Part shown: positions 1 through 64,000 of the stretch, one piece after another
How the letters are laid out: each line of letters opens with the position of its first letter
Position numbering within the stretch: position 1 is the stretch's first letter
From: Chamaesiphon sp.
GTDB taxonomy: Bacteria; Cyanobacteriota; Cyanobacteriia; Cyanobacteriales; Chamaesiphonaceae
Direction of reading: 5' to 3'
Length of the DNA: 64,000 nt
Assembly: GCA_965246715.1 (NCBI GenBank)
Contig: CBDFFH010000015.1
Span: 224,001-288,000, forward strand
Program-made: the position numbers and the translations under genes
Notes under the pieces: generated by a model
What the model was told of the DNA's origin: nothing
Databases searched by the model: none
Seen by the model: the letters and a program-made list of their open reading frames with translations, nothing else

Positions 1-243
1 AGGATCGATGGTTAAGCTATTACGACCCGATATACCGATCAGATCGCTAGTTAATTCCTTCAATCTTGATAATACTTTTGGTAACAGTACCTGTTGCGAT
101 CCAACAGGGGCTGTTGACCAGATTGATTCAAGGACAGCATTTCTAGATAAAGCTCGCGACAGTACCATGATATATTTTCTCTCGATCTGATAGTTGAGAT
201 CGCAAGCCTCTTTCATCTGGCTTTTGCTTAGCGACGCTCGCAT
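1..243 (-). CDS. partial hypothetical protein running off the window start
   Basis: Minus-strand frame open from ATG at 243 (or 216) to position 1: MRASLSKSQMKEACDLNYQIERKYIMVLSRALSRNAVLESIWSTAPVGSQQ...; no family recognised. Confidence 0.35.
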   Translation of the reverse strand, partial: MRASLSKSQMKEACDLNYQIERKYIMVLSRALSRNAVLESIWSTAPVGSQQVLLPKVLSRLKELTSDLIGISGRNSLTIDP

Positions 244-679
244 AAAAACATGGTGACGATCGAACGTACGAGATGTTTCCAATTGGCTCAACTAATGTCA
301 AAGAATTATTTAGCTTGATATTAGTAAATATTAGGCGATCGATTTCTAACTTAAATCAGCAAATTATCTCAACTAAAGTATGTACAAATAGCTTAGGCTA
401 TATATTCGATCCTAGTGCGAGTCAGAGCATCGCCAAGTTTATATTCGCGATCGGTTGGAGTCTCAGCAAGAGCTATCTGGCAAAATTCTACCGTAATAAG
501 CCGATTGAAATCACTCGCTACAAACCCGATTCATAGTTTTAAGATATCATAAAATTTGCCTAGTCGCGCTAGTAATTAGGCAATCAAATGCGATCGACTA
601 GATTGAAATCTCCTGAAGCTTAAGCAATATTCTAGTTATTTAATAGCTATTTCATAGTGGACTACAAGGCTCGGCACTT

Positions 680-1639
680 TTATTTCAATTTGTTGATGAT
701 ACTTATTGCCATTTTAGGTGTTGTTAATTTAGGAACTTTAGCCAAGATCGCGGATTCCCAGGTCTCAAATCTTTGCTGAGGTTGAGTATCGCGCTTATCG
801 ATAATATTCATGGCTAATGTCTCTGCACTGACTATTCCTGACTTTGCCATGCACAGAGTCAGATCGCCGAGATTTAACGTGTTAATTAAATTTAGGGTTC
901 TCGCCAATTTTTCGGGGTCTACAGCTCCGAAGGCATCGGACTTGACTCGATCTTTTGGAGGAGTAGTAGTGGGTGCGGTCTTTTTCGCTGTTGTTGCCTT
1001 CTTGCGCGTCGAGGCTGGTGGTGGTAACTCAATGCTGTTGACCGCTGATGTTAACTGCTGGGGTTGAACTTCTAACTTTTCTGGCTTCTTCTCGGCTTTA
1101 GGATTAACTGTGCGACGAGGCTTTAAGATTGCTAAAATCTGTTTGTGTCGATCGAGTTCGAGGCTAACGGTATCGAGCTGTTGTTGTATCGGTTGCACCT
1201 GTTGCGAGATTTCAGCTCTAAGCTGTAAAGCCAATCGATCGAACAAATCGTGCGGTGACACAGCAGCAGTATCAGCGGTTATCTTCGCAATCGGTAGATC
1301 GATCTTCGTCGGAGTGGATATTATCTGCGATTTAGTTTGCGATAATATTGTCAGTTGAGCGAGTGCAACCTGCCGAACATCCTCGGGAATTATAAAAGCA
1401 TTAACTGTTTCTGCTTTCCGTGAATCTTTTTCTTTAGCTCTGACTGCTGCATAATACTCTAAATCTCCCTGAAGAATACTATATCGATCTACAGATGTTT
1501 GCGTGAGGATCAGCGGACGAATCAATCCGCCAGTTGCTAAAATTAAATCTGCCAATCGTTCGATTTCTGAATCATCAAACTCAGAAATCGATATCTCCGA
1601 GCTAATATTTATAATATCTACAAACAAACATTTAATCAT
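680..1639 (-). CDS. ParB/Srx N-terminal-domain-like protein with coiled coil, Lys/Thr/Pro-rich linker and possible C-terminal HhH-like domain
   Basis: IERLADLILATGGLIRPLIL...YSILQGDLEYYAA resembles the ParBc fold; lies directly downstream of a ParA gene. Confidence 0.7.
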   Translation of the reverse strand: MIKCLFVDIINISSEISISEFDDSEIERLADLILATGGLIRPLILTQTSVDRYSILQGDLEYYAAVRAKEKDSRKAETVNAFIIPEDVRQVALAQLTILSQTKSQIISTPTKIDLPIAKITADTAAVSPHDLFDRLALQLRAEISQQVQPIQQQLDTVSLELDRHKQILAILKPRRTVNPKAEKKPEKLEVQPQQLTSAVNSIELPPPASTRKKATTAKKTAPTTTPPKDRVKSDAFGAVDPEKLARTLNLINTLNLGDLTLCMAKSGIVSAETLAMNIIDKRDTQPQQRFETWESAILAKVPKLTTPKMAISIINKLK

Positions 1640-1666
1640 TGGTGTAAATTATTTTTACAGGTTAAT

Positions 1667-3037
1667 CTATTTCTTTAAACCCATCTTGCTTAACACTTCA
1701 TCTGCCAGAACTTCAAATTCCATTGCGGATATTTGAGCGGTACTTTTGACTTCATCGGCATATTTGAAAATTGATTTAGGATCTGGATATTCTAATCCAC
1801 CGACGATGACAGTTTTATTAAAAGATTCGGATAATGCCGTGCGATCGTAAATTACTGACTCCATAAGCGGCATTCCATATCGTCGGCTGATTACTTCTCG
1901 CTGCTTGGGAAAAGTATACTCGAGATATCGAGCATTAGTAGATATTTTAGATGCCAATACGCCCAACAGTTCGATCGGTTTTCTGCCAAATGAATAGCGG
2001 TTTTCATTAATGCTTCTAATAAACTCCTTGACTGTTGGCAAACCCTGATTTGCAAATGGTTTGAGATCGGAGGGGATTAACAAATAGTCAGCAGTAATTA
2101 GCGCGATTTCCGCATAAATATCGCGTGAAGGAGGAGTATCGATAATTACTAGATCGTAATCATTTTCGACTTGCTTGAGTTTAGCAATCAATCTAGTACG
2201 ACTGGAGACTTTTGTTGTCAATTCGCCTTGATTGACGATCAGATTAATATGTGCTGGAATTACTCCAATTTCTGGATCGCTAAAATACTCTGACACGCGC
2301 ACGATTTCGGAGATCGAGCCAGTCTCTGCACTAGCAATCAAATTATAAACATTCCGCTCGCGTAGATCGTCATCTTCCTCAAATTCAAACTTGACTAACC
2401 CGGTTGCAAAGGTACTATTTGCCTGAGCATCGATATCGATGAGTAACACTCGATAACCTTTTATACTAAAAGCTGCAGCTAGATTGGTAGAAACTGTAGT
2501 TTTACCGACTCCGCCTTTATTGTGATAGATAGCAATAGTTTTCATAGATGATGCGCTAGGAGCTAAAGGTTGTGTGCGAACAGCTGCGGTTTTAATCGAT
2601 AATAGTTGAGATTGTAAACGATCGCGTCCGATTAATTCGATCATCTCGGGCAATCGATCTTCGATATCTCTACCCTTGCAATTAAATACCAGTTCGATCG
2701 AACCTAGCGAGTGTTGATAAATTCTTAATTCCTTGCCATTGGTTAACAAGCCGTAACAAATATTCAAGCTGGTTAAATAACGACGGATTTGATGAACGTG
2801 ATTGTCGAGATTCTTGCGAGGATGCTTGGCTTCAATTATCAGTCCCAATGGCGATTTGACATCTAATTTAAAAGGTCGAGCTTCGGTAAAAACTAAAAAG
2901 TCAAGTCGAATACTCCCAAAAGTTACCTCTTGATGCCAAGTCTCAGGAGCATATCCTAGTTTTGGGAGTAAATATCGCACGATTAGCTTACTTTCAACTT
3001 CGCTCTCGTTCCGACACAGCTCGGGATTGAACTTCAA
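1667..3037 (-). CDS. ParA/Soj-family ATPase fused to an N-terminal HsdR_N-like PD-(D/E)xK nuclease domain
   Basis: N-term ESEVESKLI..LGY..QEV..RLDFLVF..IIEAKHP..QIRRY..LLTNGKELRIY; C-term deviant Walker A NKGGVGKTT, LLIDIDAQAN, IIDTPP; TTG start. Confidence 0.88.
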   Translation of the reverse strand: MKFNPELCRNESEVESKLIVRYLLPKLGYAPETWHQEVTFGSIRLDFLVFTEARPFKLDVKSPLGLIIEAKHPRKNLDNHVHQIRRYLTSLNICYGLLTNGKELRIYQHSLGSIELVFNCKGRDIEDRLPEMIELIGRDRLQSQLLSIKTAAVRTQPLAPSASSMKTIAIYHNKGGVGKTTVSTNLAAAFSIKGYRVLLIDIDAQANSTFATGLVKFEFEEDDDLRERNVYNLIASAETGSISEIVRVSEYFSDPEIGVIPAHINLIVNQGELTTKVSSRTRLIAKLKQVENDYDLVIIDTPPSRDIYAEIALITADYLLIPSDLKPFANQGLPTVKEFIRSINENRYSFGRKPIELLGVLASKISTNARYLEYTFPKQREVISRRYGMPLMESVIYDRTALSESFNKTVIVGGLEYPDPKSIFKYADEVKSTAQISAMEFEVLADEVLSKMGLKK

Positions 3038-3234
3038 GATCGACCTCTAACTTTAGTACTGAAAATATCATAGATAACGAATCTATACTAGGTAAAATTT
3101 TGCTCTGAGTGGTGAATAGTTTGGCGATCGCTTGACATTTACCTGCAATACAATTAATTCCAGAAAATTTGACGCACCAATTTTACCAGATAAAAATAAT
3201 TAACTGAAAATCGACCATCTCGATCGATTAGAGA

Positions 3235-3474
3235 TTAACGTGTAATACCTCTAATCATATATCCCATCACCAATCCAACAGCTAAAGCGCCAGCTTTTCC
3301 AGTTTGGAGAAAGTCCGTCCAACCATTTTGAATATTGGCCATCAGATCCACATTTTGCATCTGTTGTGCTAAAACTAAGCCATGAGTAGTAACATCAAAG
3401 TGCAAGGCTAAATCGGTGCCGATTACTGTCACTGAGGGCAAACCGTGCGTCATCGCGAAGATGGTTAGTTGCAT
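3235..3474 (-). CDS. small conserved membrane protein
   Basis: 79 aa; C-terminal hydrophobic GALAVGLVMGYMIRG typical of small cyanobacterial membrane proteins. Confidence 0.6.
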   Translation of the reverse strand: MQLTIFAMTHGLPSVTVIGTDLALHFDVTTHGLVLAQQMQNVDLMANIQNGWTDFLQTGKAGALAVGLVMGYMIRGITR

Positions 3475-3552
3475 AAATAAATCTCAATTATGATGATAAT
3501 TATGCTTATTATGCCCGTGCGCGATCTCGAATCGATCGAGTCGCTGCTAATG

Positions 3553-4890
3553 TTATTTAGGTACAACAGCAAAATTGCGTTCCGGATCGCCAAAATAGGC
3601 TGGCTGTCGATCGTGTTTGGTGACAACTAACGGTACTGGTGTAACTCGACCCCAGGCTTGCAGCAACGATTGGAGCAATGTATCCTGCTGTTGGCGCAGT
3701 TTGGGAATTTGCGAGCCTTTATTGACGATTACAAACCAAACTAACCCGCGATTGGCAGTTGGTAGTACCCCCGCTAGAGCACTCACCTCATTGAGCGTAC
3801 CTGTTTTGATCGTCGCGCCCACTGGTAACTGTCGGTCTTTGAGCGTGCCGATCTGTTCTGCGCCAGCTACGGGAAAGATATCTGCTAAGTTGAGATTTGC
3901 CGCTTGCAGCGTCTGGTGCAGGGTGCGAAAAATCTGACTGACGGCACGGGGAGAGATCCGATTTTGGACTCCCAAGCCAGAACCATTAATTAATTGAATC
4001 TCTGCTGGTGGAAAGTTGGCGGTAGTCGCGACGATATTCATCACCCGATCGGCTCCACCGACACCATCTGCTAAAATTTGAGCGATTTCGTTATTACTAT
4101 AGATATTCATCTGCCGCACGATATCGACTAGCGGCAAGGAGCGATGGCGGATCAAGGGTATGCTGTTGGGCGGTGGCGCGATTGAGATAATTACTTTGCC
4201 GCTGATTGGCGCTTGTGGCAGCTTTGTTGGATCGGTTGTTGGTGCTGTTGGCAGCTTGACGATATTGACATCTTTAAAGTCGGTTTTGAGCAGTGCTGGT
4301 GGCAGATTTATCCCCGTTAAGGCTTTCTTGAGCAATTCTCCAGCTTTTTGCGGATCTGCTTGATAGTTCATGTGGAAGTTACCGACGACGATTAGATTCC
4401 CGCTAATCCGATTTATTCCTAATTTATTCAAACTTTGCGCTAACGCGATCGCATCTTCCCAGACGAATAACGGATCGCCGCCCCCACGAACGATCAAATT
4501 GCCGACTAATACTCCCTGTTCGATCTTGCCGTCAGTGCCGATTTCAGTATCGAATGTTTTATCCAGTCCCCACTTGGTAATTGCGGCCAGCGAAGTGGCT
4601 GTTTTGGTCAGGGAGGCTACCGGAACGGGAATCGTACTGTTGCGATCGATTAACACGTTACCATCGGTACGCAGCCAAACTGCTTGCTGTTTGGGATCTA
4701 ACCCTTGTGCTTTGAGCGTCAGCAGATAGCGATCGATTATTTGTTGCACTCCTGGCTCTACTGGCGTAGGTGGCGTGAGCCAGGATAATCCTTGCCAAGT
4801 GATGGCTTGAGCTGGAGACGCTACCTGCGGATTAACTCCCGCTAGATTTAACCACATTCCCACGAATCCAGACGAAACTAATTGCAACAT
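3553..4890 (-). CDS. dacB: D-alanyl-D-alanine carboxypeptidase/endopeptidase (peptidase S13, PBP4)
   Basis: SxxK (ASLTK), SNN, NGSGL and KTGTL motifs. Confidence 0.9.
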   Translation of the reverse strand: MLQLVSSGFVGMWLNLAGVNPQVASPAQAITWQGLSWLTPPTPVEPGVQQIIDRYLLTLKAQGLDPKQQAVWLRTDGNVLIDRNSTIPVPVASLTKTATSLAAITKWGLDKTFDTEIGTDGKIEQGVLVGNLIVRGGGDPLFVWEDAIALAQSLNKLGINRISGNLIVVGNFHMNYQADPQKAGELLKKALTGINLPPALLKTDFKDVNIVKLPTAPTTDPTKLPQAPISGKVIISIAPPPNSIPLIRHRSLPLVDIVRQMNIYSNNEIAQILADGVGGADRVMNIVATTANFPPAEIQLINGSGLGVQNRISPRAVSQIFRTLHQTLQAANLNLADIFPVAGAEQIGTLKDRQLPVGATIKTGTLNEVSALAGVLPTANRGLVWFVIVNKGSQIPKLRQQQDTLLQSLLQAWGRVTPVPLVVTKHDRQPAYFGDPERNFAVVPK

Positions 4891-5130
4891 GTTGTTAGTG
4901 CGATCGATTACAGCAGCTTGTTGGTCGATTATGTATCATGACATCATATCTGCTCTCGCTACGGAGTTACTATTAAATTTACTAGTTAATCGTCACTGGT
5001 CTTCATACCGAGCGCTATGCTCAAATCTGTAATAATTCCGTCGACACCGATCGAGTTTCGTCGAGATGGGCTATGATATTTACTTAATATTTGCCCCGAA
5101 TCTTTATTCTTTTTAAACAAATTTCGATCC

Positions 5131-5553
5131 ATGAATTCAGTTATTACTGGCGGAAGATCGGTCACCGATAGGATTCTCATCGTTGATGATTCCCCCGAAA
5201 TATTGTCCTTAACCGATGCTATTTTATCCTCCGCAGGCTATGAGGTTATTTCCTATGCTGAAGGATTAATCGCGCTGCAGATTATGGAGTTGATGCCGCC
5301 AGATCTGATTATTTTGGATATCACCATGCCCGAAATCGATGGGTATGAAATGACTAGACGGATCAGAAGCAACCCAAAGTGGGACATGCTACCGATTTTG
5401 TTATCTACAGCACTCGATCGCTCTCAAGCTGTCTTAGGATTAGAATGCGGTGCCGACGACATTCTCAGCAAGCCATTCTCGATCGATGACTTACTAGGCA
5501 AAGTGAGTTTATTGCTGCACTCACGTTACCGTCAACAATTGCGAGCTAGTTGA
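5131..5553 (+). CDS. single-domain response regulator (REC)
   Basis: ILIVDD, PDLIILDITMPEIDG, KPF. Confidence 0.9.
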   Translation: MNSVITGGRSVTDRILIVDDSPEILSLTDAILSSAGYEVISYAEGLIALQIMELMPPDLIILDITMPEIDGYEMTRRIRSNPKWDMLPILLSTALDRSQAVLGLECGADDILSKPFSIDDLLGKVSLLLHSRYRQQLRAS

Positions 5554-5729
5554 GAGATAGGGACTTGTTTGGATCCAAGTATTCTCGTCACGTTGATTCG
5601 TGTCGATCGCTCGTTCTTACGCCAAGATCCAGCTAAATTCGACGATTTACCCGATCGATTGCCGGAAAATATGACTCCCATATTAGTTCGATCGAGTGAA
5701 ATTTGTCGAGGATGAGACTCAAAAGCTAT

Positions 5730-7142
5730 TTATAAATATTCAGCCAATCTCGGTCTGAGTCCGAATAAAGTTAAGATGGCGATGCTACCGATCGAGACAC
5801 AAGCAATAACTTCAAAATTATTCAAATTATTGAATCCAGCAGTTATTTTTGCTTCAAAAGCTTGCTCATTAATGAGTTTTACTTTTTGATTTGCTGCCTT
5901 ATATTGCTCGAATGCCCAATTTGATTGCCCTGGATTATTCCCAGTACATAAGGCGATTGCTTCGGCAATTTTGCCACTCTGATATAACTGGCGAATCTCT
6001 CCATCGATTTTGAGATATTCATCTAATTTAGTCAGCGTTTCAATTGTTCCCGCTAGCTCTCCTTCAAAAGTGAGATTTTTTAACTGCTCGGCATACAAGC
6101 CCGTAAATCCACTCAGCTGAAATTTTTGCTCTCCTGACAATTTTTTGAGATTGGCAATCACACTTTTTAAAGTTGTACCCTGTGGCAACGTGACAAGTTT
6201 AGCAATCTTCACTTTGAAGGCGCGATCGTGTTTATCTTTATTTTCAGTGTCTACTAGATAGCGACTCTCATCAGCATTAGCCATGTATGACAAAGCACGA
6301 GCTTGGCGGAGGCTATGAATCGAGTCGAAAGCATCTTCTTTAGCAACTTTGAGATTGTTAGTCGCACTGACGATCGAATTCATCGTGTAGCCTAAAAATA
6401 AGAGCGCGATCGCACTAGCACCGAGCAACGGCAAATTGATCGTCCGGCGCATTCGTTGATAGATAAATAACTGAAGCAGTCCTAAAATACCGATTAGAGC
6501 GAGTCCGATTAAGGCGATAATTAAAGATATAATTCCATTATATATACCTCGATCGTTATAAGTGCCTTCTAACTCTTGAGAATTTACTCGATCGAGTTGT
6601 TCTGCTTGCGGTAAAATATCGCGATCGATTAGATCTGCAGCAGTTCGATACACAGTCAAAGCGCCAACTCGATCGCCACGTCTGCGCGCATCTCGTGCTT
6701 CCTGCAACCTTAAAAAATATTCGCTACCTTTAAGTTGTAAATCTTGGACGAGCTTTTCTTCATTTGGATATGTAATGTTCTTTGCCACAGATACCAATCG
6801 CTCGGCAATTTTCTTCTGATTCTTTTCAAAATCTGCAAATACTTGAGTTAGTTCTTTTTGATTTTTAACTGGATCTAATAATAATTCATTGGCTAAACTT
6901 GCATCGATATCGGCAAATGAATCTCTAAGTTGTTGAGCAGCCAAGATACTTGGTGCGGCATCTTTACCCACTGTTTTAATAGTTTGGCGCTGAGAACCCA
7001 CTCCGGAGATACTGACTAATAATAATAGTAAACTCGCCCCCCAGACTGCGTATAAACCACTGCGCAAAAGCTGTGGCGTATTAAATTTCTTGGTAATGTT
7101 CTGCGTTGGCTTGGGAATAGAGTTCATGTAACTATGCTCCAA
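5730..7142 (-). CDS. 4-TM membrane protein with two extracytoplasmic helical bundles (GlnX-like)
   Basis: TM-bundle-TM-TM-bundle-TM layout; AAQQLRDSFADIDASLANELL and ARALSYMANADESRYLV resemble actinobacterial GlnX bundles; probable start ATG 7127. Confidence 0.6.
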   Translation of the reverse strand: MEHSYMNSIPKPTQNITKKFNTPQLLRSGLYAVWGASLLLLLVSISGVGSQRQTIKTVGKDAAPSILAAQQLRDSFADIDASLANELLLDPVKNQKELTQVFADFEKNQKKIAERLVSVAKNITYPNEEKLVQDLQLKGSEYFLRLQEARDARRRGDRVGALTVYRTAADLIDRDILPQAEQLDRVNSQELEGTYNDRGIYNGIISLIIALIGLALIGILGLLQLFIYQRMRRTINLPLLGASAIALLFLGYTMNSIVSATNNLKVAKEDAFDSIHSLRQARALSYMANADESRYLVDTENKDKHDRAFKVKIAKLVTLPQGTTLKSVIANLKKLSGEQKFQLSGFTGLYAEQLKNLTFEGELAGTIETLTKLDEYLKIDGEIRQLYQSGKIAEAIALCTGNNPGQSNWAFEQYKAANQKVKLINEQAFEAKITAGFNNLNNFEVIACVSIGSIAILTLFGLRPRLAEYL

Positions 7143-7476
7143 TTATAAATATCGAAATCATCAAATCGATCCGATCGAACTGTTGATTGGGACGATCTTA
7201 GCTATATATGTCGATCCCGTTCCGGTCATTTGGGATATTCGGTACCGTAGAGTAGTATTTTAGCCCCTGGATGGGAGCATCGGCATCACCTAATCTTGTC
7301 AAGTAGATAAAGTGCCAAAGCGACTGCTATTTAAAGAGTGCTCTTTTCTCGATTTGAGTGTTTACCCTTTATCGCGATCGGCCGATGTACTACTAGTCAC
7401 AAATCTTAATGGAAATTCTCATCAAATTATCCTAAGCTATCCAAATAGTGGGTATTTAATATTCGGAAATTTTAAT

Positions 7477-8193
7477 ATGAGTTCTAATTTAGCTACTAAA
7501 CTCCGCGAAGGTACCAAAAAGTCTCACAGTATGGCTGAGAGCACGGGCTTCATTGCCTGTTTCCTCAAAGGTACCGTCGAGAAAAAATCCTACCGTAAGC
7601 TCGTAACAAACCTTTACTTCGTCTACTCGGCGATGGAAGAGGAAATGCACAAACACGCTCACGACCCGATTTTATCACGAGTCTTTTTCCCCGAACTCGA
7701 TCGCAAAGCTGCACTAGAGCAAGACTTAGCTTTTTATTATGGTGCCAACTGGCGCGAGCAAGTAGCACCTTCTGAGGCTACAAAGAAATATATCGCGCGC
7801 ATTCATGAAGTTGCCAATAGCGACCCCGCACTGATGGTCGCACACCTTTATACTCGCTACTTGGGCGACCTCTCCGGCGGTCAAATCCTCAAGAAAATCG
7901 CTCAGAACGCGATGAACCTCACTGATGGTGAAGGAACTGCTTTCTATGAGTTCGAGCAAATCCCTGATGAGAAGGTATTTAAAAACAATTACCGTCAAAT
8001 CATGAATGACTTACCCATCGACGAAGCTAAAGCTGATGAAGTCGTTGATGAAGCCAATGCTGCTTTTGATATGAACATGACCATGTTCAATGAATTAGAA
8101 GGTAATCTGATTAAAGCCATCGGCATTCAATTATTTAATCTCTTGACTCGCAAACGCAACCGCAACGAATCCGAACTAGCCACTGCGGAATAG
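7477..8193 (+). CDS. ho1: heme oxygenase 1 (biliverdin-producing, ferredoxin-dependent)
   Basis: MSSNLATKLREGTKKSHSMAE, HLYTRYLGDLSGGQILK; start moved to ATG 7477. Confidence 0.95.
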   Translation: MSSNLATKLREGTKKSHSMAESTGFIACFLKGTVEKKSYRKLVTNLYFVYSAMEEEMHKHAHDPILSRVFFPELDRKAALEQDLAFYYGANWREQVAPSEATKKYIARIHEVANSDPALMVAHLYTRYLGDLSGGQILKKIAQNAMNLTDGEGTAFYEFEQIPDEKVFKNNYRQIMNDLPIDEAKADEVVDEANAAFDMNMTMFNELEGNLIKAIGIQLFNLLTRKRNRNESELATAE

Positions 8194-8249
8194 GAGATAG
8201 GGCTTCGAGTTTAGAACTATCCATTGCTCCAAATAATATAAATATTTAA

Positions 8250-8286
8250 AAATAGGATGATGGGCATTTTGCCCATCATCCTATTT
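8250..8286. terminator. bidirectional hairpin terminator between convergent genes
   Basis: AAATAGGATGATGGGC-ATTTT-GCCCATCATCCTATTT perfect inverted repeat. Confidence 0.8.
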
Positions 8287-8287
8287 G

Positions 8288-8716
8288 CTAATTTCTAACC
8301 CCTAACTCAAACTCACTCCACCGCCGACAGATTTGTTGATAACATTCTGGTGGTGGAGTTTTTAGGCGTTGACACCAGCCGATATCTAGATTTATGCCAG
8401 ATTCGATCGCAAAAACTAATTCGGTTTCTGGTCGATAATCAGCAACAGCAGGTAAGATAGATTCGATCGATTGTATCGGTACTAGCCATTCCTGCAAATA
8501 TAACGATAATTGCGGCTGAGGAATATACCGAAAATTAAGATTCGGTTCCGTACTACCCGCCCAAGTATAGTCAGAATCATCCATCCAATCCACATCGCTA
8601 CTGATGACGACTAACCCCCGATCGCCATGAAGATAGCCTTGCCAAGCATGGTACCCGATCCATAGGAAGTTTTGGGCGAACAGATCTGTACGGCGCGATC
8701 GATTATAGTGCCGCAT
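8288..8716 (-). CDS. conserved hypothetical protein coupled to DUF1636
   Basis: ATG 8716 overlaps the end of the upstream gene; IGYHAWQGYL..RGLVV..YRPETELV..PPPECY..RRWSEF. Confidence 0.7.
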   Translation of the reverse strand: MRHYNRSRRTDLFAQNFLWIGYHAWQGYLHGDRGLVVISSDVDWMDDSDYTWAGSTEPNLNFRYIPQPQLSLYLQEWLVPIQSIESILPAVADYRPETELVFAIESGINLDIGWCQRLKTPPPECYQQICRRWSEFELGVRN

Positions 8717-9113
8717 GGGTAGTAGGGATAGAGAGTGGCGGAATCTTGGCCAAAATACCTTGCTTGAGTGGCGCTGGACGCTCTGCCCAAGGTAATAAGC
8801 CCGTGGGATGCTGATAATACTTCCGAGCACAGTCGAGAATATTACTTAAGGGGATAGCGACATCATTTGCCGGAATATCACCAAATAAATAGGTATGCTT
8901 CCCCGCTGCTGCAAAGGAAATCGCACAAGAGCGGCTGCAAGCACTCATGCAGCCGACCGCCTGAATTGGAAACTCTGCTGCTAAATCCCAGGTTTGATGC
9001 AAAGCTGCCAACTGTTGGAGTAGTATTTCGCCGTCGCTGGTACCGACGCGCTGACCATTTTCCCACTTACTACCGCAAGTGGTACATACGAATAAACAAT
9101 GTTGTGGATTCAC
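8703..9113 (-). CDS. DUF1636 family Cys-rich metal-binding (thioredoxin-like) protein, cobalamin-associated
   Basis: LFVCTTC, VGCMSACSRSCAI, YLFGD, PWAERP; GTG start with GAGG RBS. Confidence 0.88.
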   Translation of the reverse strand: MNPQHCLFVCTTCGSKWENGQRVGTSDGEILLQQLAALHQTWDLAAEFPIQAVGCMSACSRSCAISFAAAGKHTYLFGDIPANDVAIPLSNILDCARKYYQHPTGLLPWAERPAPLKQGILAKIPPLSIPTTHAAL

Positions 9114-9147
9114 CTAATGCCTCGTAGGTTAATTTGTCGAAGATGTG

Positions 9148-9278
9148 AGTGCTGGCGGGCGTTCTGACTTTATCGAGGTGCTAAAGCATCGATGTACAGT
9201 TGCGGGACAGTGCTGGATTTTCACCAGGCTTTCCCCATTACTTTGAGTGGCTGTTCCCCACTCAAACCAGAGCGAAAT
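9148..9278 (-). ncRNA. cobalamin (B12) riboswitch
   Basis: Minus strand reads GGGGAAAGCCTGGTGAAAATCCAGCACTGTCCCGCAACTGT...AAGTCAGAACGCCCGCC (B12 box); TATAAT at 9287-9282 upstream; precedes DUF1636. Confidence 0.92.
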
Positions 9279-9436
9279 TTCATTATACAGGTTTCGGGAG
9301 AACTGAGTTCGATTCTCTTTTTAGCCGATCGAGGACTTGCCAGACTCGATCGAGTTTTCCCAACCGCGCTCCTCGTTCGCGACCTTAGATATTGGTAGCT
9401 AAAAATTCGCGATCGGTCTGAATCGCGAATTTTTAG

Positions 9437-9643
9437 CTAAAACTAAAGCCCCGATCGCAATTGCGAGGCAGGGTGGTTTCATACAAGAAAATAAAAATGC
9501 AAGAACCTTGGTGCTCAGTCTTCAACCGCCCTGAAATGAATTTCGGGCTAAGAGCAAAAGTCCACTGCAGTGGACTGAGCGATTTTTCTTTCGGTGTATG
9601 AAACCACCCTGCCGATCGCAATTGCGAGGGGCTTTAGTTTTAG
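9437..9643. mobile_element. MITE-like element with ~49-bp terminal inverted repeats and internal REP-like hairpins
   Basis: CTAAAACTAAAGCCCC..TCGCAATTGCGA..GGCAGGGTGGTTTCATACA mirrored at 9595-9643. Confidence 0.75.
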
Positions 9644-9660
9644 ATTTGAGAGATCGGATG

Positions 9661-10227
9661 TTACTTCACGTCTAACTTAGCTGCAACTTTTGCTAGCGCA
9701 GCGGCATTAGCCTTGAGTAACGTGTTGTTTTTCTCAACAAACGTCCCCTTGAGTACTGGTGGTGTAGGTGCAATACCTAGTTTCTTGAGAATACTAACCA
9801 CGATCGCTTTATTTACTAAGAGCAGCTGATGATTTTTTTCTGCAGGATCGGCTGAATTGACTGCAGACATTGGTGGAGCAGAAGCGCCAACTTTTTCCGC
9901 GATATCTCTAAAAGTTTTCTGATTTTGCAGAATGATCGCCTGATTTTGTTCGAGTGGTGTACCACTGGTGGGTAACTCTCCAGTCGAAGTAATTCCCAAT
10001 TTGGCCGCAATTTTTCTTGCAAGCGCTCGGTTATTGACCAGCAACATCTTGTTTGCTGCGATTAAAGCACTTTGATCTGGCTCGGCAGCAATCGAAGTCC
10101 GGTATTGGCTAGAGGACATTTGAGGTGCTTTCAGCAAAGAAGCATGAGCAGATAAGCTCGTGTACGCCATCCCTAATACAAAACTAGCACTTACTTTTAC
10201 AAAAATATTCATCGAAATCACACTCAC
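9661..10227 (-). CDS. secreted protein with four ~35-aa helical repeats
   Basis: Signal peptide ending AHA; four units of N..L..N......IA.KLG separated by Pro-rich linkers. Confidence 0.7.
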   Translation of the reverse strand: MSVISMNIFVKVSASFVLGMAYTSLSAHASLLKAPQMSSSQYRTSIAAEPDQSALIAANKMLLVNNRALARKIAAKLGITSTGELPTSGTPLEQNQAIILQNQKTFRDIAEKVGASAPPMSAVNSADPAEKNHQLLLVNKAIVVSILKKLGIAPTPPVLKGTFVEKNNTLLKANAAALAKVAAKLDVK

Positions 10228-10562
10228 TAAATAAGTTGTCTGAACTAAAAGTCGCTGGAACGAGCTGTATGATTGAGCTACGGTTTAATCCAACGTTCAG
10301 AGAATAACAAAGAGATTATGTTGATTCCGTAACACTAGGCACATCTCAATCGACGATATGCTGTAAATGCATTGTTTCAATTCAATTTCAGTATTTGTCC
10401 GGAACTATCTTAAAAAGACAGGCAGTATAGTCGTGATACTGCCTGTACTAATTTGGTGCTACAAATAGCTTAGATGACGCAATAATCGCCACACTATCTT
10501 CGATCGTCGCTATTTATTTACCTTCCATTCAGGGAACAATAAATCTACTAAGCTGGATAATT

Positions 10563-12296
10563 ATGTTTTTAGTAGGGATTATTGTCTGTTTTGGATGGCT
10601 ATTTTCTCTATGTCTACATGAATTTAGCCATGCAATCTGTGCCTACTGGGGTGGAGATACCTCCGTCAAGCAAAAAGGATATCTAACATTCAATCCGCTA
10701 AAATACACCGATCCTGGACATAGTCTCATTCTACCAGTCTTATTTTTGTTGATGGGTGGGATTGGATTGCCTGGAGGTGCTGTATATATCAACCAGCATA
10801 AGTTACGAAATCGATGGTGGCAGAGCGCTGTTTCTGCCGCAGGGCCAATAGCTAATATTTCGATCGCGCTAGCATTAGCCATCCCCTTTTGGGTCGTCCC
10901 CACACAGAATTTAGAATCGATCGATGGCGAATCATTCTTAGCTAGTGGCATAGCTTTTCTAATTTATTTACAAGTTTTTGCGGCAATATTCAATTTATTA
11001 CCGATTCCTGGTTTAGATGGTTATGGTATCTTTGAGCCTTGGTTGTCTAAGCGTATTCAAGCTAAATTTAATTATTTTAGGAAATATAGCACTTTAATTA
11101 TTATTGGTTTATTCTGGTATGCACCTGGGTTTAGTGATTTTGTCTTTACAATTGTCGTAATTATCACTAACTTACTACACGTTCCCCGCGATTTAGTCAT
11201 TGTCGGTTCCGAGCTATTTCGCCAGCCAATCAATAAAGCGATCGTTATCGCAGTTTTATTAATTATTGGTTGGGGATTGAATTCTTCCAAGAATACTTGG
11301 AATCTAATTCAAACAGGTAATAGCTTAATTAAAAAAGGAGATTACCATTCGGCGATCGATTGGTTGGATCGAGCGATCGATCGCGAACCGAGTACAGAAG
11401 AAGCTTGGACACAGAAAGCCTACTGTTTATGGTGCCTCGGTTTCAAAGACCGGGCTATTGCTTGCTATCAAAAAGCATTGATGATTAATGAGCATAATGA
11501 ATACGCGCAAAAAAGTCTCGGTCATCTTTTGTTCGAGATCTCAGAATATCGATCGGCTATTCCATACCTTGAAAAAATGCTCGAATTAGAGCCAGATCGG
11601 ATCGAAAACTATTATTATCTGGGAACGTCTTGGCAGAACTTACAGGAATATATACTAGCAGATGAAATTTTTGGTAGAGCGATCGAGATCGAACCATCGT
11701 CTGGACAAGAGAATGATTGGTGGTATAAAGCAATTTGTTTGGAACAGCTCAATTTACATGAGAGAGCCATTACTTGCTATCAACAAGTTTTAAAAATAAA
11801 TGAAAACAATAATGACGTTCGAATGCAAATCGGCATTATTTATTTTAATTTAAGTCAATATGAATCGGCGATTGACAATTTAGAAGAAGCGATCGAGCTA
11901 AACGATAGCGATCTTAATGCTTATTATTATCTAGGATTGTCATATCGTCGGTTAGAAAATCTCGGCTCATCAAGTGCAGCTTTCGATCGAGCATTATCTT
12001 TAAAACCTGAATCATCAACTGTCTTACATGCTTATGGTGAGTTACTGCATCATTTTCAAGATTACAAAGCGGCGATCTTAAAATATCAAACATTAGTAGA
12101 TCTTGCCCCCAATGATGCAACTGCTTGGTACGATCTAGCTTGTTGCCAATCGTTGAATGGCAATATCGATCTAGCAATTTCTGCTCTGCAAAAAGCAATA
12201 GAAATCGACCCCGATGACTTAAAGAAATCTGCTCTAACCGATCCAGATTTTAGCTTGATTCGACAAGATGTAGCCTTTGAAAATCTAACTGCTTAG
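10563..12296 (+). CDS. site-2 protease (M50) fused to TPR repeats
   Basis: HEFSH, AGP, NLLPIPGLDG; about 9 C-terminal TPRs. Confidence 0.9.
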   Translation: MFLVGIIVCFGWLFSLCLHEFSHAICAYWGGDTSVKQKGYLTFNPLKYTDPGHSLILPVLFLLMGGIGLPGGAVYINQHKLRNRWWQSAVSAAGPIANISIALALAIPFWVVPTQNLESIDGESFLASGIAFLIYLQVFAAIFNLLPIPGLDGYGIFEPWLSKRIQAKFNYFRKYSTLIIIGLFWYAPGFSDFVFTIVVIITNLLHVPRDLVIVGSELFRQPINKAIVIAVLLIIGWGLNSSKNTWNLIQTGNSLIKKGDYHSAIDWLDRAIDREPSTEEAWTQKAYCLWCLGFKDRAIACYQKALMINEHNEYAQKSLGHLLFEISEYRSAIPYLEKMLELEPDRIENYYYLGTSWQNLQEYILADEIFGRAIEIEPSSGQENDWWYKAICLEQLNLHERAITCYQQVLKINENNNDVRMQIGIIYFNLSQYESAIDNLEEAIELNDSDLNAYYYLGLSYRRLENLGSSSAAFDRALSLKPESSTVLHAYGELLHHFQDYKAAILKYQTLVDLAPNDATAWYDLACCQSLNGNIDLAISALQKAIEIDPDDLKKSALTDPDFSLIRQDVAFENLTA

Positions 12297-12447
12297 CCAA
12301 AATATTCAATTACGATCGAATTCCTACTTCTCTACGCTTGAAGATCGACCTTTTAAGAAAATGGGGACAGACTAACAGCAATAAATAGTTCTAGCTGACG
12401 TGAATTTCTCCTATGGGAATGGCTACGCCAACGGGTTAAGGATATTT

Positions 12448-12478
12448 GCTGCATTCGAGTGCCGCACTCGAATACAGC
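12448..12478. terminator. hairpin downstream of the rhodopsin gene
   Basis: GCTGCATTCGAGTGC-C-GCACTCGAATACAGC. Confidence 0.6.
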
Positions 12479-12482
12479 GGCT

Positions 12483-13232
12483 CTAAAACTCTCTATTGGC
12501 AGTAGTACCGATGCCTGCGACCGCAGTTTCTGGAAAATCGATGGGAACCGTTTCTAGTGCGGGAATTTGTTCGAGCTTGGTCAATGTATTGACCGAAAAT
12601 AGACCGAAGCCAACTTTAGAAACGATATCCAGGATCGTATAAAACATACTCTCAAAGCCACTACTCAACACCCCAAACCCCGTACCTGCCAAAATCCACA
12701 CTACTGGGTAAACCGTCCACACGGAAATGTGCAACGCAAGCAAGCGATTGAAGGCACTTTTACCGACCTTACCTGGGTGGTTTTGCATGGCCTCATTTCG
12801 GTATCTACCTACCAATAAAACTGTTACGCCGATATAAAAACCACAGCTTACTAAGTACCAGACATAGTTAATCGTTGGGGGTGAAATAGTTGCTAAGAAA
12901 CCAGTGGCAATCATCGCAGCATTGGCACCGATTAGCGAGCCTGCTGTTGACACTTGAATCCGTCCTAAGTGCGATAGCACCAATAGTAATAATGGGGTAG
13001 AGAGAAACCAAGTGATATACCGCACCCAGAAAGTCTCGTTCCCATAAAAAATGCCCTTACCTTGGCCCATTAACATCGCGAGATATAATACCGACGCGAT
13101 CGTGGTGATAAAAAAGTTTAAAGTATATAAAATCCGCCAGCGTTCGTTTGGCGCACGGTGAGCACCACTTCCAAACACGATCGCTCCTGCGGCCATACTT
13201 ATCAATCCGATCCACAGCCAAGTTTGAGTCAC
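12483..13232 (-). CDS. microbial rhodopsin, cyanobacterial halorhodopsin (CyHR) type, TSV motif
   Basis: 7 TM; helix C RYITWFLSTPLLLLV; helix G LDIVSKVGFG with the retinal Lys; N-terminus MTQTWLWIG..NERWRILYTLNFFI resembles Mastigocladopsis MrHR. Confidence 0.9.
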   Translation of the reverse strand: MTQTWLWIGLISMAAGAIVFGSGAHRAPNERWRILYTLNFFITTIASVLYLAMLMGQGKGIFYGNETFWVRYITWFLSTPLLLLVLSHLGRIQVSTAGSLIGANAAMIATGFLATISPPTINYVWYLVSCGFYIGVTVLLVGRYRNEAMQNHPGKVGKSAFNRLLALHISVWTVYPVVWILAGTGFGVLSSGFESMFYTILDIVSKVGFGLFSVNTLTKLEQIPALETVPIDFPETAVAGIGTTANREF

Positions 13233-13450
13233 GATCTCTTATCCTATTTAATATTGTCTGCGCTTATATATCCAAAAGTAGTCAAATCGAGCGCCAAATA
13301 CATCTATCTACCGACCGATTTAGCCAATCGCATGTCAAGACTGCACCATCGATCGATTGTCCAAGGAGAAACTAGCCGATCGAATTTTTTTAAACACCGT
13401 CAACCCTAGAAGTGTGTCAAGATCGAGGGATGAATGTCGATCGAGCCTAA

Positions 13451-13822
13451 ATGGAAGGTCTATTTAAATTACTGACGAATTATTTGGCGATCGCGATTGA
13501 AGCCAGTGCTAGTGTATTTATTGCCTTAGCCGCGATCGAAGCCGTCTGGCGGGCATTTGTGATGTATTTCAAGCAACGGCGCGCGCCGGAAGAACTGACG
13601 GAAGCGATCCGGTTGCGATTTGGCCGGTGGTTGTCACTGGCGCTGGAGTTTGAGTTGGGAGCGGATATTCTGCGGACGGCGATTTCGCCAGGCTGGACGG
13701 AAATCGGTCAATTAGCGGCGATTGTGGTATTGCGGACAGTGTTGAACTTCTTTTTGCAATTGGAAATCGATAAAGCGGCCGAACGCGATGCACTGATTGC
13801 AAAAAGACGCGATCGAGAGTGA
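13451..13822 (+). CDS. DUF1622 family membrane protein
   Basis: RLRFGRWLSLALEFELGADILRTAISPGWTEIGQLAAIVVLRTVLNFFL. Confidence 0.9.
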   Translation: MEGLFKLLTNYLAIAIEASASVFIALAAIEAVWRAFVMYFKQRRAPEELTEAIRLRFGRWLSLALEFELGADILRTAISPGWTEIGQLAAIVVLRTVLNFFLQLEIDKAAERDALIAKRRDRE

Positions 13823-13875
13823 CAAAGTGCTGAATTGGGGTGTGATTCGCCCTCTCCCGGCCTTTGCCAGCTAAA

Positions 13876-13928
13876 AACTTACCGTAGTTAGAATGCAGCG
13901 GTTGCATCCAAAAAAACTACGGTAAGTT
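13876..13928. terminator. inverted repeat between convergent genes
   Basis: AACTTACCGTAGTT...AACTACGGTAAGTT with inner ATGCAGCGGTTGCAT. Confidence 0.55.
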
Positions 13929-13973
13929 AGTGGTGGTTTCGATCGACATTATGCAGCTAATAACAATTTAAGT

Positions 13974-14663
13974 CTAACCTTCAGTTGTCGAGGGCATGCC
14001 TTGGTACGGACGGTGGTTACGCGCGCCAGCACTAGCCCCGAGCGTTGCCGCAGCCAATCCGAGTAGCGAACCCAGTGTAAATCCCCATCCGGCTTTCGCG
14101 CCGCTGTCAGATATTTGTCTAGTCTGTTGAGCGGTAGGAGGATTGACCTTCGGAGTAGTTGCTGTGCCGGTACCAGTTTGGTTGGTGGTCACGCCAGGAA
14201 CTTGTACGCCACCTTGTTGAACCTGGCTAGCAATGTTACCAGCATTGGATGCCGCGATCCCGAATGTACCGGATACACCACTAGCTAGCAACCAAGCACC
14301 GAGCGCAAGCGCGGTTGCCCACAAAATAGCACCGTTCAGGGTTGCGGTACTGCGGTTGATATAGTGACAAGCGCGGGAAGTTACCCAACCGCCAATAAAT
14401 AGCGAGATAAACAGGCTAACGATCGACCAAATGCCGACACCAGTAGCCACATCTCCAGCATCCGATCTCGGCGAACCTGAATTAGCGATCGAGGTAAATC
14501 CAATCGCGCTACCCAGCGCACTCAATAATAGTTCCGTGCTGATCGTTACTACCAGTCCAGCGAGGATCGCGCCCCAGTGGATCCGATCTCCAAAATCTGT
14601 ATTGTTAGTAATGTAGCGACGTTCTGTGGTGGTTGTCTCTACCGGACGGTTTGCGTAACCCAT
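13974..14663 (-). CDS. Gly/Ala-rich multi-pass membrane protein of a general-stress type
   Basis: DRIHWGAILAGLVV, GIWSIVSLFISLFIGGW, NGAILWA. Confidence 0.75.
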   Translation of the reverse strand: MGYANRPVETTTTERRYITNNTDFGDRIHWGAILAGLVVTISTELLLSALGSAIGFTSIANSGSPRSDAGDVATGVGIWSIVSLFISLFIGGWVTSRACHYINRSTATLNGAILWATALALGAWLLASGVSGTFGIAASNAGNIASQVQQGGVQVPGVTTNQTGTGTATTPKVNPPTAQQTRQISDSGAKAGWGFTLGSLLGLAAATLGASAGARNHRPYQGMPSTTEG

Positions 14664-14697
14664 AATTTTTCCTCCTAGGATATCAGAATTGGTGGAG

Positions 14698-14725
14698 CGG
14701 ACTTACGCCACTAGGCGTAAGTCCG
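14698..14725. terminator. intercistronic hairpin
   Basis: CGGACTTACGCC-ACTA-GGCGTAAGTCCG. Confidence 0.55.
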
Positions 14726-14733
14726 AGCTAAGT

Positions 14734-15768
14734 TTATTTAGATTCAGCTAACATCTTTTCCTGGGCTTGGCTTTTAGCCGTTTTAAACTGGGTGGCCATT
14801 TGCTTTTGTTGGTCGTCGCCAAAGTTGTCTTTGATACAACGCAGCGCTTCATTTTCTTCCTGCCGGACGTGCTCCATTACAGCGTTCATCAACTGGTCTA
14901 CCGCAGCTTTGAAAGAGACGGTATCTTGAGGATTCATCGCTTTGATTCGATCGAGTACTTGCTTCATTTCTGCTTGCTCGTCATACAACTCTTGGGTATC
15001 GCTGTAATAAGGACGCAATGCAGGGTAGAGAATTTCCTCTTCAGCTTCAGAGTGTGCGGACAAGTCTTTATAGATTTGGGCGAAGTACTCTTCAATCTTC
15101 GCGGGATCGTCAGTGGCTTTGATTTGGGTGAAGAGGGTGTTTACTTTTGTATGATCTAACCGGATCAGGTCAGAGATCTTCATCTCGTCATCGGTACGGC
15201 TGACAACGCTACCCGCAATCCCACTTAAAGCCGCAATCCCATCTTGAACGCGCGCCCACAGTCCTTGATCTGCTGCTTTCCCGGTGAGTTCCATCGTGCC
15301 CAGAGACTCCAACATGCCTTTGAGTTGCTCTTGGTGAGCGCGGTTTTCAAAGTTAACGGCATTGAGCGGGCCAATGGCTACTTCTACGTCCGCACCGACG
15401 ACTTGAGCAGCTTTGTGAACGATGATCCCGGACATGGTTTGACCGTGCTTGAGCAGTTCGTGTTGAGCGACTTTTTCATATAAAGTTAGCTCGGAACCTT
15501 GCATCAGCTTTCCAACTTCTTCGATCGCTTTTTGCGTAGTATCTTTGGGTTCAGCTTTGACTCCATACTGGACGATGACAGTATCGAGGATGCCTAAGTT
15601 CTTGCGATCGTCGCGCAAGAAATCTTCTAATCGATTGCTAATCTCCCGATCGGGACATTCTTTAATTAACGCTTCCTCATTCGCAATGAGCAGATTTTGG
15701 AAGGCTTTCATATCCGCTAGCTTAGTAGCGATCGCATTACGTTTACTATCTTCTAGTTCTACAGACAT
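14734..15768 (-). CDS. ferritin-like N-terminal domain plus hemerythrin (HHE) domain protein
   Basis: HELLKH, FENRAHQE; hemerythrin DH..., HSEAEEEILYP, EHVRQEE. Confidence 0.85.
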   Translation of the reverse strand: MSVELEDSKRNAIATKLADMKAFQNLLIANEEALIKECPDREISNRLEDFLRDDRKNLGILDTVIVQYGVKAEPKDTTQKAIEEVGKLMQGSELTLYEKVAQHELLKHGQTMSGIIVHKAAQVVGADVEVAIGPLNAVNFENRAHQEQLKGMLESLGTMELTGKAADQGLWARVQDGIAALSGIAGSVVSRTDDEMKISDLIRLDHTKVNTLFTQIKATDDPAKIEEYFAQIYKDLSAHSEAEEEILYPALRPYYSDTQELYDEQAEMKQVLDRIKAMNPQDTVSFKAAVDQLMNAVMEHVRQEENEALRCIKDNFGDDQQKQMATQFKTAKSQAQEKMLAESK

Positions 15769-15989
15769 ATTAGTATTGCTCTCGTGTAAATTTACAGGAT
15801 CTCCAAACTTGGAATAGCGAGAACTTTTGGTCTCTTTACTCTAGACTTACAGACAGATGTTTTAATTCCTGTATAAATTGCTTGACTAGATCGACTAGAC
15901 AATAAAATTTAATTTTTTATTTTTATTTATTTAAAATAATTATCTCGCTTACTAACTATCGCTCATGAATATTTGACTAGTTCTCAAAC

Positions 15990-17240
15990 ATGTTATACAA
16001 ATCAACCATAGTTCAAGCAGAGATCGAACTTGTTTTCCAACATGTCTATGTAAAACTAAATATGATGAATAAATACAGATTATCAAAGCTAATGATGCTA
16101 GGACAACAATCTACACAGCAGATCGAGAGTGACATCACTCTGCTGACAATCGAGACCGAACCAGCGGTATATACTACTGCCGAACAACAATTCGAGCGAA
16201 TGTTGGTTCTAGAAAACTTAGACGAACGCATTCAGCTAGAACCTGCACTAACTCAAGAGTTTGAAGCCGCGATCGATCGGGCGATCGGCATCGCATACCA
16301 GCAATCAGCTTCACAAGCTGCGACACCAGCACATCGATTTTTGCAACGAATCCTCTACCGCCTGAATCGACTCAACTTATTTTGGTATGACGATTTTGCT
16401 AAATATCACAACGAACGCTCTGTCTATCTCAATTCCGTACTCGATCGGATCGAATCTACCTGGCAAAGCTGGGAAGCAACCCAGTTAGATAATACACAAA
16501 TTGCCAAATTGGATCTCATCGGTGTCAAGCAAGCATTACAGCAGCGCGCGGAGCGAGACTTAGACCCACACTTATCTTCCGCCAAGCGATATCTGCGTGA
16601 AGAGATGACTTTAGCAGGATATCGAATGCTCCTGGCGATCGCCTCTTTGGATGGATTGGTCGAAGGTAGTCGGCTGTCGCGGATTTTGGGCGGTGCTTGT
16701 AACGAAATTCAAGCGACATTGATTCGAGTCTTGCTCGAGGAGTATGGCAGCGGGAAGTTATCGCGCAAGCATTCGACCTTCTTTGCTCAGATGATGGCGG
16801 AACTGGGTTTGAATACTCAGCCGGAAGGTTATTTCGAGATCGTGCCGTGGCAGGTTTTGGCAAGTATCAATCACAACTTCCTGCTGACCGAACGCAAACG
16901 GCACTTTTTACGCTACAACGGCGGGTTGACCTATTTTGAGATTGCAGGGCCGTCGATTTATACCGATTATCTAATGGCCGCGCAGCGGTTGCAGCTTTCG
17001 GATGCAGCGATGGGTTATTGGGAATTGCACATTCGGGAAGACGAACGGCACGGTCGCTGGATGCTGACGGATGTAGCGCTGCCTTTGGCGGAGAAGTATC
17101 CCGACCTCGCTTGGGAAATAGTTTGGGGTTACGACCAAGAGAAATTTATGGGCGATCGCGCGGCAAATGTAGTGATGGAGATGATTCGACAATCTATTAG
17201 CGTGTGTTTGGATCGGGCAGATCTCGCCACTACAATCTAA
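15990..17240 (+). CDS. heme-oxygenase-like diiron oxidase (iron-containing redox enzyme, HDO); true start probably 25-35 codons downstream
   Basis: LLEEYGSG..RKHSTFF, YFE, YWELHIREDERHG ligand set. Confidence 0.85.
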   Translation: MLYKSTIVQAEIELVFQHVYVKLNMMNKYRLSKLMMLGQQSTQQIESDITLLTIETEPAVYTTAEQQFERMLVLENLDERIQLEPALTQEFEAAIDRAIGIAYQQSASQAATPAHRFLQRILYRLNRLNLFWYDDFAKYHNERSVYLNSVLDRIESTWQSWEATQLDNTQIAKLDLIGVKQALQQRAERDLDPHLSSAKRYLREEMTLAGYRMLLAIASLDGLVEGSRLSRILGGACNEIQATLIRVLLEEYGSGKLSRKHSTFFAQMMAELGLNTQPEGYFEIVPWQVLASINHNFLLTERKRHFLRYNGGLTYFEIAGPSIYTDYLMAAQRLQLSDAAMGYWELHIREDERHGRWMLTDVALPLAEKYPDLAWEIVWGYDQEKFMGDRAANVVMEMIRQSISVCLDRADLATTI

Positions 17241-17497
17241 CTAACGATAGAGGCGAAACTATTTATGGTCGGGTTAGTATGCCGATAGTAATCGCTCGTT
17301 TCATCCATTTGCCATACTAAATTTATGCTTGTTAATCTAACTAGATCTGGTCGATAAAGTATTCTTAGATTCCACCTATCGCAACATTTGTTTGGTGCAA
17401 TAACTAACTTTATCGACGCTAGTCCAGCTAACTAGCAACTAATGGCAAATCAGCGATTGCTATATCCATCAACTTAGATATTAGGAACGCTACAATC

Positions 17498-18238
17498 ATG
17501 ATTGTCAATCTAACTAAAGATGGCTGGGAGACCATCTACCATCGCGCACATGCCTTACTTGCAGCTCAACTCGGCGGTCAATGGCGACGTGCTGATGCCC
17601 CAGAGCGCTTTTATGAGACATTGGCCGCGATCGCACATCACGACGATCTCGAACGTGAGTGGCAGGGAAATCAATTAACAAAAACTGGCGCTCCCCTGGA
17701 CTTTACCCTGGGTGATGTCGAGCCGGAAGTATCGTTAGCGAAAACTAAAAAACATTTAGAGGAAGCTCGCTATCGCGGTCGGTGGGTGACAATGCTCACT
17801 TCAATGCATATTTGTTATCTCAGTCAAGCTAACAGAGATATTTCCAAAGATTGGAGCGATTTTCTTGACGAACAAATCAAATGTCAAGCGCAATGGCGTA
17901 AGGAATTGGGGATCACCAAAGATGAAGCCGAACGTGCTTATCAATTTATGCAGTGGTGCGATCGCTTGTCACTAATATTGACGCAACGCCAAGTGCCAGA
18001 AGACGGTCGCTCGCTCGAAATAACACATGGGATCGACGCTCGACGTTACGATCTGCGCTGTTTGCAAAATGGCAATTTAACGGTAGAACCGTGGCCGTTT
18101 CAAGACGATAAATTTACAGTGAATGTCGAATCGGCTCATTTAACCCAACTCAAATACGACAGCGATGAAGAGCTGGTTACTGCCCTCAAGCAAGCCCCGA
18201 TCTCCAGTTTGGAATGGACATTTGCCAAGCATAAATAA
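17498..18238 (+). CDS. DUF3891 family protein (HD-like motif)
   Basis: HRAHALLAAQL, AIAHHDD, GAPLDF, QWCDRLSLIL, VEPWPF. Confidence 0.85.
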   Translation: MIVNLTKDGWETIYHRAHALLAAQLGGQWRRADAPERFYETLAAIAHHDDLEREWQGNQLTKTGAPLDFTLGDVEPEVSLAKTKKHLEEARYRGRWVTMLTSMHICYLSQANRDISKDWSDFLDEQIKCQAQWRKELGITKDEAERAYQFMQWCDRLSLILTQRQVPEDGRSLEITHGIDARRYDLRCLQNGNLTVEPWPFQDDKFTVNVESAHLTQLKYDSDEELVTALKQAPISSLEWTFAKHK

Positions 18239-18249
18239 CTAATATTGAT

Positions 18250-19026
18250 ATGTACCAGTCATCGATCGATTTTCAACAACAATTAGTCCAACCCAATCGG
18301 TTGTCAGCTACGACGGCAATCCAGGCGCTAGAAGTGCCGCGAGAAATCTTCTACTGTCCTGAAGAGTCACAATTTTATGCTCAATGCCTGCTGAAAATGG
18401 TATTCTATCGCTGTGAGGATTTTACGACCATTGTCGAGTTCGGGATGGGAGAGGGCACTCCGACGATTGATTGTTTGCTCAAGCGTGAATTTAATGGAAC
18501 GATTCACGGCTACGAACTCAATACCACGGCTTGTCAGGTAGCACAGGCGCGGATCGCACATTATTGTTTGGGCGATCGTTATATCATTCACAATATTAGC
18601 TTTGATAAGTGCGCTTCCGCCGATTATCTAATTGCCAATCCTCCCTATCTCCCTGCATTAGATAACGATCTCTACTTGCCTGCGTTACATGGCGGACATG
18701 ATGGTGCAGAGATTACCAAACAGCTATTAACTCTAGATTTTCCCCAGGCAATGTTGATGATTTCGGCATATTCCGATCCGGTCGGGACGATCGAATTGGC
18801 CTTGTCCGAGGGCTATCGAGTTACAGATTTTATGATTTCACCGATGAGTTTTGGGTATTATAGTTCTGAACCCAAAGTCAAGCATCGCATCGCCGAACTT
18901 CGTCAGCACGATCGAGCATTTTATTCACCAAATATCTACCTTCTAGCTGGAGTTCTATTTACAAAGCAGGACGATTTACAGCCGGATTTGTCAGCAGAGT
19001 TAATTAAAATTATGTCAGCATTGTAA
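18250..19026 (+). CDS. class I SAM-dependent methyltransferase with NPPY motif (HemK-like)
   Basis: IVEFGMGEG motif I, GYELN, IANPPYLPA, LHGGHDG. Confidence 0.85.
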   Translation: MYQSSIDFQQQLVQPNRLSATTAIQALEVPREIFYCPEESQFYAQCLLKMVFYRCEDFTTIVEFGMGEGTPTIDCLLKREFNGTIHGYELNTTACQVAQARIAHYCLGDRYIIHNISFDKCASADYLIANPPYLPALDNDLYLPALHGGHDGAEITKQLLTLDFPQAMLMISAYSDPVGTIELALSEGYRVTDFMISPMSFGYYSSEPKVKHRIAELRQHDRAFYSPNIYLLAGVLFTKQDDLQPDLSAELIKIMSAL

Positions 19027-19247
19027 GTTACGCGACCGCTTCGGACTGACCTAGTGATTTTAGAATTGTGAAATAGCTAGCTAAAATTGGATCTATTTCA
19101 CTCTCGATTTAAATTGCTTAGCACATTTTAGCTATTTATACCGATCCGATCGTTGGTTATTTATACCTTAATATAGATGATTTTGTTAAGCGGAGTGAAT
19201 TACAATTAAGTTAATAACGAGCGGTAAAATTCTAAATTGCAGCACTC

Positions 19248-20012
19248 ATGAATTTGTCTCCAGAAAATTCCGATCCTTTAATTCATCACGAGCTAGATGA
19301 TTCAGAAATTGGTATCGGCGGAGTGGCGGTAGCGCTGTTAATTATCTCCATTTGGGCGATCGGGTTAGGATTTTTGTGGACTACTGTAAACGTCGATCGA
19401 CTGCCACTGTGGTGTACGCTCTTGGCGATTTTGTGGCAAGCCTTTATCTATACGGGGCTATTTATTACCGCTCACGATGCCATGCACGGGGCAATCGCTC
19501 CTAAATCTCCTCGCCTCAATCGGGCGATCGGTCAGTTTACGCTGATCGCCTATGGTTTGTTCTCCTACGAGCGGCTGTTAACAGCGCATCGTCAGCACCA
19601 TCACCATCCCGCTAGCGATTTAGATCCTGACTTTCATGATGGTAACTCTACTAGCGCTGTCGCTTGGTATTTGTACTTTATGAAACGTTATTGGAATTGG
19701 ATGCAGTTTCTCGCCCAAGTTACTACATTTCACATCTTCCATCTGATTTGCGGCATTCCCGAAGCAAACCTGATCCTGTTTTGGATCGTGCCGGCATTAA
19801 TGAGTTCGATGCAACTGTTCTATTTTGGAACTTTTCTACCACATAGCGAACCCCAAGATGGCTACAAGGACAAATTTCGCACCCAAAGCAGCTATCGACC
19901 GCTGTGGTTGTCATTTGTTACTTGTTACCACTTCGGTTATCATCACGAACACCACCGCTTTCCAAATTTAGCTTGGTGGCAATTGCCCAAGGCAGTCCGC
20001 TCTCTAACATGA
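19248..20012 (+). CDS. crtW: beta-carotene ketolase
   Basis: TGLFITAHDAMHG, HRQHHHHP..DPDFH, LFYFGTFLPH, CYHFGYHHEHH. Confidence 0.9.
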   Translation: MNLSPENSDPLIHHELDDSEIGIGGVAVALLIISIWAIGLGFLWTTVNVDRLPLWCTLLAILWQAFIYTGLFITAHDAMHGAIAPKSPRLNRAIGQFTLIAYGLFSYERLLTAHRQHHHHPASDLDPDFHDGNSTSAVAWYLYFMKRYWNWMQFLAQVTTFHIFHLICGIPEANLILFWIVPALMSSMQLFYFGTFLPHSEPQDGYKDKFRTQSSYRPLWLSFVTCYHFGYHHEHHRFPNLAWWQLPKAVRSLT

Positions 20013-20039
20013 ATGCGGTGCTGGATTCCAAGACAAAAA

Positions 20040-20070
20040 TATAGGGGTACCTACTAGTGATACCCCTATA
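20040..20070. terminator. hairpin between convergent crtW and ndhK
   Basis: TATAGGGGTA...TACCCCTATA. Confidence 0.55.
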
Positions 20071-20129
20071 AAATGAGTAAAAGCCGCAAGGAGTACCCCG
20101 ACTCAGATTTTTAATTTAACCAGATCGAA

Positions 20130-20894
20130 CTACTTAAGCGTGAGATCGTTAGTTGTCTCCAGACTGGGTTGCGGTTGAGAGGTTAATAATGCTGGTGGTA
20201 GCACCTCTGCACCTATGCCTGCGGCGATTTCAGCAGGTAGGCGTTCGTAGTTGCCATCTTGCAAGTAAGCCCCAGTATGCAGCGGTGCGATGACGCGTAG
20301 ATTATGGGTAGTAGTGTAATAACGATGCGTTTGTTGCTGTTGTAACCGCTGTTGCATCGATTCGGTGGCGATTTTCTTGCGGAGTTTAATCAATGCATCG
20401 AGTAAAGCTTCTGGACGCGGCGGACATCCAGGCAGATAGACATCCACTGGGATGAGTTTATCCACGCCTCGCACCGCCGTGTGCGAGTCGGCACTAAACA
20501 TTCCCCCCGTAATCGTACAGGCTCCCATGGCAATTACATATTTAGGTTCGGGCATCTGTTCGTACAGTCGAATCAGTGCTGGAGCCATTTTCATCGTAAT
20601 CGTCCCAGCCGTGATAATTAAGTCTGCCTGACGGGGACTATTGCGGGGAAAACTACCAGTTCGATCGAGATCGAATCGAGCACCAAGTAGCGCCGCAAAT
20701 TCAATAAAGCAACATGCAGTGCCAAATTGGAGCGGATACAGACTGGAATATCGCGCCCAATCATAGATATCGTCTACGGTGGTTAAAATAACATTTTCAG
20801 ACAGATTGGTAGTGACTTGGGGGCGTGCTACCGGATTCATCATGCGATTTGCCGAGGGCGAGGCTTCGCCAACGAGATCGTTATGTTGCAACAT
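20130..20894 (-). CDS. ndhK: NDH-1 subunit K, stand-alone copy (ndhK2-like)
   Basis: [41 protein letters not shown]; no ndhC or ndhJ adjacent. Confidence 0.92.
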
Positions 20895-21099
20895 TTTTTA
20901 GCTCCTGTTGACAGATCGATCGAGCAGAGAGTGAGTATTGGCTATTTCCAGCTTGGCAATCATGCGGTTAAGTTCTTGCTTGAATTGATTGACTAATTTA
21001 CAAAATTTAGTAAATATTTACTGCCAAAATTTCAGCTCGAGCGGTGCGCGATCGGATCCGTACGCAAATGTGCTAAGTTCGGCAAAGTTCGATCGTCAG

Positions 21100-21426
21100 C
21101 CAAGAGTAAGCATCGTGTCTGAAGCCACAATCCATCAGGGATTCGCCCCAGCGCCTAGCATTAAAGTTAAACCCGATCGGGTGGCTGAGAGTTTATTATC
21201 GATGGAATGTCGGCTCTATCAAATCGTCCCCCAGGGCGAAGGTGCCAGCGCGGCCAATTATGTCTTTGGGGAAGTCGCTTATTTTCATGTTGCTAACGAC
21301 TTAATCGTGAATAGTCAAATCGACCATCTCCGGATCGATTATGTCTCCCGGCTAGGTAAGGATTGGTATGCACGCACCAATACAAATTCGATGTTCGAGC
21401 TGCCGCGTCCGCCACAGATTGGTTGA
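21100..21426 (+). pseudogene. C-terminal half of a flavin reductase-like (DIM6/NTAB) protein
   Basis: PSIKVKPDRVAES..MECRL..VFGEV..FHV..SRLGKDWY..FELPRP; the N-terminal half and a plausible start are missing. Confidence 0.7.
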
Positions 21427-21447
21427 GATGGCAGCTCGATCGAAGCG

Positions 21448-21717
21448 TTATAGTCTGGAACCGATCGTAGCAACTAATACGACCAAACCTAATGTCCGGC
21501 GAAAGGTATTAACACCTTGAAATAATTCCATTAACGACCAGACAAAAATGGAACCGTAGGAGATCGCATCTAAAGCCGCGTAAAGACTACCATTGTTAGC
21601 AACTAATTTAAGGATGCTGGCGACTGCCCACACGGTAATGGGGATATTCGGCGGCTGGATGATGACCACATTGCCTTTGTCATCTTGAAAAAATCGATCG
21701 AGTGAGCTAGCTTGCAT
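21448..21717 (-). CDS. small membrane protein
   Basis: FFQDDKGNVVIIQPPN, WSLMELFQGVNTFRRTLG. Confidence 0.7.
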   Translation of the reverse strand: MQASSLDRFFQDDKGNVVIIQPPNIPITVWAVASILKLVANNGSLYAALDAISYGSIFVWSLMELFQGVNTFRRTLGLVVLVATIGSRL

Positions 21718-21938
21718 AATGATATAAATGAGCAAATTTATCGATAAATTTGCACTAATTAGATAGGTTTATTTAGTTATGATTATCTAAGACCGATGTT
21801 TGATTTTTTGAGTGATTTGTTTGAATAAAATTGCCCCCAGAGATATTAGTTTCTAGCAGCTCTCGATCGCGATCGAGTTTCGATCCTCATGGGAGGACGC
21901 TGGCTGAATAGGCGATCGAGAGCGACGGATCGAATAAA

Positions 21939-24416
21939 TCATTGGCGTTGCTGTTCGATTTCTAAAGTTAAACTGTGATAGATGCCCCAAATTGCCATCG
22001 CGCGTAGATAGTGACTGGCGCGAAAAGTTCCGGCGGAAGTAATGGCTTCTGGCGTTCTAAATTGCAATCCATTAGCATATACCTGTTCGACGATCGTCTG
22101 AGCTAATTTTAATCCCTCCGATCGCATTCCCATTTGCACTAAAAAGGCGGCAATCCCAAAATTAATTCCCGTCCATACTTCGAGTGGATGTGTATCTTTT
22201 GGATCGAGCGGCGAGCCATCGATTTTAACGCCATTGGCAGCACCAAATTCACCGTTTTGAAAATTGAGGAAGCAGGATAGATAGATAGTTTGGAGCGCAG
22301 TTTTGGCACAATCTAGCGGCACGATGTCATCGAGTTGGAGCAACTTGGCATAAAATTGACCGCATAATTGATCTGCCATTACTACTTCCGAACCGCTGCC
22401 AGTATCGATTCGATAGTAACTTCCATTCCAGAGCTGTTGTTGATAAATAGGTTTGCCAATGTCCAACCAAGTTTGATATTGGGCGATAATAGTCGCTGGA
22501 GCGGGTAGAAGTTCGGTGTGATATTCTTGAATTAGAATTTGACCGATCGCGATCGCGGCTTCGAGTGCTGCCAGCCACAGTCCACCACAATAAGCACTAA
22601 TTCCTTGCAGTCGCCAATCATCAAAGGTTTGATCGGGTGCGCCAGAGTTTTCAATGATGCCATCGTTATCTAAATCGAACTGTTTGAGATAGGCTAAAGT
22701 ATCGACAATTGCCGACCAACATTCGGCAAGAAATTCAACATCTTTTTTGCCAGTAAAGATGTAAGCTCGATAAACTTGCAATACAAAATCGCTACCCAAA
22801 TCTTTCCAAAGATTGCAATCTTGGTAGCAGGTATAGTTAGTTTTCTCCCAGGGGTGTTCGTTGGGTGCGCCGAGATCGTGAGGGGTGGCATGAAGCGCTT
22901 TACGAACGGCCATCATTGCATCTCGATCGACATTTTGCGGACGATCTCCATAGCCAAATGCCGTTTGGACGTAGTAGCCGATCGATCGTTTATGATTATC
23001 CTCGGCAGGAATAGCTCTAGCGAAGGCAATTAATACCGATTTCTCTAATTTCGGCCACAGCATTAAGAGCGAAAATGAGCCATACAACCGGACATCTAAG
23101 CTTTCATACCAACGATAATCCAGACATTCTAATACACCAAATTGTCCCACCGGATCGCGTTCGTCAGCAGCACTCCATAATGTCCCACCATCTGTCAGGA
23201 GATATAGCTCGTTAAACAGCGCCATCTTGAACCAATCTGGTAGATCGGCGCGATCGAGAATTGGTTGTTGCCAGTTGACGATCGATTCTTGCCAAGTATC
23301 ATATTGTTTCAATGCCGTGCGAGTTATCGCCCAAGCATTTTGACTCGATCGACCGAAGAAATCTGTATAGCGTCGATAATAATTTACCCCTTTGGCAAAT
23401 TCTGTAACTGGAAAATCCCAGGCGAGAATAAATGGAATTTTTTTGGTTTTTCCTGGCTCAATCGTAAAACGAATGGTTATCGCAGCGGCAATTTGTTCGT
23501 TCTTAGTTGCTGGAGTTTCATCATCGATATCGGGTAGCGAACCATCGCTGGCAAAAGTATTCCAAATTTCGCTACCATCGCCAGCAGGATTCCACCGAGA
23601 ATGATAAAATACTTCGACACTAGGATTGGCAATACTCGCGATCGACCATTGTCCTTCTCCTTCTGCTGGTAAATCGGCACCGCTCTCTCGAGCTAATAGA
23701 CAGCCAACTCGATAATTATCAACAATCCACTGATTGTAATTACCTTCACTCTCTCCCCACTGAGATTGATAATCATAGACTGGACTGCCATCGTCGCGAA
23801 TTTTGATTTCATTTGAGGGATTGCCATTCGCAAACCAGCCGACGGTATTTTGCCAAGTTAGCATGATACTTAGCGTAATCGGTCGATCGGTCGGATTGTG
23901 TGCCGTCCATTCAAATACGGCAACTGGATAGGATGTTTCTTGATAGTTATCCGCCCAAATCGGCGAAAATTGCTCGCAAGTTAATTGCGCCTGCAAGACG
24001 TTTTCATAGCTGTACCAACTCCGAGGATATAGAGCTTGGTATGTACCCGTCGAATGACCTGCTGGAGTTGTTTGGGGATATAATTGCCACTGACTCAAAC
24101 TATTGTCTTGCGGTGCTACCGTACTCATCGCATAAGCCTGAGTCTCGCCATCTTCAACACTTTCAAATACACTAAATTGACAGGCTGCAAGGTTTTTAAA
24201 AATATGTTCGCCGCCGTCAATGTGCCACAAATTAAACTCCCCGCGATGCGATCTGCCGATACATCCAGCACCAAATCCACCCAAAGGCATTCCATGAAAC
24301 GGGCCATCGTCGAGATTGCTCTCATAGCGCACGGTGTAAGGTTTGTCCCAGCCACGATCGAATTGACGTTGCCAAGTAGCAGCAGGAATTGGCGGACGTG
24401 GTGCGGGATTAAGCAT
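21939..24416 (-). CDS. GH116 beta-glucosidase (GBA2-like non-lysosomal glucosylceramidase)
   Basis: GMPLGGFGAGCIGR, LECLDY..YESLDVRLY, PDQTFDDW, FRTPEA, YLRAMAIW; start set at ATG 24416. Confidence 0.92.
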   Translation of the reverse strand: MLNPAPRPPIPAATWQRQFDRGWDKPYTVRYESNLDDGPFHGMPLGGFGAGCIGRSHRGEFNLWHIDGGEHIFKNLAACQFSVFESVEDGETQAYAMSTVAPQDNSLSQWQLYPQTTPAGHSTGTYQALYPRSWYSYENVLQAQLTCEQFSPIWADNYQETSYPVAVFEWTAHNPTDRPITLSIMLTWQNTVGWFANGNPSNEIKIRDDGSPVYDYQSQWGESEGNYNQWIVDNYRVGCLLARESGADLPAEGEGQWSIASIANPSVEVFYHSRWNPAGDGSEIWNTFASDGSLPDIDDETPATKNEQIAAAITIRFTIEPGKTKKIPFILAWDFPVTEFAKGVNYYRRYTDFFGRSSQNAWAITRTALKQYDTWQESIVNWQQPILDRADLPDWFKMALFNELYLLTDGGTLWSAADERDPVGQFGVLECLDYRWYESLDVRLYGSFSLLMLWPKLEKSVLIAFARAIPAEDNHKRSIGYYVQTAFGYGDRPQNVDRDAMMAVRKALHATPHDLGAPNEHPWEKTNYTCYQDCNLWKDLGSDFVLQVYRAYIFTGKKDVEFLAECWSAIVDTLAYLKQFDLDNDGIIENSGAPDQTFDDWRLQGISAYCGGLWLAALEAAIAIGQILIQEYHTELLPAPATIIAQYQTWLDIGKPIYQQQLWNGSYYRIDTGSGSEVVMADQLCGQFYAKLLQLDDIVPLDCAKTALQTIYLSCFLNFQNGEFGAANGVKIDGSPLDPKDTHPLEVWTGINFGIAAFLVQMGMRSEGLKLAQTIVEQVYANGLQFRTPEAITSAGTFRASHYLRAMAIWGIYHSLTLEIEQQRQ

Positions 24417-24598
24417 AGGAGATCGGTGAGAACTATAGAAGAGTATAGTCAAGAACGCGACTATTTATTCTTCGATCGCGCGTCTACCCCAATCGATCGA
24501 TCTATTACCGCTCGATTCCGACTCAACTATTCTGGCAATTCTGCCAAACTTGTCAGATCGAGCAATGCTTCACCAATCTGCTTCAATTGCGGCATCGT

Positions 24599-24920
24599 TA
24601 ACGTCAGTTCGGGTTAAGGATTTCTCGTTTAGGCCATTCTCGGACTAATGCTTTTCTGGAGGTTGCCAGTAGGTGGAACCCGGATCTGGGGGTTCCGACC
24701 CCCAGACCCCCCGTTGAGGAGCGGGGTGCCGCCCCTCAAACTCCCCTGCACAAGGGTCGATCTGTGAGCAGCAGAGAGCGCTTCGCATTAGCTCCGAACT
24801 TGATTGTGTCTTGTTGCGCTGCTTGGTGGAATGCTTTCGTGTCGGGAAACCCGACGGGCACGAGCCGCAAATCGGGGCTAAGGTTGCAAAGTCCGCCTAG
24901 CTGGACTTTGCAACCTTAGC
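24599..24920. repeat. composite repeat: MITE-type end, GC-rich mosaic element and REP-like hairpin
   Basis: TAACGTCAGTTCGGGTTAAGGA at 24599; GC-rich block 24677-24868 matches 50127-50294 inverted; hairpin GCTAAGGTTGCAAAGTCC..GGACTTTGCAACCTTAGC at 24877-24920. Confidence 0.8.
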
Positions 24921-24956
24921 GGTTAAAACCACCGCTGAGATTATCGATAGCTTGGG

Positions 24957-26300
24957 TTAAATATTACTCGCTACACCCCATTTTTTCAGGGAATCGATCG
25001 CACTTTGATAAGACTGACGATCGCCATTTTGCCGAAAGAGTTTTGCAGCTTGTTGGAGATCTTTAATCCCACTCGGCCGATCGTTTAATCGATCGTATTT
25101 GAGTTGTCCGCGTAATTTATAGGCATTGGCATAATTAGGATCGAGTCGAATTGCCTCATCATACTCGACCAATGCGCCTTGAGGATCGTTGAGCTTTTCG
25201 GCCTTGAGAATGCCGCGATTGTAGTAGGGATTGGCATATTTAGGATCGAGTTCGATCGCCTGATTCAGATCTGCTAAGGCTCCGGATAAATCGTTGAGCT
25301 TTTCTAACTTGAGAACGCCACGGTAATGATAGGATCTCGCATCATTTTTGTTGAGTTTGAGTGCTTGGTTATAATCAGCCAAAGATCCTTGCACATCGTT
25401 AAGTTTTTCTTGTTTGAGTATGCCACGATTGTTGTATGCAGGTGGATATTGAGGATCGAGCTGGATCGATCGATTGTAGTCCGCTAAAGCACCTTGGGGG
25501 TCATTGAGCTTGGTGTCTTTCAGATTACCGCGATGGTAGTAAGCGATCGCGTTATTCGGATCGAGTTTGATTGCTTGGTTATAATCTGCTAATGCACCTG
25601 ACGTATCTTTAAATTTTTGCGATCGCAAGTTACCCCGATTATAGTACGCGATCGCACTATTCGGCTCGATTCTGACAGCTTGGTTATAATCAGCGATCGC
25701 ACCCTGAAGATCGTTGAGTTTAGTTTCTTTGACTAAGCCACGATGGTAGTAAGCATTGGCATAACTTGGCGCGAGTTGAATTGCCTTATTAAAGTCGGAT
25801 AATCCCCCTGGGACATCATTGAGTTGCTCGGCTTTAAGTAGGCCACGATTGCTATATGCTTCAGCATATTTAGGCGCGAGTTGGATTGCCCGATTGTAAT
25901 CGTACAATGCCCATTGTTGATTGTTAGGCTTGAGCGATTTTAGCAACCCGCGATTGTGATAAGCTTCAGCAAACTTATAGTTGAGTTTAATTGCTTTACT
26001 ATACTCGGCGATCGCGCCTTGACGATCTCCTTTGTTAGCCTTCTGTACAGCCAGCGAAAACAGCTCGTTTGCTTTAACTATTCGCTCGGCGGCTTCGAGT
26101 TTGCGGCGTTCTCGATCGGCGGGAGTCAACCGTTCGCTAGCGAGCATCGAAGTTAGATGATGCGATGTAGAGATAGTTTTGATGCTAGCGCTAGCTGTTG
26201 AAATAGCATTTGCAGTATTAGCTGTAACTGGTAGTTGCAATAAGGAAATAACCGTACCGATGGCAATCGAGCTTGTCCAGAATATTACCTGATTCAACAT
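24957..26300 (-). CDS. secreted TPR repeat protein
   Basis: Signal peptide plus about 10 repeats AY..RG.LK..KLND.QGALADYN.AI.LDP. Confidence 0.9.
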   Translation of the reverse strand: MLNQVIFWTSSIAIGTVISLLQLPVTANTANAISTASASIKTISTSHHLTSMLASERLTPADRERRKLEAAERIVKANELFSLAVQKANKGDRQGAIAEYSKAIKLNYKFAEAYHNRGLLKSLKPNNQQWALYDYNRAIQLAPKYAEAYSNRGLLKAEQLNDVPGGLSDFNKAIQLAPSYANAYYHRGLVKETKLNDLQGAIADYNQAVRIEPNSAIAYYNRGNLRSQKFKDTSGALADYNQAIKLDPNNAIAYYHRGNLKDTKLNDPQGALADYNRSIQLDPQYPPAYNNRGILKQEKLNDVQGSLADYNQALKLNKNDARSYHYRGVLKLEKLNDLSGALADLNQAIELDPKYANPYYNRGILKAEKLNDPQGALVEYDEAIRLDPNYANAYKLRGQLKYDRLNDRPSGIKDLQQAAKLFRQNGDRQSYQSAIDSLKKWGVASNI

Positions 26301-26477
26301 AACTTTAAACTCTCCAGTAGGGTGAATCGATTGTTGTATGTCGTTATATCACTACTCTACAATCTTTTTCAATTTGGAGATGTAACACAGCACTCGTTCG
26401 TCGCTCGTTCTGTAGCGAGTCGCTTTCCCCTTTCCCCTATTTCATTAGGGATTTTATGTCTGGGGCAAGAGGTGAGA

Positions 26478-29400
26478 TTACTCAGAAGCTGGTGTTGCTA
26501 TTGGCGATGCTCCAGCAGAGCGACTACGATCGCGAAAAATCGCATTCAGGGCTTCGGGCAAAGTTTCTGCCATCACGATCCGATTTTCATACGCCACAAT
26601 TACGCGGACTAAAGTGGGAATTTGATTTTGACTAGCTTCTAGATACAGCGGCTCGATATATAGTAATGACTGTTCGATCGGGACGATAAGTAGGTTTCCT
26701 TGAAGTACACGCGAACCCTGGCGATTCCACAGCGAAATTTGACTAGAGATTGCCGGATCTTGGTTGATCCGCGCTTCGATTTGTTCGGGGCCGAAAATGA
26801 GTCTTTGCTTGGGGAAAGTGTAGAGTAATAACTTGCCATAGTTCTCGCCATCGGAACGTGCCGCCAACCAGGCAACCAAATTCGTCCGCTGTTGGGGGGT
26901 ATATGGTAGCAGCAGCATAAATTCAGGGATCGGAATCGTGGGTAGGCTGGTAATTAGATAATATGGCTCCACTAGTTTGGGTTTATCGCCATAAACCTCG
27001 TTCGGGACTTGCCATTGGTCTTCGCGATTGTAAAATACCTGTGGATCGGTCATGTGATAGGTCATCAGCCGCTCCGATTGCATCTTGAAGATGTCCTCGG
27101 GATAGCGAATGTGTCGCTGGAGATTTACCGGCATCGCGCTCAGCGGCGCGAACAAATCCGGGAAAATTTTCGCCCAGGTCGTGACGATCGGATCGCGCGG
27201 ATCGGCCACATAAAAGCTCACCGAGCCATGATAAGCATCGATAACAACTTTGACAGAGTTGCGAATATAATTGATGCCTTCCTTGCCAATATCCGAGTAG
27301 GGATAGCGATCGCTAGTAGTATAAGCATCGACGATCCAGTATAAATAACTGGCATCCTTAATATCTGTGGGGTTCTTTCTGGCATCAGTAGCCACTAAAT
27401 ACGGATCGCGATCGAATCGCAGAAATGGCGCGATTTCTCGGATGCGTCGATCGATATTCCGCCGCATTAACAGCTTGGTTTCCGGCAAAAATTCCGGCGT
27501 GAAGACCATTCGCCAATCGTTGAGATATTTCGCAAATAGCAATCTCCGCCACAGCGAATCGAGTTTAATGCCGCCGCGCCCATCATAGACGTTATAGACA
27601 TTATCGTTACCGCTAGGATAGTCTAGCTCCTTCACCTTTGTCCCCGTCATGACATTGGTGTCAGTATTCTCGCCATAATAAATCCGAGGTTGGCCGATGG
27701 GAATATTCGATCGCACCACATCGCTAGAAGTCTTCAGGTGAGTGTGGGTATCGCTCCCGATATCTTTGACAAAATATTCGGGCAATCCCCCCTGAGCCAC
27801 TTTATTGACAGGGCTAAGGGTAAAACCATAACCGTGAGTATAAATTAAATGCTCGTTTATCCAAGTTTGTGCCTGTTTGGGTACCGACGCATAATCCAAC
27901 TCCCGCGCCGCAATCAATACCTGCTGGGTTTGGATTGCTGGTGCGAGCGTATTCGCACCTTTGGCTGAATTATCTAAATTCGCCACATCTATCTCCCCAT
28001 CTCCCGCTTGCCCGATCGTCCCCGCTTCCCGCCGCTTCTCAGCCAAACTATATCGATCGATATCCGCATCGAGAAAACGATAGTAGAGCCGAATCTGCTG
28101 GAGTTGACGATTGGTAGCCAGGAGCGGCTGTTCGTCCCAGATCCGCACGTTCCTAATGGTGAGGTCGTTGGCTTGAATCTTGGCTGCTGTCAGATTGGCT
28201 TGAGGATCGAATGTTTGGGTAGTGATATTATCCAGCCCGAATGCCTGTCGCGTCATGGCGATCGTCCGCCGGATATAGGGCGCTTCGCGGGCTAGTTCGT
28301 TGGGTTGCACTACCAGAGCTTGAAAGATGAACGGAAAGACTATGGTTGTCGAGATCGCCAGTACTGAGTACGATCCGAGCATCAATCGCAGCGGTTGACG
28401 TTCGAGTGGTTGGCGGCGACAGTAAATCGCTCGCCAGAGCAAGTATCCCGCGATTGCAAAGGCGCAGACGCTCGACAGGCGATCGGCTGGTAACTGGACG
28501 GCAATATCGGTATAACTAGCGCCATAAGACACCCCCCGCGAGGAGTATAGCAATCGATCGCAGTTAATCCCATAGCTCAAGCCCACTACTAGCATCACCG
28601 CCGCACCCAAGCCGCACAGATGCCGCTGTTGAGCGCGATCGAATCCCAGAAATCTGCCCTGGCTGAGGCTATTGCCAGCGAGTAAGTAAGTTAATAGGAC
28701 AGCCACAAACCCATACAGACAGATGCCCATCAGCCCAAATTCCACCAGTTCCGCCACTGGCAAGCCAAAAACATAAGCACTAATATCTCGATCGAAGACG
28801 GGGTCTCGATCGCCGAAAGCGGTAGCTTGAAAATAGGGCAGTATTCGCATCCATTGCTGAGCATATACCCAAGCGATCGAAATACTCAGGACGAGCGAGA
28901 TCGAACTTAGTAAGATGCGGGGATAAACGATCGTCACGAGCGCTAACATCCCCATCACAGCAGCAATCCACAACCGATCGATCGAGTGTCGGACTAAATG
29001 CCAGCTCGCTTCTGGACGAAATAAAATTGGCGCTGGTGGGGCAATATTTGGCAACTTGGGATCGATCGCCGATTGACCGATCGCTACTTGTAAATAGTGC
29101 GCTAAAATCGTGCCCATCAGCAGACTCAAACCGATCGTTACCGGGACTAACCAGCTTAGGTTTGAAACAAGCGGCATCCGCTCGGACGCTGAATTACCTA
29201 CTAAAGATCTTGAGGCTGGTAGCCGATCTGTGTCGGTTGATGGTGGTAAGGATTTCAGCCGTTGGGCGATCGCTAGATTGCCAAACAGATACATCATCGC
29301 GATGACAAATGCACTCACCCCGAGTGCTGCTTGGGTTTCGAGTCGCAGTCGGTACATGGGTAAATAACCGACTTCCTCAAACCACAGCAACTGAGCACCC

Positions 29401-29504
29401 AGCCGGGCGACAAGCTCGATCGCTAGCCATAGCAACAATAGTGCGATCGGTACCAGTAGATAGCGCCTAGGAAATTTAGCTGACTGTGGTAACGATCGCT
29501 TCAC
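26478..29504 (-). CDS. UPF0182 family membrane protein
   Basis: [65 protein letters not shown]. Confidence 0.95.
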
Positions 29505-29515
29505 TGTGAAAATTC

Positions 29516-31063
29516 CTAATTTTTATCGGTCACTCCCCATTCTTTCAAAAGATCGATCGCATCTTGATAAGTTTCACTATTTCCTTGTTGTTTGGCAAGT
29601 TGGGCTGCTTGGCGCATATTTTTAATTGCCATCACCCGCTCGTTGAGAGCAGCATAAATTAAACCTCTAATCGAATACGCATTGGGGTTCTGGGGATCGA
29701 GTTCTACCGTGCGATTTAGATCGGCTAATGCCTGGCGATTATTTTTTAGGTTTTGAAACTTTAAAATCCCGCGCATGATATAGGCTTCAGCACTTTTAGG
29801 ATCGAGCGCGATCGCTCGGTTGAGGTCGCGTAAAGCGCCGCGATCGTCTTTGAGTTTTAGAAAATTTAAAATCCCGCGCAGCGTGTAAGCTTCAGCATTT
29901 TTAGGCTCGAGCACGATCGCCCGATTGAGATCGCTTAGAGCACCGCGATCGTCTTTGAGTTCTCGGTATTTTAAACCACCACGGATCGTGTATGTATTGC
30001 TATCGTTCGGATCGAGTTGAATCGATCGATCCAAGTCAGCTAATCCTCCTTGCGGATCTTTGAGTTTGCTCGATTTCAGATACCCACGCAAGGTATAGGA
30101 CACTCCATCTTTCGGATCGAGTTGAATCGCCCGATCGAAATCAACCAAGGCACCCTGAGGATCGTCGAGATTAGCTAATTTTACACTAGCTCTACTTCTG
30201 TATACGGCAGCATAGTTGGGCTTGAGGGCGATCGCCCGATCGTAATCGGCGAGAGCACCCCGATAGTCACCTTTGTTATATTTTTGACTGCCTAGCAGAT
30301 AGTAGTCATCAGCTTTGAGTGTCTGGGCTTGCGGAATCGCTGATACTTTTTGCCCCAGATTTACGCCTAAATTATCAGCGATGGTGGCAAAACGGTTAAT
30401 CGGAATCCCGAGATTGAATCCAGTTTTTTGGCCTAATCCGCCGCTGTCATTGCGTTCGCGATCGCCTCTACCGTGGATGGCTACCAGTTCGCCATTTTGA
30501 TTGAGTACCGCACCACCGCTCATACCGGGGAGTGTATCGTTGCTATAAATTAACGAATAACCTTGTTCTAATGTTTGAGTACTATTTGCTGAAACCGTTC
30601 CCGATCTGAACAAAAATACCGACTTATTAATTGCATCTGTTGCCAAGGGATATCCGGATACATACAAATCCATCCCCTCGCTCAATAGGTTGCAGTCACC
30701 TAATTTAGCAGTGGGATAGTCAACTGGAGCGCGAAATTTGACGACTGCTAAATCGAGATCGGTCGTTGCCACACGAATCGAATCGCTGACAAGTTGATAT
30801 TTTTTGCCGTCTGCTGTGACGATCGTATAAACAGCACGTTTGTTTTTGACGACATGCGCGGCAGTAATTACGGTGTAAACATCACCTTGGTGCTGGAGGA
30901 TCGTCCCCGAACCTTGACTTTCTGGAGTAGTAATTTGGACGGTAATCGCTTTAGCTGTTTTGGCAATTTCTGGCGCGGTAGCGGCGATGCTAGCGGTCTG
31001 GACGAGTGAAATCGTTACACTCATCCCAATTAAGCTTACCCAATATTTCGATCGAGTTGACAC
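29516..31063 (-). CDS. secreted trypsin-like serine protease with TPR repeats
   Basis: TAAHV, DLAVV, PGMSGG catalytic triad; C-terminal TPRs. Confidence 0.9.
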
Positions 31064-31324
31064 GAATTTAATTTTCCAAGGGAATTATTTGTATCGTATT
31101 ATTTTATCTCAAGCGATCGCGTTAAGGCGCGATGAGCATTTCATGCTGCAATCAGCAACGCCAGGATTTGTACTTTAGTGACATCGAGCCTGAGTGCTAG
31201 ACTAACGATAACGAAGCGCTATCTTATTGCAGTTGCACTGCTACTGTAGCAAGTCGATCTCAGTATTCACAAATGAGTATATTTTGGTAACGCGATCGTT
31301 CCGTTCGGTGTTTAAATAATTCCT

Positions 31325-33028
31325 GTGTCCATAGCATCTCCAGTCGATCGAGTTATTACTATTTTAGCGATCGAATCCGATCCAGTCATGCAGTCGGGTT
31401 TAGTTACTTGTCTGAATCGGTTTCCCGATCTTCGAGTGTCCGCTGTAGCTGAAACTCTAGCCGATGCCTTAAAGATCTTGACAGATCGATCGATCGCTAT
31501 CGATGTGCTGTTATGCGGATTGCCGCTCGATCGTCATGCCACGGAGTCATCCGATCTAATATTTTATCAGCAGGTTAAAGCGGTCGATCCGAAGTTACCG
31601 ATCCTGCTCTTAGTCTCTGGGCAAGAGCCAGATTTGATGGCAGCTTTTCAGATGGGAATTGAAGGATGTTGTGCTAAAGGTAGCTCTATTCTAGATTTAG
31701 TTAATTGCATCAGACAAGTCGCCGCTGGCGAAACTAGTTGGACAGCCGAAATATTAAAACAGGTAACTTTTGCGCCACCAACTTCGCGATCTAGTTGGCA
31801 AGATCGACTCCGGTTGTCTAGCTTAGAGCAAATCGAAACCGCCTTGACAGAACTCGATGCTAAGCTGCGTGAAGCTAAACTTTCCGCATTAGATCGATCG
31901 ATCTTCACCGGACGCAAGCGCGAACTCAATACCGCTCGCTGGCTAGTCAAAAGATTATTACCGCCCACTGCATCGGTTGACAGGCAATCTACTCGCTCGT
32001 TACCGCCACTCCCAGCGGCTCCAAATTCCGATCTCCTAATTCCAGCATCATCCGCTGAAATATCGCCTACAGCTGGGCAAACGAGCATCTTCGATCGAAT
32101 TGCCACAAAACTCCAATCTAGCCTGGAGAATCTCACGCCTACCCCTCTAGAAATCGATATTTTAAGGCAGGAAAAGAAGCGAGAACTATTTTATTTAATC
32201 CTGCGGCAGTTTGAAGGACTCCTGGATGAGTTGCGCTTTTCACGAGTTACCATCGAGCAATTACCCACCAAGCAGTCGGCCATCTTGCAGGATTTATGGG
32301 CATCGGTGACAACTGATTTCTTCGGGAGATACAATACCTTATCGATTGACGATCTCCAGATCGAAATCGTCCCAGCTATTCTACAAGATGCCCCGATTGT
32401 CGTTACCGAGATTTTAGCCAAAATTCCCCAGCCGATCGAATTATTAAGTTATCTGCTGTTTCAAAAGCCGCTGACGATCGATAATATTAGCTGCAAAACT
32501 AGCACGCCAGCAGCCGAGGAGCGCGCCTGTGCGCTGTTAGAAAATCTTACTATTAGTATGGCAAACGCGGTGATGCAGCCTTTACTCAATCGCTTTGCCG
32601 ATCTAGAATCGATGAAAACTACTTTTTACGATCGGCGGTTGCTCTCCAGTCGAGAGATCGAACGCTTTCGTAACGATCTCTCGTGGCGGTATCGGATCGA
32701 TCGCTATATTGGCGAACCTCAAGCTATTTTTGAGAGTCAATATCGGTTATTTATATTTACAGAGTATGGGATTAAAAGGATGGCAATTTATGCCCCGCGT
32801 CCGGAAGAATTAGCTAGATTGGCGGGGATTCCCTTAGCTATAACGTTAGCATTGGAAACCAGAGATGCACTCGTGCCGAGATTACGAGCTTTAACTACAT
32901 TGATTGGCAGTGGTATTGTATATTTACTAACAGAAATTATCGGGCGCGGCATCGGTTTGATCGGGCGTGGTGTCATCAAAGGTGTGGGTAATATCTGGCA
33001 AGAAAGCAATCGCAGTCGGAGGCAATAA
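31325..33028 (+). CDS. ycf55: DUF3685 (Ycf55-like) protein with N-terminal pseudo-receiver domain
   Basis: REC-like N-terminus; LSSREIERFRNDLSW, LETRDA, GRGIGLIGRG. Confidence 0.85.
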   Translation: MSIASPVDRVITILAIESDPVMQSGLVTCLNRFPDLRVSAVAETLADALKILTDRSIAIDVLLCGLPLDRHATESSDLIFYQQVKAVDPKLPILLLVSGQEPDLMAAFQMGIEGCCAKGSSILDLVNCIRQVAAGETSWTAEILKQVTFAPPTSRSSWQDRLRLSSLEQIETALTELDAKLREAKLSALDRSIFTGRKRELNTARWLVKRLLPPTASVDRQSTRSLPPLPAAPNSDLLIPASSAEISPTAGQTSIFDRIATKLQSSLENLTPTPLEIDILRQEKKRELFYLILRQFEGLLDELRFSRVTIEQLPTKQSAILQDLWASVTTDFFGRYNTLSIDDLQIEIVPAILQDAPIVVTEILAKIPQPIELLSYLLFQKPLTIDNISCKTSTPAAEERACALLENLTISMANAVMQPLLNRFADLESMKTTFYDRRLLSSREIERFRNDLSWRYRIDRYIGEPQAIFESQYRLFIFTEYGIKRMAIYAPRPEELARLAGIPLAITLALETRDALVPRLRALTTLIGSGIVYLLTEIIGRGIGLIGRGVIKGVGNIWQESNRSRRQ

Positions 33029-33030
33029 CG

Positions 33031-33393
33031 ATGCAAAATACCCGGTTGAATACTCTGGTCGATCGCGCTGTGCGACAATTTACCCAGTGGGCACAAAATC
33101 CCTGGAGGCGGTTATCATTAATTATTATTAGTTTATTATTTGGTAACTTTCTGGCTTCGGCGATCGCGACGACTACCGGACAAACAGCCGATCTAGACAT
33201 TACAGTTTCGCTGATCTTATTAGGCATCACCGAATTTGTCAGTTGGCTCACTTATACAAATGATACGCGGCGGAGAGCTGAAGACACCTTAGCAACTGGA
33301 AAGCAGCGACCTTTATGGCTGGCAATTCTCAATAGTCTGAAGTTAGGTTTTGTTTATGGTCTATTTGTTGAGGCGTTTAAGCTAGGAAGTTAA
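33031..33393 (+). CDS. ycf20: DUF565 (Ycf20-like) membrane protein
   Basis: MQNTRL..NPWRR..YGLFVEAFKLGS. Confidence 0.9.
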   Translation: MQNTRLNTLVDRAVRQFTQWAQNPWRRLSLIIISLLFGNFLASAIATTTGQTADLDITVSLILLGITEFVSWLTYTNDTRRRAEDTLATGKQRPLWLAILNSLKLGFVYGLFVEAFKLGS

Positions 33394-33468
33394 ATCTAAC
33401 GTTACAGTATTTTTAGAGCGATCCGCTGTGACTGAAAATAAGTTGTATCGATGAGTAGCTAACGATCT

Positions 33469-33906
33469 ATGAACTGGAAATTAATTACCGGACACGAATT
33501 GTCGATCGATAATGAAGGGGCACAAACTGTTGTAACGCTACATTACGATCGCGCCGGACAGCAACAACGCGCTTGTAATAGCTTTACGACTGGCATCTGG
33601 CTTGCGCCACCACAAATGACCGCTACACCGACTGGGGCACTGCTCAAGGTCATTACCACCAGCGGTGAATCACTCATCGAGATCCACGGTAACAACATGC
33701 AACTGCATGGTAGCAATAGTCTAAATAATCAGACCACAACTGCTACCAGCTATAGTTCTAGCTCGACTGGCACTAGCAGTCATAGAAGTACGGGCATAAA
33801 TACTGGTGCAGCAACCAGTCAGAACCAACGTTTTTGTACTGAGTGCGGTGCCACTGTCAAACCAACCGATAAATTTTGCGCTAGTTGTGGCACTAAGTTG
33901 ACTTAG
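33469..33906 (+). CDS. zinc-ribbon domain protein
   Basis: C-terminal FCTECG..DKFCASCGTKL. Confidence 0.8.
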   Translation: MNWKLITGHELSIDNEGAQTVVTLHYDRAGQQQRACNSFTTGIWLAPPQMTATPTGALLKVITTSGESLIEIHGNNMQLHGSNSLNNQTTTATSYSSSSTGTSSHRSTGINTGAATSQNQRFCTECGATVKPTDKFCASCGTKLT

Positions 33907-34029
33907 AACCGCGAGCCTAATCCAGAAAATAATCCAAAATCCTTCGGCTAAATAGGCGATAGTAGAGGGTGGGCGGTCTAATGCGTCAGCAATCGTCTCT
34001 AGCCTAGTCTCTATCCCCTGACGGTATGT

Positions 34030-34203
34030 TAACGTCAGTTCGGGACAAGAGGTGCCTGGAGACTAAAGTCTCGGCTGATGATGCAAAGTCCGCCTTCGCG
34101 GACTATATATTTCAGTCCGCGAAGGCGGACTTTGTGACATTAGCCACGATTTCAATCGATGGCGATGCTGGAACGGAGCCAATATCCTTAACCAGAACTG
34201 ACG
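34030..34203. mobile_element. MITE with internal REP-like palindrome inserted at the ccdA start
   Basis: Ends CGTCAGTTCGGG / CCAGAACTGACG; direct repeat CTGACGGTATGTTA at 34018 and 34198; palindrome CAAAGTCCGCCTTCGCGGACT...AGTCCGCGAAGGCGGACTTTG. Confidence 0.8.
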
Positions 34204-34205
34204 GT

Positions 34206-34940
34206 ATGTTAGCTAATTTTCAGACTGCACTATATCAAGTCGAGCACTTTGCCGATCGACTAGTCACTCAACAACTCACCCAAATTAGTTGGTTATCGGT
34301 AGCTGCTATCTTCGCAGCGGGACTGTTGACTAGCTTGACTCCCTGTACATTATCGATGCTGCCGATTACGATCGGTTACATAGGCGGTTATGAAGCCAAA
34401 AGTCGGTGGCAAGCAGCACTTCAATCGACATTTTTCTGTGGCGGGATCGCCACAACGCTGGCAGGATTGGGGATTTTTGCAGCAGTAGTCGGCAAAGTCT
34501 ACGGTCAAATCGGGCTGGGATTGCCGATTTTTGTCAGTATCGTAGCAATTCTGATGGGGTTAAATCTGCTTGAAGCTCTACCCTTTCAACTCCCCGATTT
34601 CGGCGGGATGGATTGGATTTCCAAGGATTTACCTCATGGCGTTCGATCGTATTTATTAGGTGTTACTTTCGGATTAGTGGCTTCACCTTGCAGTACGCCA
34701 GTCCTGGCTAGTTTGCTAGCTTGGGTAGCGAGTACTGGCAATATCTGGCTGGGTGCGGTACTTCTCCTAGCATATACAGCTGGTTATGTGGCACCATTAA
34801 TATTGGCAGGTACGTTTACGGCTTCGATTAAGCGGTTACTAGAAGTTCGGAAATGGTCTGGATGGATTACTCCGACAAGTGGAGTATTGTTGGTTGGCTT
34901 TGGAGTATTTTCGTTGCTAGGCAGGATTCCAAATTTTTAG
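34206..34940 (+). CDS. ccdA: cytochrome c biogenesis protein CcdA
   Basis: TSLTPCTLSMLP, ASPCSTPVL; conserved part begins at ATG 34206. Confidence 0.92.
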   Translation: MLANFQTALYQVEHFADRLVTQQLTQISWLSVAAIFAAGLLTSLTPCTLSMLPITIGYIGGYEAKSRWQAALQSTFFCGGIATTLAGLGIFAAVVGKVYGQIGLGLPIFVSIVAILMGLNLLEALPFQLPDFGGMDWISKDLPHGVRSYLLGVTFGLVASPCSTPVLASLLAWVASTGNIWLGAVLLLAYTAGYVAPLILAGTFTASIKRLLEVRKWSGWITPTSGVLLVGFGVFSLLGRIPNF

Positions 34941-35087
34941 TAATTGAATATAAAATAACGTGTAGGGTGGGTAATTCCCAGCATCTAGATTTCAGGCTTT
35001 TATAATGTTGTAAATATTTGCGCCGACATTCTTAATAGATCGCAAGTAACCACTAACTAATAATCAACAACAGATAACTAATAACTA

Positions 35088-36497
35088 ATGTCGATCGAAC
35101 CGAACGGATCCGTAACAAACTCAGATAATCTTTGGCAAATACCACAAAAGTGGTGGCGGAAGAAGATCGTACCAGTAATTGCCAATCTCAAATTTGCGAT
35201 CGCCTTAGTCTTGATTATTGCAGCTTTGAGTACGATCGGTACGCTAATCGAGCAGGGAGAAACTCCAGGATTTTATCAAACTAATTACCCCGAGCACCCC
35301 GCGTTATTCGGTTTTTTAAGTTGGAAGGTAATTCAAGTACTCGGCTTCGACCACGTTTATCGGACTTGGTGGTATTTGGCGCTATTAGTTTTGTTTGGCA
35401 TTAGTTTGACTACTTGTACTTTTACTACGCAGTTACCGATGCTCAAGTCAGCGCGGAAGTGGAAGTTTTATGACAATCCTAAATTCTTCCAAAAGTTGGC
35501 GCTCAGTGCTGAAATTGACGATCGAGATTTAGAGCCACTCGCAGTACAATTACAAGCGAGAAAATATCGAGTATTTACCGAAGGCGATAAGTTATATGCT
35601 CGCAAAGGACTAATTGGTAAAATCGGGCCGATTGTCGTTCACATCGGGATGATTCTCACCTTACTAGGTGGTGTCTGGGGCGCATTAACGGGATTTATCG
35701 GGCAGGAAATGATCCCGAGTGGGGAGACTTTTCAGGTCAAAAATATTCTCGATGCCGGCCCGTGGGCGGGCGGTCAAATTCCCAAAGATTGGTCTGTGAA
35801 AGTCAACCGATTCTGGATCGACTATACACCTTCAGGAGATATCGATCAGTTTTATTCTGACTTATCCGTAATCGATAATACTAGTAAAGCAGAACTCGAT
35901 CGCCAGACGATTCATGTGAATAAACCGCTCAAGTATCAAGGCGTTTATTACTATCAAACCGATTGGACTATTTCCGGTGTAAAAATTCAACTTAATAACA
36001 GTCCGATCTTTAGATTACCGATGGCTCAATTGGGCAAAGGCTCACAAAATCGGATTTGGGGAACTTGGATACCGACAAAGCCGGATCTGAGTGAAGGTGT
36101 CTCTCTACTTGCCAAAGATTTACAAGGGACATTATTAGTCTACGATACCAAAGGTCAATTAATCTCTAGCGTCCGGGCTGGTAACTCGATCGAAGTAAAT
36201 GGCGTAACGCTAAAAATTCTCGATCTAATCGGTGGAACTGGCCTCCAAATTAAAGCCGATCCTGGTATTCCGGTTGTGTATTTAGGCTTTGGATTATTAA
36301 TGCTCGGCGTAATTATGAGCTACTTTTCTCACTCCCAGATTTGGGCAGTAACAAAAGACGGAAAACTGTATCTTGGCGGTAGAACCAATCGCGCTCAGAT
36401 TGTATTCGAGCGGGAAATAATTGAAGTTATCGATCGACTCGATCTCGATCTCGAATTACAGATCGCCGCTCTCAAAACTAGTATAGGGACAGCTTAA
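35088..36497 (+). CDS. ccsB: cytochrome c biogenesis protein Ccs1/CcsB (ResB family)
   Basis: [38 protein letters not shown]; follows ccdA. Confidence 0.93.
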
Positions 36498-36662
36498 TCA
36501 TGGTATTCAAATCTTAAGCAAAAATTTGTCACTTTAACACAATCGAGAACATAGATAGATTGATGGCGCGCAAATCTATAAACCCGCGCGCCAAGATAGC
36601 TATTAAATCTATTCACAATTGCAATCTAAACTGTGTTGTTCACCAATAAATTACAGGTGAGA

Positions 36663-37262
36663 CTATTCAGCTCTAGATTTTGCTAGTTTTTTGCGGAGCA
36701 TTAAAGCACCACCTGCAAATAACAGCAACCCAGGAAATGCTTCAGGCTCCGGAACGGAAGTCGCTGTATCGAGTTTGATGTTATCAAGAACGATCCCCCC
36801 AGAACCAGCGTTGGTTGAGGCAAAAGTCAGTGCGCCACTTGCAGCACTAAGAAATGTGTAATTAAAAGTAGTTAAAGGACCACCACTGGAGATGATGGGA
36901 CCAATATTTAGAGCACCGAAGGTGACATTAGCACTACCAGCACCATTAGCACCAAAATCAAATTTCAGGGTATCGCCAGCTAATACATTCTGGGACAGAA
37001 ACGCGATCGTACCACTAGTGGTACCGTTCAAGTCGAGGAAGTTACCACCAGCGTAACCTGGATAAAGACCGAACTGTCCAGGAGCAACAACGTCTACATT
37101 ACCACTAGTGACTGTGGCGCTACCAACAGAACCAGTAAGATTGAGACCTGGCGAAACAGTATTAAAAGTTTCGTTAATCAAGCTAGCAGCATCAGCAGGG
37201 GATGCAAACTGAGTAATGGCTGCTACACCTAGTGTAGCAGCAAGCAAAGAACGTAAATTCAT
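36663..37262 (-). CDS. PEP-CTERM sorting domain protein
   Basis: Signal peptide; C-terminal VPEP, TM segment, RKK. Confidence 0.9.
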   Translation of the reverse strand: MNLRSLLAATLGVAAITQFASPADAASLINETFNTVSPGLNLTGSVGSATVTSGNVDVVAPGQFGLYPGYAGGNFLDLNGTTSGTIAFLSQNVLAGDTLKFDFGANGAGSANVTFGALNIGPIISSGGPLTTFNYTFLSAASGALTFASTNAGSGGIVLDNIKLDTATSVPEPEAFPGLLLFAGGALMLRKKLAKSRAE

Positions 37263-37699
37263 GTTTATTTATTACTGAAGTAGGGAAACAGGGCAAAAGG
37301 AAACCAGTCCAAGCCAAGTGTAATCTATGATTGACAATGTGTCAAACAAAAATATCGTAGTTTAGCGAAACTTGGAATTTTTTTATAGAGGCAGTAGCAG
37401 CTTTCGTAAACATCAACTGCGATCGCTATAAATTAGCTGTTACTATCACACTTAGGACGATAGTAACTTATTTATATCATGCTGTTGCTACAGTGACATC
37501 AGCAATCCTGACTACTCCAGCTAAATTGACAAACTTACCAACTCAGTATATTCCGCACTCGATATTTGCCGATCGACTGACACGACGATTATAATTAGGT
37601 GAATTACCAATTTTTACGAATACAAGTAACATCCAACAGTATTCCCAGCACCAAAATCGGGCTTAATCTGGATCTTTACCTTTTGACACTTTTAGGCGT

Positions 37700-38104
37700 T
37701 TGATTATGATTTGTGATTGGTCGATCGGCGATTTACCGGGATTGCAGAATGCTGAATTAATTTTACTTCATAAATTGGGAATCACAACTACTGGCGAACT
37801 TTTATCGATCGCACCAGATGCAGCTACCAAACAACAATTAGCAATCGATCTAAATGCTAAAATTCAGTACGTCAATAAATTAGTCGCTTTAGCAGATTTA
37901 GCCAGATTGCCTGGAGTCGGTTGTAAATACAATGGGTTATTGCTGCATACCGGAATTATTTCTGTAAAACAACTTGCCCAAATTCCCGCACACAAACTTC
38001 ACCAACAATTACTCAGACTGCACGTTGCCACGATCCAAAGACGAGATTTGTGCCCAAATATCGCCCAAGTTCAAAGCTGGATTAAACAAGCACAGGTAAT
38101 CTGA
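37700..38104 (+). CDS. DUF4332 domain protein
   Basis: LPGL..LGITTT, ALADLARLPGVG..LLLHTGI, WIKQA. Confidence 0.85.
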   Translation: MIMICDWSIGDLPGLQNAELILLHKLGITTTGELLSIAPDAATKQQLAIDLNAKIQYVNKLVALADLARLPGVGCKYNGLLLHTGIISVKQLAQIPAHKLHQQLLRLHVATIQRRDLCPNIAQVQSWIKQAQVI

Positions 38105-38120
38105 TAATCACATGCAGATG

Positions 38121-38735
38121 CTATTTTTTCGCCAATACTCCATTCAAAAAGATATCTGCTAATCCTTCAGCCATCTCTTTTATTTCCAGCGGATTAGCAC
38201 CAGGTTGGACTAGCGTTTCATGGCTAAATCCAGCGACGACAAACATCCCCAAGAATACTTGAGCGATAACGCGAGAATTCATCCGCCGATAGACACCACG
38301 TTCCATTGCCGTTTGGAAAAATGCCTCCGCTACATCGGTCATTTTTTCAACGACTTCTGATTGAATTCGTTCGCGTAAATCTTGATGAAATTGGACTTCC
38401 ATGAAACAGACACGCATCATGTCATAGTTATCCCCCAACCGCAGCATCCGTTTGTACATCACCTGGGAAATAGCTTCGTAGCTGGCCATTTCACTCAATT
38501 CTGTGAGTAAATCTGTCAATAACTCTACCCAACCTTGAGTGGCAATTTCGACCAAAATAGCTTTTTTATTAGTAAAATGTCGAAACAATGTCCCTTCGGC
38601 AATTCCGGCTTTTTCAGCTAGCTCTTTTGTCGTCGTACCATCATAGCCGTTACGGGCAAATAGCTTTTGAGCTACTTTGAGAATTTTTTCGCGGGTAGTT
38701 GGTTCAGTTTTCCGATCGTGATGAAATATCTGCAT
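38121..38735 (-). CDS. TetR/AcrR family transcriptional regulator
   Basis: GYDGTTTKELAEKAGIAEGTLFRHF HTH. Confidence 0.92.
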   Translation of the reverse strand: MQIFHHDRKTEPTTREKILKVAQKLFARNGYDGTTTKELAEKAGIAEGTLFRHFTNKKAILVEIATQGWVELLTDLLTELSEMASYEAISQVMYKRMLRLGDNYDMMRVCFMEVQFHQDLRERIQSEVVEKMTDVAEAFFQTAMERGVYRRMNSRVIAQVFLGMFVVAGFSHETLVQPGANPLEIKEMAEGLADIFLNGVLAKK

Positions 38736-39056
38736 AGATACCCAGCATCATTAAATGCTCATTGAATGAAATTATCATCTTTATTATCGCTCTACTTCTC
38801 CCGATCGATTGCGCTTGACTTAATAGTTCTTTATAGATAGTTATTGCATTTTGAAATTTATTGGTAGTCCTCCTTCAAAATACTTAATATAATCTCAATC
38901 TGGCACTATGCTGAGTTAAGTTATTTTTAACTAGGTGCGATCGAGTGTGAAATGAGAATGAGAGTGACTCATTGTTATTTATTTCATGCCCAAAAATACT
39001 AGAACAATTTCGTCGGTAGTAGCTAATTGTTCCAGTTTTAGATTGTGGAGATCGAT

Positions 39057-39347
39057 TTATTCAAATTCTAAGATCGAGCTGTCGTTATCGATTGCTGCAA
39101 ATGCGCGCTCGGTAGGAATCAAGCCAAAGAGCTTCGCACCGTCTATACGTCGATCGATCCGATCTTGATAATTACCGAAGTCACAACCCCAGGGTAACGG
39201 CGAGTTGGGATCGCTGGTACAAGAAATACGGATTCTCCTGGATACCTTTGCTTGAAGCAGTCTGTCGTGCAAATCCGAGCGGCGGGTTTGGGGTAACTGG
39301 AGGATCGCTCTTAGATCTAGACTAAATGGGATTAGTGGCTGAGTCAC
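39057..39347 (-). CDS. possible hypothetical protein
   Basis: 96-aa ORF in an otherwise empty intergenic space; no motif recognised. Confidence 0.3.
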   Translation of the reverse strand: MTQPLIPFSLDLRAILQLPQTRRSDLHDRLLQAKVSRRIRISCTSDPNSPLPWGCDFGNYQDRIDRRIDGAKLFGLIPTERAFAAIDNDSSILEFE

Positions 39348-39516
39348 AGCTCGATGTTGCAGTATCCGAACACTGCTGCTTGAGAAAGTTTACAACAAAC
39401 ATAAATTGTGAAGATTTGCCAAAGTTCTCATATCCCTTCACTTGTGCGACCAAGAATAGATAAACTATTGTAATAGAACAGATCGTAAGAATCGATCGTA
39501 ATTAATACAAAATAAT

Positions 39517-40002
39517 ATGAGTGTAGTCAGTCAAGTTATTCTCAAAGCCGATGACGATCTGCGCTACCCCAGTAGCGGTGAACTCAAAAACATTCAAGCA
39601 TTTCTGCAAACTGGCGAACAGCGGATTCGGATCGTCACAACTCTAGCTGAGAGTGAGAAGAAAATTGTCGAGCGAGCGAGCAAGCAGTTATGGCAAAAAC
39701 ATCCTGATTATATCGCTGCTGGTGGGAATGCTGCCGGACAAAAGCAACGCTCTCAGTGTTTGCGGGATTACGGCTGGTATCTACGCTTAGTTACATATGG
39801 AGTGCTTGCTGGGGACAAAGACCCGATCGAGAAGATTGGCTTGATTGGCGTTCGAGACATGTATAATTCTTTAGGCGTTCCGATTGATGGGATGGCTGAC
39901 TCGATCGTCGCACTCAAAGAAGCCGCCTTAAACCTCTTGACTGACGAGGATGCAGCAGCAGCGGCTCCCTATTTTGATTATATTATTCAGGAGATGTCCT
40001 AA
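39517..40002 (+). CDS. apcD: allophycocyanin-B alpha subunit
   Basis: [42 protein letters not shown]. Confidence 0.95.
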
Positions 40003-40170
40003 TCGCGATGTGCCATGAGTGAGTCTCGACTCTAGGCTGAGGCTTCTGTTGAGGATGACTCATCCCCAATGCAACTGGGGATGAGATTGACTATTAGGAC
40101 GGACAATCTGCTGTTGGAACTCGCTCGCATTTAGCTATCACGAATGAGCAGCAAATCTCAATGGTGCCAT

Positions 40171-40210
40171 CAAATAACCCCAAGTCTAGAAAAGACTTGG
40201 GGGTTATTTG
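40171..40210. terminator. bidirectional terminator between apcD and the tRNA
   Basis: CAAATAACCCCAAGTCT-AGAAA-AGACTTGGGGGTTATTTG. Confidence 0.75.
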
Positions 40211-40229
40211 TACTCTTTAACTAATACAA

Positions 40230-40309
40230 TGGGAAGCGTCGGACTCGAACCGACACGCTTTCGCGGATGATTTTGAGTCAACTGCGTCTACCAATTCCGC
40301 CAGCCTCCC
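40230..40309 (-). tRNA. trnL: tRNA-Leu(CAA)
   Basis: GGGAGGC/GCTTCCC acceptor stem, D-arm GCGGAATTGGTAGACGC, anticodon loop CTCAAAA, variable arm CGCGAAAGCG, T-arm GTCGG-TTCGAGT-CCGAC; CCA not encoded. Confidence 0.92.
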
Positions 40310-41166
40310 CCATTTGTAGCTTGCTTATCATAGCGCATCGATGGGTTATTTAGCAAGGACTGGTAGCCATCAGTTTGTGCCCACAGATCGATCTCCTTGG
40401 CACGCAATACCGGTACGGGATGCGTCAGTTGTTCGGTTTGCCCAACTGTGAGCATTTTACCAAAGCTGGTTTTGCCAATATCTTCATAGGCACGCGCCTG
40501 TGCGAGAAAAGCATCGACATTTAATAGCGGCGCGAGTTGTGGCGAACCGCCAGAGAGTTTCATCAGTACGGAAATTACCGTCTTGGGATCTTGACTGACG
40601 AGTAATGCTGCACGATCGCAACTAAACTCCGCACAGCGCACCCATTGTAGCATTTGGCTCTGGAGGCTTTGGGCGATCGCGGTACCAATGCCAGGGACTA
40701 AACCACCTGTCGCCATCACGATTAAGTTTGCCAACGTTAGGTAGACCCCATGTTCGCACTTGAGATGTCCTAATTCATGTGCGATGACGGCTTGCAGCTC
40801 CTCCAGTGTCAGTAAATCGACCAAAGAGGTATGGACGACAATAAATGGCTTTTTGCCACGTACTGCCATCGTATAGGCGTTAGGCGCGGGATGCTGTTTG
40901 AGATAGAGTTGGGGAACTTCTAAATCCAGAATCTGGCAGGCTTCGACTAATAATTTATGAATGTGCGGTAGCTGCTGTTCGCCCACGAGGACGCTAGCGG
41001 CAATATTATTTAAGTATAAAAATTCTTCTGTTACACCGCCGAGTAAGTTGCGAACTAATAAATCCAATCCTGGCAAGCGACGCAGGTTAGTAGTAGCTTC
41101 CAAGTCTAAAGGATGGCGAAAGCGATCGGATTTTAAGCCAATTAATTGGGTTTTCGTAGTTAACAT
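40288..41166 (-). CDS. M48 family zinc metallopeptidase
   Basis: PNAY, HELGH, AEFSCDRAA, THP; last 22 nt overlap the tRNA. Confidence 0.92.
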   Translation of the reverse strand: MLTTKTQLIGLKSDRFRHPLDLEATTNLRRLPGLDLLVRNLLGGVTEEFLYLNNIAASVLVGEQQLPHIHKLLVEACQILDLEVPQLYLKQHPAPNAYTMAVRGKKPFIVVHTSLVDLLTLEELQAVIAHELGHLKCEHGVYLTLANLIVMATGGLVPGIGTAIAQSLQSQMLQWVRCAEFSCDRAALLVSQDPKTVISVLMKLSGGSPQLAPLLNVDAFLAQARAYEDIGKTSFGKMLTVGQTEQLTHPVPVLRAKEIDLWAQTDGYQSLLNNPSMRYDKQATNGGGWRNW

Positions 41167-41270
41167 CTGCTGAATTATGAATTATGAGTTATAAATTACC
41201 AATATTTCGATCTCTGGCTAGTAATTAAGTATTCAAGAATAATTAAATATAAAATATCTCTTAGAGTGGG

Positions 41271-41395
41271 TCAGCAATTCCAAATTCAAAACGATTTTAC
41301 GCCGTTTCAGACGATCGAGTCTCCTCGATCGATCTGAATTTTAACGATAGAGCAATGGTTCCAGCCTCTAAAATTTCTGAATTTGGAATTGCTGA
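41271..41395. mobile_element. 125-bp MITE
   Basis: 18-bp perfect TIR TCAGCAATTCCAAATTCA / TGAATTTGGAATTGCTGA; flanks GAGTGGG / GGGTGGG. Confidence 0.75.
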
Positions 41396-41487
41396 GGGTG
41401 GGTAGTGCCAACCTGGTAAACTAACTTAGTCGCAGCAACCGATCGAACGGATCGATCGACGATCGTAATTCATAATTCTGCTAAGCT

Positions 41488-41919
41488 TTAGTCGTCAGCA
41501 AAGATCAGAGTTTCGATGCGTTTGAGACTCGGCCAATCTGGTTTACGAGCAAAGCCATCTTTGAAATTTTCGATGACTTGTTCGCGGACTTCAGGCGCAG
41601 ATTCAACGAGGCTTTTCGCCATTTGGATATGTTCGCGCACGCCAGATTGTTTGGTTTCTAGCATTGCTGCGGCTAGATTGATCCGCGTTTGGGCATCAAA
41701 GGGATCGATCTTCATCGATTTTTGGGCGGCTTTGATGGCAAGCTGGGGTTTACCTTCTAACAAGTATAACCAAGCTAAACAAGTCCAAGCACTATCGAGT
41801 TTCGGCGATCGATTGCAAATATCGACGAAAACAGGTAATAGTTTAGCTGGACTTTCGCCAGCTTGATAATCTTTAATCGCGCGATCGAACAGATCGGCTA
41901 CGGTGGTGGTTTCTGTCAT
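41488..41919 (-). CDS. conserved TPR-like protein
   Basis: AWTCLAWLYLL..A.KAAQK..DAQTRINLA. Confidence 0.8.
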   Translation of the reverse strand: MTETTTVADLFDRAIKDYQAGESPAKLLPVFVDICNRSPKLDSAWTCLAWLYLLEGKPQLAIKAAQKSMKIDPFDAQTRINLAAAMLETKQSGVREHIQMAKSLVESAPEVREQVIENFKDGFARKPDWPSLKRIETLIFADD

Positions 41920-41924
41920 GGGAT

Positions 41925-42083
41925 TAGTGGCTAGTGACTAGTGGCTAGTGACTAGTGAATTAGGTTTGTGAATAGAGCTTAGTGGATCGTGGATAATCAA
42001 GAGTGGATCGGCTTCAGAGATCTCGAACGCGCTGGCGCGTCCAACTCTAAAACTAGCAACTAGTCACTAGTCACTAGCCACTA
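41925..42083. repeat. heptamer short tandem repeats (STRR-like TAGTG[GA]C) in inverted arrangement
   Basis: TAGTGGC TAGTGAC array at 41925-41957 and complementary copies at 42052-42083; same unit at 61512-61556. Confidence 0.8.
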
Positions 42084-42437
42084 AACTGCAAATGACTTAC
42101 CACAACCACAGCTTTGCGAAGCGTTAGGATTGGTGAATTGGAATCCACCACCGATCATGGCATCGCTGTAGTCGAGGACGAGACCATAAACATATAACAT
42201 ACTCTTGCGATCGCAGACTAGTTTGAAGCCACCATAGTCGCAGACTTCATCGTCATCGCGAATTTGACTGGGATCTTCAAAATCCATCACGTAGGACATC
42301 CCCGAACAACCACCTTGGCGCACGCCAACGCGCAAGCAGAGGTCTTTGCCTTGTTTTTCGCGCAGTGCGACGACGTGTGCGAGGGCGCTGTCGGTCATTT
42401 GGATGCTAGCTTTGGCGGGGGTAATTACTTCAGACAT
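42081..42437 (-). CDS. iscA: IscA/HesB A-type Fe-S carrier
   Basis: GGCSGMSY, NPNASQSCGCGKSF. Confidence 0.92.
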   Translation of the reverse strand: MSEVITPAKASIQMTDSALAHVVALREKQGKDLCLRVGVRQGGCSGMSYVMDFEDPSQIRDDDEVCDYGGFKLVCDRKSMLYVYGLVLDYSDAMIGGGFQFTNPNASQSCGCGKSFAV

Positions 42438-42634
42438 AGTTGCGATAAACTCCTAATGAACGATCGATGGCAAATTGCTTGAGTGTCAGATCGATCTAAA
42501 CCTTAATCTATGTTAACTTCTCTGACCCGATCGGTGCCGACCGGAAATTACCGAATAAAATCGGAGAGAAGGTAAGCTTAACATCTTGGATCGAATTAAT
42601 TAGTTGATGGTGTGAAGGGCAAAAGGTAAAGCAG

Positions 42635-42805
42635 CGCCCTCGGCACCTGTTTCACTTTACGTTTACCCAGATCGACCAGAATTTTTACTTTGGTACGGGA
42701 TGTGAGTAAGGATACCTCAATAGAATAACGCTACACATCCAGTAATTAGGGGATTTGAAATAAAAAGTAAGTGACGAGCCTGACGTGCCACTTGGTGAAG
42801 ATCGC
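42635..42805 (+). ncRNA. ssrS: probable 6S RNA (SsaA/SsrS); ends approximate
   Basis: Blocks TTTTTACTTTGGTACGGGAT, AGAATAACG, TCCAGTAATTAGG, GAAATAAAAAGTAAGTGAC and CGTGCCACTTGGT match recalled cyanobacterial 6S motifs in order; the 5' and 3' arms are complementary. Confidence 0.68.
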
Positions 42806-42873
42806 ATCCCGACACTACACTTGCATTGTTTCACCATCCTAACTTAGCTCGATTCCTAGGTGCAATTTTGATT

Positions 42874-44481
42874 ATGACGGCGATTAGTCTTTCAACTCAA
42901 CGGCGACTGCAACAACTCCCGCAAATTCCCAGCGTGTGGGAGGGCGACCGGCGGCATGTGGATCGATTGGTAGAAGAGTTGGAATTAGAGCATACCGAGG
43001 ATCGGCGCGAATTGATCGTGTGGGTCGATGGGGTAGAAGGAGTCGTTCGATCGATGGAAGTTGTCAATCCAGCAATGGGTAGCGAAGCAATCGTGCGCGC
43101 GCTGATCAAGGCCATGGAAGCACCCCAAGCGCCCTCCCAACCCGCACGTCCGCAGAAAATCATCGTGCGCGATCGCCAATTACAATTTTACCTGCGCGGT
43201 GTATTGCAAGATCTAGAGATCGTGGTGGAGTATGTGCCGGAATTACCGATTATCGATGAATTATTTCATCGTTTTGCGGATATGGCAGGCCTCCGCGCTC
43301 CTAAATTACAGCGGAGGTATCTCGATCTGCTCAAGGCGACAGCTCGCGAGATTTGGGATTTGGCTCCGTGGTCGATGCTTGCAGATTATGAGGCGATCTC
43401 GATCGAGTTAAATGAGTGGGATATCGAGAAATTTTATGTCTCGGTGATGGGCATGCTCGGCATGGAATATGGGATCTTATTATATCGATCGGCGGAATCC
43501 CTGCAACGGTTTCGGGCGATGGCGCTAAATGAAGATGGGATTCAAGATATGGAATCAGCGTTCTTGTCTCAAGACTGTATCTTTGTCACATTCGATGCGA
43601 GTGCGCCAGATTTAGTCAACGATCTCAGTAGCTTACCTGCTAGCGAGATCGAACCTAACTTCGGAAATATCCATCCCATGGAAGGTATGCGCCCGTTCTT
43701 GTACGAAGAAGAAGCGATCGCGACTCAAGTAGCATTGGTTGCGCTCAAAGGGTTTATAAACGCTTTTACGCAGCAACTACAGGTAGATGATTTACCACCG
43801 CTGCACGAGCGGATCGGTGTGACCGCACCCGATACGAACACGCACAAACAGGTCGCAGTCGAAACTCTCCCCGAACTATCTCGAGAACTCCTCCAGATGC
43901 ACTTAGCTGTAGATGCTGATGAAGATGAATTCGACCCCTTAGAGCTGCCGATTCGGGAAGACTTAATCCCAGAGGATGCGCTCGTCGGTCTCGAAATAAT
44001 GTCCTGGGAGCGCGTAGAAACAATCCGATTGGCAGATATTTATCATCAAATTAGCGAAGTCCGACCAATTGGGGAAGGATTTCCCGTGATTACTATCCAA
44101 ACTACCAGACCCAGAGCCAAAGAGATGCTGCAACGCATCCAACAAGCTGGCGGGTTACAGGGAATTTGCTTCAATCCTGGCGAAGATCTCCTCGCTGGAT
44201 CTAGCTTCGACTTGGGCATTCTCCAGCTAGCAGATGGAGAAATGCAGGTGTTTGGCGAGTTTCATCATGATAGTGCGACCCAGTTGGCAGACCGGAAGAA
44301 GTGGCACCGAGTTAGCAAAAAAAATCAGGGTTATTGTGGCTTGGTCATCGCCCAAGGTTTGACAGGTAAAGCTCGTGGTAATCCTGGCGTTCGGGACATC
44401 CTCGCGTCACTAGAAACAAAATATTTATCTACCGAGGAATTGGGATTGGGCACATTGCAACTGATGCCGCATTTTGACTAG
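42874..44481 (+). CDS. conserved cyanobacterial protein (DUF6930-like)
   Basis: STQRRLQQLPQIPSVWEGDRR, SVMGMLGMEYGILLYRS, IHPMEGMRPFL; start set at ATG 42874. Confidence 0.8.
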   Translation: MTAISLSTQRRLQQLPQIPSVWEGDRRHVDRLVEELELEHTEDRRELIVWVDGVEGVVRSMEVVNPAMGSEAIVRALIKAMEAPQAPSQPARPQKIIVRDRQLQFYLRGVLQDLEIVVEYVPELPIIDELFHRFADMAGLRAPKLQRRYLDLLKATAREIWDLAPWSMLADYEAISIELNEWDIEKFYVSVMGMLGMEYGILLYRSAESLQRFRAMALNEDGIQDMESAFLSQDCIFVTFDASAPDLVNDLSSLPASEIEPNFGNIHPMEGMRPFLYEEEAIATQVALVALKGFINAFTQQLQVDDLPPLHERIGVTAPDTNTHKQVAVETLPELSRELLQMHLAVDADEDEFDPLELPIREDLIPEDALVGLEIMSWERVETIRLADIYHQISEVRPIGEGFPVITIQTTRPRAKEMLQRIQQAGGLQGICFNPGEDLLAGSSFDLGILQLADGEMQVFGEFHHDSATQLADRKKWHRVSKKNQGYCGLVIAQGLTGKARGNPGVRDILASLETKYLSTEELGLGTLQLMPHFD

Positions 44482-44838
44482 GGCATGTATTATGGTAAAA
44501 ATTTAGTTAAATAACAATCGACAGATTGTAGTTGTGAATTTAACTCGATCGAGCGGGAAGTATAGATCTTAGAACGATCTATTTTGTGAGGCTCGGATCG
44601 CTCTGCAACTGACAGATGGCAAACTCGAAGCTCGCACGTCGTCATCAGACGCTCGAGATCGTGATAAATTCAGCCTTAGAAGTAGTCAGAAAAGGGTTTT
44701 GTAGGCGATAGTAGATGGGGATGTATATTTCGATCTAATGTAAAGATCTGTGAATCCATTCGCTCCCGCATTTAATGCTATCAAACTGCCTTGCCGAGGC
44801 TGCTAATAATATCTCTCCTGTGTTCTGTTGTCATCCCT

Positions 44839-47016
44839 ATGCTTATCTGTCCCTACTGTCGATCGATAAATCCACAACATCATAATTTTTGTCAGGGTTG
44901 TGGCCGATCGTTAAAGCACCATATCTGTCATAGTTGTGGCGGTAATGTAGAATTTGATGCCGAACATTGTGCTCGATGCCAAGCACCAAGTGGTGTTTAC
45001 TGGTGGGCAATTATCGAGCCGACAGCGCAATCGATCGCTGATGCGGTAGATATTGCTTCGGACTTAGCCGCACCTCAAGCGGATTTGTTGCCGCAGTCAA
45101 TCGGCGATAATGCTCCGAATCGACAACCGATCTTGCCAGTTGCTAGCGATCTCGATCTGGCAACGGTCGAACTAGAAGCAAATCCTTGGGATTTCCCCGC
45201 TGTATTACCGACAGCTTCAGCTAACAACGCACCTGAGAACTTACAGTTAGAAACACCGCTAGATGACTTAGCGCTCGATCCGTGGGATCTACCACAGCCA
45301 GGATCGCAGTCAACGAGCCAGTCGCTACCAAATGCTAACCTTAGTGTGACTGACACGGATAAATTATCCGATTCGGGTAACCATTCAGAGCGGAGTGAGT
45401 TCGTAGCGACTACATATCTGGACGTGCAATGTCGTTATCGCTTGCTCGATCCGGTAGTCATCCAACTGCTAACGCCTCACGATTCTAGCCAAGTGCGGGT
45501 AATCGATCGTCAACCTTTGTGCAACTCTTCCTTGGAGATCTTAATGGAGCAAGAACCAGTCACATTAGACAGTTCTACTGTCAACCGTAAACCTGAAGAA
45601 TATCGCCAATGGCAATTTTGGAATACGCATGGGATTCCCAAAGTCGCGCAGGCATATATCGCGCTCCAAGTAAGTCTGCCAGGAACGATCCCCGCGATTC
45701 ACGATGGTTGGGATGACGATCGGAAAACTGTCACGGTGGTGGAAGATCGCAGTAACTGGATTCAGCTATCAGACCGCTGGAACGATCCGCAAATTCCATC
45801 ATCGCAAACGATCTATTGGTTAGACTATACCCTCAAGTTGTGGGTAGCATTGGAACCGTGGCAAATGCGTCAAAGTTTATTGGAGGTTGCCAATTTATTG
45901 TTAGATGAGGATGCGCGGATCTGCTTTCAACGACTTTATCCAGAACGTACCGATCGCCAACTCAAGCTTGCCGATCTCGCTAAACTCTGGCACAACTTGT
46001 TCGAGCGCGCCAACCAACCACCTTCATCATCGTTGACAGGCTTGATTCATGCGATCGAAAGCGGCGAAATCGAGCGCGTTGAGGAGGTGAGATCCCGACT
46101 GCAACAAATTGCTTACGAACTCGAACCCAAACAACTCAGCGCACCGCTTCAGTCTTCTAATTCTGCCGATTTAAGCGTCCCCGTCGAAGCACCCACCTTT
46201 GCCATCGCCCAAAAATTACTCGAATTAGAAGACGCTGCTGCTACACATACTGGTCGAAAACGCGACCACAACGAGGATTGCTTTGGGATTGTCAGTAGGG
46301 TCGATCGCCGAAATAGCCCCAAAGGTAAAAATATTTCAGCCAAAGGTTTATATATCCTCTGCGATGGTATGGGCGGACATGCGGGTGGCGAGATTGCTAG
46401 CGCAATGACGGTAGATTTGTTACGGGATTATTTTGATGCGCGTTGGGGCGATACACTCCCCGATGAGCAAACAATCCGTGAAGGCATCGTCACCGCCAAC
46501 GAAGCTGTCTTCAAAATTAATGAAAAAAACGCTGCTCATGGTAGCGGCAGAATGGGTACGACGCTGGTATTGGTGTTAGTTCAAGAACAAAATATTGCGG
46601 TAGCTCATGTCGGCGATTCTCGATGTTATGGGATTACGCCCACGCAGGGGCTGATTCAACTTACCTTGGATCATGAGGTCGGACAACAAGATATCCTCCG
46701 TGGTGTCGATCCGGAAATTGCTTACGGTCGTCCCGATTCTTATCAATTGACTCAAGCGATCGGGCCGCGCGATCGTAATTATATCGCGCCAGACATTAGA
46801 TTTTTTGAATTGCAAGAAGATACGCTGATCCTATTAGCTTCAGATGGTTTGACTGACAATCAACTCCTCGAAAATTACTGGCTCACCAACGTCGCACCCC
46901 TGCTCTCGGTAAATGCCAATCTCCAACATGGAGTAGAAAGATTAATCGATTTTGCCAATGAATACAATGGTCATGACAATATTACCGCGATCGTCGTCCG
47001 CGCCCAAATGGGTTAA
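44839..47016 (+). CDS. PP2C-family Ser/Thr phosphatase with N-terminal double zinc ribbon
   Basis: Four CxxC; GRKRDHNED, CDGMGGHAGGE, MGTT, HVGDSR, SDGL, GHDNIT. Confidence 0.92.
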   Translation: MLICPYCRSINPQHHNFCQGCGRSLKHHICHSCGGNVEFDAEHCARCQAPSGVYWWAIIEPTAQSIADAVDIASDLAAPQADLLPQSIGDNAPNRQPILPVASDLDLATVELEANPWDFPAVLPTASANNAPENLQLETPLDDLALDPWDLPQPGSQSTSQSLPNANLSVTDTDKLSDSGNHSERSEFVATTYLDVQCRYRLLDPVVIQLLTPHDSSQVRVIDRQPLCNSSLEILMEQEPVTLDSSTVNRKPEEYRQWQFWNTHGIPKVAQAYIALQVSLPGTIPAIHDGWDDDRKTVTVVEDRSNWIQLSDRWNDPQIPSSQTIYWLDYTLKLWVALEPWQMRQSLLEVANLLLDEDARICFQRLYPERTDRQLKLADLAKLWHNLFERANQPPSSSLTGLIHAIESGEIERVEEVRSRLQQIAYELEPKQLSAPLQSSNSADLSVPVEAPTFAIAQKLLELEDAAATHTGRKRDHNEDCFGIVSRVDRRNSPKGKNISAKGLYILCDGMGGHAGGEIASAMTVDLLRDYFDARWGDTLPDEQTIREGIVTANEAVFKINEKNAAHGSGRMGTTLVLVLVQEQNIAVAHVGDSRCYGITPTQGLIQLTLDHEVGQQDILRGVDPEIAYGRPDSYQLTQAIGPRDRNYIAPDIRFFELQEDTLILLASDGLTDNQLLENYWLTNVAPLLSVNANLQHGVERLIDFANEYNGHDNITAIVVRAQMG

Positions 47017-47056
47017 GCAATTATGAGTTATGAATTAAATTAAATTATCTTCATGA

Positions 47057-47833
47057 CTAGCTAATATTTCGATGAACTAACGTCGGTGTCGCTTGAGCCG
47101 TTGGCACGAGGAGAATTTCGCTGATATTGACATGGGCTGGACGATTCAGACAGAAGAAAATTGTTTCAGCGATATCCTCAGCCGTCAGTGGTTGTAACCC
47201 CTCGTAGACTTTTGCGGCGCGGGTAGTATCACCATGAAAGCGCACCGTACTAAATTCAGTATCGACCAAGCCAGGAGCGATCGACGTGACTCTTACTGGA
47301 GTACCGAGCAAATCGATTTTTAGACCTTCAGAAATCGATCGCACTGCTGCCTTGGTGCCACAATAAACATTACCTTGTGGATAGGTCTGATGCCCCGCAA
47401 TCGACCCGAGATTTACCACATGACCGCAACCTCGTGTTACCATCCCTGGCACGACCGCTCTAGTCACGTACAGCAGCCCTTTAATGTTGGTATCGATCAT
47501 TTCCTCCCAATCGTCGATTTCACCTTCTTGGAGCTTGTTTAAGCCCCGACTCAGACCAGCATTGTTGATAAGAATGTCGATCGCCTGCCAATCTGGAGGC
47601 AGTCCACTTAATACCGATACCACCTGCGCTCGATCGCGGACATCTGCTGTCAGTGGGTGCAGGTGCGATCGAGCGATGCCACTGGCTACCAATTCAGCTA
47701 CCAGCGTTGCTAGCTTGTCCTCGCGTCTGGCGAGCAGCAATAATCTCGCACCCTCGCCAGCAAACAACCGCGCACAAGCAGCCCCGATCCCGCTACTAGC
47801 TCCCGTGATTAAAATTATTTTTCGATCGAGCAT
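47057..47833 (-). CDS. SDR oxidoreductase (YdfG-like)
   Basis: TGASSGIG, NNAG, YCGTK. Confidence 0.92.
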   Translation of the reverse strand: MLDRKIILITGASSGIGAACARLFAGEGARLLLLARREDKLATLVAELVASGIARSHLHPLTADVRDRAQVVSVLSGLPPDWQAIDILINNAGLSRGLNKLQEGEIDDWEEMIDTNIKGLLYVTRAVVPGMVTRGCGHVVNLGSIAGHQTYPQGNVYCGTKAAVRSISEGLKIDLLGTPVRVTSIAPGLVDTEFSTVRFHGDTTRAAKVYEGLQPLTAEDIAETIFFCLNRPAHVNISEILLVPTAQATPTLVHRNIS

Positions 47834-47919
47834 GTACGAACTTGTTAATGATGGATTGCTATAAGCTAATGCGATGAAATCGAGGAATTAAGATTGTCAT
47901 TCTGCGCTAGCCCCTGGAT

Positions 47920-48225
47920 TTAAGGGCCAGCAAATACAGCGTTTTCAATATCTTGGCGACTGAGCGAATATTTGAACGTCCGATAGATATTCCGATCTCC
48001 AGAAGAACTTTGGGCTATCGATCGCGCATCATCGCTACCATTGGGATGATATCGAACTGTCAGTTCTTCAATATCGAGACACAAATGCGCTTTCCATTCC
48101 GGCTTGGTAATATGCCAGCAGTGTAGCTCGTTGTCATCTTGCTCGCAGCCCATCGAGATCAGCCATTGTTCGATTTCTGGCAACGGATGATTGTAAAGGG
48201 GTGTATCGATAGGTAATGAGGTCAT
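47920..48225 (-). CDS. DUF3143 family protein
   Basis: TPLYNHPLPEIEQWL, FKYSLSRQDIENAVFAGP. Confidence 0.85.
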   Translation of the reverse strand: MTSLPIDTPLYNHPLPEIEQWLISMGCEQDDNELHCWHITKPEWKAHLCLDIEELTVRYHPNGSDDARSIAQSSSGDRNIYRTFKYSLSRQDIENAVFAGP

Positions 48226-48274
48226 GAATGATATCGATCGAATCGATCTCGATTTGGTGTAGAGGGATCGCTTA

Positions 48275-48928
48275 CTAGTTTAGCTCGATCGAGCGCTCTT
48301 CAGCCACCGCAGCCAAATCTGCCGGAGTATTACAGTTTGCCAAACAGCGACGATCGATAACCGTTAATTCTGTCACCGTGCAGGTTGCCAGCCAACCTTG
48401 GAAAGATCTCCCCCCACGCTCTGTATACTCGACGAGCGAGTCGAGGCAACTCCGGCGATAAAAACCGCACAGTGGCTCCCAACCTTTATCGAGCTGCTTG
48501 GGTAGATAGGCGATGGTGTCAGCCGGGAGGGAACTCAATCGATCGATCCATGCTTGTAAAACTGGAGTTGATAAATTGGGCAAGTCACAAGCCAGTAATA
48601 ATACCCACACAGAACTAACTTCCGCCAATCCTTGCCGAAAACCCATCAGGGGGCCGCGATCGGGTTGCAGTTCGGGGATAAAATGACAGTCTGTTGGTAA
48701 GAGCGATCGATAGCGTTCAGCCCAGGGGGTAACGATCTGAATGCGATCGGCTAAGACAGTACCGAGATTTTGACATCGAGCCACAACATCATAAATTTGC
48801 CGAATCATCGGCACGCAATCGCTCCCGGTGGCGCTCGGCACGAGGATCGTGGCTTTATCTCGACCCATCCGCGAACTGCGACCGCCAGCTAAAATAATTG
48901 CGGATAAAAAGTGCGAATCGAGTGTCAA
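48275..48928 (-). CDS. mobA: molybdenum cofactor guanylyltransferase
   Basis: ILAGGRSSRMGRDKA, GPL, ACDLP, EPLCGFY, NCNTP. Confidence 0.92.
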   Translation of the reverse strand: MTLDSHFLSAIILAGGRSSRMGRDKATILVPSATGSDCVPMIRQIYDVVARCQNLGTVLADRIQIVTPWAERYRSLLPTDCHFIPELQPDRGPLMGFRQGLAEVSSVWVLLLACDLPNLSTPVLQAWIDRLSSLPADTIAYLPKQLDKGWEPLCGFYRRSCLDSLVEYTERGGRSFQGWLATCTVTELTVIDRRCLANCNTPADLAAVAEERSIELN

Positions 48929-49002
48929 AATTGCATAACCTACGATAATAAGTTCCTACTCTAGCGCCACTCCCGATCGGTGAGAGATTGAGATCTCTGT
49001 CT

Positions 49003-49488
49003 TTAATAACCCGATGGCGGTTGAGCTGTAGACGATATTTTTGCTGATGAGGTAGCAGGTAATGGTTTCAGCGGGCGCAATGGTGCACTCGGCACGAATA
49101 ACATTTGTTTAGGATCTGGCTGGATCAGCTCATTGTGAGGCTGTTCGGCGGCGATCGCCAATTGGTGTTTGATACTCTCGACGATCGCGCCCTGTTGGCG
49201 CTCCTGGACTTGAAGCCGTTTTAACTGTCCGTGTTGCTGCTTCCAGACATCTTGAGTGTAAACGGTATATCCATAGCCGATCGCACTCAACCCAAACACG
49301 ATGCCAAACACGAGCGTCGCACCCCGTTGCAGAGTCAGGAGCGAGCGCAACCATACAGGCGTTGAATGCCGATCGAGCGATCGCACCCGCTCTCGATGTG
49401 GATCTAGTTCTACTATCGGCGATCGCGTTGACGAATGAGCCGCGCTTGCGGCACGAGCCTGCGGAAGTGGAAAGTTGGGCTGAGACAT
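49003..49488 (-). CDS. single-TM coiled-coil protein (FtsL-like topology)
   Basis: TM followed by YTQDVWKQQHGQLKRLQVQERQ coiled coil; C-terminal PSGY. Confidence 0.6.
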   Translation of the reverse strand: MSQPNFPLPQARAASAAHSSTRSPIVELDPHRERVRSLDRHSTPVWLRSLLTLQRGATLVFGIVFGLSAIGYGYTVYTQDVWKQQHGQLKRLQVQERQQGAIVESIKHQLAIAAEQPHNELIQPDPKQMLFVPSAPLRPLKPLPATSSAKISSTAQPPSGY

Positions 49489-49654
49489 AGAGCGATCTCT
49501 AGATGGTAGTAGCGGGCTGAATGATTATCTGTCTTAACATGCCGATCGGTAGCTAGCTGAGTGCTCGACCAGAAAATTAACACGTTTGGGTTAGATCTTC
49601 TAGTTTGATATACTATCATTTTTTGATGAGACCCCTCACTTTTTCCCGTAAGCG

Positions 49655-49990
49655 ATGCAGCCACAAATAGCGTCTCGACTTTTCTCGCTGTTATTACTAG
49701 TGCCGATCGGTTGGCAAATCGCGCTCCCCGCCGTTCGGGCTAATCCGCTCCCACCGCCTACCGATATTCCCGAAGAAATCCTCAGAGCCGAAATTATTAC
49801 CGAAGCCAGATCGCCGATCGATGGTAAACCTTTGTCAGCTAGCGAATTTGCCGAATTAGCGATCGACCTCCAAGAGCAACTCAGTCGCAGTGAGGCAGCA
49901 GTGGCGAGTAACAATCCCCGAGTTAAAGAAGTATTATTCTTGCTACGGTTGCGGGGCTTGCTCCGATCGGTAGGCTTGCCCATTAAATAA
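49655..49990 (+). CDS. conserved exported hypothetical protein
   Basis: Signal peptide; PPPTDIPEEILRAEIITEARSPIDGKPLSA. Confidence 0.75.
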   Translation: MQPQIASRLFSLLLLVPIGWQIALPAVRANPLPPPTDIPEEILRAEIITEARSPIDGKPLSASEFAELAIDLQEQLSRSEAAVASNNPRVKEVLFLLRLRGLLRSVGLPIK

Positions 49991-50005
49991 ACCCAAATTG
50001 CTACC

Positions 50006-50294
50006 TAACGTGAGTTTCTCCGGTAGGAGAAACTATGCCAACGGAATAAGGATATCCAACCTAATCTGTACCCCCAATCCACGTTTTACCGATCGATCGA
50101 CCCCACCCACAGCGCGATTCCCATTGCGGAGCTAATGCGAAGCGCGCCAAACTGCCCACAGATCGACCCTTGTGCAGGGGAGTTTGAGGGGCGGCACTCC
50201 GCCCTTCAACGGGGGGTCTGGGGGAAGCGGCTCGCGCCCGTCGGGTTTCCCGACGCGAAAAGCGAGACAAGACAGCCTCCCCCAGATCCGGGTT
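50006..50294. repeat. composite repeat: interrupted MITE-type end plus inverted copy of the GC-rich mosaic element
   Basis: TAACGTGAGTT[25 nt]CGGAATAAGGATAT; 50127-50294 is homologous to 24677-24868. Confidence 0.8.
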
Positions 50295-50425
50295 TTGCCC
50301 CCACCAGTAAAACTCGCATCCCACAAATATACACCGCTTGCCACTTCGCTTTGGACAAGTCTTATGCACAACAACAACTTGGATTAAATAAATTAACGCG
50401 GGCGCAAATGCCCGAAATCGCGATG

Positions 50426-51178
50426 TTATGGTTCGCCAGCCATAAATTCTAAATAATTTGCGGTTAATTCCTTCACTGCCACATCGAAAAATTGTTTGCC
50501 ATGTTCGGGCGTAGCGAGACTGGGATCGGAACCCATTCGGCCATCGGGGTAACGACGGCGAAAATCTGCTGCGCCGAGAATTTTGCGCTCCTTCGTGAGG
50601 AGATCTGGGTCTAATGGCGTATATTTAATTGCTTCGGGATAGATATACTGGGTGAGAGCAATTTCCGAAGGGGTGGCATGAGAGCCTTCTCGATCGCCAT
50701 ATAGTTCTTTCGCAAGCCGATAGACCCCACCACTCATAAACCAATTAGCCGTTACACATTCCACTCGATCGGCAGTTGGGACATTTAGATCTGCTAAATG
50801 TGCATAAGTTTCTGAAAAAGCTGCCTTCAGGGTAGCAATATTTCCACCATGACCGTTAATAAAAAAGAACTTAGTAAACCCCGATCGTGCCAAGCAGGTA
50901 ATATAATCTCGGATGACTAAAATCAGGGTACTCGGACGCAAACTAATCGTTCCTGGAAAATCGGCATGATGCAGTGCCATACCAACATTAATCGTCGGTG
51001 CCACGATCGCCTGAGCTGTCGCACCCACTGCTATAGAGATTGCCTCAGCACAGATCGCATCCGTGCCGATCGCCCCAGTCGGGCCATGTTGTTCGGTCGA
51101 ACCGATCGGCACGATAATGCCCTGAGAATGCTGGAGATAACTCTCAACTTCCGTCCAAGTACTGAGGTGTAAACGCAT
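50426..51178 (-). CDS. creatininase family amidohydrolase
   Basis: PIGSTEQHG, NGHGGN, HATPSE. Confidence 0.92.
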   Translation of the reverse strand: MRLHLSTWTEVESYLQHSQGIIVPIGSTEQHGPTGAIGTDAICAEAISIAVGATAQAIVAPTINVGMALHHADFPGTISLRPSTLILVIRDYITCLARSGFTKFFFINGHGGNIATLKAAFSETYAHLADLNVPTADRVECVTANWFMSGGVYRLAKELYGDREGSHATPSEIALTQYIYPEAIKYTPLDPDLLTKERKILGAADFRRRYPDGRMGSDPSLATPEHGKQFFDVAVKELTANYLEFMAGEP

Positions 51179-51354
51179 GTTTTGATATGATTAGCGATCG
51201 GAAGAGCAGCTGAGATTGCCAGTTAGTAACTATGCGTCACCAAACTGTAAGATTGTGACAAATACGCTCGCCTGCTATTAATAATGTAACCGAAAAAAAT
51301 CTACATCCCGATTTACCAACAAAGTTACCGCTCGTTTTCCTTCACCAGTTAGTT

Positions 51355-52116
51355 GTGATGATGCTCGCACTTAATATGTCGAATCCATCTGCAAGTCAGA
51401 CACCAGGCACCGTCACCAATCGCGTTTTAGTGGTAGAAGATGAAGAATCGATCAGAGAATTGCTAGTTCTGGGTCTAGAAGAGGAAGGTTATGAGGTAGT
51501 TGCTGTAGCCGACGGGCATACAGCGCTAGCGAAATGTCAAGCACGAGTTCCTCAAATTCTGGATTTTCCCTTTGACTTGATTATCCTCGACCTGATGTTG
51601 CCGCAAGTCAACGGTCTCGATCTGTGCCGCTTTCTACGATATCAAGGCAATCATGTACCAATTTTAATGGTCAGTGCCAAAACAACTGAAACCGATCGGG
51701 TATTGGGCTTAGAAGTGGGTGCGGATGACTATATCAGCAAGCCGTTTAGTATGCGGGAGTTAGTCGCTCGGTGTCGCGCCCTCCTCCGTCGCCATCGATT
51801 TAATGTATCTCCCGACACGCCTATATTGCAATTCCAAGATATTACCCTCTATCCCGAAGAATGTCGGGTATTGGTTAGGGGTGCGGGTGTCTTATTATCC
51901 CCGAAAGAATTTCGCTTGTTGGAGCTATTTATGCAGCACCCCCGTCGCGTCTGGGCGCGAGAGCAATTACTCGATCGGGTGTGGGGTAGCGACTTTATCG
52001 GCGATCGCAAAACCGTTGACGTTCACATCCGCTGGCTCCGCGAAAAACTCGAAACCGACCCCAGCCAGCCGCAGTATATTATTACCGTGCGGGGATTTGG
52101 GTATAGGTTTGGGTAG
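51355..52116 (+). CDS. sphR: OmpR/PhoB family response regulator, SphR(PhoB)-like
   Basis: LDLMLP, GADDYISKPF, KTVDVHIRWLREKLE, TVRGFGYRFG. Confidence 0.8.
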   Translation: MMMLALNMSNPSASQTPGTVTNRVLVVEDEESIRELLVLGLEEEGYEVVAVADGHTALAKCQARVPQILDFPFDLIILDLMLPQVNGLDLCRFLRYQGNHVPILMVSAKTTETDRVLGLEVGADDYISKPFSMRELVARCRALLRRHRFNVSPDTPILQFQDITLYPEECRVLVRGAGVLLSPKEFRLLELFMQHPRRVWAREQLLDRVWGSDFIGDRKTVDVHIRWLREKLETDPSQPQYIITVRGFGYRFG

Positions 52117-52117
52117 T

Positions 52118-52272
52118 CTCACATCTTGTATCAATGCATAGATACTATTACTGCCACAACCTCTGGGTACCCACAAGGGGCACCCCTACAGGTAACTTGT
52201 AGGGGTGCCCCTTGTGGGTACCCTCAGATCTCAGCTTATTAATAATACTTTCATGCTGGTGCAAGATGTGAG
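52118..52272. mobile_element. 155-bp MITE with internal REP-like palindrome
   Basis: TIR CTCACATCTTG(T)A / TGCAAGATGTGAG; TAGT on both flanks; inner palindrome 52165-52223. Confidence 0.82.
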
Positions 52273-52309
52273 TAGTGAAATATCCAACTTCAGGAAAAAG
52301 GTCTAGTGG

Positions 52310-53749
52310 ATGCCTGTAGACTACGATTTGGTAATTATTGGGGCGACAGCGACAGCAAGAGCGGCAGCGATCGAGGCATTAAATGTCCGGGCGCGGGTAG
52401 CGCTGATCTTGCCGCACTCAGCTAGCGATCGACTCCATCCGCAACGGGACTTTTACCCCTACGCACTGGCGCAAATAGCTAAAACCAACCGATCGAACCA
52501 ATTGCAGCTTCAGCAGCCAGCTAGCTATCCCTGGAAGTACGCACTAGCAGCGATCGATCGGCTCGAACAACAATCGAGCTTGGCATTATTAGCCACGATG
52601 GGTGTGGACACGATCGTCGGTGAGGGCGAATTTTGTCGTCGCCCTCATTTAGCATTTAATATCGGCCAAAGATACCTCCGCGCTCGTGCTTATCTAATGG
52701 CGACTGGCTCGATTTCCGCTTATCCATTGATTCCTGGGATCCAAGAAGTCGGTTATTTCGTGCTCGATCGATTGCCAGAAGTTGTCGATCTCCAAAAAAT
52801 TCCCCTCCGGTGGGCGATTATCGGTGCTGAAGCGATCGGTGTAGAATTAGCGCAGACACTGGCACGATTGGGGTGTCAGGTATCGTTGATCGTCGAAACA
52901 GCGCAAATTTTACCCTATGAAGATCTGGAACTTGCTAGTCCGATCCAAGCACAATTGGAAGCCGAGGGCGTGCAAATCTATCTAGAGACTCAAGTTACCA
53001 ATGTCAGTCGAGACAATGATGATAAATTAGTGACGATGGGCGACGATACGATCTGCGTCGATGAAATTTTTATCGCCTTACCCGATCGACCGTTAGTCGA
53101 ACCATTCAATCTCATAGGTGTCGGCGTAGATTACGATCTCAAAGGGATCTCGATCGATAACAAACTGCGAACCGTTCATCCTCAAATCTATGCCTGTGGT
53201 AGCGTCTGCGGTAACGTTTCGGGTGGTTATCGCAGCGATAGCCTGACCCGGTACGAAGCCAAAATTGTGGTACACAATGCGCTGACTCGGCGGAAAATCA
53301 AAGTCAATTATCAGAGTTATAACAGCCTGCCATGGGCGGTTTATACAGATCCACCACTGGCACGAGTCGGGATGCCGATTGGCTCGGCACTAAATAGCGA
53401 TCGTCAAGATTTAATCGTGCTAACCCAGTATTTTAAAACTTGCACGCAGGCAATTTTAACTAATACAACTAGTGGATTTTGCCAAATACTAGTCACTAGA
53501 ACCGGACAAATTAAAGGTGCCGAGATTATCGGTCAAAATGCTCCAGAACTGATTCAAATTCTCGCGCTGGCGATCCGCCAAAAGATGAGAATTACCGAAC
53601 TGGCCGCATCTACTGGATTATCTCCGAGTTATACCGAATTTATCTATCTCACCGCACAGGAATGGAAGACTTACCAGCGCACTCGACAGCTGACGCAACG
53701 TAGCTGGCTGATTCGGTGTTTGGATTGGTTGCGAACCAGATTTACTTAA
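52310..53749 (+). CDS. pyridine nucleotide-disulfide oxidoreductase family protein (Lpd/MerA-like, degenerate)
   Basis: YDLVIIG, ATGS, IIGAEAIGVELAQ, IYACG, YTDPPLARVG dimerisation domain. Confidence 0.85.
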   Translation: MPVDYDLVIIGATATARAAAIEALNVRARVALILPHSASDRLHPQRDFYPYALAQIAKTNRSNQLQLQQPASYPWKYALAAIDRLEQQSSLALLATMGVDTIVGEGEFCRRPHLAFNIGQRYLRARAYLMATGSISAYPLIPGIQEVGYFVLDRLPEVVDLQKIPLRWAIIGAEAIGVELAQTLARLGCQVSLIVETAQILPYEDLELASPIQAQLEAEGVQIYLETQVTNVSRDNDDKLVTMGDDTICVDEIFIALPDRPLVEPFNLIGVGVDYDLKGISIDNKLRTVHPQIYACGSVCGNVSGGYRSDSLTRYEAKIVVHNALTRRKIKVNYQSYNSLPWAVYTDPPLARVGMPIGSALNSDRQDLIVLTQYFKTCTQAILTNTTSGFCQILVTRTGQIKGAEIIGQNAPELIQILALAIRQKMRITELAASTGLSPSYTEFIYLTAQEWKTYQRTRQLTQRSWLIRCLDWLRTRFT

Positions 53750-53838
53750 ATAAATGAAGAACTAGATCTCTCGATCGCTGGTAGAGGTTTTGCGTGGCTA
53801 AATATTCTGTTTTACTTTAAAGTTTATCGATCGTAAAT

Positions 53839-54711
53839 ATGTTAACCGAATTCTTGAATTTACCAGGCTCGATCGGGGATATTTTAACATCACCATTAGT
53901 AGCGCTTCAATTTATGTCACCAGGAGAAGAGATTTTTCATCTTGGTAATTTCCGCTTGAAGTGGTATGGATTGTTAATTGCTTCGGCAGTACTAATCGGC
54001 GTAAATTTATCGATGTGGCTGGCAAAAAAACGCCAGGTCGATCCCGAAATCATGGCAGATTTAGCGATCTGGTTGGTATTGGCCGCAATTCCATCGGCAC
54101 GATTATACTATGTGATCTTTCAATGGCCAACCTATGCCCGCGATCCAGTCCAAATTTTGAAAATTTGGGAGGGGGGAATTGCGATTTATGGGGCGATTAT
54201 CGGGGGAACGATCGCGGCGATTATTTTTGCTAAACTCAAGCGGGTTTCATTTTGGCAACTAGGCGATTTAGTAGCGCCATCTGTCGCATTGGGTCAAGCG
54301 ATCGGTCGGTGGGGCAACTTCTTTAATTCGGAAGCATTTGGCGGCCCGACAGATTTACCGTGGAAGTTATTTATTCCTGTAGCAAATCGCCCATTTGAAT
54401 ATCGAAATTTTGAGTATTTTCATCCGACTTTCTTGTACGAATCGTTGTGGAATTTACTCGTATTTTTCATTTTAATGTATCTATTCATCAACGATACTCG
54501 ACGCAATCGATTAAAGACTGGTGCGATTTTTTTAATTTATCTAATCGCTTACGGAATCGGGAGATTTGGGGTAGAAGGTTTGCGGACGGATAGTTTGATG
54601 CTCGGCCCGCTCAGAATATCTCAGGTAGTTAGTTTAGTTGGAATCGCGATCGGCTCGATCGGCCTAGTCTGGCTGTACGTTCGGCAAAAAAAATTACCCG
54701 ATGTAGTCTGA
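53839..54711 (+). CDS. lgt: prolipoprotein diacylglyceryl transferase
   Basis: [30 protein letters not shown]. Confidence 0.95.
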
Positions 54712-54803
54712 GATTGGTTAGAGTGAGCATCAGCACGATCGTTAATTAGTTCGCTAAATTTGGGCACACTGAGGCTAATCTAATTTTTCAATCGATCGAA
54801 ACT

Positions 54804-55058
54804 ATGGCTAATATCGCCACCGAATATGCCGTCCATCTCATGTTGTCCGGCGGTCATCGTGAGGAAGTCCGCTTCCCCACCGTCCAAGATTTTCAGAAAT
54901 GGTATAGTAGTGAACTTATGCCCAAATCTGGCTCGACTGATTTTATTACCGTGCCACTGAAGAACACTCAGGGCGAATATATGGTGCTTCGACCCGCATG
55001 TGTTGAAGCAATTCGAGTCGAACCGGTCTTTGCCTCCAGTATCGAGCGAGACTACTAG
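54804..55058 (+). CDS. conserved small cyanobacterial protein
   Basis: GGHREEVRFPTVQDFQKWY, QGEYMVLRP. Confidence 0.75.
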   Translation: MANIATEYAVHLMLSGGHREEVRFPTVQDFQKWYSSELMPKSGSTDFITVPLKNTQGEYMVLRPACVEAIRVEPVFASSIERDY

Positions 55059-55162
55059 ATTAGCGATCGCGGTTATTTACCAGACGAGAGGATATTGAAA
55101 CTCAAATCCATTAATCTCGTCACCGATTACTATGCTCAAAGCGTTATTCCTTACATTACTTC

Positions 55163-56374
55163 ATGATTAAGACACTGGCTTTACTCTCCCTGAATCTAGG
55201 TATTGCGCTAGGATTCAATCATCAGCCGCCGTTGCGGGTGAATATCGATCCCACTGCCAATATCCAAGCCAAGCAGACTACTCCCAGTACTTCCCCTAAT
55301 CCCAATTCTGCTGCTCCAGTCATCGAAGAAAGTCCCCTCGGCTTTGACGAGCAACTCTGGGGCAAAACTGGCGATAAAGCAGCACTGCTCAAATCGATCG
55401 ATCACAGTCTGCGTTATATCGAGACTCCCGCAGCTACCAAAGCTTATCAAAATTATGCCGTACAAGGGATCACACGCGATCGTGTGCGGCGTTCTCTGGT
55501 CAGATTTCGGCAGTTAGTCAACACCAGCAAATCGGCAGGTGAACTTCAAGCTGCTGTCAAACGTGAATTTATCTTTTATCAATCTATCGGAAAAGATAAT
55601 AAAGGTACCGTCCAATTCACTGGTTACTACGAGCCAATTTACGAAGCCAGTCGTAAGCAAACACCGGAATTCAAATATCCGCTCTACAAAGCTCCGGCTG
55701 ACTTTAGCAACTGGAAAGAACCCTTCCCCGAACGCGTTCAGCTAGAGGGTGCAGATGGGCTACAGGGCGCGCAGAGCGCTCTGGCAGGCAACGAGATCTT
55801 CTGGATGCGAGATCGATTTGAAGCGATCCTGGTGCAAATTCAGGGTTCGGCAGAACTCCATCTCACCGATGGTACTAAAACTACCGTGGGATATAACGGT
55901 GGTACTAATTTTGCCTACACCAGCATCGGTAAAGAGTTAGCAAAAGATGGCAAAGTTACGCCGAGCCAGCTTACCCTCCCTGGCATCATTAGTTATTTCC
56001 GGAATAATCCCCAGGAATTAAACGTATATGTTCCACGGTGGAAACGCTTTGTGTTTATGAAAGAAACCTTCAAAGGCGAGCCGATGGGGAGCATCAACGT
56101 TCCAGTCACACCCGATCGATCGATCGCGACTGATAAATCAATGATGCCGCCTGGAGCCTTAGCGTTAGTTCACACCGAACTCCCCTACAGTGGCAACGGT
56201 CGTTCGATCGAACAAAAATTAGTCAGTCGGTATGTCCTCGACCAAGATACTGGTAGCGCGATTACTGGCCCCGGACGTGTAGACTACTTCATGGGTACTG
56301 GAAAGGTCGCAGGAGATCGGGCTGGCGTTACTGGCGGCCCCGGACAGCTCTATTATCTATTGTTGAAAAGTTAG
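55163..56374 (+). CDS. mltA: membrane-bound lytic murein transglycosylase A
   Basis: FTGYYEP, QIQGS, SIATD, DQDTGSAITGPGRVDYFMG (3D domain). Confidence 0.92.
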   Translation: MIKTLALLSLNLGIALGFNHQPPLRVNIDPTANIQAKQTTPSTSPNPNSAAPVIEESPLGFDEQLWGKTGDKAALLKSIDHSLRYIETPAATKAYQNYAVQGITRDRVRRSLVRFRQLVNTSKSAGELQAAVKREFIFYQSIGKDNKGTVQFTGYYEPIYEASRKQTPEFKYPLYKAPADFSNWKEPFPERVQLEGADGLQGAQSALAGNEIFWMRDRFEAILVQIQGSAELHLTDGTKTTVGYNGGTNFAYTSIGKELAKDGKVTPSQLTLPGIISYFRNNPQELNVYVPRWKRFVFMKETFKGEPMGSINVPVTPDRSIATDKSMMPPGALALVHTELPYSGNGRSIEQKLVSRYVLDQDTGSAITGPGRVDYFMGTGKVAGDRAGVTGGPGQLYYLLLKS

Positions 56375-56412
56375 AAAATAACGATTTGTTTGGTAGTAAT
56401 CGATCCAAGCCG

Positions 56413-56445
56413 ATATCCTCGACTTTTTGGAAAAGTCGAGGATAT
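56413..56445 (+). terminator. intrinsic terminator after mltA
   Basis: ATATCCTCGACTTTT-TGG-AAAAGTCGAGGATAT followed by a T-run. Confidence 0.75.
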
Positions 56446-56592
56446 TTTTGCAAGCGAGGCTCGCTAAAATAGAACTTCGTGCTGGGCGAATTCACAATTC
56501 ATAATTCACAATTCATAATTTTTCTGGTTCAGGTGCCAGTAATTTTGTAAAATATCGATCGGACTACTCCACTGCAAAACCGATCCTCACCC

Positions 56593-57318
56593 ATGCCTGA
56601 TTCTACCGCTTCACCATCGATGCCCTTAGATCTCATTGAGTTGAAGGATAAGTTCGCGACTAGCACCACCAAAGAGCGATTGCAGATTCTCCCCAAGATC
56701 GTTGCGGCTGGAGTCCCTGGTATCGAATTATTAATCGACTGGCTCCACCACCAACGGGGAGAACTGCCGACAATTGTTACCGGAAATGTTTATCAAGCTT
56801 TATATGATAGCGAAGTCCCCGTCGCTAGAGAATTTCTCGATCGGGAGTTTCGCGATGGGATCGTACCATTGCGATCGAGTATGGGGATCGATTACACCAC
56901 GCTGCAAAAATTATTAGCCCGCCGTGAATTTCAAGCTGCCGATAAATTGACAGCAGAAAAACTCTGCGAGCTTGCAGGTACTGACGCGATCCAACGGAAG
57001 TGGATTTATTTTACGGAAGTCGAACGCCTACCACAACTCGACCTACACACGATCGATTCCCTGTGGAAATTACATTCCGAAGGTAAGTTTGGCTTCTCGA
57101 TTCAGCGCGATATGTGGCTGGGGATGGGCAAAAACTGGGATAAACTCTGGGTAAAAATCGGCTGGAAAAACGGTAATAACTGGACGCGCTATCCTGGATC
57201 GTTTACATGGGATCTGACAGCTCCCCAAGGGCATTTGCCCCTATCGAATCAATTGCGTGGTGTCAGGGTAATGTCATCGTTGCTATCGCATCCCGCTTGG
57301 AGCGAAATCGGTAGTTAA
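56593..57318 (+). CDS. gun4: GUN4 porphyrin-binding protein (Ycf53)
   Basis: GIDYTTLQKLL, RKWIYFTEV, SEGKFGFSIQR, WTRYP, GHLPLSNQLRG. Confidence 0.93.
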   Translation: MPDSTASPSMPLDLIELKDKFATSTTKERLQILPKIVAAGVPGIELLIDWLHHQRGELPTIVTGNVYQALYDSEVPVAREFLDREFRDGIVPLRSSMGIDYTTLQKLLARREFQAADKLTAEKLCELAGTDAIQRKWIYFTEVERLPQLDLHTIDSLWKLHSEGKFGFSIQRDMWLGMGKNWDKLWVKIGWKNGNNWTRYPGSFTWDLTAPQGHLPLSNQLRGVRVMSSLLSHPAWSEIGS

Positions 57319-57361
57319 GCTAATTGCAGTAGAGACGTTCCTGTAGAACGCCTCTATTACG

Positions 57362-57688
57362 CTAATGACGATCGTCACTGTCCCGATCTTCGCGCTCTTG
57401 GCGCTCTTGCCGATCTCGACGATATTCATACGATCCATGGCGTTCGCGCCGCTCGCTCCGTTCTTCCCGCCGAGAATTGCGGTGTTCCGGTTGACCGAGA
57501 ATTATAGTTGTCGAACCTACTTTAATCGCCGCAGAAGAGGGGAAGCTGACGACTACTTGTGCATAGCGATTATTCGCAGGATTTTGGTTGGCTGGAGCGG
57601 CATTGGTTGGTGCATTCATTGCCATTACTGGCTGTGAGATGGCGGTGGTAATAGCGACACCGATCGCTAAAGTAATTGTTTTTAACAT
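57362..57688 (-). CDS. small secreted protein with Arg/Glu/Asp-rich tail
   Basis: MLKTITLAIGVAITTAISQPVMA signal peptide from ATG 57688; charged C-terminus. Confidence 0.65.
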   Translation of the reverse strand: MLKTITLAIGVAITTAISQPVMAMNAPTNAAPANQNPANNRYAQVVVSFPSSAAIKVGSTTIILGQPEHRNSRREERSERRERHGSYEYRRDRQERQEREDRDSDDRH

Positions 57689-58105
57689 ATATGGCTTGCG
57701 AGTTTGTTTGGTCGATCTAAAGGCTGGTGCCAATCGAGTTGCTATCGGAGATATACCGATCGTACTCGTTACCAAGTAATTGTAACATCTACCCATAGTC
57801 ACGACTTTACAGTCAAACCTACTGTATATATTGCGATCGAGTGAAACTAACGAGCGTTTTTGTTGCAATAAAATGGTTTAACTTTACCCGCCCATCGATC
57901 GGCAAAACTAGCAAGATAGATATCATCCCAGCAACAACTTCCCGATGCTTAATTAAGTGCAATTTCTCATAGACTAGCAAATGCTAATATAAACTCCATT
58001 CTCCAAGAAGAGACTTCGCCAACGACAGTTTCAATTTCTGTTTCGATTGATTTGGATAACTTGAGTCACATTATCTCTCAACTTCATATAATAACTCTCG
58101 CCTAT

Positions 58106-58334
58106 AAATCCCCTCCTTGGAGGGGTGCCCGAAGGGCGGGGTGCCCGAAGGGCGGGGTGGGTTAGATCTTCCTTGTCACCATCTAAATTCGAATGCGTTA
58201 ACATCGCTAGAATCAAATAACAAACCTGGTATGTCCATGCTAAATCTCCAGAGATGAGGTAATTGAAAGATTGTTAGTGAGTCGCGGAGATCTACCCACC
58301 CCGCCTTTCAGGCACCCCTCCGAGGAGGGGATTT
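58106..58334. repeat. inverted pair of REP-like CCCCTCC..GGAGGGG elements
   Basis: AAATCCCCTCCTTGGAGGGG(TGCCCGAAGGGCGGGG)x2TGGGTTAGATC mirrored by GATCTACCCACCCCGCC..CACCCCTCCGAGGAGGGGATTT. Confidence 0.8.
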
Positions 58335-58406
58335 TATTGACTTGTGGGTGGGTGAACGGGAATACTAATTGTAAGCACGAATATTCCCACCTCAGCCGCC
58401 TCAGCT

Positions 58407-59789
58407 ATGAGCTACTGCATCAGCCCCACCTGTCCCGCTCCAGATAAGAATAGCCCCACCACCAATTTCTGTATGTCCTGTGGGGCGAAGATCCTGCTCA
58501 AGGATCGCTATCGTGCGCTGAAGTTATTGGGACAAGGTGGGTTTGGTAAAACCTTCAAAGCAGTGGATGAAGACCAACCCCGTAAGCCGTTGTGTGCCAT
58601 CAAACAGTTTGCATTTAGCAACAATCATCCCGCTACCAGACAGATTGCGCTCAAGCTGTTCTACGAGGAGGCACAACATTTAGAGGCTTTGGGCAAACAC
58701 GACCAGATTCCCGAACTCCTTGCCTATTTTGATGTCGAGGGTCAACCCTATCTGGTGCAACAGTTTATCGATGGGCAAGATTTGGAGCAGGAATTAGCCA
58801 CCGCAGGCACTTTTAACCAAGCCAAGATCCGCGAATTACTGGAGTCGTTATTACCAGTTTTAGATTTCTTACACCATCAGTCACCACCAGTGATTCATCG
58901 CGATATCAAGCCAGCCAATATTATTCGGCGGCGTAGTGATGGTGGTTTGGTATTGGTCGATTTTGGTGCGGCGAAGCAGGCGACTCAATCGATGTTGGCT
59001 AAAACTGGAACGGCGATTGGTAGTGCGGAATTTGTAGCACCGGAGCAAGCTAGACGGAAGCCAGTATTTGCTAGCGATATTTATAGTTTAGGGGTAACTT
59101 GTATCTACTTGCTCACTCAAGTTTCACCTTTCGATTTGTTCGATATAAATCAGGATGCTTGGGTGTGGCGAGATTATTTAGTGAATAATCCGGTGGATGA
59201 AAAGCTGGGTAAGGTATTAGACAAGATGATTGCTAATTCTCTGAATCAACGATATCAATCGGCAGCAGAGGTATTAGCAGCATTAGAGCAAAAACTCGAT
59301 CGTTTCAATACTTTATTCAATCCAGCCATCCAAGCACCTCATCGAGTGCCATTAAAACTAGATGCTCAAAACAACATTCTTGCGGCATTTCGGCGTGGAC
59401 AAAGAGTTTTTAGCGAGATGGATCTCAGTAGTCTCGATTTCTCCAAAGCCCACCTACCTGGCATTACTCTCTCCATTGCCAATTGTGCCTATATCAACCT
59501 CCAGGGTGCGAACTTATCTCGTGGCAAGTTCGATAAAGCCGATCTCGGTGGTGCAGTACTCAAGAATACCGATCTCAGTTTCGGCTTTTTTAGCTATGCC
59601 AACCTGCAAAATGCCGATCTGCGGGGTGCCGATCTGAGTGAAGCCTATCTCAATCATGCCAATCTGAATGGTGCGAATTTGTGTGGCGCAAATTTGAAAG
59701 GTGCCAAAGTTACAGAAGAACAGTTAAATCAAGCTAAAACAAATGTTATGACTGTCTTTCCCAATGGAAAACGCGGCGGATTCTGGTAG
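58407..59789 (+). CDS. Hanks-type Ser/Thr kinase with N-terminal Cys4 motif and pentapeptide repeats (SpkB-like)
   Basis: GQGGFG, HRDIKPAN, DFG, APE; A(D/N)Lxx repeats. Confidence 0.92.
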   Translation: MSYCISPTCPAPDKNSPTTNFCMSCGAKILLKDRYRALKLLGQGGFGKTFKAVDEDQPRKPLCAIKQFAFSNNHPATRQIALKLFYEEAQHLEALGKHDQIPELLAYFDVEGQPYLVQQFIDGQDLEQELATAGTFNQAKIRELLESLLPVLDFLHHQSPPVIHRDIKPANIIRRRSDGGLVLVDFGAAKQATQSMLAKTGTAIGSAEFVAPEQARRKPVFASDIYSLGVTCIYLLTQVSPFDLFDINQDAWVWRDYLVNNPVDEKLGKVLDKMIANSLNQRYQSAAEVLAALEQKLDRFNTLFNPAIQAPHRVPLKLDAQNNILAAFRRGQRVFSEMDLSSLDFSKAHLPGITLSIANCAYINLQGANLSRGKFDKADLGGAVLKNTDLSFGFFSYANLQNADLRGADLSEAYLNHANLNGANLCGANLKGAKVTEEQLNQAKTNVMTVFPNGKRGGFW

Positions 59790-59878
59790 AGAATATTAAA
59801 AACAGATAGATTCACAAACCATTTAGATTTATTGACACCGTAGTTCAATTGGATATTCAGTGAAATTAGGATCGTTTA

Positions 59879-59980
59879 TAAGCTGTTCGACATTTAAAGT
59901 ATGTCCGCCGTTGGTTTCGACTCCGCTCAACCAACTGGTTTGAAAAAGTCAGGTAGGTGATTTAGATGTTCCACAGCTTA
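59879..59980. mobile_element. degenerate ~100-bp MITE interrupting the PIN toxin gene
   Basis: Imperfect TIR TAAGCTGTTCGACATTTAAA / TTTAGATGTTCCACAGCTTA; internal hairpin GTTGGTT-TCGACTCCGCTC-AACCAAC. Confidence 0.55.
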
Positions 59981-60278
59981 GACTAGTCTCGATTGGATCG
60001 CGATGATGAAGCGGTAGATTCATTACCCTAACTGTATCGGCGAAAGAAATTGGTAACAAGATGATTCCAGCAGGTTCTAAACTAGCTTCGATCGATTCAT
60101 AGTTCGATCTGAGCGATAATTTTCCAATGCTTAATTTAATCGCTATTTCCCGTAGACTAGCAATGCCAAGATAAACTCGATCTGCATTTTCAACGTCTAT
60201 CTTTATCGATTCGGGCAATTTGGGATCGTTCTCTGAATACCAGATGAAAGCATGAGTATCCAAAAGTAAATTAGTCAC
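59949..60278 (-). pseudogene. vapC: VapC/PIN toxin, C-terminally disrupted
   Basis: LLLDTHAFIW, SLREIAIK, LPLHHRDP then loss of the FDR..IAQA motif. Confidence 0.8.
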
Positions 60279-60493
60279 TATGTATACTCCTGAAAATCTT
60301 TTAGTGGCTCATCAAAGTCCTCGGATAGGGGTAAAGCAAATGTGCCTTTTAGAAAGCCTGCTTGCCGCTTTTTTTGTGGTGGCGAAGTATTTTTAGTATG
60401 AGTTTCTAGTAAGAATTGCGTATAGTGAAGGACTTCTTGCTGAAGTGAATCAGGCAATTTGTGAAGATATTCTAAGATTGTGGTTTCTAGCAT
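60278..60493 (-). CDS. DUF2281-type antitoxin
   Basis: LPDSLQQEVLHYTQFL, AGFLKG..SEDFDEPLKDFQEY; 1-nt overlap with the PIN gene. Confidence 0.85.
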   Translation of the reverse strand: MLETTILEYLHKLPDSLQQEVLHYTQFLLETHTKNTSPPQKKRQAGFLKGTFALPLSEDFDEPLKDFQEYT

Positions 60494-60534
60494 TGCGGAA
60501 CCTCAGTTTATGTCTGTATTTATATTGTTATCTA

Positions 60535-60810
60535 TTAATTTACTTTGAACTCGCTCATCGATCCATCGATCGAATTCAACACTATCCCCATATTCCGCCT
60601 CACATCAATATCATTAAACCTTAAAAATCTCACACCCAAAGATTCTAAACGTTCCTGTCTAATTTCATCGTTAATCTTTGCTTCTTCGCCATCGTGACTG
60701 CTGCCATCAATCTCACTAGCTAGCTTCACATCCTTGCAATAGCGATCGATCGGACGTTGCCTGTCAAAATCATAACCCCGCATCTACTTCCGTTTCAAGC
60801 GTTGCCACTC
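60535..60810 (-). pseudogene. DUF559 (Vsr-like) endonuclease remnant
   Basis: WQRLKRK*MRGYDFDRQRPIDRY(missing IVDFY)CKDVKLASEIDGSSH..RQERLESLGVRFLRF; in-frame TAG and no N-terminus. Confidence 0.8.
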
Positions 60811-60826
60811 AATCCGATCTGCCCGA

Positions 60827-61507
60827 TTACTTATAACCTTTCAGTTGCTTATTAGTTTCTCTCTGCAACTCAGCGGCAATTTTGAACATTTCAATGCCAT
60901 CGTGGAGATACTGTTCATCGTAATTCATGATGTAGAAATTTAACTCCCTAATCCCATCGGATACTTGGTTGATACAGTAGTAGAGATTGGCGGCAACACC
61001 TGCGATCGAGGTAGGATTGGGCATCGAATGAAATGTTTTCTCGATCTTTTGTAAATGTCGCTGGCAATCAGTCACATAAGCCTCAAAAGTTGCCATCAAG
61101 TCATCATCGAACGGATCGGCAGAGAGTTCCCGGATCTGGGCTTTTAGCGGTTTGATAATCCAATTAATCGTCCGATTAATCGGCGTGTAAACCTGATTCA
61201 GCCACAAGACTAATTCTTCATCTAACTCGCGTCCTACCGTGCGCGGACGGCGGGGAGTAGCCGCTGGGGTGGTTTGTTGGCGGGGGATGGCTACTGCTGG
61301 TTGCAGCAGATAATCGTATTCGCGCCGCTTGCGCTCATCGCTTAATATTTCATAAGCCGCATTGATCTTGACGATACGTTCGGAATTAGCTTTGCCACCA
61401 TTCACATCAGGGTGAAATTTCTTCGCCAACTGCCGATAAGACTGTTTGATCTCATCAGCAGTGGCTTTAGCGGATATTTGGAGGGTTTGGTAGTGCGTTT
61501 CTGGCAT
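60827..61507 (-). CDS. J-domain protein
   Basis: HYQTL, FHPD, INAAYEILSD. Confidence 0.9.
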   Translation of the reverse strand: MPETHYQTLQISAKATADEIKQSYRQLAKKFHPDVNGGKANSERIVKINAAYEILSDERKRREYDYLLQPAVAIPRQQTTPAATPRRPRTVGRELDEELVLWLNQVYTPINRTINWIIKPLKAQIRELSADPFDDDLMATFEAYVTDCQRHLQKIEKTFHSMPNPTSIAGVAANLYYCINQVSDGIRELNFYIMNYDEQYLHDGIEMFKIAAELQRETNKQLKGYK

Positions 61508-61632
61508 GAAGCTAGTGGCTAGTGACTAACTAGTGGCTAGTGACTAGTGGCTAGTGGGTGGATAGGTGACAGTGGCGGATATCGGACAAGGAAAAATTAC
61601 TGGCTTTACATGGGATAATCCAAAATCCAAAA

Positions 61633-62583
61633 TCAAACAGTCTTAGGATCGGGATCTTGAAATAGCGGCGTGCTCAGATAGCGTTCGCCGAAACTAGGCT
61701 GAATCATGACGATTAGTTTACCTTGATTTTCGGGACGACGACCGACAACGATCGCGGCATACAATGCAGCACCTGTCGAAATTCCTGACAATAAACCTTC
61801 TTCCTTGGCGAGTCTACGACCGTATTCGATCGATTGTTGGTCGGTGACGGTAATTACTTCATCGATTAGCGCGATTTTCAATACCTGCGGTACGAATCCA
61901 GCACCGATACCTTGGATTTTGTGTGGGCCGGGTCTGCCACCTGAGAGGACGGGACTATTGGTGGGTTCGACGGCAATAACTTTAAAATCAGGATTGCGAG
62001 ATTTGATGACCTCAGCGACCCCCGTAATCGTTCCGCCAGTACCGACACCAGCAACTAGGATATCTACTTTACCATCAGTATCCGCCCAAATTTCTTCAGC
62101 GGTGGTTAGTCGATGGATTTGCGGATTGGCGGGATTGCGAAATTGCTGCAACATATAAGCGTGCGGCGTTTTATCGGTAATCTCCTGAGCACGACGAATG
62201 CAACCGCTCATCCCTTCGACACCCGGAGTCAGTTCTAATTCGGCACCGTAGGCTTTGAGCATCGCCCGCCGTTCGGTACTCATCGTTTCGGGCATCGTTA
62301 GGATCAACCGATAACCTTTCGCTGCTGCGGCCATTGCTAGGGCGATGCCAGTGTTGCCCGATGTGGGTTCGACTAAAATTGTTTTATGCGGAGCGATCAA
62401 GCCTTCCTTTTCGGCAGCTTCGATCATATGCACCCCAATCCGATCCTTAACAGATGCTGCAGGATTCATCCCTTCGAGTTTGACGACAATCTCCGCGACA
62501 CAGCCTTCTGCTTGGGGGATCCGATTGAGTCTGACTAAGGGTGTGCGACCGATTAATTCAGTAACATTATTAGCAATTTTCAT
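61633..62583 (-). CDS. cysK: cysteine synthase A
   Basis: [39 protein letters not shown]. Confidence 0.96.
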
Positions 62584-62887
62584 AGCGATCGATCTGTGAG
62601 TTTGGTTAAATACCCTATCTTATACTTTATCCTTAAATTCCCTGCGACATCATTGGTTTAGGGTTTGTCGCAACCGAATCTGTTAGTTTCTCTGATTCTC
62701 CACCAGCGAGACTGCTACGTCACGGCGACCGAGACTAAACTCGGAGCCGATTATTCACAATGGATGGCAGATCTCCCAAACAAACCCGTTATGATTAGTG
62801 TTGAATCTAAATACCCCTAATTCTCAACCCCAGACACTATTCACTGTCAACTGTCAACTGTCAACTGCCCCCTACCCCCTAAGATCG

Positions 62888-64000
62888 ATGCTACTTTCTA
62901 AAGGATTTGAAATTGAGGTCTACACGGGCACTCCCCAAGGAGAGATTGTCGGTTTGTCCGATCGAATTGTGGCAGATTTAGATGGGTTTATCACCGAGCC
63001 GGATAGTCGCAATGTCGAATATACAACTGCCCCCTTCAATTCTTACGAACGGTTACTGTGTGCGTTAGTCTTACCCCGGCGAAAATTGCGCGCCTATCTC
63101 CAGCAGCTCGGTGACTATACGCTGATTCCTGGTAGTACATTATCTTTAAGCGGTACCGACAAATTTTATCGTTCCGACCCAAATAATCCCTACCATACTT
63201 ATATCGAACAGACTTACGGCACGAATGTAGTGACTGCGAGCGTCCATATCAATATCGGCATCAGCGATCCAGAATTATTAATGCGGGCTTGTCGATTGGT
63301 GAGACTTGAAGCCCCCCTCTACTTAGCACTTAGTGCAGCTTCGCCATTTATCGATGGTAAGCCAACTGGCTATCATTCCACCCGCTGGGGCGTATTTCCG
63401 AAAACACCCCAACATGTCCCGTTATTTGAAAGTCACGCACATCATATTAAATGGGTAAACGAGCAACTGGCACAAGGGACGATGCAAAATGTCCGCCACC
63501 TCTGGTCTGCCATCCGGCCTAATGGCGATCGCCGCCCCTACAACCTCAATCGGCTCGAATTGAGAATTTGCGATCTAATTATCGATCCGATCGCCTTACT
63601 CGCCGTTACATCATTGATTGAGGCAAGATTGTGGCAACTCATCAACGACCCGACGCTCGATCCACTGGTGATGAGTACTTTACCCGCCCATAACCGAGCG
63701 GAAGAATTAGTCCAAATAGCAGATGCCAATGAAATGGCTGTCGCCAAATCTAGCCTCGATGCAACTTTACGTCATTGGCAAGATGGTCGATCGATTACTG
63801 CTAGCGACTGGATCGAAGAACTCTATGCCGAAGTCAGTCCGATCGCCAAACAACGTGGCTTCCTGTGCTTTTTATCCCCAGTTAAGAAAATCCTCCGGGA
63901 AGGAAATACCGCCCAACAATGGTTGCGGATGTACGACAAAACAGGTGACGCTCGATCGGTTATCGTTCAAGCCATCGCAGATGTCGAACGGCAGGAAATC
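62888..64000 (+). CDS. gshA: glutamate-cysteine ligase, cyanobacterial type (partial; runs off the window and is absent from the ORF track)
   Basis: ATG 62888: MLLSKGFEIEVYTGTPQGEIVGLSDRI..EPDSRNVEYTT..VVTASVHINIG..NRLELRICD. Confidence 0.92.
   Translation, partial: MLLSKGFEIEVYTGTPQGEIVGLSDRIVADLDGFITEPDSRNVEYTTAPFNSYERLLCALVLPRRKLRAYLQQLGDYTLIPGSTLSLSGTDKFYRSDPNNPYHTYIEQTYGTNVVTASVHINIGISDPELLMRACRLVRLEAPLYLALSAASPFIDGKPTGYHSTRWGVFPKTPQHVPLFESHAHHIKWVNEQLAQGTMQNVRHLWSAIRPNGDRRPYNLNRLELRICDLIIDPIALLAVTSLIEARLWQLINDPTLDPLVMSTLPAHNRAEELVQIADANEMAVAKSSLDATLRHWQDGRSITASDWIEELYAEVSPIAKQRGFLCFLSPVKKILREGNTAQQWLRMYDKTGDARSVIVQAIADVERQEI

Follow-up and report, generated by a model that had tools for sequence, protein, structure and literature searches.

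A nuclease-ParA fusion and its ParB-like partner in Chamaesiphon: a further case of the predicted effector-ParAB system, with a similar domain in a phage ejection protein

Results

Nuclease-ParA gene and its ParB-like partner

Our analysis of a 64,000-nucleotide stretch of Chamaesiphon sp. DNA (contig CBDFFH010000015.1, positions 224,001 to 288,000; the whole stretch is called the window here) showed that two adjacent genes are a real feature and a further case of the recently predicted effector-ParAB system (ConB1 clade). This system is a computational prediction by Li, Burroughs and Aravind (bioRxiv 10.64898/2026.10.19.760177). The sections of the preprint covered here report no experiments on it; they file a ParA fused to a REase or other effector, together with an inactive ParB, as an immune system and propose that invader DNA is clamped, with the effector as a back-up. 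According to the same sections, REase is the commonest effector and RloB is also found, an HhH or Rho-N tail replaces the HTH of the ParB, and the system is enriched in cyanobacteria. The architecture is common in cyanobacteria, where it is annotated as "chromosome partitioning," and a defense role for it is a prediction. The features of the pair were as follows.

680..1639, minus strand: ParB-like partner gene, 319 aa, starting 27 nt past the ParA stop
683..946, minus strand: (HhH)2-type helical domain, residues 232-319, a predicted non-specific DNA binder
1124..1255, minus strand: long helix, residues 129-172 (secondary structure of the model), probably a dimerizing coiled coil
1325..1639, minus strand: ParB/Srx-fold domain, residues 1-105, the portion with a copy in phage A-4(L) gp27
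1445-1468, minus strand: GDLEYYAA in the place of the GxxR box, residues 58-65
1667..3037, minus strand: REase-ParA fusion gene of type A, 456 aa, TTG start (ORF and Pfam)
1670..2545, minus strand: ParA ATPase domain, residues 165-456 (AAA_31 and ParA/Soj structure matches)
2495-2518, minus strand: deviant Walker A of ParA, HNKGGVGKTT, residues 172-181
2603..3037, minus strand: HsdR_N-type PD-(D/E)xK nuclease head, residues about 1-145, with E11, D46, E69, K71 and Y87

The two ORFs and their shared orientation agreed with the initial annotation, which was made from the sequence alone. In the 456-aa protein, Pfam HSDR_N_2 matched residues 17-109 (29.4 bits against a cut-off of 25) and AAA_31 matched residues 165-346 (E 8e-51). 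The predicted model had a pLDDT of 86.6 and its ParA domain superimposed on ParA/Soj structures; McdA was among the fold matches in a Foldseek list that was filled by the ParA domain. Sequence matches of the head in the PDB were weak (BpuSI, E 0.07; a type I R subunit, E 0.39), and the nearest named relatives of the whole protein were Chamaesiphon proteins with 73-78% identity. Besides the Walker A, the ParA part contained DxDxQ (residues 201-205), the Walker B residue D300 and the basic residues K364 and R399, the last of which we take to be the counterpart of the Soj DNA-binding arginine.

The residues expected to be catalytic were strongly conserved. In an alignment of 234 type A and type B relatives, which was not dereplicated, D46, E69, K71 and Y87 of the head and K174, K179, D201, D203 and D300 of the ATPase were unchanged in 234/234 sequences, E11 was present in 232 and R399 in 222. 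The intact deviant Walker A described in the initial annotation was confirmed. The HsdR_N motifs that it listed were all present in this protein (RLDF at 44-47, EAK at 69-71, QIRRY at 83-87 and LTNG at 98-101), but the glutamine of its QxxxY motif was not general: position 83 was Q in only 140 of the 234 relatives, R in 86 and K in 8. At the level of sequence, the nuclease and ATPase catalytic sites are intact.

The partner protein matched Pfam ParB_N with 24.5 bits, slightly below the cut-off of 26.3. The model of its N-terminal domain was closest to KorB (Z 11.4, rmsd 2.6, 91 aligned residues) and PadC (Z 11.2). As the initial annotation had claimed, GDLEYYAA replaces the arginine patch; it aligned to GERRWRA of Noc/ParB. 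The predicted coiled coil and HhH-like tail were likewise supported by the model, in which a disordered linker separates the long helix from a C-terminal domain that matched TEFM-N (Z 10.6, rmsd 2.0, 78 aligned residues), ComEA (Z 6.2) and the KIF22 C-domain. Matches to HHH_3 and HHH_6 in the tails of the partner's relatives supported the (HhH)2 assignment. Tails of the HhH and Rho_N kinds are non-specific binders. Neither the CTPase arginines nor the HTH is present in the partner, which also has no N-terminal arm for stimulating ParA, and its ParB domain is predicted from sequence to be enzymatically inactive. The loss of the arginines favors the earlier proposal of a CTP-independent partner, but the covered sections of 10.64898/2026.10.19.760177 suggest that an inactive ParB domain may still bind a nucleotide.

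Surroundings of the pair

We scanned about 13 kb on either side of the pair, which took in 19 ORFs when short ORFs were left out. As initially noted, neither a DNA methyltransferase nor HsdS was present among these 19 ORFs; the sole methyltransferase was the ribosomal-protein enzyme PrmA, and three ORFs had no match. A recurrent methyltransferase or specificity unit was not found among the neighbors of 40 related loci either. No obvious parS was found nearby either, as also noted initially. A 16-bp parS consensus had no match anywhere in the genome with up to two mismatches, a search that a divergent site could escape, and with three mismatches it had three matches in the genome and none in the window. 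No repeat array was found in positions 1-3600, a promoter and terminator scan gave no signal over chance level, and neither PADLOC nor NCBIfam had a model that fitted the gene pair above cut-off.

The region had been described as AT-rich. Its GC content was indeed lower than that of the genome (41.0% versus 45.8%), but the difference was mild: the region ranked at the 8th percentile among 2568 windows of equal size, and HIP1 octamers numbered 0 where about 1 was expected. An imported island at the locus was rejected on these values.

The flanking genes were mostly housekeeping genes, both here and in the 40 related loci. Among 139 neighbors and cluster representatives from those loci, we observed scattered Uma2, XisH/I and DUF433/DUF5615 genes and one AAA_21 pair. 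Because the neighbors were mostly housekeeping genes, we rejected a classical defense island, and the defense-island enrichment around homologs that the initial annotation had proposed to check was not seen. It had also named homologs at fixed core loci with a partition phenotype as a point against its proposal, and this was half the case, as relatives mostly lay among housekeeping genes and often at a fixed slot. Mobility genes were lacking beside most copies of the pair in the 40 loci. The Chamaesiphon genome contained a second copy, which was broken, being split by a transposase-like ORF.

Types, spread and variants of the family

The family comprised four divergent types, A, B, C and D, and some copies were broken. 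Of 301 sampled genomes of the phylum, 83 had the head of the pair (A/B in 64, C/D in 47 and both in 28), with cut-offs set to exclude weaker matches to unrelated HsdR_N proteins. In 166 genomes of ten further families, the A/B head had 3 matches and the C/D head had 0. The partner was present in 40 of 41 loci that were chosen for a match to either gene.

Trees of the head, the ATPase and the partner, the first two of which were quick trees, each grouped the sequences by type, so the three parts appear to be inherited as cognate sets. Types A and B were single groups in all three trees, type C in two and type D in none. The idea that the head is constant across types was rejected, as A and B heads were only 24-33% identical and clustered by type. 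Within type A, identity across families was 47-80%, and this type evolves more slowly than many defense genes.

Several loci had exchanged or lost parts. In one protein (P0167), an RloB/AbiLii domain was added ahead of the head, and in another locus (L070) the head was replaced by a DUF559-like nuclease and an SF1 helicase that resembled Mokosh MkoA. Four loci (L063, L068, L069 and L098) held a headless ParA with a partner. The tail of the partner switched between HhH and Rho_N among relatives. A scan of proteins from the top 150 representatives showed the head itself joined to a NACHT-type NTPase in 7 of the 23 chosen, or in 7 of 13 when long non-ParA relatives of the head alone are counted.

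Type C was found on three plasmids and also in Leptospira species. A search for the type A head on plasmids gave nothing beyond distant HsdR_N and methylase matches, and pattern searches of IMG/VR, which reach close relatives only, gave no type A relative beyond A-4(L) itself. In addition to the second copy in the Chamaesiphon genome, broken copies were observed in L060, L065, L100, L203, L204 and G297; short frames at contig ends were left out of this count. Unlike these, a core ParA of 294 aa showed no break in any of the 15 genomes in which we checked it. Some genes also occurred alone or with a damaged neighbor. A second, orphan partner was present in 11 of 11 genomes of one genus (g3), which represent one lineage, and an orphan partner was also found in G195. 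An intact type C nuclease-ParA stood without an adjacent partner in L195, and in G059 the partner was split and the nuclease-ParA was intact.

Alternation with an FtsK cassette

In a Nostocaceae-like family (f6), the slot between the 294-aa ParA gene and glycosyltransferase genes was occupied by type A, type B or a three-gene cassette coding for a wHTH protein, an Orc/CDC6-like AAA ATPase and an exonuclease-PD-(D/E)xK-FtsK protein. Named Nostoc, Anabaena, Nodularia, Calothrix and Fischerella records of this family have type A. The cassette fits the HerA/FtsK capture systems of Rakesh et al. (PMC10853773), where, in the parts covered, the HerA/FtsK architecture with an Orc/CDC6 ATPase is predicted to be a counter-invader capture system. 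It was not found in the Chamaesiphon genome.

The two occupants rarely occurred together. In a set of 115 genomes, which was non-random, enriched for carriers and included kin that are not independent, 62 had only A/B, 29 only the cassette, 2 both and 22 neither; 7 had no type at all, and types C and D showed no exclusion with A/B. The cassette was in the slot in 13 of the 15 f6 genomes that lacked A/B, and exactly one of the two was present in 34 of 36 genomes of this family. All 18 genomes of one genus divided into 11 with A/B and 7 with the cassette, with none having both or neither; 7 of 7 cassettes were at the slot, and 2 of 5 checked module loci lay elsewhere. Loci of the module retained N- or C-terminal FtsK remnants with differing ends, pointing to repeated replacement. 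Exclusion was not absolute, as the A/B module and the cassette adjoined in one locus (L168), and neighboring accession numbers suggest that some Nostoc assemblies may hold both.

A partner-like domain in gp27 of phage A-4(L)

The top PDB match of the partner profile was chain 9k3a_B (E 4e-9), which is not a ParB. This chain is gp27, an ejection protein of Anabaena phage A-4(L). According to the covered parts of Hou et al. (PMC12002296), five gp27 copies lie in the outer layer of the pre-ejectosome and touch the first circle of packaged DNA.

Residues of about 1322-1406 of gp27 scored 40.3 bits with the type A partner profile and 8.5 bits with that of type C, and they did not match that of type B. 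Shuffled sequences scored at most 0.9 bits among the 100 of 300 shuffles listed. The domain shared a common type A stretch with the host partners (AREADPRK.E.VN in gp27 and AREKNPRQ.E.VN in hosts) and was 40% identical to one host partner over 88 residues and 35% identical to the partner in the window over 63 residues. When the domain was searched against 18 whole genomes of one genus, its best matches were type A partners (43% identity). Similarly, when the partner model was compared with viral structures, gp27 came out on top, above all phage ParBs (rmsd 1.6 over 91 columns). A generic phage ParB was rejected as an explanation of the gp27 domain, which had no Pfam match, no other PDB match and 40 bits with type A alone.

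In the partner tree, gp27 fell among the type A partners, but its branch was long and its placement weakly supported (81/79); a canonical ParB lay in the same open fork, and the tree alone cannot settle whether the domain is a generic phage ParB. The domain was found in one phage only. ParB has no mention in the main text and supplement text of PMC12002296, and the literature searched gave no link between A-4(L) gp27 and ParB. One reading is that gp27 carries a partner domain captured from the type A system of the host, five copies of which sit at the first turn of the genome and enter with the DNA, where they would silence or decoy the ParA-nuclease. We consider this reading unlikely.

Discussion

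Proposed function and competing explanations

We think it probable that the pair serves anti-invader defense in some form. This is supported by the intact catalytic residues, the swapping of effectors, the patchy and broken copies, the alternation with the FtsK cassette, the gp27 domain and the independent preprint. Defense rather than partition had been proposed in the initial annotation, and catalytic conservation, patchiness and gp27 speak for that part; the architecture as such had already been described in 10.64898/2026.10.19.760177. The housekeeping neighbors and the good conservation of type A across families count against defense.

Our working model, which we put forward tentatively and at somewhat less than an even chance, is that the pair acts against phages or plasmids and that the partner brakes the nuclease. 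As in other ParA systems, ATP-bound ParA would dimerize and coat DNA non-specifically. Such a coat would bring pairs of nuclease heads onto the DNA. The partner, presumably joined as a dimer by the coiled coil and anchored to the host nucleoid by the HhH tail, may use its ParB fold to contact the cognate ParA and thereby keep the nuclease-ParA away from the DNA or silent. On invader DNA without partner cover, or upon loss of the partner during infection, the ParA-nuclease would accumulate and cut, and either the invader would be cleared or the cell killed. Phage A-4(L) might counter this with the partner-domain copy in gp27, which holds the first turn of packaged DNA. We favor a brake because the phage attaches its copy of the partner domain to the phage DNA itself. 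The intact nuclease-ParA without an adjacent partner in L195 and the split partner beside an intact nuclease-ParA in G059 count against this direction of control.

Those two loci fit more easily with the model of Li et al. (section 15 of 10.64898/2026.10.19.760177, as far as covered), in which the partner senses invader DNA through its variable tail and clamps it, ParA is recruited to form a static polymer along the invader, and the nuclease serves as a cell-killing back-up. In that case, the gp27 domain would act as a decoy. The headless pairs also favor recruitment, since their existence indicates that the core can persist without a nuclease, and swapping between HhH and Rho_N tails might be expected of a sensor. 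However, type A has E-Y-Y in the positions of the arginines that bind triphosphate, and a clamp closed by CTP is therefore doubtful; the non-specific tails offer no obvious cue for self and non-self, and a phage that ties the domain to its own DNA would risk drawing the nuclease. On balance, we place recruitment on the unlikely side. A different kind of role is suggested by the alternation in the slot: polyploid cyanobacteria might rely on either the pair or the FtsK cassette when chromosomes caught at division have to be moved, resolved or cut. Both cassettes are derived from segregation machinery and each has a PD-(D/E)xK nuclease, the neighbors are housekeeping genes in a fixed slot, and classical ParABS is absent from cyanobacteria according to the parts of a review covered here (PMC7766704). 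The exact one-of-two pattern in 18 of 18 genomes of one genus, with 34 of 36 in f6, is the reason that we keep this role in consideration. Against it, A/B and the cassette are both missing from 22 of the 115 genomes and 7 lack any type, and the broken copies, the RloB and helicase-nuclease swaps and the copies in plasmids, Leptospira and a phage are unexpected for a core function. Replacement at a single slot, with breakpoints that differ within FtsK, explains the complementarity without a shared function, and we regard a housekeeping role as quite improbable.

The two-gene layout of a nuclease and a regulator, the repeated displacement of the FtsK cassette and the plasmid-borne type C copies would also suit a selfish addiction module, in which a stable nuclease-ATPase and a labile partner kill cells that lose the cassette with no benefit against invaders. 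The many losses and broken copies argue against such a module, as does the lack of an adjacent mobility gene at most copies, and a phage would gain little by copying the partner from a module that does it no harm. This explanation seems very unlikely to us.

The presence of the gp27 copy in a characterized lytic phage makes the defense prediction testable, as A-4(L) has a solved virion structure and forms a tractable phage-host pair, and close relatives with either the pair or the FtsK-nuclease cassette are natural plus and minus strains. If the pair acts in defense, a partition machine has been rewired as a restriction switch without DNA methylation, with a bearing on cyanophage host range and on the resistance of many cyanobacteria to transformation. 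If gp27 is truly a mimic, the virion would be delivering an imitation of an immune regulator with a ParB fold. A shared housekeeping job would instead speak to chromosome handling at division in polyploid cyanobacteria.

Comparison with known systems

The pair resembles canonical ParABS (Soj/Spo0J/parS) in its ParA fold and motifs, including the deviant Walker A and the basic, DNA-binding-type residues, in its parA-parB gene order and in the ParB/Srx N-domain of the partner. It differs in the nuclease head, in the absence of the GxxR box, the ENxxR box and the HTH from the partner, and in the absence of an N-terminal LGRGL-type arm, a motif of the ParB arm described in the covered parts of PMC12704722. 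In addition, the pair has no fixed position across families and the 16-bp parS consensus was unmatched in the genome at up to two mismatches, a search that a divergent site could escape. Judged by sequence and model, it is not a canonical ParABS, as GxxR and HTH are lacking.

With type I HsdR, type IIG enzymes such as BpuSI and HsdR_N-NACHT proteins, the pair shares the nuclease family and its catalytic motifs. Unlike the type I and IIG systems, it has no helicase motor, methyltransferase or specificity subunit, and its NTPase is a ParA; with no methyltransferase among the 19 flanking ORFs scanned, it does not class as a type I or IIG restriction-modification system. KorB and PadC were the best fold matches of the partner's N-domain, but both bind CTP and neither has a nuclease. 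McdA was among the ParA fold matches, but McdB does not have a ParB fold and McdAB has no nuclease. The HerA/FtsK capture systems are alike in the predicted counter-invader use of a segregation machine and in occupying the same slot in f6, but the proteins are unrelated, and the FtsK cassette is an alternative occupant rather than a homolog.

The closest correspondence was with the effector-ParAB system. Here, a ParA gene is followed by a ParB-like gene in an operon, with a gap of 27 nt; the ParA carries an N-terminal REase effector (HSDR_N_2, with invariant catalytic residues); the ParB box is changed from GERRWRA to GDLEYYAA and is predicted to be inactive; and an HhH-type tail takes the place of the HTH. 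The covered sections of 10.64898/2026.10.19.760177 give a Walker A valine, a leading asparagine and a glutamine after DxD as ConB1/PriB1 markers, and among the 234 A/B relatives (not dereplicated) V177 and Q205 were present in 234 and N173 in 211. Anabaena, ejection proteins and FtsK have no mention in the searched text of the preprint, whose supplements could hold them; the nuclease-helicase effector, the phage copy and the FtsK alternation are absent from its main text, as far as covered. The pair matches the effector-ParAB system in all of the sequence-level features that we compared, and we assign it to that system.

Other module copies and genes in the Chamaesiphon genome

The Chamaesiphon genome carried a second copy of the nuclease-ParA module, which was of the divergent type D.

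Features of the Chamaesiphon genome
C15:179050-181980 (= L209:9052-11979): second module copy, type D, about 43 kb before the window
Window 7312-8193: heme oxygenase
Window 10563-12296: M50-TPR protein
Window 12483-13232: gene for a bacteriorhodopsin-like protein (E 5e-49 to Pfam Bac_rhodopsin)

In the type D copy, the nuclease head was interrupted by a transposase-like ORF of 266 aa, probably IS5-like, and the split nuclease gene was followed by a 178-aa partner gene. At C20:56204-57543, a ParA gene adjoined the sole ParB_N gene over the cut-off in this genome, which had an open frame of 419 aa; the two genes probably serve partition, as a pair of the plasmid type or of another type.

A very divergent module was located at L192:8321-10692 in another genome, G241, of only 1.7 Mb; the 14 genomes of its family yielded no other type C/D match. 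By eye, an integrase-like ORF was seen a few kilobases from this module.

Partner domains and ParA genes outside the usual pair

In genus g3, a second partner, of type B and with a Rho_N tail, was located behind the type A pair in all 11 of 11 genomes (L036:11272-12363; L050:6684-7781). The variable slot of the Nostocaceae-like family f6 was anchored by a separate 294-aa ParA (L032:5283-6164 and relatives; 79-90% identity), which was found in 15/15 f6 genomes checked.

On small contigs that lacked a nuclease-ParA, unrelated proteins also carried C-terminal domains like the type A partner (L096:7207-7824 and L097:7549-8592), and these were possibly further captures by mobile elements. In gp27 of Anabaena phage A-4(L) (L111:4044-9197), an LYHGT...GxGxYF stretch (residues ~1418-1500) directly followed the ParB-like domain. 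This stretch, which had no match in a Pfam scan, resembles the ADP-ribosyltransferase core of polyvalent proteins.

Effector variants on type A ParA

A headless type A ParA was immediately preceded by a PhoD-like phosphatase gene (L069:9942-11366). The effectors listed for the effector-ParAB system in a preprint include PhoD-like domains (Li, Burroughs, Aravind, bioRxiv 10.64898/2026.10.19.760177). At two loci, the HsdR_N head of type A ParA was replaced by a DUF559-like nuclease and an SF1 helicase (L070:6513-9707; L060:6777-9974), and the L060 gene was placed after a frameshifted type B module. The nuclease and helicase of both proteins resembled MkoA of the Mokosh system.

Follow-up and report, generated by a model that had tools for sequence, protein, structure and literature searches.

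A co-conserved gene pair encoding a diiron oxidase of the heme-oxygenase-like kind and a HemK2-like methyltransferase in cyanobacteria and green algae

The window, a stretch of 64,000 nucleotides from Chamaesiphon sp., carries a hemerythrin/HHE-domain protein gene on the reverse strand (14734-15768), divergent from a forward-strand gene for a diiron oxidase of the heme-oxygenase-like type (HDO; 15990-17240). On the same strand follow a DUF3891 gene (17498-18238), a gene for a class I SAM methyltransferase (MT; 18250-19026), and a gene for a CrtW beta-carotene ketolase-like protein (19248-20012). The hemerythrin ORF matches Pfam Hemerythrin with residues 198-309 only (8.5e-17), and the DUF3891 ORF matches Pfam DUF3891 (2.7e-74). 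Translation of the HDO probably starts at M26-M36 of the longest ORF (16065-16095). The ORF coordinates confirm the layout described in the original prediction, with co-oriented HDO, DUF3891, and MT genes, 11 nt between the latter two, and an AT-rich divergent spacer (15769-16064; GC 0.31 over 15700-15999); the predicted NPPY and AHHD motifs are also present. The 257-nt gap between HDO and DUF3891 and the downstream CrtW gene had not been recorded there. An upstream motif that precedes the HDO gene in many relatives is absent from the spacer of the window. An Rfam scan of 13000-21000 gave zero matches, scans for sigma-70 promoters and terminators were at chance level (12 vs. 11.3 and 8 vs. 6.4, respectively), and a search of sequencing runs listed no RNA run. 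All four genes flagged in the original prediction are real, but the conserved unit consists of two, HDO and MT, and the hemerythrin gene is outside it.

Both core genes are carried by the same 36 of 301 genomes of the phylum, and they are adjacent in 35 of the 36 (21 tandem, 14 convergent). Co-transcription, which had been expected, is thus not general. Of 80 HDO loci, 76 contain the MT, and of 80 MT loci, 64 contain the HDO; four metagenomic MT loci with full 5-kb flanks are devoid of an HDO. In quick trees compared by eye, the HDO tree and the MT tree are broadly alike. No dedicated reductase gene recurs near the cyanobacterial pairs, none encoding a transporter, ligase, or precursor is common to most loci, and no conserved precursor or target ORF was found near the pair. 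A second methyltransferase was considered as a core member as it is found beside the pair in nine loci, yet it is unlinked in five of the five genomes that hold it and is therefore not core. In a literature search that lacked most subscription papers, no characterization was found for HDO/diiron/methyltransferase combinations, for DUF3891, or for the Chlamydomonas gene Cre03.g149700 and neighboring identifiers. HDO and MT can thus be described as a tightly co-conserved, uncharacterized pair, as had been proposed.

Nuclear genomes of green algae also have the two genes as neighbors. Accessions of HDO and MT are consecutive in all three species in which both were seen, namely Haematococcus, Pleodorina (three assemblies), and Scenedesmus PABB004, and four further algal species with the pair are listed in the supplement of Foflonker and Blaby-Haas (PMC7826186). 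As far as the accessible part of that ten-genome algal survey goes, Cre03.g149700 and Cre03.g149750 form a green-algal neighborhood, the only one of 317 that is made up of non-Viridiplantae, cyanobacterial-like proteins; that part devotes one sentence and a table row to them, without function, mechanism, or a cyanobacterial survey (PMC7826186). Cre03.g149700 belongs to the same HDO family according to a search match, and Cre03.g149750 is annotated as a PrmC-like MT. The Chlamydomonas HDO transcript is low, at about 2 in every wild-type sample, and hardly altered by singlet oxygen. Neither gene turned up in the files searched from the osmotic-stress and zygote supplements (all but three of PMC11252407, all but one of PMC4889651), and a search of the PMC8226298 supplement gave no match. 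Few gene pairs keep their adjacency from cyanobacteria to the nuclear genomes of eukaryotes. Linkage of this kind points to a tightly coupled reaction.

The HDO has Haem_oxygenas_2 (PF14518) as its sole Pfam domain (4.2e-27; 95.5 bits vs. a cut-off of 28.9), and its predicted model is all-helical (382 aa, pLDDT 83.9), so that no cupin domain is present. All Foldseek matches are of the HDO type, with HrmI (TMq 0.75 over 339 columns), RohS, and SznF at the top, at 17-22% identity in structural alignments; the best sequence match is RohS (E 2e-19). The original prediction had named six metal ligands. These were recovered in all 39 family rows as a 3-His/3-carboxylate core (residues E251, H261, E317, H347, D351, and H354, numbered by the 416-aa frame), but the total is seven. 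E225, on the auxiliary helix, is likewise invariant, so that all seven are kept in each of the 39 rows, and it aligns with RohS E98 (DGLTE) and SznF E189 (DFLSE). A seventh glutamate is reported to mark a substrate-independent N-oxygenase subgroup of HDOs, and 3-His/4-carboxylate (3H/4C) sites to bind O2 without substrate (PMC13133933). By its ligand set, the HDO is likely of this 3H/4C subgroup-1 type (SznF/RohS), and N-oxygenase activity is predicted for it. According to a 2026 review, only about a dozen HDOs had been functionally validated; most characterized ones act on fatty acids or amino acids, and ribosomal peptides can also be substrates (PMC13108848). In a weak search among longer proteins, no fused HDO-MT or HDO-cupin form was found; the single candidate for an HDO-MT fusion was an HDO model from an alga, its tail being duplicated.

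The MT carries the NPPY motif (at about 18637-18648) and other HemK motifs, a GGxDG loop, and a HemK2/Mtq2-like single-domain fold with a C-terminal insertion specific to its family. The N-terminal release-factor-binding (substrate) domain of PrmC is absent, the alignment beginning at HemK residue 98. The Pfam MTS match (0.0094) is under its cut-off, and the protein scores far below every NCBIfam cut-off (34 vs. 115.5 bits), including those for the PrmC/HemK release-factor equivalog (24.8 vs. 199 bits) and the HemK2/MTQ2 family TIGR00537 (16.5 vs. 87 bits). Its closest structures are the protein methyltransferases N6AMT1/Mtq2 (Z 16.7, rmsd 2.6, 178 aligned), and small-molecule N-methyltransferases are also named among its HemK-like matches (Asc-Orf2, apramycin N-methyltransferase, PsiM). 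Assignment as a Met S-methyltransferase of the DMSP/MmtN type was dropped; MmtN scores lower than N6AMT1 (Z 15.3, tied with PsiM, PrmC, and PrmA) and is absent from the best 60 sequence matches listed. The anatomy given in the original prediction is thus upheld, being N-methyltransferase-like for the MT and N-oxygenase-like for the HDO.

Among known systems, SznE/SznF of streptozotocin biosynthesis likewise pairs an N-methyltransferase with a 3H/4C HDO N-oxygenase. The HDO domain of SznF has all seven ligands and matches the HDO of the window (E 1e-10 to 4e-13), but the latter is devoid of a cupin domain, and the Rieske or ATP-grasp genes of SznF-like loci are missing from the window pair. PrmA-annotated MTs from two SznF-like loci, presumably SznE orthologs in view of their context, show no BLAST similarity to the MT of the window (E>0.5). 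The proposed analogy to guanitoxin fails because the N-oxygenase GntA (YqcI/YcgG) is described, in the accessible part of the source, as heme-dependent (PMC10849742); no member of this heme family was found among the window ORFs scanned. RohS (azomycin) shares the seventh glutamate, whereas HrmI of the HrmI/BelK type (6-nitronorleucine), the best fold match, is 3H/3C, and HDO-MT loci show no recurring roh or hrm partner genes. HemK2/N6AMT1/Mtq2 and PrmC have the NPPY motif, the GGxDG loop, and the single-domain fold in common with the MT, which unlike them is mostly tied to an HDO and has its own C-terminal insertion.

A distantly related module occurs in actinobacteria, where three of five plasmid loci encode a HemK2/MTQ2-type MT, a CDGSH iron-sulfur protein, and an HDO annotated as an iron-containing redox enzyme. 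Both enzymes are homologous to the phototroph pair (hhalign P 97.9% and 97.3%, at about 21-28% identity), which has no CDGSH partner; the module is uncharacterized as far as we have seen. At one locus, genes for a dimethylargininase and a YbdK ligase are directly upstream of the HDO gene. MT queries against plasmids gave no match.

We tentatively favor, at somewhat short of an even chance, that HDO and MT act on one small amino-acid-derived molecule and yield an N-methyl/N-hydroxy metabolite that would likely serve under stress. Linkage of the two genes, seven ligands at the HDO site, the folds, and the lack of a recurring reductase gene are the observations behind this reading. The MT would N-methylate a planar nitrogen, at best guess that of an arginine-type guanidine, and the HDO would N-hydroxylate the same molecule, an order of methylation and hydroxylation steps that we infer. 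Electrons would come from photosynthetic ferredoxin, which would replace the CDGSH or Rieske partner of modules from non-phototrophs; the algal pair would be located in the plastid, and the metabolite would have a stress role. Arginine itself, suggested by analogy and by the single actinobacterial locus, is an unlikely substrate. A more elaborate version is improbable: an old, undescribed two-enzyme pathway common to cyanobacteria, chlorophytes, and distantly actinobacteria would methylate and N-hydroxylate arginine via photosynthetic ferredoxin, and the resulting N-hydroxy-N-methylguanidine would in phototrophs either scavenge radicals or supply nitric oxide independently of NO synthase. Several points argue against the favored reading. 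The nearest MT structures are protein methyltransferases; HDO chemistry is not fixed by ligand sets, and the top fold match is 3H/3C; no gene for a transporter, ligase, or precursor is common to most loci, and four metagenomic MT loci are without an HDO; and expression of the Chlamydomonas HDO is low and nearly flat under singlet oxygen, with neither gene found in the osmotic-stress and zygote files searched. Study of the pair might uncover a novel nitrogen metabolite in algae and terrestrial cyanobacteria. As the system is minimal and the Chlamydomonas genes are named, this is directly testable by mutants and two-gene expression.

The same MT structures and profiles (N6AMT1, Mtq2, PrmC) suggest a protein-modifying pair, in which a conserved protein of plastids or cyanobacteria, possibly the HDO itself, would be methylated by the MT at Gln or Lys, while the HDO would oxidize the same site or be regulated by methylation. 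Lack of a recurring transporter or ligase and the ability of HDOs to modify ribosomal peptides (PMC13108848) fit this, but we consider it doubtful: no target ORF is conserved nearby, the substrate domain of PrmC is missing from the MT, 36 of 301 genomes is a patchy distribution for a housekeeping-type target, and the closest characterized HDOs act on free small molecules. It is also rather improbable that the HDO is a stress protector, acting as an iron sink or ROS scavenger without any metabolite, with the MT as an accessory modifier. The model would be DtpC of Acinetobacter, likewise an HDO with links to desiccation and oxidative stress; it guards against desiccation-induced oxidative stress by a mechanism that is open, and it is co-transcribed with catalase (PMC13232832). 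General-stress genes for a SigB-type sigma factor or CsbD near the actinobacterial homologs, the TspO, HliP, Dps, and CrtW genes next to the clade with DUF3891, and O2 binding at 3H/4C sites without substrate (PMC13133933) would agree with such a role. However, it leaves the near-obligate linkage to the MT, even in eukaryotes, unexplained, and most Nostocales copies of the HDO are outside stress islands. DtpC, compared here by its description, is reported with six ligands, and the word "methyltransferase" is absent from the main text (PMC13232832).

Two further readings, which extend the pair to its neighbors, are very unlikely. A carotenoid- or apocarotenoid-linked pathway is suggested by CrtW, which occurs in 10 of 80 HDO and 6 of 80 MT loci, and by CCD1, which flanks the pair in Chlamydomonas. 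Yet CrtW is nearly confined to the DUF3891 clade, where it recurs downstream of the MT, the PMC7826186 supplement does not mark CCD1 as belonging to the conserved neighborhood in other algae, and nitrogen chemistry would better suit an NPPY MT with a soluble N-oxygenase-like HDO. The original prediction had joined HDO, DUF3891, MT, and hemerythrin in one pathway, which is not supported. DUF3891 occurs in 17 of 80 HDO loci, mostly between HDO and MT and in one clade; 29 of the 36 HDO genomes carry DUF3891 and 35 carry the hemerythrin; and the metagenomic locus L105 repeats the layout of the window. Against this, no more than 3 of 36 genomes have DUF3891 adjoining the HDO, and it is broken in two of these, as it is in at least 4 of the 17 loci, and the hemerythrin is within 5 kb of the HDO in 3 of 36. 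In addition, the HDO is absent from 12 genomes with DUF3891 and from 25 with the hemerythrin, and DUF3891 elsewhere adjoins Mn-catalase and other genes. DUF3891, which has the HHD motif and whose best PDB sequence match is only at E=1.4, is likely an accessory general-stress passenger that often decays in the cassette. The hemerythrin is a neighbor, mostly unlinked, and with CrtW both are likely co-located general-stress genes outside the pathway. Of the predicted stress context, the surroundings are upheld, stress genes being common near the pair in the clade of the window. Another hemerythrin copy, 94% identical, is found at a second site in the genome, where the pair is missing. The hemerythrin of the window presumably resembles Alr3199 from Anabaena. 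Alr3199 is described, in the accessible part of the report, as a stress-induced HHE protein (PMC6584798).

The four ORFs named in the original prediction were confirmed: a diiron oxidase of the heme-oxygenase-like type (HDO, 15990–17240, + strand), a DUF3891 protein (17498–18238, +), a HemK2/Mtq2-like NPPY methyltransferase (MT, 18250–19026, +), and a hemerythrin protein (14734–15768, −), divergently transcribed from a spacer that is indeed AT-rich. The gap between the DUF3891 and MT genes is 11 nt, as predicted, and that between the HDO and DUF3891 genes is 257 nt. Pfam confirmed the assignments to PF14518 (HDO) and DUF3891, and also the hemerythrin domain, which is confined to the C-terminal half of its protein; MT matches the MTS and HemK models only below the model cut-offs. 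Because homologues start around M26–M36 of the 416-codon ORF, HDO is probably about 380–390 aa long. HDO, DUF3891, and MT each occur once in the genome; a second hemerythrin copy (94% identical) is found elsewhere. The hemerythrin gene and its neighbor, coding for a 229-aa membrane protein (together 13974–15768), are duplicated on contig C1 (21328–23128, 91–94% identity).

HDO and MT are tightly linked. In an even sample of 301 genomes of the phylum, HDO was found in 36 and MT matched 53; after exclusion of 17 matches that were partial and weak (E 1.9e-7 or worse), the 36 remaining MT genomes were identical to the HDO genomes. The two genes are adjacent in 35 of the 36 (21 tandem, 14 convergent; one retains remnants of both genes only), and in the last a broken HDO fragment adjoins MT while an intact HDO is located elsewhere. 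The linkage persists through rearrangement, with counts that include kin and hence non-independent genomes. Among the best 80 of 92 HDO loci, with partners sought by tblastn, MT was found in 76, DUF3891 in 17, CrtW in 10, and hemerythrin in 3; of the four loci lacking MT, three lie at the end of a contig, one of them with part of an MT, and in the fourth the absence appears to be real. Among the best 80 of at least 328 metagenome loci of MT, HDO was found in 64, DUF3891 in 10, CrtW in 6, and hemerythrin in 2; complete 5-kb flanks are available for 4 of the 16 loci without HDO.

Of the 301 genomes, 41 encode DUF3891; 29 of these belong to the 36 with HDO, and 12 lack HDO. DUF3891 adjoins HDO in only 3, being truncated in 2 of these, and elsewhere neighbors Mn-catalase or other genes. 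Hemerythrin is encoded in 60 genomes, including 35 of the 36 with HDO, but only 3 have it within 5 kb of the pair. The proposed pathway of four co-conserved genes is thus not supported, as DUF3891 and hemerythrin are rarely near the pair; what stands of it is the co-occurrence of HDO and MT. The cassette with DUF3891 forms a single clade in both the HDO and the MT tree and is surrounded by TspO, HliP, Dps, and CrtW, which suggests a general-stress island. In the window, a CrtW-like ketolase (19248–20012, +; score 347.8 bits, cut-off 350) follows MT and is adjoined by a second ndhK/nuoB copy (20130–20894, −; 74% identical to that on contig C49). A microbial rhodopsin-like gene (12483–13232, −; PF01036, 5.1e-49) belongs to the same stress-gene stretch. 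A small membrane protein without Pfam match (21448–21735, −) has homologues immediately after MT in the relatives' loci L003, L006, and L007, and in L108 near it. Nostocales HDO copies are mostly in unrelated surroundings.

Close HDO homologues were found in green algae (Chlamydomonas CHLRE_03g149700, Volvox, Trebouxia, Tetradesmus, Haematococcus, and others) and in one Pyrinomonadaceae protein. Many algal HDOs are extended at the N-terminus by what resembles a transit peptide. The MT profile also matched algal proteins, and HDO and MT accessions are consecutive in all three species where both were identified: Haematococcus (KAL6753524/5), Pleodorina (GLC42614/5, GLC56548/9, GLC68791/2), and Scenedesmus PABB004 (KAF8068326/7). 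Quickly built trees group the algal HDOs in one clade (support 99), and likewise 10 of the 11 MTs that are algal or presumed to be so (92), which are sister to the cyanobacterial MTs (98; both together 96). The algal neighborhood is already in print, as one uninterpreted line: Foflonker and Blaby-Haas list Cre03.g149700/g149750 as present in Chlamydomonas, Volvox, Chromochloris, and Coccomyxa and absent from five other chlorophytes, and as the only neighborhood of non-Viridiplantae, cyanobacterial-like proteins, that line giving no function (PMC7826186). The carotenoid cleavage dioxygenase CCD1 (Cre03.g149650) flanks the Chlamydomonas pair, echoing CrtW in cyanobacteria, and is not marked as a conserved member.

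The HDO ligands E225, E251, H261, E317, H347, D351, and H354 are retained in all 39 alignment rows. E225 corresponds in the alignment to the seventh ligand present in RohS and SznF, described as the mark of a substrate-independent HDO subgroup (PMC13133933; PMC13108848). In a fold search with the HDO model (pLDDT 83.9), HrmI, RohS, and SznF rank above FlcD, BesC, CADD, and UndA. For the MT model (pLDDT 83.2), the best structural match is N6AMT1/Mtq2 (Z 16.7, rmsd 2.6, 178 aligned), followed by TrmM, PsiM, PrmA, PrmC, and MmtN at Z 15–16; the alignment of MT to HemK begins at HemK residue 98. NPPY pockets generally choose planar nitrogens.

We consider it quite possible, if somewhat short of probable, that MT would N-methylate and HDO N-oxygenate one common small substrate. 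Against this reading speak that the nearest structures of MT are protein methyltransferases, that ligand sets are reported not to determine HDO chemistry (PMC13108848), and that stress induction is not shown by expression evidence. A DtpC-like role, with HDO as a stress sink or protector, MT as an accessory, and no metabolite made, is favored by the report that DtpC, itself an HDO, protects dried cells by an undefined route (PMC13232832); we regard it as distinctly improbable. The Chlamydomonas HDO transcript is reported as low and barely altered by singlet oxygen (PMC4067076) and as a member of a heat-recovery module with enrichment for DNA synthesis (PMC9106746); the MT gene identifier was not found in the expression tables seen from these two sources.

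If N-methylation and N-oxygenation do act together, the best guess for the substrate, though an unlikely one, would be an arginine-type guanidine, because SznF is reported to act on methylarginine and RohS on 2-aminoimidazole, and a dimethylargininase is encoded in one distant actinobacterial locus. The predicted analogy to SznE/SznF holds for the logic of MT plus HDO, which is known there. The differences here are another MT family (the window's MT shows no BLAST similarity to those of two SznF-like loci), the lack of a cupin, and a two-gene unit across kingdoms. The guanitoxin analogy fails, as GntA is described as a heme enzyme (PMC10849742). No characterization of the pair was found in the literature searched (mostly open-access). 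Ferredoxin may be the electron donor of HDO, because no recurring reductase gene was found near cyanobacterial pairs, while SznF-like loci carry Rieske genes and actinobacterial loci CDGSH genes.

Of five actinobacterial plasmid loci, three hold a CDGSH protein next to HDO and an MT of the HemK2/MTQ2 type, while the other two have no annotated MT; in the one locus compared, both enzymes are homologous to the window's own (hhalign 97.9% and 97.3%). Genes found beside this module include one for CsbD or a SigB-type sigma factor and, once, a YbdK ligase and dimethylargininase directly upstream of HDO. At greater depth, the MT family comprises many further members without a name (proteins P0164–P0303).

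An upstream motif (consensus CTnncgaaAGAtGtAcag), whose seed was chosen by eye and which was counted in the same regions that served to train it, occurs in 48 of the 81 HDO upstream regions left after dereplication, compared to about 7 in shuffles (loci L001–L177). It is absent from the divergent spacer of the window; stress-type genes, e.g., a peroxiredoxin-like ORF, are among its top matches in the window's genome. A stand-alone C-A-T-TE NRPS is immediately upstream of MT in three loci (L138:714–4742, L124:713–4702, and L128); in L138 it lies between a divergent HDO and the MT, with a second methyltransferase downstream. In Rhizonema (L066, L069), a second methyltransferase and a gene resembling, by eye, an amino-acid ABC transporter component precede the pair. 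A ligase-like gene, assigned by motif and without Pfam match, faces MT in five related Nostocales loci. In the cyanobacterium Gloeothece verrucosa, a plasmid (L084) bears a separate cluster of the SznF-like kind, with HDO, Rieske, and ATP-grasp genes.
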